Of a stretch of DNA of 64,000 nt, positions 1-64,000 are shown piece by piece. The translations under genes were made by a program, and so were the position numbers. Positions within the stretch are counted from its first letter, which is position 1. Each line of letters starts with the position of its first letter. This stretch comes from Camelus ferus (Eukaryota): contig NC_045720.1 in assembly GCF_009834535.1 (NCBI RefSeq), positions 930,001 to 994,000 of the forward strand. Reading direction: 5' to 3'. A model generated the notes under the pieces. It made no database searches, was not told the DNA's origin, and was given only the letters and a program-made list of their open reading frames with translations.

Positions 1-480
1 CAAGGGGGACCCTGGAGGCGGAGGCGGCCTGGGGGTGATGCTGGGGCCCAGAGCACCAGCAGACCTCAGGGAGCCCACGTTTTCCAGGCAACACCTGGGC
101 TTCCCAGGCTAGGGTGGAAGGACGCACACTGGTTTGGGAGAGGGCCTGAGATTCAAATCAGATTCATTCAAAGAATTTAAGGTGGTGGTATTTGGTTATG
201 GGGCTTCACTGATGCTCCCAAAGGCCCCTTCTGGGCGGGGCAGATGTCCAGGCACCCGTGTCCCCAGCCTGACCCAGGCCAGGGACAGACACCAGGGAGG
301 AGCTGCCCAGGCGAGCCGCCTTGGGCACCCGGCGCCTCAGGGCTCGCTTTTCTCAGAGAAACAGGCGCTGAGAGTGTGGGGCCAGGGCAGTGGGCCTCAT
401 GCTGCCCTCACGCCCGTGGGACGCCCCGCGGCCACTGCCGCTGCCGCTGCCGAGGCCGAGGGAGCCAGCCTGTTTCCTCA

Positions 481-18531
<18,051 letters not shown>

Positions 18532-19479
18532 TCTTCTAGGGGTGGGTAGGAAAGGTCAGGGAGAGTGTGCCCAGAGCAGCAGAGGCAGTGGGGAGCAGTC
18601 TGTGTGGACAGTCAGCAGGTGCTGAACTTGGGGACACAGGATCATACCCCCCAACACAGCTTCCCTCCACCTTCCTGGCCCACCTGCCCACCCCTGGGTA
18701 TTGGCTTGTGTGTGCCCAGCAGCTTGAGTGGGAATGTTTGGCAAGAACATCTGGTCACAACTTGTTCCCTTCACTCTCACTCACCTGCTCCGTCCACCCC
18801 TGGCTCACCCATCCTCACCCTAGAGTCAATGTCAGGTACCCATATCTCTGTTCCAGACCACTGGGATGCTGGCTGGGCCAGCTTCATCCTAAACACAAGC
18901 CTAAGCCCAGTGCTTCTCTGCTGGAGTCTCCGGGCCTCCCCACTGCCTCCCGCCCAGCCAAGGCACTGACCCCTCTGTGCCCCCAACCCTCTCTTGTCTT
19001 CACCTGGACAGGGGCTGTTGTCAGGGCCTGGAAGCAACACCCCTCTCCCTAGTCCACTCAGCTGACACCGAAGTTCATTCCCCCTCCCCGGGGGGGGGCT
19101 CTCCTGCCCCAGGCTGTGTCGGGGTCCTCTCACCTCCCCCACTGCATAGGTGACTGGCTGCAGCACTATGGCCTGGGCACTGGTCTGACTCCATGCCCAT
19201 GTTTCCATCGTGAGTGTCACTGAGTGGGGGAAGGAATTAATGAAACTGGGAATGACCCTGAAAACAGAAAATGGGAGGAAGGTGACTGGAGACTGGCAGA
19301 AAGAGCACTGGGCATTGACAAGGGAGGGAGAGTGCTTGGAGTGGGAGTGGCAGGGGTAGTGGGACAGATGGTTGAGTGTGGGGCAGGGCCTAAGTCATGA
19401 GTGCCCCTAAGGAGGGTCTGATGAGGAACTGGGAGTGTCTGGGGGGTCAGTGGGGTACTGAGGCACCTAGGGTCAGCTG

Positions 19480-20260
19480 AGGGCTTCTCTGTTGCACGTG
19501 CGTGCACGCACCTGGAAGGAGTGTGGGGGGCTCAGAGTGCATGCAGGGTCCCCTGTCCATGTGTCCTTCCAGGGTCCCTGGCTCATGAGGGACTCCTGGT
19601 GTTCCTGTAGGGTCCTGTATGTGTGCTGGGTTCTGTAGAGTAGGGCCCTGTTTGTGTATGGGGTCAGGGTAGGAGGAATCCCTCTGTGCTTGCGGAGTGT
19701 CCTATGTGTGTGGGCACTGTATGTGCCTGGGTGTGGCATGTGTGGGGCTTGATGTTATTCTAGGGTCCTGTATGGATTTGGGGTTCATGTGCATGGGGGG
19801 TCCCTGTGTGTCTGTGGGGTCTCATATATGCGGGGGAAGGTGTATGCACTGGTGGGGGGGATCAGTGTGTGTGTGGCATCCTTTGTGTGTGCGGGTCCCT
19901 ATGTCCCTTTCAAATCCTCTGTCCGCGGGTGTGTGCAAGTGCCCCGTGCAGGCAGGGTCTGCTATCCATGTGGAAAGGAACGTGCTAGGGGGGTCTAGTT
20001 ATGGGGGTGCTCAGTGCCGGGAGTGGCCTGGGAGGGGACTGGCGTGTGTGGTGAGGGGAGGGGCGGATCACCTGTGTGGGAAGGTCCCTTGTGTCACTGA
20101 TTCTTTTATACGTGGGGGGGGGGGGTCGGTGTGTGGGGGCTCGGCATGTTGGGGGATCAGGGCGGGCAGGGTCCTGTCTGCCTATGGGGTCCCAGGTACT
20201 TGTGGGAATCGGAGTGTGCGCGAGGGATACTCTGTGCGGACGTCGGGGTAGGGGATAGCC
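19480..20260. repeat. Degenerate GT/G-rich low-complexity tract
   Basis: Repeated TGTGTG/GGGTCC motifs between IQANK1 exons 1 and 2. Confidence 0.6.
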
Positions 20261-20345
20261 GGGTATGGTGGTGGGAGTCCCCTGTGCTCACGGGGTCTCC
20301 AGGCCGGGCCCCGTCCAGGGCTCTGCGCCGCCCCCACAGTCTCAC

Positions 20346-20480
20346 CTGCCGCACCTGCCTCCCCCAACTCCGAGGAGAGGGCGAGGCCAGAAGCACCGCC
20401 CCTCGAGTCGGGCTGGCCCGTTTCCTAGCGACTGAGCCGGAACTTCCGAGTCTCCCCGACTTCCGGGGCGAGGGTCAGGG
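20346..20480 (-). other. IQANK1: Probable non-coding first exon of IQANK1
   Basis: CAG|GTGAG donor at 20346/20345 inside the CpG island shared with FAM83H, with no ATG. The 5' boundary is approximate. Confidence 0.6.
20420..20432. promoter_or_regulatory. RFX X-box at the IQANK1 5' end
   Basis: GTTTCCTAGCGAC versus the X-box consensus GTYNCC(N0-3)RGYAAC. Confidence 0.5.
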
Positions 20481-20741
20481 GTCAAGCGTAGGGACCTTAA
20501 GCCTTCGGTGAACAGATGGGCGCCTAGGGGCGCGGGGCTCTGGAAGTCGGGGCCTTAGCGCTCTCCGGGGATACCGGGCCCGGGTCCCCGGGCGCGCCGC
20601 CGAGGGGCATGGCCTTGTCCGGGGCGCAGACAGGAGTCCGGGGGCTCCGGGGCGCAGGCAGGAGTCTGGGGGCTCCGGGGCGCAGGCGGGGGTCCCGGGG
20701 GCGGCGGGGCGGCGGCAGGCGGGAGAAGGAATGCGGGCGCG

Positions 20742-20969
20742 NNNNNNNNNNNNNNNNNNNNNNNNNNNNNNNNNNNNNNNNNNNNNNNNNNNNNNNNNNN
20801 NNNNNNNNNNNNNNNNNNNNNNNNNNNNNNNNNNNNNNNNNNNNNNNNNNNNNNNNNNNNNNNNNNNNNNNNNNNNNNNNNNNNNNNNNNNNNNNNNNNN
20901 NNNNNNNNNNNNNNNNNNNNNNNNNNNNNNNNNNNNNNNNNNNNNNNNNNNNNNNNNNNNNNNNNNNNN
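20742..20969. other. Assembly gap (N run) in the FAM83H/IQANK1 CpG island
   Basis: 228 N. Confidence 1.
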
Positions 20970-23399
20970 TCGAGCCGGGCGGGGCGCGCGGAAGGGGGAG
21001 GCCGCGGCCGGGCCCAGCGGGATGGGGCGGGGTCGGCCCGACCGGCGCCCCCCGGCGCAGGCTCACCTGGGCTGCCCGCCCGCCTGCACCTGGGCTGGGT
21101 CCGCGCGACCAAGAGCGGGGTACTGGGAGTGCGAGCGCGGCCGGGTGTGCTGGGGTCGGGCCCGATCAGCCCGAGCGGAGGGCGAGGGGGTGCCGATGCC
21201 TCGTGTGCCGGTATGGACGTGGGCGCCCTCGCTCGACGCCGGCCCAGGGAAAGCCGAGTAGGAAGGGGCCCAGGGCCCGGGTCGAGCCTGCCCAGGCCGT
21301 CCCGACTTGCTTCCGCCCTGGTGGCCTAGCTGGAGTCTGGAGAGAGTGCTGGGCCTGGCCTGGACCCTTCCCTAGGGCTCCCCTTTTAGGCTGCCATGGA
21401 CTGGAGGAGGCCCAAGTGCCCAGGCTCGGACTGGTTCCTTTCATGCACTGCAGGGACGCCAGAAGGTCCCGGTTCCCTGGGCTGGGGTGGGTGGATGGGG
21501 CCCCTGGCCCAGGCAGCCGCTAACATCCTGGGGTGCGCTAACCCCCTTTGGCCCTACAGCTCACCCACTTGCGGTCTGCAAGACTCCTCTGCCCAAATGC
21601 CACCCCCAGCCTCCTCCCTGCTGCCAAATTCCTCTGTCTACTTGGTGCAGGGTCTGCTGGCCTCGTGCGATAGGCCCAGATCCCTCCCTCTGGATCCTCC
21701 TTCCAGTCACTGAGAACCCCCAGGCCTGCCCCGTGGGAAGGACTTCCGGTGGAAGTCCCTGGTTAGGGAGCCCACTGGAACCCTGAGGGCCCTGGAGGCT
21801 TTGTCGGCTGGGTCAGAGGTCAGCCTACAAGGAGCGGGATTCCTGCTGAGTCATTGGCTGGGGTCGGATAAGCGCCCCTCCCTTCCTTGGGGCAGGCGTT
21901 TGGTAGGCACACGTGTGGACAGACCACTGTTGGGGGTTCTCCGTCGCTAGCTGGGAGTGGCTGCTGCCCAGTCCATAGTCAGGGGTGTACAGATTAAAGA
22001 AAGGAAACAGGCAAAGTAATAAGGCAGGGCCAGGCCACCTGGTGTGCTCACGCTGTGCGGGCGTCCCTTCCTGAACAGTCCTGTCGGCTGACAAGGTTTC
22101 TTGCCTACCCTGGGATGCCCCCACCATGCGCTACACGCATCCCGGACAGTTCCTGCCAATTTCCCTCCTCAGTGAAGTAGGAGAGGGTTGGATCCCTTCT
22201 ACCATGCCTCCCTGACTTGGAAAGTGGCACCCTCAAAGGTAGTCAGCAGGGTAGTGCCCCCTCCCAGTCAGATACACTGCGAGATAACACATCCTGTTGT
22301 CAGATACCGGCTGAGACCCTGGTACAGACAGGTCTGTACCTCACAGCCCTGGGCAGCCAGCCTCAGTCTGGTCCTGGACAGTGTGGCCACCCAACACGTA
22401 ACCAGATGCAGTCAAGGGACGGTGCCCCCACAAAGGAATGGCAGAGCAGCTTTTTCTCAGACAATCAGACCAGGGAGCAGACCTGCCCGGTGTGACTGAA
22501 TGGCACACAGGGGTATCCATGTCACATTCAGTTAGCCTGCCACCCCCTGGGGAAGACAGGAAAGGCTCCCCAGGTTGGCCTGACCCCCAACATTCTCGAG
22601 CAACTGTCTCCAGCTGGCCATTGACCCCGTCCAGTGCACCTGGGTGGGGCAGGGGGCACCACCCCTGGGGGGCTGTCTGGCAGTACCAGCATTCAGGAAG
22701 CTACAAGCTAGGCAGGGTTGGGGTCCTGCAGGGAGCAGCAGGGGCATGTGAACAGTACCCTGGACTCTCCTTCCAGCTTAGGGGGTTGAGTGTCCAGGTA
22801 CTTCAGGGGTCCTGGACCTGGCCTTCCAGAGCCAACGACGGCTTTCTGCTACACAGGCACGCCCTGTAGAGGCAGGTGGGCTGGAGCAGAGTCAGTGAGG
22901 CATGGGTAATGGTGTGGAGTTGGGGTGAGCGGTGAAGGTGGAGAGGCACATCAGAGCCCAGGATGAACCCACTGGCCACAGCAAAGGGCTCTGACTTCTT
23001 CCGGAGTACAGCAGGGAGTCTGGCAGCAACCAGAAACTTGGAAAGGTCACCGCTGCCACACAGGGCTGGGCTTGGCAGAGACAGGCCTCCAAGTTCCTGC
23101 CAGGGTGGGAAGTATGGGCCTGGGAAGGAGTGGCACCAGAGGTGTGGCCCAGGGAGGTGGAAGGGTGGGCCAACAGGAAGGGAGGATCCTGGTAGATGGG
23201 GACAGAGGGCAAGGGTCAGGGTTCAGAGGGCTTAGAGGTCTGTGAGTGAGTGGGGTGTGGGGCTCAGTGTGAGACCCTGCGGGATAGGTCCAGGTGTGGG
23301 TGGGGCTTAATGCTGCATCCCAGGACAAGCTCTGTGTACTGAGCTCACCTTGGGCTAGATATGATATCAGGTCAATCCTGACAGCTGCATCTTTCAAAG

Positions 23400-23723
23400 A
23401 TTTTTTTATACAAGTTAGTTTTAAAGGTTACACTTCATTTACAGTTATTGCAAAATACTGGCTACAATCCCCATGTTGTACAGTACACTCTTGTAGCCTG
23501 TCTTATACCCAACAGTTTGTACCCCCCACTTCCTCCACCCCTACTGGTAACCACTAGTTCGTTCTCTATATCTGTGAGTCTGCTTCTTTTTTGTCATATT
23601 CACTAGTTTGTTGTATTTTTTAGATTCCACATATAAGTGAGATCACATAGTACTTCTTTCCCTGTCTGATTTACTTCACTTAGCATATTGCCCTCCAAGT
23701 CCCTCCCTGTTGCTGGAAGTAGC

Positions 23724-23762
<39 letters not shown>
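23400..23762 (-). mobile_element. L1 3' end fragment with an adjacent long poly-T run
   Basis: TTCTCTATATCTGTGAGTCTGCTTC...TTAGATTCCACATATAAGTGAGATCA; T run at 23728-23761. Confidence 0.8.
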
Positions 23763-23764
<2 letters not shown>

Positions 23765-24342
23765 GGCTGAGGGCACAGGGAGCAGCCCAGGGTCCCCTGG
23801 CACTGGGGACAGAGACACATAGGTAGTGGCCCAGCTTGTCCAGCACCCACAATGCGAGGAGCCATGGAAATGCATCTATGTCATAAAGTTAGAAGAAAAA
23901 AGTATAATAATAAAGAATACAGCCTGGATTATATTTTCTTTATGTCCTAAAATATTTTTTTTAATGGAGGAAGGGGCCCACAAAAAGGAAGTGCCTGGGC
24001 CACAGAGGCCAGAAAGTAACCCTGCGTGGGGGTTTTGTGGAAGCCAGGGCACAAGGCACTCCTCAGGTCCTGGTGAGAGCAGGGGCCCTGCCAGCACAGC
24101 CAGAGCAGCAGGAAACAGATGGCTGGGATGCCTCTGTCCCCGCACACTTCTGATGTGCCCCCAACTAGGGGGCATCCTAGAGTCTGAGGTGCCCTGTAAG
24201 GGCAGGGGCTGAACCCCACAGCCCACCCAAGATCTCTGACGGCCCCTTCTATGAAGTGTGTCCACATAGGGTGGGGGTGGGCCCAGAGCCCCTGCCCCTG
24301 TAATGTGTCTTCCTGCCCTTCCCCCAGGTCCCTGGCCCCGAC

Positions 24343-27300
24343 ATGGCCCGTCGCTCCCAGAGCTCCTCGCAGGGGGACAACCCGCTAGCACCCGGGTACC
24401 TGCCACCCCACTACAAAGAGTACTACCGCCTGGCAGTGGACGCGCTGGCCGAGGGCGGCCCAGAGGCCTACAGCCGCTTCCTGGCGTCCGAAGGTGCGCC
24501 TGCCTTCCTGTGCCCTGAGGAGCTGGAACACGTGAGCCGCCACCTGCGGCCCCCACAGCACGTTGCTCCTGAGCCCCCAGAAGGCAGCCCTCCCAATGTG
24601 GACTTGGATGGCTCCTCTGGCACCTACTGGCCTGTGAACTCAGACCAGGCGGTACCTGAACTCGACCTGGGCTGGCCCCTGACCTTTGGCTTCCAGGGCA
24701 CTGAGGTCACCACACTGGTGCAGCCACCGCCACCTGACAGCCCCAGCATCAAGGATGAGGCTCGAAGGATGATCCGCTCTGCCCAGCAGGTGTGCTGTCA
24801 CAGGCTCAGCCGGCAGTGGGGAAGGGCAGCCTGAGTCGGACCTTTGAAGCATGAGTAGGAGGGTGAGGGTGAAGGGAAAATATAAGCATGCCCAATTTAG
24901 GAGGCAAGGGTGAGGCCAGGGCTGGCTGGCCAGGCCTCTCCAGCCTTCAGGCCACAGTGATGGCTCCCTGGCCAACTTCCAGGATCACCAAGGGTTTGGT
25001 TATCACAGGCTGCCAGCTTTGCACAGGTGTGCTTGCCCGTGGGCATGGCCAGTGCCCAGAAACTCAGGCTGTGAGGTGGCTTGGCCCCTTCCTTGCCTGG
25101 ATCTATTGTTCGGAGAATTCTCTCTGGTCCTGCCCTTGACGCAGCTGAGGCTTCTTGCCCCACCCCAACACCGTCAAACAGCTGGCAGACGCAAAGGGAG
25201 CCTGTTAAACCAGGGACACTGCGGCAGCAGATTCAGACGCTGAAGAGCCCCTGTCTCTGCCCTCTGCCCCTCTCAGGTGGCAGCCGCCTCCCATAGGAAG
25301 AACTGGAGCCTGAGGCTCAGCCCTGATGCCTCCCCTGGGGTCCTGGAAGCTCAGCCATCTAAGGCAGCGGGGTCATGGGGGCCTCATCTGCCTTGCCCCC
25401 CATTCCCCCACAGGGCCCCATTCCCTCCTGGGATGGGCTAGTGGCCATTTTGCAGTGTTTGTTGGTGATCCAGAGACCCCTGAGGGTGGGGGGCATAGAA
25501 GTATGGTGGGGATAGCAGAGGGGTCTGCCCTCTGTCCCTGATCCGACCCCCGCAGGTGGTGGCTGTGGTGATGGACATGTTCACCGACGTGGACCTTCTT
25601 GGTGAAGTGTTGGAGGCTGCTGCTCGCCGCGTTCCAGTCTACATCCTCCTAGATGAGATGAATGCGCAGCACTTCCTGGACATGGCCGACAAGTGCCGCG
25701 TCAACCTGCACCACGTGGATGTGAGCGACCGGAGGGTGGGGAGGGGGCGGATAGGAGGGAAGGGGTAAGATCCATCTGCAGAGACCTAACACCTCTCCGG
25801 TCCCAGTTCCTGCGTGTGCGCACTGTGGCGGGCCCCACCTACTACTGCCGCACTGGGAAGTCCTTCCAGGGCCATGTGAAGGAGAAGTTCCTCCTAGTGG
25901 ATTGTGCCGTGGTGATGAGTGGGAGCTACAGGTGCGCCTAGCCTCGTTGCCCCGCAGCCCCAGCACCTCCCCATCCGAGGGCCTCCTCTCCAGAAGCCCT
26001 CCTCCTGTAGCCTCTGGCACAGCCCTGCCTGCCCCTGCCCCGCCCTCCCTCCCACTAACGGCCCCGCCCCTTCCCCTGACTAATCACGCCCCCTCCCGCT
26101 GACTGGCCTCATCCCACTCCCAGCTTTATGTGGTCCTTCGAGAAGATCCACCGCAGCCTGGCGCACGTATTCCAGGGCGAGCTGGTCTCCAGCTTCGATG
26201 AGGAATTCCGCATCCTCTTCGCACAGTCCGAGCCGCTGGTTCCCTCGGCCGGGGCGCTGGCCCGCATGGATGCCTACGCCCTGGCTCCATACGCCGGCGC
26301 TGGGCCTGTCATGGGCGGCCAAGTGACGGGGGCACCGACCCCTTTCTCCTTCCCAAAACGAGCCCACGTCCTGTTCCCACCGCCTCGGGAAGAAGGCCTG
26401 GGCTTCCCCTCCTTTCTCGACCCTGACCGCCACTTTCTGTCGGCCTTCCGCCGAGAGGAGTCACCGCGGATGCCGGGGGGCGCCCTGGAGCTGCACGCTG
26501 GGATGCGGCCACTGTCACGGCGGCTGGACACCGAGGCCGGACCAGGCGGGGAACTCTCGGGCCCGCGGGGCTTCCTTCAGGCACGGCACCTAGAGATGGA
26601 TGCCTTCAAGAGGCACAGCTATGCGGCCGCAGACGGCATGGGCGCCGTGGAGAATTTCGCAGCCGCACGGCAGGTGTCGCGACAGACGTTCCTCAGCCAC
26701 GGTGATGACTTCCGCTTCCAGACCAGCCATTTCCACCGCGACCAGCTCTACCAGCAGCATTACCAGTGGGACCCGCAGCTTGCCCCCGCACGTCCACAGG
26801 GCCTGTTCGAGAAGCTGCGCGCCGGCCGCCCTGGCTTCACCGACCACGATGACTTCACCCTGGGCGCTGGGCCACGCTTCCCTGAGGTCAGCCCAGACGG
26901 ACACCAGCGGCTGGACTACGTGCCGTCCAGTGCGTCGCGGGAGGTGCGCCATGGCTCGGACCCCGCCTTCGGGCCTGGGCCCCGTGGTCTGGAACCCGGC
27001 GGGGCCCCACGCCCCAATCTGGGCCAGCGCTTCCCTTGCCAGGCGGCAACAAGGCTAGGCCCAGAGATTGGGCCCGAGGCAGAGCCGGAGCGCAGGGGCG
27101 GGCCCGAGGGGCGGGCGGGACTGCGACACTGGCGCCTGGCCTCTTACCTGAGCGGCTGCCACGGTGAGGACGCGGGTGACGAGGGCCTGCCTGCACCCAT
27201 GGAGGCCGAGGCCTATGAAGACGATGTGCTGGTTTCTGGGGGCCGGGTGGCCGCCGGGGACCTACTTCCCTCAGCCTTCCGCAGCAGTGGTGGGGATGGC

Positions 27301-28957
27301 CCAGATCGCGAGGGCCTGGAGGAGGCAGGCCTTACCAAACAGGATTCTTTCCGCTCGCGCTTGAACCCGCTGATTCAGCGCAGCTCTCGGCTGCGCTCCT
27401 CGCTCATCTTCAGTGCCTCGCAGGCTGAGGGGACGGGCGGGGCTGCAGCAGCCACCACGGAAAAGGTGCAACTGCTGCACAAGGAGCAGGCGGTCAGCGA
27501 GATGGTGGGGTCCAGTGGCGAGGCTGTGCGCTCTGCTGCCTCCACCAAGGTGGCCGAGCTCCTGGAGAAGTACAAGGGCCCGTCTCGAGATCCCGGCGGC
27601 GGCGGCGGCGGCGGCGGCGGCGTGGGGGCCTCAGTCACAGTGGCCAGCCATAGCAAAGCTGTCATGTCCCAGGCGTGGCGGGAGGAGGTGTCGGTGCCTG
27701 GTGGCACAGGGGGTGAGCGCCGCAGCCTGGAAAGCTGCCTGCTGGACCTGCGCGACTCCTTCACACAGCGGCTTCACCAGGAGGCTGAGCGGCAACCGGG
27801 AGCTGCCACTCTCACTGCCACCCAGCTGCTCGACACCCTGGGTCGGAGCGGCAGCGGCACAGACCGGCTGCCTTCCCGCTTCCTCTCTGCCCAGGGCCAC
27901 TCCACCTCCCTGCAAGGGCAAGACGGCCCCCCACCAGAGGGGCCTGGAGCGCACCAAGCACCCCACTCTGAGCCAAAAGGGAGTCCCACCTCAGCCTACC
28001 TAGAGCAGAAGGGGGGTCCCACGCCTGGGTTCCCCACCCGCAGAGGCAGCCCCACCACAGCATTCACCGAGCAGAAAGGGAGCCCCACCTCTGTCTATCC
28101 TGAGCGCAAGGACAGCCCTGTGCCTCCCGTCCCGGAGCGCAGGGGCAGCCCGGTGCCCCCTGTGCCAGAGCGCAGGTGCAGCCCAGTACCCCCTGTGCCA
28201 GAGCGCAGAGGCAGCCTCACCCTTCCCCTCTCTGGGGAGTCTCCGAAGACCGGGCCCACAGAGGAGGCGGCCGGCGGTCCCATGGAAGTTTTGCGCAAGG
28301 GTTCCGTGCGGCTGCGGCAGCTGCTGAGCCCCAAGGGTGAACGGCGCACAGAGGATGAGGGCAGCTTCCCAGCTCCGCAGGAGAACGGGCAGCCTGAGAG
28401 CCCCCGGCGCCCATCTCTGGGCCGGGTTGACAGCACAGAGGCCACAACGGGAGATGAGCGGGGCCCGCGGGGACGCGTGGCCTCGGCCACAGCTAACTGC
28501 CTTGTACAGCAGCAACCTGCGGGACGACACAAAAGCCATTCTGGAGCAGATCAGCGCCCACGGCCAGAAGCACCGGGGAGGCCCCTCCCCGGCCCCGACC
28601 CCGACCCCCGCCCACGGCAGCCCCGAGCTAGGCCGCCCACCAGCTGCCAGCGGCCTGGCCCCTGACATGTCCGACAAGGACAAATGTTCAGCCATCTTCC
28701 GCTCGGACAGCCTGGGGACGCAAGGCCGGCTGAGCCGCACGCTGCCAGCCAGCGCGGAGGAGCGCGACCGTCTGCTGCGCCGCATGGAGAGCATGCGCAA
28801 AGAGAAGCGCGTCTACAGCCGCTTCGAGGTCTTCTGCAAAAAGGAGGAGGCCGGGGGGCCAGGGGCCGGGGAGGGCCCGGCCGAGGAGGACACCAGGGAC
28901 AGCAAGGTGGGCAAGTTCATGCCCAAGATCCTAGGTACATTCAAAAGCAAGAAGTGA
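24343..28957 (+). CDS. FAM83H: Protein FAM83H (DUF1669/PLD-like N-terminal domain, CK1 anchor); apparent 1-nt frameshift at 28498
   Basis: Coding exons 24343-24789 (447 nt, [28 protein letters not shown]), 25556-25720, 25807-25931 and 26124-28957, all GT-AG and phase-consistent. The native C-terminus ([17 protein letters not shown]...[10 protein letters not shown]) is in a different frame after an extra T at 28498. The protein is 1189 aa if corrected and 1092 aa as written. Confidence 0.97.
27595..27621 (+). repeat. (GGC)9 poly-glycine tract in FAM83H
   Basis: Perfect trinucleotide repeat, in frame. Confidence 0.9.
27982..28215 (+). repeat. Degenerate coding repeats in FAM83H (GSPT...; [10 protein letters not shown] x3)
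   Basis: Seen in the translation; similar repeats are recalled in human FAM83H. Confidence 0.75.
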
Positions 28958-30522
28958 GCCTCCTGGCCCACCAGCCCAGGTTGGGGCGCCTGCTCACTGC
29001 GACCTGGCCCTCAGCCAAAGCGGTTTGGAACCCGACTGAGCACAGCCAGAGAGCCCGGCTCAACTTGGGGCTCGCCCGGCGGCCAGCCTCCCTGCCTCTT
29101 GCCCCCTGGCCTCTCCCCCTGAGGGCCCCAGCCCTCGCTGCCCCTGCCGTACCCCCCAACTCCACTTCTCTGTCTTAGTCTCTGAACCTTTGGCCTCCCC
29201 CTTCTTACACATCTGTCTCCACTGTCTCTTTGGGCTTCAGGTCCACTTTGGGTCACCTCAGGGACCCATCTTTCTGTGCCTCAGTCGCCCTTCTCTCAGG
29301 TCCTGGTATCTCAGGGCTTCTGTGTCTCAGGGTCCCCCTCTGTGCATGGCCTCCTGCCTGTGCTGCTTCACCGGCAGCCTCTCCACTGTCTCCCGGCTGC
29401 CACGTCCTCTCTCCAGACCTCCCACCTGCTCAGGGCCTGTTTGCCCCCACCTCCCTGTCAGGTCACTGAGAGGTCACTTCCTGCCCTGCTCCTTCCCTCA
29501 CTGCCTCCTGGCACCTGTCTTGGTGGAGGAGGTGGGGGGAGTGTGTGGCCACAGAGGACCCCTCTGTGGGGCGGCCCTCCTGAGGAGAGCTGGAAGAGAC
29601 ATGGCTGCCCCTGCAGCGAGGCTGTGGCCGTCACCTGGTGAGGAGCAAAAGCGCGGGGCCCCAGCCTCACTAAGGGTTCCTCGCAGGTGCCATCCCAGCC
29701 ACACTCGAGAAAGGGGTGGGTGTGGTGCTCTTGTTCTGTGAGGGCAGGGGAGGGGTGCAGCGGCACCTGAGGCCCAGCCCACAAATCCGAGGGGCCTCGG
29801 TGCCCCGTGAGGTGGGAGTGGTCCTTGCCCTGCAGGTGGCCAGCAGAGCCCAACCCCACGCTGGTCTGCGTCCTTTCCCTTGTCACCAACCCAAAAACTT
29901 GTCCAGGTCTCCCCACTTAGCCTTCTGGTATCTTTTTACCTCCAGACAGGGACGGTGATCTGGAGTGACATATCTTGGCACCAAATGCTTCTAAGTCCCC
30001 CACTGTAGGTGCTAGCATTGTTAAATTAGTGTTTGCACTATTTCTTTTTAAATAGTTTTTTTGGTTTGGTTTTTTGTCTTCTTTTGTTTTGTTAGTATAA
30101 GAAACCCCAGTTGCTCAGGCTGGGAAAGGATCTAAGAAGCACAACTGCTGAGTGAGGCAGCAGTTCTGACTGGGCAGCCGGAAAAGGGAGGGTGGTGAGT
30201 GAGGGGACACGTGTGCTCCCTGGTGGCTCACAATCTGGTTACCAAAGTCACTGCCCAGGTAGGGGTGACAGCAGGGACTTTAGTTCAGATAGAAAAGGTG
30301 CCTGAGCAGCCAGGCAAGTGGAAGCGTTTGAGGGCCTTCCCATGCACTGTTGACCAGCCTGGTGCAAGGCCCCTCCCCTGGCCCGGCCTGTTGCTAAGGG
30401 AGAGCCCTCGCGGGAGGAGGAGGTTCTGCCTGTGGAGAGGCCAGAGGTCCTCTTGTCTGCACCCTCTGCATCGTGCTCAGTAAGACATCTCTCAAATGTG
30501 ATTCTGCACATTTGGTGTTAAT

Positions 30523-30528
30523 AATAAA
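30523..30528 (+). terminator. Candidate FAM83H polyadenylation signal
   Basis: First clear AATAAA found after the FAM83H stop, ~1.57 kb downstream. Confidence 0.45.
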
Positions 30529-32019
30529 ACAATGCACGAGATTCCAACATGTTCTCAAATACACATATATAAAATAATCAGCCGGTTATGTATTGCAACC
30601 TTTAGCCTTAAGGAACTGCCCCGATTTCCCTGCAGACACCTCCACTCATCTCTGTGGGGAGAACTGAAGACCCTGCCCCACCGATACTGCCAACACCTCT
30701 ACCCGCATTTTGCAACCCCACACAACCTCCTTCTGCCTCTCAGCCCTTCCTGTAAGAGGCCTCACTTCGCCGCCACACTTAGCTGTCTGCTCCCTGCCCT
30801 CATGGCCGACCCACCTGCTGTGGGCGCACCCTTGGCCTGGGTGCCAGGCGGCCCCTTGCCCAGTTGTCTGGGCCTTCCAGGCCCTCCAGCCCCAGTAGCG
30901 CTGCCTCTGCACTGAAGGCTGGACTTCTTGGGCCCCTGCTCCTTTCTGGGCAGTGGCACGCCTCCACACAACTTCCTGTGCCCCTGTGCCCATCACCTTT
31001 GAGCTATGCCTCAACCTCTAGAAATACAAACTGCCTCCTTGCAGCCCCATCTCACCTCCAGGCCAGAACCATGCCCACCTCCCCCATCCTTGGCCTTCCC
31101 CCAAGCCCAGTTCTCTCTCCTTTTCGAATCTCTCTTGCAGCTGCCAGGTCTGGGCCCACCCTCTGCCCAGTTCTCCTCATCCACACCTAGCCTTTCCCCT
31201 GCAGTGGCCAGTATCTCCCACAGGCTTCCTGACCCTGGCCTCATCACATAGGCAGAAACCTTAGGCTGTGAGCTCCTTTAGCCAGGTAGGAAGTGGCCTC
31301 CCTGTGTTCTGACCCCTGCCCAGGGTCGGGCGCCATGCGGGGCATGCATGGAACCAGAGACACCTCAGTGCCCCCCTCCATCTCCTCAGGCCCCCATACC
31401 CCCAGACTGGGCTTATGCCAGCCCCTTTGCCCGGTGCTGACCAGAGGAGGTAGCCTCAAGCCCCATGAGACAGCCTTGATGTGTTCTCCCTGCTTCTCCA
31501 AGGCCTGGAGACAATCAGGTGCCAGTCACTGTGGTGGTGGGACACGGGCTGGGGTCATGACAGTGACCACGGGGGCACTGCCCTGTCATCTCCCCCCTTT
31601 CCCTCTCTGTCTCAGAGCCACAATGCAGTCACATGGTGGCTTTCACACGGGCAACAGATGCACAAGTCCCTCCCCTGCCAGGACCACCCTGGCGACAGGC
31701 CCCTGCAGCAGCCCCAGCTGGGATCTGATGGCCCCAGGCAACAGGCAGGCTCTTGGATGCTGTGGACAAAGGTGGCCCCAAGTCACCCCTCAAGCAGCCT
31801 TAACCGAGAAGGAAGGCAGTGGACTGGACTCTGGGCAGACAAGAGCCACAGCAATGACAGCATATGGTGTCCATGAGGCTTCTCAAGGGCTCTGTCCTAG
31901 ACAGGGGTGGGGGGGGGGTCTTCAGAAAGGGGTGGGCTCAGGGAAAGAGGTGGTTAGCCTCACAGGGAGTCCGTGGCTGAGGATGAAAGATAGGCAGGCA
32001 GGCTGGGGACAGACAAGAC

Positions 32020-32025
32020 TTTATT
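32020..32025 (-). terminator. MAPK15 polyadenylation signal
   Basis: AATAAA on the - strand ~210 nt after the stop codon. Confidence 0.75.
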
Positions 32026-32233
32026 GGAGGAAGTGATTGACGCTGGGGATTGAGCGTCACCTACTCCCCCAGGGAGGCCCAGACAGGCTCCAGAACCCAA
32101 ATGTGGCCAGATGAAGGGGGTTTGGGGAAAAGGTGGGTGGAAAGCGCTGGTTTCCGGGGCTGCGGGCTGGAGGAGGGGCGGAGGTATTCCAGGGAGGGAG
32201 GGAGGGGCCGGGGCTGAAGGCGGGCAGGGCGGC

Positions 32234-35200
32234 TCAGGCGCGGGGTCCCGGGAGCAAGGGCAGGCAGCCCAGTGCCGACTGGCAGACGGTACCGTAGGCT
32301 TGGGAGTAGCCCCCGAGCGCGGCCCTGGCGGCCCCCTGGGCCCCCTGCGAGGCCGAGACACTGAACATCCTCCGGCCGGGCCGGGGCTCTGGCCGCGCCT
32401 CCCGCGGAGGCCGGTGAGGGACCTGCGCACACGTGATCCCCGTAAGGGGGCGGGAGGGGCAGAAGGGAAGCTTGGAGGAGGCTCCCCGACCGCAGCTAAT
32501 TGGAGTGGGGTAGGGGGCGCGGGGGATGGGGAGGGAGGACGGGAAGGGAAGGGAGGGCGGGAGGGGCGCAGGCTCACCAGTATTGCGCCTGCTGCGCTCA
32601 GCCCTCGGCCCGGGTTCCAGTCACTCCGGATCAAGGCTTGGATGGCTACCTGGGCTGCGGCCTGCGAGGTCAAGGAGGGCTCCACCTCCTTCACGCTGGG
32701 CTTCACCTGGGAAGCGGCCTGTCGCAGGATCACTGCTGCCCTCCTAAAAGACCAGTGGGTGGGGTCCTCCCGTGCCCACCCACCACGACCTACCCACGAG
32801 GACACCAAGGGGAATCCTGCTGTCGCCCCTTGGGGACTTGTTCCTCTCCCAAGACCTCCTGGAGGCGGAGGCTGGAGCAGGGGGGCTGAGATCTGCCTGA
32901 GAAGGTTCTTGGCTCCCCGGGGGGCATCTGTGGGTGGGAAGATCAAGCCCCAAGGTTAGGAGTCCAGTGCTGCTGACGGTGGGTGGTCTCATACAGAAGG
33001 GACCTGTGTCCTGCTCTTTGTAGGGTGACAGACAGAGATCACAAACCGTGCGCGGGGTCGTGACCGAGGCTGCTCTGAGGCCTGGGTCCCAGGATCCGAG
33101 CCCTTGAGCCCAAGGGCAGCTGGGGGTCGGCTCTGGGTTCAATCTGCTGCACCTGGGGCGAGGGGTCAGAGCCCAGGCCCTTCCCTCTCCGGAGGCAGCT
33201 GTTGCCCCTGCGCTCCAGGATCATCTGTGAGAGGGGAGGGGCGCTCAGAGGTGCTTGGTGTGGGCGTGGGGGACACTGGGGGTTACTGAGGCAGGGAGAG
33301 GCCTCTAGGGTGAGTGGATGGGGAGTGATTGGGGTCTCGGGACAGAGCACCTGGTAGACACGGTTGCGATACTCGGTGGCTGAGAGCTGGGCCACTTTGT
33401 GCACCGGAAGCTGCACAGCCGCCTCCAGTGTCCATTCACGGGCCGGGCAGTGGAACCTGCGGGGAGCCAGCAAGGAGGGCGCTGGAGAGGGGAGACCCGG
33501 GCTGCAGTCAAGCACGCCCCTCTGACCTCTCCAACCCACCCCAACCCTCATCCCAGCAACCGCCCTACCTCTGCACATAGGGGTGCTGCAGTGCCTGGGC
33601 CGCGCTAAGCCGCTTGTCTGGGGCAAACACCAGCAGTCGCTTGAGCAGGTCCAGGGCCTCGGGGGGCGTGTCGGCCGGCAGGAGGGCATCCAGTGTCTGC
33701 CGTGGCCTGCCAGCACCTGCCTATCATCCCCTCTGCTGTTGGCATCCCTCCCCACGTCCACAGCTGTGGCCCCAGCTAGGCTTCCAGTCTTGCACCCCTA
33801 CCCACCTTCCTGTCTCTGTGGTTCCAAGCACCACCCGCAGGCAGCCCGGGAGGGTCGTCAGCCCTCGCCTCCCTTCCAGTCCCCTTGCTGCAAGGCCTGG
33901 CGCAGCTCGTGCTACACACCAGGGCTGAGCTGGCCCCACGCTGAGATCTCCTTTTCAGCCAGACCGACAGCTTCTGGATTGGGAGCACCATCAGGAGGGC
34001 AGGGCCCCCTGAGCTGGCACATACTGGCCCTTAAGGTTGTAGGAAGGGCACTAGAGCCCGCTCCCAAGCACCCACACTCACCGGGACCCCAGCGGGGGCA
34101 CAACTGAGGCACTGTAGCTGGAGCTGAGAGCCAGGAGGTCTGGGAGTGCAGGTAGGAGGAGGTGCGACCAGCAATTAGGAACGTGGTAGGTGGGGCAGCT
34201 CAGGGAGGGCGGGAGCAGCCAGCCCTTCTGACCCATGAGTGACCTCGCCGGCAGGGCTCCAACCCTCAATATCTGGCTGCCTACCGCCACTTGTGCATAA
34301 GAGCCCCACCTGTCCATCATACATGTGCACACTCACATGTGCACACATGTCCCCCTGTCCTGTGCTCCCACCTCCACAGGAGAGCCCTTTACCTTCTCTA
34401 CCAGAGCAGAGACTTGGGGAGAGAATAGGGCTCCCTAGCGCTGCCCTTCACCCTCCCTCCCCCAGGGAGGAGAAAGGACCCTGAGGCCCCACCCCCATTT
34501 CTGCCAGTGTCCCTCCCCAGCTCCCAGCACAGTGTGGGTCCCCCATCACCCCTCAGCAGAGCCAGTGCTCTTGTCCTGACCTGGATGGATGCTTCAGCAG
34601 CACGGCTTGACCCTCATGGACCTTGTGGCCCTTGCAGAATCTGTCCAGTTCCTCCCCCAAACCCCTCAGCAGCTCCTCCGTGGGCCACCACCTGCAGGGC
34701 CTGCCCTTCCAGGCTTCCTGAGGCATCTGGACTCTCCCAGTCCCTCCTCCTCCAGGTTCCCATCCCCAGCTCACTCCTCGCCATCCTCCCTATGCAGTTC
34801 TGGCCTGTCAGGTGCTGTCCCCCCACAGCTGTGTGTTCTGACCCTCAGTGTGCCTGGTGCCCAGTGGACCCCTGCACACGCGCTCACCCTCCTCAGATGG
34901 TGGCGGAATGGTCCCCAGGATCAGCTCCAGCTGGTGGAGTGTGGATGTGCCAGGGAACAGGGGCCTCCCCCGCAGCATCTCCCCTAGGATGCAGCCCAGA
35001 CTCCACATGTCCACCCCAGGGGTGTACCTGGGGCAGGAAGAGGTGGTGGATGTGTGGGGGTGACCCTTGAGAAAGAGGTGGGAGTGGGAGGAGGGACTTC
35101 AAGGGGTGGGATCTGGGACACTTGTGGGGGACATAGGAAGGCCAGGGGTTCTGGCTGGGCAGGAGGGCATGGGGGGACCTGCAGCGGGAGGTGGGGTGGG

Positions 35201-38096
35201 ATGGGGGTGGGTTGCTGTTACCAGCTTGAGGACAGCAGCACCTCCGGAGCTCGGTACCAGCGTGTGGCCACGTACTCGGTCAGGGCCTGGCCCTCTGGTC
35301 CCTCAGGGAGGCTGCTGAGGGAGCGGGCGAGGCCAAAGTCACAGAGCTTCACCGAGCAGCTGGCGTCCAGGAGAACGTTGGACGGCTGGGGGAGAAGAGA
35401 TGGGTGGAGGGCTGATAAGGACCAGAGCTCAAGGACACTGGGGTGGGGGCACAGCTCAGGGGATGGGATGGGGCAGCACCTTCTGGTCCCGGTGGATAAC
35501 GCATCCCGAGTGGATGAACTTGGTGGCCCGCAGGAGCTGGTAGAAGATGTAGCGTTTGTGGGTGTCCTTCAGCACCGTGCCCTTGCAGATGACGGCATGC
35601 AGGTCAGTGTCTGGGGGGGGCATTCAGGTCAGTCTGGGGGGCTAGGGAAAGCAGGCAGGTCTGGCCCACTTTGGACCCTTGTGGGGGTTCCTCAGCCTGC
35701 CCACTGCCTACAGTCTCCAGGTCCCGCTGGCCACCCCCCGAGCCTTGTTCTGGGTGCAGGCAATGCCTGGGACCCTCTGCTGGCTTCTCAAGCCTGCCCG
35801 CCATCTGTTGGTACAGCAGTAAAAGTTTGTGAAATTACTTTTATACTTAATTTCATGTTGCCTTTGTTTTATAAAATGAATAGAAAAAGGAAAATGCATC
35901 TGCAAACAGTGACAGGGCAGGAGCCTCGCGGAGGGGTCAGGGTATTTGCCACCAGGCCTTGGGGGCAGACACTCTCCAGCTGTTTGTCCTGGGGCACAGG
36001 GACATGGCCCAAGCTGAGTGCACTGGGTACTGTGGGGACCCAAGCAGCAAAGGGACATGTGGAGGGAGTCAGGCCACTGGGGGCCAGGCCAGGGGAACCT
36101 GGGCTGGGGTCTGCGTGAGGCCTCACTCACCCATATACTCAAATACCAGGTAAATGTCCCTGTCATTCTCTGCCTGGATCACATCCAGGAGTCGGATGAT
36201 GTTGGGATGGTTCCCAAATTCCTGGGGAGAAAGTGGAGGGTGCTGTGCTCTGGGGATCAACGGGCCAGGCTTCCCCCTTATTCGGAGAGACGGCACCTGG
36301 AAAAGCAGGCAGGTGGCCTGGGCCACTCACCTGGAGCAGCATGATTTCCCGGAACGTTCTCTGGAAAGAAACAAAAACAGGAGTGTGGGTGCAGAGCAAG
36401 AAGGAAGCCCATATCTTGAGAGGAGCTGACAGGACTGATGCTCATCTCACACACTCACTGGACACAGGGTCGCCGAGGGCAGTGCTCTGAGAGATGCCAG
36501 AAACCTGCTGTGATGGGGCTTCAAGTTTCTGCTGAATCTTCCAGACGCATAGCAGCAGGAGGCCGCCCCTCCCCATGCCTCATCCTTTCCCACACCTCTT
36601 AACCACTTACTTACCTGGGCATCTGTCTTATCTCTAAAGGCATCAAAGATTTTCTTGATGGCCACAACCTCGCCAGTCCTCCGATCCACTGCCTTCCACA
36701 CGATGCCATAGGCCTGGGGAGGAGGGCAGTCAGCTTGCTGGGCACGGGGTTAGCCTCCTGCCCCATCATCCCCTGTCCACCAGACTGTCCCCTGCAGACA
36801 TGAGGCTCCTCCTTCCCACCCTGGCTCCTGAGAGGGGATACAGCATGGTGAGGGGCAAAGCCCCCCCCCGGGGGGCAGGCCAGGGACCCTAGTATGTTCC
36901 TAATAGGAAGCAAGGGGGGTTGAAGGAAAGAGAGGGGGCATCTGTGGAGGCTCCAGGAAGAAATGAGGTTGTAGATGGGAGCATGCTTCTGGACAGCAAC
37001 TGAAGCCTGTCCCTTCTCTGGACAGCCTTCCATCCTGGGTGCCCTCATCCCTCTCTGTCACATACCCTCATCTGGCCTATCAGCAAGTCCTGTTGGCTCC
37101 ACCTTCAGAATTCATCAGAATCCAACCACTTCCTACCATCTCTGCTGCCCCTACCCTGGTCTGAGCCTCTCGCACCTCTCGCCTGGATCTCCCTCACCCA
37201 CTCCCACTGTCCATACTCAACAGAGTGGGCAGGGGGAGCCTCATAAAGTGGTGCCAATGGCTGCTACCACTTCCCATGTCACCCACAATGGAAGCCAAAG
37301 CCCTCACAGTTGCCCCAAAGCCCCACACAAATGGACACTGCTCTTAGTCACTCCCATCCAGTCACATCAACTCTGCTGCTTGACCAACAGCCCAGTAGGT
37401 CCTTGCCTCAGGGCCTTTGCACATACTGTTTGCTCTGTCTGGACTGCTCTTTCTCCCCTCCCCCATTACCCACTTGCACACACCCACACACCTTCACACA
37501 TACACTCTCATAATCCCACAGGCTCTCACTCACTCACAATCACAAACATATACGGGCTCACACAAAGTTCTGGCCCCCACTCTATGCCCACCCCATTTTC
37601 TGGCTCAGGCCCTTCTTGGGTGGGGCCTGAGATCTGCCCTTCCCCCTCAACGACTGGTGTGCCCAGACTCCCTGGAGCATCGGTTAGCACTGGGAGAGGC
37701 AGCTCGGGAGCCGGGGACGTTGCGTGGGGACGGTTGGTGGATGGGACATCAAGATGGGACCTGAGACTCCTAGAGGCCCTGGCCTGAGACTCCCAGAGCC
37801 AGGTGACAAGTTCCCTGGGAGTTGGCACTGTTAGGGCCCTGTTGTAGGAAACAGGCACCGAGGGGCTCGATGGCTTGCCCGAGGCCACACTTGCAGCTCG
37901 TGGAGGAGGTAGGGCTCGAGTCCAGGAGTCCCCGGCAGTGTGGAAAGCAACAGTCCTCCGAGTGATTCTGCCCACACCCTGCAGGGGACCTAATCCCGCG
38001 GACGCCCGGGCTCCTCCCGGAACTCACCCCCTTCCCGAGCCGACGCTTGAGCAGGTATCGCTGGGCTACGTGATGGTCCACCTCAGCGGCGCACAT
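32234..38096 (-). CDS. MAPK15: Mitogen-activated protein kinase 15 (ERK7/ERK8), 551 aa
   Basis: 14 coding exons: 38028-38096, 36615-36713, 36331-36360, 36131-36221, 35480-35610, 35222-35385, 34888-35027, 34082-34139, 33569-33706, 33351-33456, 33047-33224, 32794-32927, 32578-32706, 32234-32422 (total 1656 nt). Motifs: GKGAYGIVWK, VAIKK, HRDQKPSN (characteristic of MAPK15), DFGLAR, TEY activation loop, [11 protein letters not shown]. Confidence 0.97.
37050..37450 (-). mobile_element. L2 fragment in MAPK15 intron 1
   Basis: TGTTGGCTCCACCTTCAGAAT...CCACTTCCTACCATCTCTGCTGC... L2 3' text. Confidence 0.6.
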
Positions 38097-38800
38097 GCCG
38101 GCTGGTGAGAGCCAGGAGTCCTCTGGACACCGGCTGGGCTCGAGCTGTTGAATCCAGTTGCCTTGGGAACCGGCGGCGGTGCCTCCCTTGCGCCTGCGCC
38201 TGCGCCGAGCGGGGCAGAGCGGGGTCTGCAGCCCAAGCCCCGCCCAAGCCCCGGCCCCCGAGGAGCTCCTCCCCACAGTCCCGCCCCAACGGCGCCGCCC
38301 CCGGTCGGCGCTGCCTTCCTCTCGATCCTTCCGCGTTAACCCCCACCAGAGCCCCCGAAGGTGCCCCTTGCCGCCCTCCGCCCCACCTCCGCCCACGGAG
38401 CCTTCCGCAACCTCCAGAACCTCCGTGCCAACTCCCGGCCTCTGCACGTGCGGTGCCCGCCGGCCGGGATGCCGTTTGCTCCCTCTGCCTTACTTCTTCC
38501 CAGTTTTGCGACGGGGGTGCCGATGGTTAGGGCGCCACTCGCAGACAGCCCCTCCGCTCTGGAGGTGTCTGGGGGCAGGGGCCGCGCCGTCCCCAGCGGG
38601 TGCGAGCGTCTGAACTGGGAGCTCCTGCTGAGGTGCCGCGAGGAGCCTGGGGGCAGTTCCAGGGCGGGTGGCTGGGAGCGCAAAGCTGGAGGAGGTGAGG
38701 GTTTACGAGACCGGCTGAGAAGGGCTGCTGTGCGCCGAGGTCAAGCGCCAGACGGCGATCAGAAAGCCAGGTAAAGGGGCTGCTGGTGGGCGAGGGTGTC
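37950..38800. promoter_or_regulatory. MAPK15 CpG-island promoter with RFX X-box and NRF1-like site
   Basis: CpG-rich; X-box-like GTTGCCTTGGGAAC at 38157-38170, ~60 nt upstream of the ATG; TGCGCCTGCGCCTGCGC (NRF1-like) at ~38189-38205. Confidence 0.7.
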
Positions 38801-38999
38801 CAGGGAAGGAAGAGGGAGCATGACCCCTTGGACGCTGGAGGAAGAGCATCGAGGGGGCAGCTCGGCAAAGGCCTGAGTGGGAGTGTGCCTGGCGCGTTGG
38901 AACCACAGGGAGGCCCGGTGTGGTGGGAGCCCTGGGATGGAGACCACGGTGTCAGCCGGGAGGATAGGCAAAGCAGGAGGCGGTTATTGTGAATGAGAC

Positions 39000-41900
39000 C
39001 CGGGCTGTGGCAGCGTCTGATCAGGCACGGGCAGGTGGAACCAGGGAAGAAGATGAAACAGTGGCAGTGTGCAAGAGTGGGTTCTGGCTGCAGTGGAGCC
39101 CCTAGATTTGCTGAGGGTGGGCTGTGGGTGTGAGAGAAAGAGGAATGTCAGGTGACCCCCAAGTTCACGGGAAGGGAGTGTCTGGAACAGGGCTGAGATG
39201 GGAAGGCAGCCCATCGACCAGGTTTAGAGAGACTAGAAATTGGGGCATTTGAAGCTTAAGCTGGTAGGACATCCAAGTGGACATCACAGAAAGACCTGAC
39301 TCTGGCGCTCAGGGGTGAGGTGATGTACACCGGGAGTGCTGATGCAGGAGGTGCTGAGGGTTGGAAGCAGTGGCCAGGCAAGACCACCAGGCAGTGAATG
39401 TGGATACAGGAGAAAAGGCAGTAGAGCCCTGGGCCCTGCAGTGTCTGGGTGAGCTCCCAAACTGTCTGGGGACCAGCAGTTTTTAAATCTTTCAATCTGT
39501 TTATTTGAACCAATTCAGACCAGAAATTTTGTGAAATCCAATAAAAATGAGTTACTAGAAAAAAAATTTAACTTCAGACATACACAAAAGCCCATCATTT
39601 TTTATTAGATTCAACAGTCATTAAATTGCTCTTTTCTATCACTGTGCTTCTTAACTCTTCATTTCCCTTTCTGAGCTACTTCCTTGCAGACCTGTAAGAG
39701 TTTGTGGGATGGCGCTGCAGACTGAGAAGGAGGGAATGAAGGCCAGGGCCACATGTGCTGTCCAGTGGCCACGTGAGGACATAACGTCTGAAACGGAAAG
39801 AGTATGCCAGTTAGAACTGGAGATACGCTGCGTGCCTTCTGGAATGGCTAACACTAAGAAGATTGACCCTACCAAGTGTTGGTGAACAAGTGGAGGAACT
39901 GGAACACTCATACTCTGTTGACAGGAGTATAAAATGCTACAGACAATTTGATAGTTTCTTAAAATCTTTAACATGAATTTACTGTGACCCAGGCATTCTC
40001 CACCAAGTAGTTAGCCAAAAGAATTGGAAACATACATCCACACAAAGAATTGCACACACACTTGTTCATAGCAGCTTTATTTGTAATAGCCCAAAACTGG
40101 AAATGTCCTGAATGCTACTTCCAATGTTTGAAACAGAGAAATGGATAAATAAAATGTGGTATAGCCATCCAATGGAATATTACTCAGGGAAAAAAAAGGA
40201 AAAACCTATTGATACACCCAACAGGGATGAATCTCAAAATCATTATGCCAATGAAAGAAGTCAGATCTCTTCATAAAAGAGTTCACTGTATGATTACATC
40301 TGTACAAAATTCTAGAAAAATCCCAACTACAGATTGCTGACAGCTCTGTGGTGGAGGAGGGGAGAGAAGGGCTGCCAGTGGTACAAGGCTTTTGGGGGCG
40401 GCAGGAATGTGCAAGTGTGGTGATGGCTCTGGGGTGTACATTTATATCAAACCTGTTTAATTTTACACTTTAAGTATGTGTGGTTTATTATACTTAAGTT
40501 GTATCTCAATATAAAAGTTGGAGGGGGTGGGGAATAAACAAGGGAAAAAGAAGCCAAGAAGGCCGAGATGCTTCCGCTTCTGGTCGTGATGGAGTAACTG
40601 GCCCAGGCCATGCCCTCCAACTGTGAACAGCTAGAAAACTGGACAAAGTATATGGAACAACTGTCTGCGAACACTGGACAAGAACCCACACTGGACTGTG
40701 CTCTCAGCAAAATGCAAACAGATGTGGTCATCCTGACTCTGTCACTGAGCACCACATCAGGGAGGAGCTGGAGAAATTTTCACAAGTCCACGTAAGGAAC
40801 AAGCAAGGGGCGAGGGAAGCTGAACATTCCAAATTTCACATAGACTGAGGAGATCTTTAAGTGCTAAGCAGCCAGGGTGGACACCAGAACATTTAAGAGA
40901 GACCTCAGGCAGTCACGCATGCCTCAACGAAGGGACTAAACTAACTCTAGACTAAAGGCTACTCCGTTCCCATCCTAAGTGTGAAGAACAAGCCTCAGAG
41001 GGAACCAGATGATACAAACATAGCTGCCAAAAAAGTCAGCACTCTAAAAGGAAACAACAAAGCAACACTCGAAAACCTAAAATCCACAATATCCAGCATC
41101 CAATAAAAAGTCACTAAACTTACTCAGTTAAAAATATGGACAAAGGATTTGAACAGACATCTCCAAAGAAGATGTACAAAGGTCAGCCCCATAGGAGGAG
41201 ATGCACAGCATCACTAGCCACCAGGTAAACGCGCTCAAGACATGCGCTGACACTCACTAGGATGACTGTGATAAAAGAAAAAATCTTGGCGAAATGGAGA
41301 GAAATCAGAAATCCCATACAGTGCTGGTGGGATTTAAAATGGTGCAGCTGCTGTGGAAAACTGGAAATTCCTCAAAACATTGCAGATAGAATTACCATGT
41401 GACCTTGCAACTCCACTTCTGGGCATAAACCCAAAATAATTGAAAACAGGTATTCAGACAAATACTCGTACACAAGTGTTCACAACAGCCTATTCATAAA
41501 AAACCAAATTGTAATAACCCAACTGTCTGTCAGCTGATGAATGAATAAACAAAATGTTGTCTATGCAAACAACAGAATATAATGTGGCCATAAAAAAGCA
41601 AGGAAGCACTGATATATCCTCTGATGAGGCTGAGTCTTAGAAACACTGTGCTAAGTGAAGTGAGTCAGATATAAGAGGTCACATATGATGTGATTCCCCT
41701 TCTATTCAGAACAGGTAAGTCCACGGACACAGGAAGCAGACTGGTGGTCCCCAGGGGCAGGGAGGAGGGAGCATGAGCAGTGACTGCCTACAGGGTTCAG
41801 GGTTTCTTTTTGGAGGGATGACAATGTGCCTACATAGAAGTGATGGTTACATAACACTGTGAATGTACCAAATGCCACTGATTTGTACACTTTCATATGG

Positions 41901-43330
41901 TTATGTTGTGTGAATTTCGCCTCAAAAAATGAGTTACAGGACTTGTGAGGAAGCAGGGGACCATGAGCCAATCCAGGAGAAAAAGAAGTTGATAGAACCA
42001 GACCCATAAATGACAGAGATGAAAGAACCAGTAATGACTTTGGAAACAGCTATTATAAATATGTGCGTGGATATAATGAAAATGTGAATATGATGATGCA
42101 AGAAAGGCAAAATATTAAAAAGAATCAAATGGAATTTCTAGAGCTGAAAAATAGAATATCTGAAATGAAAAACTCATTGGAAGGACTTAGCAGGAAGGAT
42201 GATCTGTGAACTCAAAGACACAGCAATAGAAACCATCCAAATGGAAACCCTCAGAGAAGAAGCCCTCAGTGACCCAGGAGCTGGTGTTAGCAAATAGGGG
42301 GCAGGGCTGCAGAAAGTCTGTTTGAGAGAGTAATGGCTGAAAGTTTTGCAGATTTGAAGGAAAAATCATACACTCACAGATCCAGGAAAAACTAGGAAAA
42401 ACACAAAGGAAGCCACAACAAGCACAGAACCTAAGTAGCTGAAAAACTGTAATAAAGAAAAAATACGAAAAATAACCAAAGAAATTTACATGCAGTGAAA
42501 CAAAAATAAGCATAACTGCAGAGTTCTTGTCAGAAAAAAAAATTTCAAGCCAGAAGAAAAAGCAGTATCATTAATGTACTCAAAGGAAAAAAAAACTGCC
42601 AATCTGGAGTTCATGAACAAATCCCTAAAAACGCAGCACACAGAAAACACACAGAACAGATTACAAGTGAGACTGCTGGGTATGGTTAAAGCAGAACCCG
42701 TTGTTAGAAAATCAGAAGGGCCACTTCAGGGTGGCCAAATAGCCGGGGTGATTCTTCAGACTGAAAATGCACTAAATCCAGTGAGAAACATGGTACAGTG
42801 GGATCCATGGGAGCCCTTAGTGGAAGAGCCTCCTGCCAATGGATTGAAATGGTCGGTATCCTCATCAGTAAATGACTTGTGCCTTGATGAGAAACTGATG
42901 TGGCTAAATGTTCTGTTATATTAAAAATGTTTTCATATTACTGACATCTTATAATCCAGACAACTGATACAGAACATAAAAAATAAAATTAAAAACCTAA
43001 GAGAGGAATTACTAGGTGTCTGGAATGAAAGATGACTTTCCTGGGGGGAAGGTATAGCTCAGTGGTAAAGCGTGTGCCTAGCATGCCCGAGGGACTGGGT
43101 TCAATCCCCAGCAACTCCATTAAAAATAAAATTAAATTAAAAAGATGACATTCCTACCAAATCCTTCAAACACTGAGAAGAAAATAAGGGCTTATCATCA
43201 GCAACCTCCCACCAAGAAATCTGCTAACTTAGATGAAATGGCACATTCACTGAGTGAGTGGGGCTACCCACCCCCACGCAGAGTCAATGATAAGCACAGA
43301 AACGTAAACTGGAAAGCTGTCCGCCCGTGA
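39000..43330 (+). mobile_element. Repeat block: L2 (~39.0-39.45 kb) followed by several old L1 fragments
   Basis: L1 3' ends (40.0-40.5 kb, 41.1-41.9 kb), ORF1-like text (41.96-42.6 kb) and ORF2-like text (~43.15-43.3 kb). Confidence 0.7.
43043..43143 (+). mobile_element. tRNA-Ala-derived SINE with 15-bp target-site duplication
   Basis: GGGGGGAAGGTATAGCTCAGTGG...GGGTTCAATCCC plus A tail; TSD AAAGATGACTTTCCT (43028-43042) / AAAGATGACATTCCT (43141-43155). Confidence 0.9.
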
Positions 43331-44531
43331 GGACAGAGGAGCAGAAGGAAGTGGTGGAAGCACTGGTAACTGCTTGGCCAGGCTGCGGGGATGAGAGCTG
43401 AAGTCCCCCTGGAGGGTCCGACGTGAGGAGCGGAGCCATGAGCGGGTCTGAGCGGCCAGGAAAGCCAACGCGGGTGACCAGGAAGGCACAGCTGGGCGCC
43501 CCCGAGCCGGGGGCAGCAGGGACCGCAAGTGGACAGTGGGAGCCTTAGTAAACTCAGCGGAGGGGAGCCGGTCCCCAGGAGGGCAGTGGGCAGCGCTGAC
43601 CCCTAGCACACCGAGGATGTGGGACACCTGGCAGGCCAGCCCCTTTTCTCCCTGCCTCCCCCCAGGAGCCCCCAGCCAGAGGTCTCAGCCCTGCCATTCT
43701 GCCACTGAGAATGTGGCCAATAAGCAGAATTAGACCAAAACCAGTGAATTTCAGCAAAAAAGAATTCTGCAGAGTGAACTGCATTACATTTACTTCATTA
43801 TTGAATCAGTTGGTCAGTGGACGTTTGATTCACCCATGAGTCACGTTTGAACCTGTTCTTATGTGTTTCCTCTGGGGTCATGACTTCTCTCCAGCCCAGC
43901 CTTCTTGTGTTCATGTAGCCTTGCAGCAGGCATTTTGTCCAGGAGGTTTTATTTTCTCGTCAGTCGTTAGTTGACTATCAGTCTTGTTGCATGCAGTTGT
44001 AACCTTCAGCTTCGAGTACGTTGTCGACTTGGGGTATTTATTATGCCTTAGAGAAAAAGTGGGCCAAGTATTTAATTTTCAGTTGAACCATGAGAGATCT
44101 TGTGCCATTTGGGAGGCCTCACCCGAAAGACCCAGAGTTAGGGGGAGTGGGCATGTGGCAGCTCAACCCCCCAAGTTGAAACAATCTGGCCCCAACCTCC
44201 TGCCTCATCCATTACTAGCCTCCTTATAACCCTGGAGACCAGACTCACAGGGACCTCCGCCTCCCAGACTGCAGACTGTCACAGCCCTTGAGGGTGGGCC
44301 CTGCCCCCGCCCCTCCCTGTGTGTCACAGTCTGTGTGTGGGCCCCGCCCCTCAGTGTGGACATCTGAGTAGATATCGGCTGTGTCCCCATCTGTCAGAGT
44401 TGTCGCCCACTGCCCATCCTGTCTCCCTCGCAACCCCCACCCCCGACCCTGTGGGGGTGGACATGCTGCGTTCCCCCAGCACCTGGGTCTCCAATGTTGG
44501 GCCCTCCCATCTCCTGCCCCCAGCGTGGCCT

Positions 44532-46322
44532 ATGGACCCAGGTACCCCAGGGCACTCCAGGCACCTGCCTGGGCCCCCTCCCAGCAGGGCACCTTTGGGT
44601 GGTTATCTCTAGATCATGCGTCCAAACACTAAAATGGGGGTCTCGGAGGAGGCGTGCCTATCAGCTGGATGCCCCCTCACGGCTATCTCTTAGGGGCAGC
44701 TCGGAGCCAGCCTGTGGAGGTGGGCCCTGGCATTGCGATCGGGGCCTACGCAGGGCTCTGGACTCTGGGCATCGTCCTGTTTGTCATCCTCTTCCTCACA
44801 CACAGAGGTAGGTGGGCACCCCTGGCGGGGGCATGCCAGCCAACCTGGACCACAGCCTGAGATCCAGCCAGCTGGACTGACCCCTCAGGGAGGACCAGGG
44901 AGCCATGCCCACCAGCCCTGGGCTTCCACAATGCCCCTCCCCTGAAGCTGCTGCCCTGCCGAGCCTGAGCAGGCCAGAGCTGGGGTCACACAGCAGCAGC
45001 CCCGCGGAGCCCCAGCTGGCCCTCACGAACACCGCAGGGCTCCTGCTGGCTGGTCTCTGCCCCTGGGACTCGGGCGGCAGCGCTGCCCTGGCCCTCACTG
45101 CACTGCGTGTCCGGGGAGGGGTCTTCTTCCAGGGGCAGCCAAGGCTGCGAGGGCTGACGCACATCATGGCCTGGATCTGGTTATCCCACCTGGGGCTGAC
45201 TGGGAGCCTGGTGTGGGTCTGGCACCGGCTCCAAGGTACTTGGCTATGGAGGGGAGGCCACCTGAGGAAGGGTCCTTCCTGAACTTGAAGCCAAGGGCAG
45301 CTTAGGGGCAGGAGGGCAGAGGGAGACCTGCAGGCAGCACACAAACTGGAATATAGGGGAGGGGACACATTCGGGTCCTGTCCAGGGCCCAGAGAACAGC
45401 CAGGTCTGGGATCTCCAGGGCTTGACCTCAGCCAGAGGACACACTGGACAAACACACTCTCCTGGACCCCACTCACATTCCTGCCTCTCCTCCTCTTCGC
45501 CATGGGGATCGCCACCAATGCTGTGCTTCTGATCAAGGACAAGGTACTAGGGTGGGGCTGGGGCACACCCTTGTCTGGCCACTGCTCAGGCCACCTCTGT
45601 GGGTCTCAGGCTCCCACCAGCGTTGAACTCCAAGGACAGGGTCTCTGGCGTCACCTGAACCCACGCCCCACTCAAAGGTCCAACTGGCCTTGGTAGGTGG
45701 AATGGTCGTGAGCACTGGCCCTGTACTGGCCACAGGGTGCCATGGAGTGGGATTCAGTTATGGCAGCTGGTTCCTCCCTTTGCTCCAGGGCACAGGGCAG
45801 GGACAGGAGGGGACTCAGCAAGAGGCAGTGCACACAGTGGGAAGAGCCTACCAAGGTCCAAGTCACAGCCCCAGTGCTTTCAGGAGTCCTTGGACCACTC
45901 ACTCTGTGCCTCAGTTTCTCCATCTGGGAAAGGGGAGCAGGGGCTGCTGGAAGTGCTCACCCTAGGTTCAGACACACAGCCCAGCCCTCCTGAGGAGGAG
46001 AGCTCACCCCAAGTCTCCGAAGCTCAGTAGAGAGGGCTGCAAGGCACAGAGAACAGCAAGATGGGCCAGAAGGTGTGCCCTCGGGCAGCCTGCTGGGGTT
46101 GGGGACGCGGCCCAGTGGTGAGAGCAACATCCCAGGAACGGGCCAGATAGGACCTCATGCTGCAGCCTTCTGGGTCCACGGCAGGCCCTCAGCAGAGAGG
46201 GGCGGAGGGGGAGGGGACGCGACATGGTGTGGGGGAGGGGCAGCCTTGGCAGAAGCTGAATAGACTGCTGGCGCCTCTTCCTCCCAGTGTCTTTCCAGCT
46301 CAGCGTCCCGGCCAAGAGGTGA
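44532..46322 (+). CDS. Putative novel 5-exon multi-pass membrane protein, 156 aa
   Basis: Exons 44532-44541, 44694-44807, 45038-45235, 45419-45543 and 46299-46322. All four introns are GT-AG with matching phases (1,1,1,0); 471 nt with no internal stop; 3-4 hydrophobic segments. No family recognised. Confidence 0.55.
45895..45940 (+). mobile_element. MIR core fragment in intron 4 of the putative membrane gene
   Basis: CTCTGTGCCTCAGTTTCTCCATCTGGGAAAGGGG. Other MIR cores lie near 2085-2175, 37780-37880 and 47300-47345. Confidence 0.65.
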
Positions 46323-46599
46323 GTGACCCCTGCAGACCCTCCCGAGCCTGAGTCTGTGGGGGATGTAGTCGATCTCTGGAGGGACAAAGACCACCGCGCC
46401 ATTCACGAAGAGAGACGGAAAGGACCCCAGGGGTGGGGCGAAGTATCGCAAGAAACACCTGGCTTTGAGTCTCGGCCCTTGGAGGTGAATTTTATCTCCC
46501 GTGGGCGCCAGTGAGACCTGGTGGACACGATACACCCTATCCCCAACACAATGAGGGAAAGGCCCCAGAGGTCTGGAGTAGGGGCGCGGCTCAGCCCGC

Positions 46600-47330
46600 C
46601 TCCAGGCCGGGCACCCTCCTCGTCCCACGCGCCCTTTAGCCTTGGGCGCCGAACAAGCCCGAGGAAGCAGAGGAGACAAAGTCCCCTCCTGCCGCTAATC
46701 CCCGCGGGTCAGAGGCGAAGCCGAGAAAGCCGCGGCCGGGCTCCAGCGGGAGCGCAGAGGTGGAAGGTCCCGGCGGGGCAGGGGCGGACTGGGAGGGGGG
46801 CCGGGGGGAGGGCCAGGGGGAGGGGCGGGGAGGGGTGGAGCCGAGGCTGGGCGTGGCCCGGGCAGGACCAGGGCTCGGGTTGGGGTGGGGGCGCGGCTTC
46901 CCCCTGGGCTCCGCGATGGAGTCCACCGTGATTGCGTAATCCGGAATTGCAGAGCTGGGAAGAAGGACGTCTCGAGGAACCTGGAGACCGAGGAGAACAA
47001 GACGCTCGCCACATCTCTTTTAGGGGGGAGGCATTATGAGCTTTAACGCGAGGACAAGTCGCCAAGAATTCCGGGAGGCCGGGACGGCTTAAAACGTAAA
47101 AACCTCCGTCCATCGGGTGCCTCACTTCGAAACAAACTAAAAGGCCAAGGTCGACCCAGACACTCCCGCGACAGATGTGTGCTGAGCACAAGCCCGGAGG
47201 GGCAGGGGCGACTTGCAGCCGCGGCGTGGTCTGGGAGGGCACTGGGTCCGAGACTGCTGAGGACCGGCCCGGCCATGTGAGCAGGTCCCCATCGCTCGCA
47301 GTCTCAGTTTCTCAGTCCGTTAAATAGGGA
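46600..47330. promoter_or_regulatory. Orphan CpG island between the novel membrane gene and CCDC166
   Basis: CpG-rich, with a G-tract/GC-box cluster at 46770-46900 and the bZIP-type near-palindrome ATTGCGTAAT at 46931-46940. Confidence 0.55.
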
Positions 47331-48702
47331 CAGTATCCTCAGGCGGGCCTGAGGGTGGAGAGCGCGGGTAGCCCCTGGGGGCAGAGAGATCCTGGTCTGG
47401 AATGCCAGGCCTGGAGAAGGAGACAGCCCACATGGGCACGGTGGAGCCCCCTGCAGGGTCACGGGAGATGCTTCTCCTGGTTCTACTTGGTCTTTTCCCA
47501 GTCTTCTGTAAGAAGCCTGTATCATTTAAGGCCAACATTCATGCTGTTTTAGTTTATGAATCAACATTTCTTTTAAATTTTTAATGTTAAAGCAAACGGG
47601 AATTCTGCATTGTCTTTCATGCATTGTAAAAAAAAATTTTTTTTTTTGCAAGGGGGAAAATACCTCGTGTTCCTAATTTTAAGAGGCTCTGCCACATCTT
47701 TAGGGCAGGTGTAGCAAGGCCAGGCACAGGAGCGAAGCCCAGGCTCTGAAATCAACCTCCTAAGATAGTTTTCAAGACAAGCCTTCCTACAAATGTTTTT
47801 TCCTAAGCTGTGCTCCGCACAAAGTTACAAGTCAATAATCTTGAATCTGTTCATATTGTAGCAAATGTGGACAGACCTGGACAGAAACGCAACTATATGA
47901 TGACAGGGCCAAATTCGTTGTAGACTTGTTTCACTGCAAAGGCTGTCTGGAGGCACCTGTTCCAGAGGCATCTGACAGGATGGGAGGCTGGACCTGGCTG
48001 CTGGCGACTGAAAAAAGGGAGGGTTTAGGATGTTGCTTCCCCAATATCAACAGCAAAAAGATCCATAGCCAAACCCTGAAGCATCACCTACCCCTGCCCC
48101 CCGACTCCACCATGCCGGCCTGCTGGGAAGGGAAAGAAGCGAATCACGGCAGGTGGGTGGGATGAGCTGAACAGATGACCCCTGTGCGGGCATCGGACGG
48201 AGCCTCTGAGAGGAGATCCCAGAGAGAAACACACTGGACAAAGGGATGACATCCAAATGGGCCCGACCTCCCCAGGAGCCCTCACCCCACGAAGGCCTCC
48301 AGAAGGAAGCAATCACATAGAAGTGCTTCAAGGAAAACTAGGGTCCCCTGAGAGAGGAAAAGATGTGGGGAAGAGCTCTGTCCTGACAACAAATAGGGAG
48401 ATTTCACACGTGTGTGTGGTGCGAGAGGACAGGAACTTGGCGAAACTCCCCACATGGGGATGACTGGGTGTAGAGGCCAATGGTGGACAGATTGCAAAGG
48501 GTCCAAGTCTGGCACGTGGAGAGTGGGGACTACTGCCGTGGCTGGGTCTGTTAGATTCCGGAGCAAGTCCAGCATCATCTGCCGGGGGGAAGCCGAAGTC
48601 CTGCCCATCTGGGATCCACCTTCTTGCAGGACACGCACACAGGCCGTCACTCACCGACTTCCAGTGAGGGGGCTGGGGGAAGGGAAGAAGGGGACTCGGG
48701 CC

Positions 48703-48762
48703 GTTGCCCAAGCAACGAGGTGGGAGTGGGGGAGGGCGACTAAGTTCTGTTTCCATGGAGAC
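48703..48762. promoter_or_regulatory. Tandem RFX X-boxes upstream of CCDC166
   Basis: GTTGCCCAAGCAAC (48703-48716) and GTTTCCATGGAGAC (48749-48762), ~230-290 nt upstream of the ATG; both near-consensus 14-bp X-boxes. Confidence 0.65.
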
Positions 48763-48960
48763 TGTGCAGGCTGAACGGCAACACTACTAAAGGTGGTCCA
48801 GACGGTGATGGAAGGCCAAGGAGCCCACTAGTAAAGGCTGGCGACGATGCCCTGACCCCTGATTGATCCCAAACCCCTGATTCTGCCTCCCCCAATCTCG
48901 TGACCCTGAGACGCGTCCAACTCCGCCAGAATATTCGGGCTGGGGGAGGGGAAGGGCTGA

Positions 48961-50529
<1,569 letters not shown>

Positions 50530-50610
50530 ACCTCCCTGAAGAAAGGCCAGTGAGGCCAGACGGTGGGGGGAGAGGGGTGTGCAGGACGCAGATTTGGTGA
50601 GTGGATTATC

Positions 50611-50616
50611 AATAAA
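50611..50616 (+). terminator. CCDC166 polyadenylation signal
   Basis: AATAAA 82 nt after the stop codon. Confidence 0.75.
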
Positions 50617-51130
50617 GGTGTGACCCCCTCCACCTTACCCTCTCTGGCATCGCCTACTTCACTGTCCAGCATTTCCAGCCAGTGCAGGGGCCACTCATTA
50701 TGGCTTCTAGTTTCCAAGCCTGTAAGGCAGCTTGATCGTTCATCGCCCTGTGTGTCTGCCAAGACTCAGCATTCCCCCACTCCACAGCTGACCTCCGGCT
50801 GCTCTGGCAGGGGCAGAGGAAGTTGGCCACACCAGCGTCCTGCCCACGAGGGCTGACAGTCTGGTGGCAGAGATGGACATCGCGAGCATGGACAGGGCAT
50901 GTAACAGCAGAAAAGGCGTCCAGCAGGCCAGGGAGAAGCTGGCCTGCGGCATGTCGTGGCTGAGAGCTCCAGCGTGGGGCCAGCTGCTCAGGAGAGCCAT
51001 TGGGAGGGGCGTGCCTTTGCTCTAGCGGCACGAAGAGCCACAGGAGTCTTTAATGTTTAACCTGTTGGGGGTAAGTTTTTCCTTTTTCTTTTTGTAAACC
51101 TTGGTTTGGGGGGGGGTAATTAGGTTACCT

Positions 51131-51206
51131 ATTTATTTAACGGAGGTACTGGCAACTGAACCCAGGACCTCGTGCATGCACTCTACCACTGAGCTATACC
51201 CTCCCC
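51131..51206 (-). mobile_element. tRNA-Ala-derived SINE (internal deletion)
   Basis: Same core on the - strand. Confidence 0.8.
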
Positions 51207-52913
51207 CGGGAATAATTTTTTAATTTTGATATAATTTACAACCTAGAGAAAAGTAACACATGGAAATCCCATATACCATTTATCCAGATTCCACAGCAGT
51301 TTGTGTTCTGCACCTTGGTTGTTTCTGTCTGTGCATTTTTTCCTGAGACATTTTAGATTAAGTTCGAGAGGCTTGCCCCTTCACAGCTAAATCCTTTAGT
51401 GTTTCCCAAGCACAAGGACATCCTACCACACTCCCGCAGTACAGTGATCCCAGTTAGGAAACTTGGTATGGGGAATATAGTATTAGCTAATCCATAGCTC
51501 ACGTTCAAATGTCAGTTGTCCCAATAGTATCCTTTGTGGCCTCTCCCTCTGCCAGGGCCCTGCATCACATTCAGTTGTCAGTCCCAGTGCGCACAGGCCA
51601 GTTATTACAGTGTCCCTCAGGTATGGTTTGCACTCATCCACGGCTATATCGGGGAGGTGGAGCGTGGGGGAGGCCAGGCCCCACCCACCCTCAGTGCCGG
51701 CCGAAGGGGTAGGGACTTGCCCAACACAGAGCAAGGTTTTTAAAAACGCTAGGTCTTCAGACTGGAGTGCTGGGTTGCAGAGCCTGACCAGCGAGATGGT
51801 TTCCTGTCGGGGTGGTGCCCATGCGGTGGGCGCAGACCCAGAGGGACCCTCGGGGCTCTGCAGGGCCAACACTCCACCGTGGACCGCGGACTGCACACCC
51901 ACGTGGCAGGCCTGGGCCTGGTGGAGGGAGGAGTTCAGATCACAGGTTTAAAACGGAGCTCCCCCGTTCTAGAGTGAAGATAATTTATTAGCCAATAGAA
52001 ATTTTAAATAATATGGAACTTGCACAGAAGGCTGCTCACGTGCCTTATTTTTTTTAAAGAGGTTTATTGTATTCATTTGCATTTGCAGCACAAGCAATAA
52101 AGCACACAGGCCCTTGTAAAAACAAAACAAAACAAAACAAAAACGGAGCTCCTGTTCATGACCTGTGTACCTTGATGGCCCTCCCACTACCCTCCTGGTG
52201 AAAATTTAGCTAAATGTTCTCGATCTGGGTTGGGAGAGTTTGTAGATGACTGGAAGCAGCAAACAGATTCTCTTGGAAGAGTTCACTTGAAACCCAGGAT
52301 GGTAAAAGTTTCCATAACCATTTCTCTTTAAAAGGAACTAGGGCTCTTGTGAGATTTGGGGAAGGAAATAATACAAATTGAGTCCAGAAAATCTTGCATC
52401 TTGTGCCAGAAAGCAAGATTGTTCCCAGAGAGAGAGCTGTCAGGACAGAGTAGCAAAGTGAAGGGTCCTGATGGGCCAAGAAGCCAACAATTTCATCATC
52501 AAAAAGAATGCACTGAGTAGAAACACATAAGATATACAAAATGCATGAGTTTAAAGTACTGTAAGACCCCACTCCACTGGTCATCTTGAAGGTTCCTAGC
52601 ACAATAATCCAGTATTCTGAAAATTAGTAAATGAAGAATCACATCCATTCTGCCTTTCCCATATGAACTGAATTTCAGGATAAACAAATTGTTGGTGAAG
52701 GAAAGTTATGTACAGAATTCCACCTATAAGTGCAGAAAAAATATTTATGTCATAATGGTTGCTAAAGCCTATTGGTGAAAGATTAATGAGGATAACAGAT
52801 GGCTCCAGCTGATCTCCTGAGCCCCTGAATGACCTTAACTTTGCTAAGAGTGAGACACTTAAGTGCGTCTGCACTGTGCAACTTACAAAACATTCTCAAC
52901 TAGAAACAAAACT

Positions 52914-52990
52914 GGGGGAGAGTATAGCTCAGTGGTAGAGTGAGGTCCTGGGTGCAATCCCCAGTACCTCCATTTAAAAAAAAAAAAGAA
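52914..52990 (+). mobile_element. tRNA-Ala-derived SINE lacking the anticodon arm
   Basis: GTATAGCTCAGTGGTAGAGTGAGGTCCTGGGTGCAATCCCCAGTACCTCCA plus poly-A. Confidence 0.8.
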
Positions 52991-54477
52991 ACAAAACTCT
53001 GATAATAATCAAGCTTCTAGCTCTAACTATGTATACAAAATATAGGGGACAGAGGAACATGTTAAAAGACAGTTAGGATGTAATCATCCTATCCTCTATA
53101 AGGCAAATGACTTTTTTCCCCCCAAAAAATAAATGGCAAGGAATTTTAAAAGGGGGGGGGGGTTCTTAACAATTGACAGACTAAGACACATTTCCACTTA
53201 ATGCAACTTGTGGACCTTGTTCAAACCTTTATTTTAATTTGTTGTGTTAAATCAATAGATTTAGATAGAGTTTCTTGGTAATTATGAAGCTACTGAAGAG
53301 CAGCATATTCCACACTTCCTGTTCCCAGGCACTCTTCCCAGCATCTGGCACACCACTCTCTCCTGCCGAGACAGCCCCTGTCCTCAAGACCCTCCAGCCC
53401 ATGACTTTCCATGAAATAGCTCCCTGAGAGACATCACCCAGAGTAGGCAGTTGTCAATTTCTTTGTAGTTCTGTCATTTTTACTTTATGTATTTGAAGCA
53501 ATTATTAGTTGCATACAAGTTTAGTACTAGCTCTTCTCTGTGAATTGACTCGTTTACCAGTTTGCAGTGTTCCTTGCCTCTGCCCACAGCCTGCTCCAGC
53601 TTTCTTCTCGTTTTGTCTTGCACACCCCTTTCTATGGGTGTCAGTTTCATACTTCAGATGTGTCCCTAGAATCAGTATAAATGGTTCTTATATTTTAGAA
53701 TACAGTCTGACAATCTTTGTCTTTTGACTGGAGTGTAGTTATTTTACATGGGTTGATTTACGGTATTCATGGAAGTTTTTTTTTATCAGTTAATTTTTTA
53801 CTTACTGTCTCCTTTCTCTGTGTTTCATTTGAACCCCTCCTTCTCCTTTCATTTCTCTACTTGTGTGGAAATCACACTCTTCTCTGTTAGTGGTCACCTA
53901 AGAAATGTTAACAAGCACATTTAAGTTTATAATTCATGAAGATAATATTATTACCCTCCTCCCAACCCTCAGAATGCTTTAAATTTCCATCATACCTTCC
54001 TGACTTAGAACCTATTGATAATAAGATTTTAGTTCTGCTTTGCCTTTTGTTAACCCACAAATTAGACACTGTTATTCTTTATGAAAGTTTATCCACCTGC
54101 ATACTTACCATTTAGGACATATCTGTGTGTATGTTATGCTTTGATTAAAAAAATTTATTTTAAAAATCCTGCTGGGCTAGTTCTGGTAGTTCCTCATTCC
54201 CTGCATGGCTTTCCGGCATCTGCTGCTGAACAGAGAGCTCAAACTCAGCCCTCGTCTGCCCCATCAGGCTGCCTGCCACCCCGACAGCGGCTATGGGGAT
54301 GGAGGAGAGCATGGCCTTGAGGCTGGGCCACATGGGATACCAGTCCCAGGGACACCTAGCAGCAGAGGGGGTGGGATGGCCCTAATGGGCACCTCCAGTC
54401 TAAGCCCCTCTCAGACCACTCTCTTCTGTCCCCTGCTCACTGCTCTGTGGTTCCTGCCCCATGTAACCACTGCTCAC

Positions 54478-54613
54478 CACGCAGGCGCCATGGGGGCTTT
54501 CCCGATGCCACCCAGAGACCCTCCCTAGGATTTCCAGGCCAGTGTGGTGAGCAGGACCACAGCAAGCCCACCCACAACCTTGCTTTGTCACCTCCCGCAA
54601 AAAGTCACTGACC
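54478..54613 (-). pseudogene. Possible decayed KRAB-A exon (ZNF707-like relic)
   Basis: Acceptor CAG| is followed by (G)SVTF in one frame and GWACCGPAH in another, resembling the KRAB-A pattern VTF.DVA..FS.EEWACL.P.QR. A GTGAGC donor lies 136 nt later (KRAB-A exons are usually ~127 nt). Frameshifted and stop-containing; position is syntenic with ZNF707. Confidence 0.25.
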
Positions 54614-55049
54614 CTGCTTAGCTTCTGGTCACCTCAGCAGGGGCAGGGTGCCACTGGACAGGCCCCCTCAGAGGGTGCAATGAGGACTCAGGTGAGGGCA
54701 GCACCTCCGGGGGTTCAGTGAACCAGGCCAGGCTGGGCTAGGGTGGATGCTGACACAGACTGTGGCTGGAGAGCAGGGGAGTGGGTGGCTGTGTGGTAGG
54801 CAGGGCACAGGGCACCCTGTGGGTACAGCGACCCAGCCTGCAGAGGAAGGCTGCACGTGCAGGGAGGGAGACGACCTGGTCCTCCCTGCCTTGGCCTGCA
54901 TTGTCCCTCTGCAAAGAGCCCGCTGGCGCAGAGAGGCCTGACCCTGGAGCAAGAGTGGAGATGGGGATGAGGGGGACGGCTGGACACCAGAGCAAGTAAA
55001 GGGCCCTCACCATCAGGCTAGCCTGGATCTTTGTGACTGAAGATCCAAA

Positions 55050-56122
55050 CATTGAACAAAAAGTGAACACATACCTGTTAGAATGGCTGAAGTCCCAGAG
55101 GCTGACACCACCAAGTGCTAAGGAGGAGATGGGGCAACAGGAGCTCCCATTCACTGCTGGCGCGGGAACACAGAATGGTGCAGCTGCTCTGAAAGATAGT
55201 TTGGTGGTTTTTTACAAAATTAGCATAATCATACAACAGGACCCAGCAATCACACTCCAACCCAGAGGAGCTGAAAACTCATGCCCACACAAAAACCTGC
55301 ATACAGATGTTTATAGCAGCTTTATTCATAATTGCCAACGCTTGGGAGCAACCGAGATGTCCTTCAGTAGGTGAGCAGATAAATGATAGTCCAACCAGAA
55401 AATGGAATATTAATCAGCATTAAAAAGAAATGAGCCATCAGCCATGAAAAGACATGGAGGAACCTTAAATGCACATCGCTAAGAGAGAGAAGCCCACCTG
55501 AAAAGGCTGCTTACTGTGGGATTCCCACTCTGACTTTCCGGAAAAGGCAAAAACACATGGTGACAGTTGAAAGACTGGTGATGCCAGGCACTGAGTGGGG
55601 ACGATGCTACATGGTGGATGCGTGTCTGTGTATTCATCCAGACCCACAGAATACAACACCAAGACAGACCCCCCAAGGCAAACCATGGCCTTTGTTAACC
55701 ACGCATCAGTGCTGGTACATCAGCTACTACAGACGAGCCACACGGAAGTGAGATGAGAAGCGCGGGGTGGGGTGCTGGGGAGGCTCTGGAAATCCATACT
55801 TCCTGGTCAATTTTTCAGTAAACCTAAAGCTGCTCTAAATGTACAGCCTATTAGTTTTTTTTTTTTTTAAGTAAAAACATTAAAGTAGTGGAATCCTTTT
55901 ATGATTCTGAGGAGTAGAAAGCCACTTTTTAATGTTAACCACTATATATAAAAATAGATTAAAGCCAAATTTCTACTGTGTAGCACAGGGAACTATATTC
56001 AGTATCTTGTAACAACTTTTAGTGGGAAAGAATATGAAAATGAATATATGTATGTATATGCATGACTGGGGCATCATGCTGTACACCAGAAGTTGACATA
56101 CTGGTTTTTTTTTAATTAATTA

Positions 56123-56156
<34 letters not shown>

Positions 56157-56460
56157 GGTACTGGGGATTGAACCCAGGACCTCGTGCATGCTAAGTACAC
56201 ACTCTGCTACTGAGCTATATCCCCCCTGACACATTGTAACTGGCTATAATTTTTTAAAAAAGCCAGTCTTTAACAAGAAAGAAAACTCCAAGGCATAAAA
56301 GAAAAGATTATAATAGGAAAATCAACATGAAAAGCATTATGGTAAAATATACTATAAATTAGAAGATAAATGACAATTTGGAAAAAATATTTACAGCGAC
56401 CAAATAGACAAAACATAACTTTATAATAAACTATAAAGAAAAAGAGCCAACGAAAACCTA
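55050..56460 (+). mobile_element. L1MB-like 3' end, a younger camelid L1 3' tail and a further L1 fragment
   Basis: GCAGCTTTATTCATAATTGCC...GGAGGAACCTTAAATGCACAT; younger tail at 55930-56250. Confidence 0.75.
56105..56225 (-). mobile_element. tRNA-Ala-derived SINE with an (AATC)n microsatellite tail, inserted in a young L1 3' end
   Basis: Core at 56153-56225; (ATTG)n at 56124-56153 on the + strand. Confidence 0.85.
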
Positions 56461-56679
56461 CCAGAAAAAGCAGGCATTAAAGAAGAAACCCAAAGCCAGT
56501 GCACATCGGAGAAGAGCAGCTGCCCAGGACACAGGGCAGTGCCAGCGACAGCAGGGCCCAGGGAGGGAGGGCCCCCCCGGGCGGGGCGGGGCGCCAGCCT
56601 GCTGAGCCTGAGCGCGTGGCCGCCCCACCTCCCTGGCTGTCTGTTCCTGATGAGTTAGTTCTTCCAGGAGTCTGTTCTG

Positions 56680-57650
56680 CAAATATGCTGTGGACTGGAT
56701 TGTGTCCCGTGAAAGATGCTTAAATCCTGACCTCAGAATGAGACCTGACTTGGAAACAGAGTTGTTGCGGATGTCATTAGCTGAGGTGAAGTCACCGTGG
56801 AGTACGGAAGGCCCTAATCCAATCGGACTGGTGTCCTTACAAGGAGTCAGAGACGCACAGGGAAGACCCACGATAACCGAGCCAGATACGAAGCCACGTG
56901 GCCACGAGCCAAGGGATGCCAAGGATGGCCGTACCACCAGGAGCTGAGAGGCAGGTTTCAGAGGTACACCACTGGGCCAGTTCCTTGACCTCACACTTCT
57001 GGCCTGTAGAACTGAGACAGGTTTCCGTTGTCTGTTTTATTTTTCCTTTTTCAGTCTTATTTTGTAGAATTTAATTACAGTTTGACTGCACATACACATT
57101 ATATTGCATGTAAATACATATATACAGTATACTGCACATTTTTTTTAGTTTATATATATGTGCTAATTGTTTCTAAGAACAGATTAGATCTTTAGCTTTT
57201 TAAACTTACATAGTTATCAAAGGAATAAAGCCAACTACAAAATAAGAATCAACAGAATGTGGTAACTAATCATAAAGGACAGTCAAATGTGCTGACACAG
57301 ATTCAAGAAATCAAAATAATAGTTCATTTGTGTCCTTATTATTATTGTTATTATTTTTTAGATTCTTCATATAAATTATGTCATATGGCATTTTTTTCTT
57401 TCCAGCTGACTTCACTTANNNNNNNNNNNNNNNNNNNNNNNNNNNNNNNNNNNNNNNNNNNNNNNNNNNNNNNNNNNNNNNNNNNNNNNNNNNNNNNNNN
57501 NNNNNNNNNNNNNNNNNNNNNNNNNNNNNNNNNNNNNNNNNNNNNNNNNNNNNNNNNNNNNNNNNNNNNNNNNNNNNNNNNNNNNNNNNNNNNNNNNNNN
57601 NNGTGAATAAATTTCTGTTGGCTTCAGCCACCCAGTTTGTGGCACTTTTG
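56680..57650 (+). mobile_element. MLT1 (MaLR) LTR, interrupted by AT-rich sequence and an N gap
   Basis: TGCTGTGGACTGGATTGTGTCCC...GGCCCTAATCCAAT...CTGGTGTCCTTA...; end AATAAATTTCTGTTG...CCCAGTTTGTGGCACTT. Confidence 0.75.
57419..57602. other. Assembly gap (N run)
   Basis: 184 N. Confidence 1.
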
Positions 57651-59358
57651 AGGTACATTTGGGGTATGGTTGTCCCAGGAGACGGATACAACCCACTCAC
57701 ACAAACAGACATCAGAGTAAAATTGTTCGGTGCAGGAAGAGGCCGTCCACAGTCCTGAGCTATGGAAACCACGAAGCTATTAAGAGCAGGGAGGGACGAG
57801 GAGGCTCCTTGAGAGGCGGACAAAATATACGAGCAGAAGGACGTGGAGGGTGTGGTTCCACTACTTTGAGGGAAACAAGCCAAAATCATGTGCTCACTTT
57901 CACGGCCCTAGACAAGCACTCGAGGACACACTCGCTGTCAGCAGACTATCCCTCTGGCCTGAGGACCAGGTGGGGGGGTCTAGTCTCTGCTGTTTCCCAG
58001 GGGGATCCTTTGTTTAGTGTGAGGCTTATATTGACCTGTAACTTGGAATAAATTTCACTAAAACAACGTGAACTCGGCTCTCTTTTCCAGATAAAGTTGC
58101 CTAATTTATTGGTCAAGGGAATGAGGACCTCACCCCTCCCTACCCCCACCCAGGGGAAGGTCTACACTTTTCACGCTGGCAGTCAGACCACAGGGACTCC
58201 TGGGGAGGGGGGTTCAATAGGTCACAGACAGGGACGAGGTAGCAACAACACACCAGCTTGGGTGTTCTGTGCCCCAAGTGGGAAGGTGTGGATGCTGTGC
58301 TCTGTGGGCCAGGTCCCGAGAAGGCTGCTGGGCGAGTCAGGGAGAGAACGTGTGTGAGGGCGTGGACTCCCCACAGCACCAGGGCCCAGACCAGGGACGA
58401 GACTCAGCTGTCAGTCTCCAGCGGCACACCTGTCCTGTCCCAAGGTGACTCATATATCCTCTGCCCCAGATAAATACAGATAAAGTGGCGGCTGGGTCAG
58501 CAAGCTGCTGGCCAGGTGCACCTGCCCTGAGAAGGCTGGTACACCTTATGGGACACCTACCTCGAGGACCCCACCACTCTGCCCCTGGGGACATGGCAAC
58601 AGGGCACTGGCAGTGCAGACCTTATGGTGTCTTCACATTTCTTCACTACCACGCCTCTCCTTCTAAGGTGTCAGGATGGCAGCGTGTCGTCAGGAACAAC
58701 GTGCAAGTGCACGCGGAGGCCGCTGTGTCCCTCACCGCCTGCCAGCTGCCGCTCCCTCAAAGCCATCTCCACCGGCGCCCGCAGAGCCAGGCACAGAGAA
58801 AACTGCAGTCTGGGACTAACCAGCCAGCACAGGGGAGCAGGTGTGCTTGCTGTGCAGCGGCCGCCAAGCGCTAGGGTAACCTGCTGGGATCCATCCATAA
58901 TCATCGGCAGGTGGAATGTAGTTAATTTCGTGATTCTGAATTGTTCACATTTAACCCCACATGGTCACAGCAGGAGGTAAAAGCATCGTGAAGGATTACA
59001 AACCAGAACCAGTGACCCAGCCCCTGGCCAGCTGATCCTGCAGGACGAAGCTGTCTCTGTTGTGCTTATTGTCCAAGACCGGCCATTCACACTTGCGCTG
59101 AAAGGCCCCCTGAGGGCCTTCACAACTCCATGTGCTGGCTGGGAACAAACTAGCCACTGTCCTGCCCACAGCTCTGAACTGGAAGAAAAACACAAGCACT
59201 GGTGCAAAGATTTGGATTCTATAAACAAAAGAGAAGCCACGTGGATGCTCCACTGGGGAGATCTGTTTACTCTGGAGGGCCCTGGGCTCCATGCTCGCGT
59301 GGCCTCAGTGGCCATGACTGTGTGACCCCCTCCCAGCTGGTCACTGACCCAGAGAACT

Positions 59359-59725
59359 GCTGCTGCAAACTGAATTGTTTCCACCCACCTCCAAACAAAA
59401 TTCAGTGTGAAGCCTTAACCCCAACGTGGTGGTGTTTGGAGGTGGGGCCTTTGGGTGCAATAACGTCATCAGGGTGGGGCCCCATGGTGGGACAGAACCC
59501 TTAAAAAAGGAGGAGACACCAGGGCTCTCCCTCCCTCTGCCACGTGAGCACATAGTAAGAAGGCGTCGTCCGCAAGCCAGAAAGTGGATCCTCCTCAGAA
59601 CCTGGCTGTGTTAGCGCCCTGATCTCACACTTGCGGCCCCAGAGCTGTGAGGAATACATTCCTGTTGTTTGTTTAAGCCTCCTGGTTTTTGTGTATTGCC
59701 ATGCAGGCCGAGCTGACTGACACAG
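59359..59725 (+). mobile_element. MLT1A-like LTR
   Basis: GTGTTTGGAGGTGGGGCCTTTGG...CCCTGATCTCACACTT...AATACATTCCTGTTGTTT. Confidence 0.75.
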
Positions 59726-61199
59726 ACCCAAACATGACCTAATGGCTATTTCCAACCTCCTTCAGTATGTATTAATGACCTTAAAATATAAATACCCTGT
59801 GAAATAAAATTCAAACATACTCATGACCCAGCTTCAAGCAACTCGTTTGCCAGTATTTTTTTGTTTCTTCTTTTTATAGAATTGTAAAGCAAATCCCTGA
59901 CATCATGCCATTTCACCCATAAGTGTGTCGGAATGCATCCTTAATAAGGACTTCTAAAAACAGAATCACCATTATCATCACAAAGTCCTTAATACCAAGG
60001 TCACGTTCAAATGTCCATGATTGTCTCGAAAATGCTTTTTGTAGCTGGTTTGCTCAAATTGGGGTGAGAGGTCCCTCAATGCAGTGCCTCTGGCGCTCTG
60101 CTAGCCCTTCACAGCCCCAACCTTTTCTCTCCGGAATTCTTCAAAAACAAAACAAAATCAAAATCCTTCACCAGTTATTTAGATAACCTGCAACAGCACT
60201 CATACAGGAAGGGGGTCAGGTGTCCTGTCCCCTGACCAGTTCTCCGAGTGAGAGCTGGTGCCCTTGTGAACCCCACTCAGCAGGTTTTGGGGCTGCACGA
60301 GAAAACATGCCTCAGGTTTAGAACAAAGAGGTCTTGGCCACCCCAGCGCCATGACACTGGCAGCTGCTGCGGGAATTATAAAGCCACAACAAAGAGGTCG
60401 CCTCTCCCCACAAAACCCTGTAGTGAACACGGCTACCTTAAGAGCCAACTTCAGGTGCCGATTCAAGGTCCAGGGCCAGCTCCCAAGGCTCTTCAGATGG
60501 TGCTGTCAGGGGTTCTGTGACAGACAGTCCTGGCCACAGTAGCAGAAGCGCCAACTGTTCTTCTGACCTCACCTGGTATTCGACTCATCTGTGCTCTTGG
60601 GAGCAGCAGGACTGGGCAGACCTCTAGCGCTTTTCCCACGATCTGTGGACGTCTGGTCACATGACACGGGGAGAAAAGTCTTCCCAAACTGCATGTGTTC
60701 AGGAATAGAAATAAAAGACACAATGCTATTTTACCAAAGATGGACTTTACCAAAATTAAAAGTTTTTCCTTACCAAAAGACAGTTAAATGAAAAGGCAGG
60801 CCACAGACTGGGAGAAAATATCCGCAGTACGTGTATCTGACAAAGGGCTCACATCCAGCACTAGAACACCTACCAACCAGTAACAGAAAGAAAAATGAAG
60901 CTTAAAATGGACATAATATTTGGATTCTCTCACCAAAAGATGTACATGGCTTATAAACACACGAGGAGGTACACTGGGCACAGGCATTTCGGGCAGCGCT
61001 TAGCAGGAGAACCCGAGCTCCTCCAGCCACTGATCACTGCGATAAAACAAGAACGGCTCCCTGGACTGGGCATCCACTACGTGTTCCAACGGCTGCACTT
61101 GGCCGACTGAGAGAGGACTAGTGTGAGGCACGGCCAGAAGAGCGGGCAAGGGTACCCAGGGCATCCTGCGCCATGGTTTTACAGGAAAGGCAGGAAAGG

Positions 61200-61920
61200 T
61201 CTAACGTAGACCTTTGTGGCAAGTTACGTTTCAGAAAGATCCCCCCGCGGTGAACAAAATCAGAAGGCGGCAAGGCGGGGCGGAGCGGAGCGGGGCGGGG
61301 CGGGGGGAAGACAGGGAGGTGACCACTGCCCACCGACAGTCGAGCGGAGAGAGGAAGGGGGCCGGGCAGAGGCGGGGACGGCGGAAAGGGAGAGGCGGGA
61401 ATGACCGAAGACGCCAATGGACTTGAAGCGCAGGCAAGGCGAGAGACGCGGCTCCCCCAGAGGAGGAGCCATGAACCGGGGCGCGGAGATGGGGTGCCTT
61501 AGAGACTAAGCCGGCAGCTGGACCCACACCCGGATCCTTCCGGAGCGCCCGGCGGAGTCACAGACGCGGAAGCAGCCTACGGCCACGGACGGGTCGCCCG
61601 GGGAGGGCGCCGCCGGAGAGCGCGCGGGCGGACGAGCCGAGGCGCGGAGGCGCGCTGGGGCAGCCGGGGCCGCGGGCGCACTGCTGACCGGCGGGCGGAC
61701 CCCGCAGGGCCGCGGAGAGCCGGGGGTGGGGGGTGGGGGGCGGGCGCAGCCGGCCGAGCCCCGCGCTCGCGGCCCCTCCCCCCGCTGCTCCCGCCTCCCA
61801 CTTCCGCTGACTTCCCAGCGGAAGTGCTCTTCCCGGAAGCGGCCCTCCCGCCCCTCCAGGCATTCGTCTTCCTGGTGCGCGCGAGTTCCGCCCACCTTCC
61901 CGGCCCCCGGAAGTGATGAA
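61200..61920. promoter_or_regulatory. CpG-island promoter with multiple ETS sites (syntenic position of the ZNF707 promoter)
   Basis: CGGAAGTG, CCGGAAGC, CCGGAAGTG and ACTTCCG motifs at 61800-61917, plus GC boxes; abuts an L1 at ~61920. Confidence 0.7.
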
Positions 61921-64000
61921 AATGTATCAAAATTTAGGGAATGCGGCTAAAGCAGTGTTTAGAGGAAAATTGCTGGCTTTAAACGTTTAAGTCAGAAAAG
62001 ATGAAAGGTCTGAAAACTAAAGCCCTAAGCTTCCACTTTCAAAAGCTAGAGAAGAGAAGGGAAAATTAGCTCAAAGGAGAAGGAAAGAAAGAAAATGATT
62101 CTACTTTCATGAAATAGACAAGAGACAATAGAGAAGATCAAGAAAAACCAAAGCTGCTGCTTTGAAAGGACTAAGGACGTGGGTAACGCTCTAGCTAGAC
62201 TGATCAGAAAAACACAAGACACAGTCTCCACCAGGGAAAGAGGGGACATCATTTCAAGTATAATTAGTTAAGTAAAATGGAATGCACAAAAACAATGAAA
62301 AAAACTTTAACAACTTTATGCCAACTTTATGCAATTGTATTAGATGAAATAAGTAATTCCTCGAAAGATACAAGTTACCAAAATTGGCACAAGACGAAAT
62401 AGAAAAATCTGAGTAAGTGCTGTATCTGTTAGAGAAATTGAATTTGTAATTTTCCCACAAAGAACTCCCCAGGATTTCACTGGTGAAAGCTATCAAACAC
62501 CTAGGGAAGAAATATTATTATGCAAACAAATTCAGAAAATAGATGTGGGGAGACTAATTCACAACTGAGAGCAATGTTACGCTGGTATCAAGACAAGGAC
62601 GTCCTCTCACCGCCTCTACTGAAAACTGTACAGAAAGCCCTAGCAGTGCAATAAAGCAAAAAAAAAAAAAAAAAAAAAAAAAGGAACAAAGTCTATATAA
62701 ACTGGAAAGGGAGAGGTAACATTCTTTGATTATCTACACAGAAAATGCTGAAGAATCTAGAAAAAAGCTATTGGAACCAATAAATGAATTTATCTAGGTT
62801 GCAGGATATGAGGTCAATTACAAAAGTCAAATCAATTTCTACACACTGGCAATGTCAATGGGAAAAAGGCTTTTTAAAAAAACAAGCTAGAACTCAAAAA
62901 GCATAAACTATTTTAAAAATTGGGGGCGGGGGGGCGGTGAGGGTGTAGCTCAGTGGTAGAGCACATGCCTAGCATGCACAAGGTCCTGGGTTCAATCCTC
63001 AATACCTCCATCAAGAAATAAAAAAAAAACAAAAACTTAATTATCCCACCCAATTTTTTTTTTTTTTTGGTAAATTGGACCTTTAAATTTTTTTAAGTTA
63101 AATCTGAAGAAAATTGAAAGGTAAGCCAAAGACTAAAAAATACTCATCACAAATATGTATTTGGAAGAGATTTTGACCCAAAATAGAAAAGACTCTTACA
63201 AGTAAATAGCAAGACAAACAGCCCAATTTTAAAGTGGGCAAAAGATGTGAACAGACACATCACAAAAGGTGAGACAGACTGGCAGCACGCACATGGAGAG
63301 ATGCTCACCATCACGGAGCAGGCGAACACAAACCAGAAGCATAAAGGTGTCACCTACGCCACTAGGTTTCAGAAGAGGGCTAATACCAAGTGTTGATAAG
63401 GACGTGGGCCACTGGAGCCCTGACAGTGGCAGAGGGTACAATGGCACAACCACTATAGAGAACTTCTGGGCTATTCCTTATAAAGTTAAAATTCATGTAT
63501 CTCATAATCCAGCAATTAAATTCCTAGGCACTTACCCAAGAGAAATAAAGAGGCATGTCCAAATAAAACACTTTTACACAAATGCTCATTGCAGTTTTAT
63601 TCATAACAGCCAAAACTGGAAACCCAAATTTCCACCAACAGGTGAATAATAAGCACTGTTTACCCCTACAATGGAACACTACTCACAAAGAGAAAGAGCT
63701 ACTGAAGCAGAAGTACTCAGCTGAGTCTTCAAAACGTGCCAAAGTGAAAGACGTCAGACACACAGGATTACATACCATGTGCATCGATTTACGTGAACCC
63801 CAGAACAGGCAAAACTAATCCACGCAGACAGAAAGTGGTTACTTGGGGCTAGCGTGGGATTAACCAGGAAAAGGCAAAAGGGACCATTTCTGGGTGAGAG
63901 AACTGTTATTTTTCTTGATTGTGATGGTGGTTACACAAGTACATGGATATGTCAAAATTCCGTACACTTAAAAATAGGTGTTCTACTGTATGGAAACTGG
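61920..64000 (+). mobile_element. Old L1 ORF2 and 3' end fragments
   Basis: GAAAATGTATCAAAATTTAGGGAATGCGGCTAAAGCAGTGTTTAGAGGAAAATT...; continues to an L1 3'UTR at the window end. Confidence 0.8.
62935..63035 (+). mobile_element. tRNA-Ala-derived SINE
   Basis: GGGTGTAGCTCAGTGGTAGAGCACATGCCTAGCATGCACAAGGTCCTGGGTTCAATCC plus A tail. Confidence 0.85.

Follow-up and report, generated by a model that had tools for sequence, protein, structure and literature searches.

The closest described relatives of the locus studied here are protein models from only a handful of annotated mammals. RefSeq labels those of ferret (LOC101680073, Mustela putorius furo), European mink (LOC131827781, Mustela lutreola), tamandua (LOC143686180, Tamandua tetradactyla) and banteng (LOC133260140, Bos javanicus), all found by profile search, as "uncharacterized protein LOC..." and nothing more, and further models exist for Arctic fox (CAK7289338.1, Vulpes lagopus), ibex (KAM7236818.1, Capra ibex) and wild camel (EPY73921.1, Camelus ferus). 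The LOC101680073-like proteins are all unnamed, unassigned to any family and unpublished, and a search of the literature for the LOC identifiers found no papers. The original prediction, a five-exon gene for a 156-aa multi-pass membrane protein read from camel DNA, had called the gene unannotated; it is not wholly so, models being available in RefSeq or GenBank for these seven mammals.

Database queries with single exons, stop-free frames of the window and ortholog protein identifiers returned no recognizable human, mouse, other primate or rodent protein, many of the matches being open reading frames (ORFs) on contigs of unknown species. In human, ZNF707, CCDC166 and MAPK15 are among the 34 contiguous protein-coding genes that one paper describes at 8q24.3; their membership of that set, irrespective of order, fits nothing being annotated between CCDC166 and MAPK15. 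In general plan, the nearest known proteins are small accessory or oligomerizing membrane proteins with a glycine zipper, which share with the orphan protein a similar size, few transmembrane (TM) helices, GxxxGxxxG in TM1 and a short charged cytosolic tail. The likeness to MAP17/PDZK1IP1 (PF15807) is one of kind only, with no detectable homology and no fold match.

Position of the locus and its relation to existing models

The window, a stretch of 64,000 nucleotides from Camelus ferus (contig NC_045720.1, positions 930,001 to 994,000), was analyzed in its own coordinates, with the following features at and downstream of the orphan gene:

44463–44465, forward strand: upstream in-frame ATG, a possible alternative start, 23 codons before the conserved ATG
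44532–44541, forward strand: exon 1, ATG GAC CCA G, with the conserved ATG and donor CAG/GTAC
44694–44807, forward strand: exon 2, encoding TM1 and its G-x3-G-x3-G motif, both borders in phase 1
45038–45118, forward strand: 5′ extension of exon 3 in the original prediction, 27 codons (a "weaker TM"), not conserved
45119–45235, forward strand: conserved core of exon 3, encoding TM2 with LTH..AW.W...LGLT..LVWVWHR
45419–45543, forward strand: exon 4, encoding TM3, with acceptor CTCCAG/G and donor AG/GTAC, both present in all 8 sequences compared
45537–45538, forward strand: camel-only 1-nt deletion in a G run, ending exon 4 in phase 0 instead of 1
45880–45935, no strand assigned: intron 4 repeat core resembling MIR, conserved to the same degree as the exons
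46288–46318, forward strand: exon 5 in its ortholog form, V-SFQLSVPAK, out of frame in camel through the deletion
46299–46318, forward strand: exon 5 from the originally predicted acceptor TTTCCAG/CTC, which restores the conserved frame in camel
46320–46322, forward strand: originally predicted TGA, overlapping the conserved donor GT at 46319–46320
46953–47046, forward strand: candidate for exon 6, following acceptor AATTGCAG/A and encoding a tail rich in Lys and Glu, stop TAA at 47044–47046
48991–50529, forward strand: DUF4515 (CCDC166-type) domain from a Pfam scan of the window

Fox and ferret also have the orphan gene between MAPK15 and CCDC166, as does ibex, where the locus ends before CCDC166. 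The gene lies head-to-head (divergent) with MAPK15 and upstream of CCDC166 on the same strand. The 5′ end of fox MAPK15 aligns to 37216–38302 of the window and fox CCDC166 to 48843–50523. In fox and ibex, a Pkinase gene lies on the minus strand upstream of the orphan gene; ferret has a DUF4515 (CCDC166-type) gene downstream of it, and fox an unannotated 442-aa gene there that aligns with the CCDC166 of the window. We conclude that the LOC101680073-like models, placed next to MAPK15, CCDC166 or both in these three species, are the same gene as the camel locus: the TM1/TM2/TM3 core and, apart from the exon 3 acceptor and the end of exon 4, exons 1–6 are alike, with 44–70% protein identity to the camel exons. 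The comparison documents orthology, synteny, conserved splice sites and recurrent lineage-specific lesions of the orphan gene. Taken whole, the proposal that 44.46–47.05 kb contains the camel member of an unnamed orthologous group in placental mammals, a three-TM gene under weak constraint, appears probable, if well short of certain.

A search with the camel exon 3 peptide recovered, together with orthologs, EPY73921.1 (hypothetical protein CB1_002454002) of the same species at 100% identity. This model spans exons 2 and 3, identical wherever the exons match, reads part of intron 2 as coding and lacks exons 1, 4, 5 and 6; its first exon maps to 38523–38696, some 6 kb ahead of exon 1, a short way beyond the alignment of the fox MAPK15 5′ end. 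It is a mis-model of the orphan gene.

Exon structure in camel and other mammals

The five exons and junction strings of the original prediction were reproduced in full, with GT/AG borders, a summed length of 10 + 114 + 198 + 125 + 24 = 471 nt, no internal stop in the spliced frame, and a 156-aa product identical to the one quoted; its report of an open frame upstream of exon 1 was likewise correct, the in-frame ATG being at 44463. We compared eight sequences, camel and seven other mammalian ones, including those designated L003, L007, L008 and L009. Apart from an ambiguous exon 3 acceptor, conservation extends to the borders of exons 1–4 and to the donor of exon 5, and the donors are weak, with AG/GTAC occurring three times. 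The conserved ATG of exon 1 is present in seven of the eight (GTG in ferret), and the GT donor of this exon is deleted in both caprine sequences. Fox also has an in-frame upstream ATG, the mustelid RefSeq models begin at this position, and a 1-nt gap interrupts the upstream frame in ruminant sequences and L003. Exon 2 has the acceptor YTCTYAG/GGG and the donor AG/GTAGGT (GTAGCT in ibex) in all eight sequences. The RefSeq isoforms of banteng leave exons 1 and 2 out of the coding sequence.

For exon 3, camel offers candidate acceptors at 45038, 45119 and 45133. From the originally predicted acceptor at 45038 the frame holds in only three of the eight sequences and the protein sequence is unconserved; tamandua isoform X2 carries a comparable optional insert, and 45038–45118 is probably intronic or part of an alternative isoform. 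Of the four TM segments first proposed, three are conserved; the weaker fourth lies in these first 27 codons, unconserved in sequence and not consistently in frame in orthologs. The AG/GG acceptor at 45117–45118 is common to the artiodactyl sequences and has no pyrimidine tract; the carnivore acceptor, GTCAG/, reads GTCCG in camel. A stronger acceptor at 45132/45133 would shift the frame, which would then meet a stop where exon 4 begins, as judged by hand translation.

Intron phases are 1,1,1,1,2 in the LOC101680073-like family, while camel exon 4, as originally predicted, ends in phase 0, owing to one G fewer at its end: at 45537–45538 camel reads AAGGAC, six of the seven others AAGGGA/G, and ibex AATGGA. 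The missing G puts the ortholog acceptor at 46288 out of frame, so that camel needs another exon 5 acceptor, and only 46299 restores the frame. From the ATG to the stop of exon 6 the camel frame is open only with acceptor 46299 or with the missing G restored; acceptor 46288 gives a shifted tail. The ortholog acceptor of exon 5, YAG/TGTC, occurs in six of the eight sequences and its donor, AAGAG/GTGAGT, in five (GTGAAA in fox), both sites being absent in L003 and L009. The TGA at 46320–46322 overlaps this conserved donor and would be read only if intron 5 were retained; the ortholog models splice on to a further exon. Judged from the aligned sequences, the C-terminus would likewise run on into a sixth exon, for which 46953–47046 is the candidate, its TAA aligning with the TAA of ibex and L008 and the TGA of ferret. 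An intact camel product is expected to be about 159 aa long; the long form of exon 3 would bring it to 186 aa. Within intron 4, the repeat core at 45880–45935, which resembles the MIR consensus, borders an alternative exon of a banteng isoform.

The original prediction had also placed an X-box-like element at 44421–44434 on the forward strand and suggested a link to cilia. Measured against the consensus GTNRCC N0-3 RGYAAC, this element has two mismatches to GTNRCCNNRGYAAC, a class with 99 sites in the window versus 98 expected, and it is unconserved in the five further sequences that align there. An X-box at chance level gives no support to a ciliary role. A perfect X-box lies 288 nt upstream of the CCDC166 ATG.

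Selection, lineage lesions and competing explanations

No stop interrupts the conserved frame in 112 codons across the eight sequences. Pooled dN/dS was 0.61 in this frame, compared with 0.87–0.96 in three of the five other frames and 0.65 in one antisense frame. Under GY+F3X4, omega was 0.51 for all eight sequences (likelihood ratio versus omega = 1 of 13.7, p = 2e-4) and 0.50 for the five least damaged (p = 0.002), two of which, the caprines, still carry lesions. The claimed frame gave the lowest dN/dS in exons 2, 3, 5 and 6 each taken alone: 0.49 in exon 2 (0.95–1.29 in shifted frames; no stops), 0.53 in the exon 3 core (no stops), 0.21 in exon 5 in the ortholog frame, and 0.60 in exon 6 (0.95–1.02 shifted; no stops); exon 4, at 0.75, had the weakest frame signal, almost none. 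Exons diverge less than introns (JC distances of 0.13–0.15 versus 0.27–0.39) and have a 3–4 times lower density of indels, although in seven of the eight indel events within exons the length is not divisible by 3. A merely neutral rate for the exons was rejected, since divergence is twice as high in the well-aligned intron segments next to them. Purifying selection on the orphan gene is frame-specific but weak, with omega about 0.5.

Damage recurs across lineages. Ibex has a 1-nt deletion, and the L003/L009 clade has 2-nt and 1-nt deletions and has lost splice sites of exons 5 and 6, with two more deletions in exon 2 of L009. Such lesions accord with a patchy mixture of retention and decay among mammals; the original prediction had suggested a gene kept in some of them and lost in humans.

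A spliced frame that is open by chance could be imagined in DNA of 62% GC where each strand carries long ORFs (one of them, antisense at 44796–45566, has 256 aa), given free choice of GT/AG sites, and two of the original junction choices (45038 and 46299) do differ from the conserved ones. Yet seven other mammalian sequences, as well as RefSeq models made independently, show the same exons, splice sites and stop-free frame, and the selection signal is specific to that frame at p = 2e-4; we regard this explanation as exceedingly improbable and effectively refuted by the cross-species data. It is also quite improbable, if a little less so, that the exons are upstream non-coding or uORF-bearing parts of one long unit running into CCDC166. 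The two lie on the same strand, 2–4.5 kb separating the exons from the CCDC166 ATG, and neither AATAAA nor ATTAAA, the canonical poly(A) signals, occurs between 46300 and 48900, the 2.6 kb downstream. Camel reproductive-tract RNA runs, of just 0.7–1.0 Gb, contain 63–66% of the locus by word shares, which are blind to junctions; for runs so small this counts in favor of the orphan gene as such. They also contain 85–97% of the "intergenic" stretch 47450–48650, above the gene body share, which suits one long unit. However, ferret has the orphan gene and CCDC166 called separately, the former with its own terminal exon, the X-box near the CCDC166 ATG suggests that CCDC166 has a promoter of its own, and frame-specific selection is unexpected in 5′ UTR exons.

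More weight falls to the reading, unlikely but by no means negligible, that the locus in camel, and perhaps in most artiodactyls, is a transcribed relic (a poorly spliced noncoding RNA or a unitary pseudogene) whose open frame survives from an ancestor that was coding. The camel-only deletion points this way, as do replacements of conserved residues (PWLWE to PRLRG in the loop before TM2, where the LOC101680073-like models have W/W/E for the R/R/G of camel, and ID-R to TN-T), the frameshifts and lost splice sites that arose separately in ibex, the caprines and the L003/L009 clade, and the lack of a canonical poly(A) signal noted above. The RNA contigs cover introns and flanks as much as exons, so the word shares show no discrete spliced mRNA. 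Camel also has the highest branch pN/pS, 0.70, a value that rests on 39 substitutions and is inseparable from 0.5. Against decay, no stop interrupts the conserved frame in any of the six camel exons, exon 6 is open to the ancestral stop, a frame-restoring acceptor lies only 11 nt downstream, and the deletion falls in a G run, in an assembly with many notes of single-base frameshifts, which are suspected errors; it could itself be an assembly error. If it is, or if acceptor 46299 is used, the camel protein would still be made; the odds between this and a protein with a shifted C-terminal tail are roughly even, and the camel copy may be slightly damaged.

The predicted protein and its significance

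Under the favored proposal of an orthologous three-TM gene, the gene in carnivores, tamandua and the ruminant L007, whose contig reaches exons 1–5, would encode a protein of 125–190 aa in which a short N-terminus leads into three transmembrane helices, exons 5 and 6 supplying a short charged tail. TM1 would be a glycine zipper (GxxxGxxxG), TM2 would be rich in Trp and His, and the Pro-containing TM3 would be the least constrained. Camel retains this core, from the TM1 glycine motif through the TM2 motif to TM3, and has lost the W-L-W-E before TM2. AlphaFold2 predicted three long helices for the mink ortholog (pLDDT 70–78; pTM 0.35), and Foldseek against the AFDB clusters gave this model no TM-score above 0.29. 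The original prediction had recognized no family, and we found no Pfam family or fold match either: the camel exon ORFs matched nothing in Pfam, the orthologs matched MAP17 (PF15807) alone at E = 0.77 (10 bits versus a cutoff of 29.6), and an ESM Atlas feature search with camel exon 3 and the mink protein returned only bacterial matches, all below threshold. A search with the exon 4 ORF for independent camelid copies gave only two matches, both non-camelid; of two metagenome scans with DNA patterns, one was empty and the other gave 20 chance matches on contigs otherwise unrelated to the locus.

The product is presumably a small integral membrane protein in which the TM1 glycine zipper and a polar and aromatic face of TM2 would probably pack helix against helix, either within an oligomer or with another membrane protein that it serves as an accessory subunit. 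It may be made at low levels, mainly in reproductive tissue, and would be dispensable enough for repeated decay. We put forward more tentatively, and at somewhat less than even chances, the broader idea of an ancient three-helix glycine-zipper microprotein gene, at least as old as the boreoeutherian-xenarthran split and with no detectable relatives, that still works in carnivores, tamandua and possibly camel, with reproductive tissue as the likeliest site, and has been repeatedly lost or silenced; such a gene would have escaped notice because human and mouse have no annotated copy.

The orphan gene has no bearing on a long-standing question. For annotation, the analysis corrects the wild-camel model EPY73921.1 and provides a conserved exon structure that pipelines can use in other mammals. 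If truly coding, the gene would add to the mammalian gene set an uncharacterized, fold-orphan small membrane protein of a family invisible to human- and mouse-centered work, and, with several independent lesions among eight sequences, would offer a clean natural experiment in repeated gene decay.

An open spliced frame and its relatives

Between MAPK15 and CCDC166, the original prediction joined five plus-strand segments into a gene for a 156-aa membrane protein. Upon re-splicing, both the segments and the product were matched exactly; with AG/GT borders throughout, they splice in the 44421-46322 region into a 471-nt frame free of stops, and the open frame proposed 5′ of exon 1 was borne out, with an ATG at 44463.

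Exons as originally predicted (window coordinates)
44532-44541, plus strand, exon 1, AG/GT borders
44694-44807, plus strand, exon 2, AG/GT borders
45038-45235, plus strand, exon 3, AG/GT borders
45419-45543, plus strand, exon 4, AG/GT borders
46299-46322, plus strand, exon 5, including the TGA

Because regional GC is 62% and both strands carry long ORFs, a spliced ORF alone proves little here, and a comparative test was therefore needed. The exon 3 peptide, used as query in an exhaustive HMMER search, returned EPY73921.1 (Camelus ferus) at 100% identity and a few relatives. The first exon of EPY73921.1 maps at 100% identity to 38523-38696, approximately 6 kb 5′ of exon 1 and just beyond the alignment of the fox MAPK15 5′ end; the model is chimeric, made up of unrelated pieces. 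A profile search matched RefSeq entries named "uncharacterized protein" in Mustela putorius furo (LOC101680073), Mustela lutreola (LOC131827781), Bos javanicus (LOC133260140) and Tamandua tetradactyla (LOC143686180), GenBank hypothetical proteins of Vulpes lagopus, Capra ibex and Gulo gulo, and many Logan/ENA contig ORFs; none of the matches was recognisable as a human, other primate or rodent protein. No mention of the LOC identifiers was found in the literature, and the statement that the product belongs to no recognisable family held up against Pfam, PDB-independent fold clusters and ESM Atlas clusters.

The fox (L001), ibex (L002) and ferret (L006) loci are arranged as in camel: in fox and ibex the gene is preceded by a protein-kinase gene on the opposite strand, in ferret it is followed by a DUF4515 (CCDC166) gene, and a downstream 442-aa gene in fox aligns to the window's CCDC166. 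DUF4515 spans 48991-50529 of the window, whose MAPK15 5′ end falls near 37.2-38.3 kb (fox alignment 37216-38302). At human 8q24.3, a passage in one study describes 34 contiguous protein-coding genes including CCDC166 and MAPK15 (PMC9741223). Four more contigs were used, two ruminant- or caprine-looking (L007 and L008) and two from closely related, slowly evolving species (L003 and L009).

In an eight-sequence MAFFT alignment, JC divergence was 0.13-0.15 in exons versus 0.27-0.39 in well-aligned intron segments, and indels were 3-4 times rarer in exons than in introns. Over the 112 aligned codons of exons 2-4, the claimed frame had 0 stops in any sequence, compared with 2 to 32 in the other five frames (six-sequence alignment). 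Pooled NG86 dN/dS was 0.61 for the claimed frame and 0.87-0.96 for three other frames, the exception being the antisense frame with the same third positions (0.65). A dN/dS below 1, proposed originally as a check, was recovered in the claimed frame with IQ-TREE (GY+F3X4; omega 0.51), the likelihood-ratio test statistic against omega=1 being 12.7 for six sequences and 13.7 for eight (p=2e-4); the five least damaged sequences by themselves gave an omega of 0.50 (p=0.002). Exon by exon, dN/dS was lowest in the claimed frame for exons 2, 3, 5 and a candidate exon 6, while exon 4 (0.75) had little frame signal. We conclude that purifying selection has acted on this family at the protein level, but weakly. 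The open spliced frame is confirmed and is not due to chance. As had been proposed, the gene family exists, is an orphan and is retained patchily; the exon model needs correcting, and the gene is not wholly unannotated, since databases already list the uncharacterised LOC entries.

Corrections to the exon model

Three changes are needed, affecting exon 3, exon 5 and an added sixth exon. The ATG at 44532 is kept in seven of the eight sequences, the ferret having GTG; its RefSeq model begins at an upstream ATG. In-frame upstream ATGs also occur in camel and fox, and this frame is broken in the ruminant sequences and L003. Acceptor 45038 adds 27 codons of unconserved sequence, in frame in just three of the eight, and the conserved core of exon 3 starts from 45119 (GGGGAG/GG), a site common to the artiodactyl sequences that has no pyrimidine tract. 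The carnivore acceptor reads GTCAG where camel has GTCCG, and by hand translation a better-looking acceptor at 45132/45133 would shift the frame into a stop codon where exon 4 begins. Of the three clear and one weaker TM segments first described, the weaker one falls within the unconserved 27 codons, so the conserved protein has three TM helices.

Camel is one base shorter at its exon 4 end than each of the seven other sequences, whose exon finishes in phase 1 and reads ATCAAGGG-R/ATCAGGGG-A in six and CTCAATGGA in ibex; camel has ATCAAGGAC, with one G missing at 45537-45538. The deletion lies in a G run, and an assembly error is a serious possibility. Acceptor 46288, used for exon 5 in the orthologs, gives a frameshifted tail in camel, and the originally chosen 46299, by dropping a further 11 bases, restores the frame. 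The TGA first taken as the stop overlaps a conserved AAGAG/GTGAGT donor from which the ortholog models splice to another exon. The camel acceptor of this candidate exon 6 is AATTGCAG, just before 46953, and the conserved frame continues to a TAA at 47044-47046, a position at which the ibex and ferret frames also stop. The predicted camel product has 159 aa with exon 3 starting at 45119 and 186 aa with exon 3 starting at 45038, or is a 155-aa frameshifted form; the camel copy may be defective.

Transcription and noncoding elements

Camel reproductive-system RNA-seq runs (0.7-1.0 Gb each) contained 63-66% of sampled words from 44400-46400, far above what exons alone would give, and 85-97% of those from a control taken as intergenic (47450-48650), more than for the gene body. 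In those samples transcription therefore extends over the whole stretch to CCDC166, with introns retained at least in part, and these word shares do not show a discrete spliced mRNA. The 47450-48650 RNA is possibly read-through into CCDC166 or an unannotated long transcript, and no AATAAA or ATTAAA occurs between 46300 and 48900. In intron 5, just 5′ of candidate exon 6, a block with G-runs and very high GC and CpG content (46560-46900) could be an internal promoter. An intron 4 repeat core (45880-45960), which we take to be MIR-like, is conserved like the exons (JC 0.16); the alternative exon of banteng isoform P0014 starts directly after it and looks like MIR exonisation.

The X-box-like site originally proposed at 44421-44434 has two consensus mismatches, belongs to a class found 99 times versus 98 expected, and is unconserved; the suggested cilia link does not extend beyond the neighbouring genes. 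The sole zero-mismatch RFX X-box in the window (GTTGCCCAAGCAAC, 48703-48716) lies 288 nt 5′ of the CCDC166 ATG (48991), and a search for the strict pattern at the corresponding place in fox and ferret gave no match. A palindromic X-box-like site with one mismatch (GTTGCCTTGGGAAC, 38157-38170) is inside the stretch aligned to the fox MAPK15 5′ end.

Predicted protein and lineage-specific decay

For the mink ortholog, AlphaFold2 with a shallow alignment produced three long helices (pLDDT 70-78; pTM 0.35), the N-terminus and tail being disordered. TM1 has a conserved GxxxGxxxG glycine zipper, TM2 is rich in Trp, His and Thr, and the tail in Lys and Glu; these conserved features would fit a small integral membrane protein that would act through tight helix packing, as a homo-oligomer or else as an accessory subunit.

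Lesions are spread across lineages, and of the eight indel events in exons, seven have lengths not divisible by three. In the two caprine sequences a deletion has removed the GT donor of exon 1, and ibex exon 4 has a 1-nt deletion absent from the related L008. L003 (1417-1990) and L009 have in common a 2-nt deletion at the exon 2 end and a compensating 1-nt deletion 20-odd nt into exon 3, regaining frame after six codons; both have lost the exon 5 AG and GT and the exon 6 AG, and L009 has two more exon 2 deletions. An in-frame 15-nt deletion in ferret (within L006 4628-4741) takes out the conserved P-W-L-W-E before TM2, which the European mink ortholog retains. Banteng RefSeq isoforms begin 3′ of exon 2, and pN/pS is highest in the camel lineage (0.70, about 39 changes). 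This pattern of lesions is that of a dispensable gene lost repeatedly.
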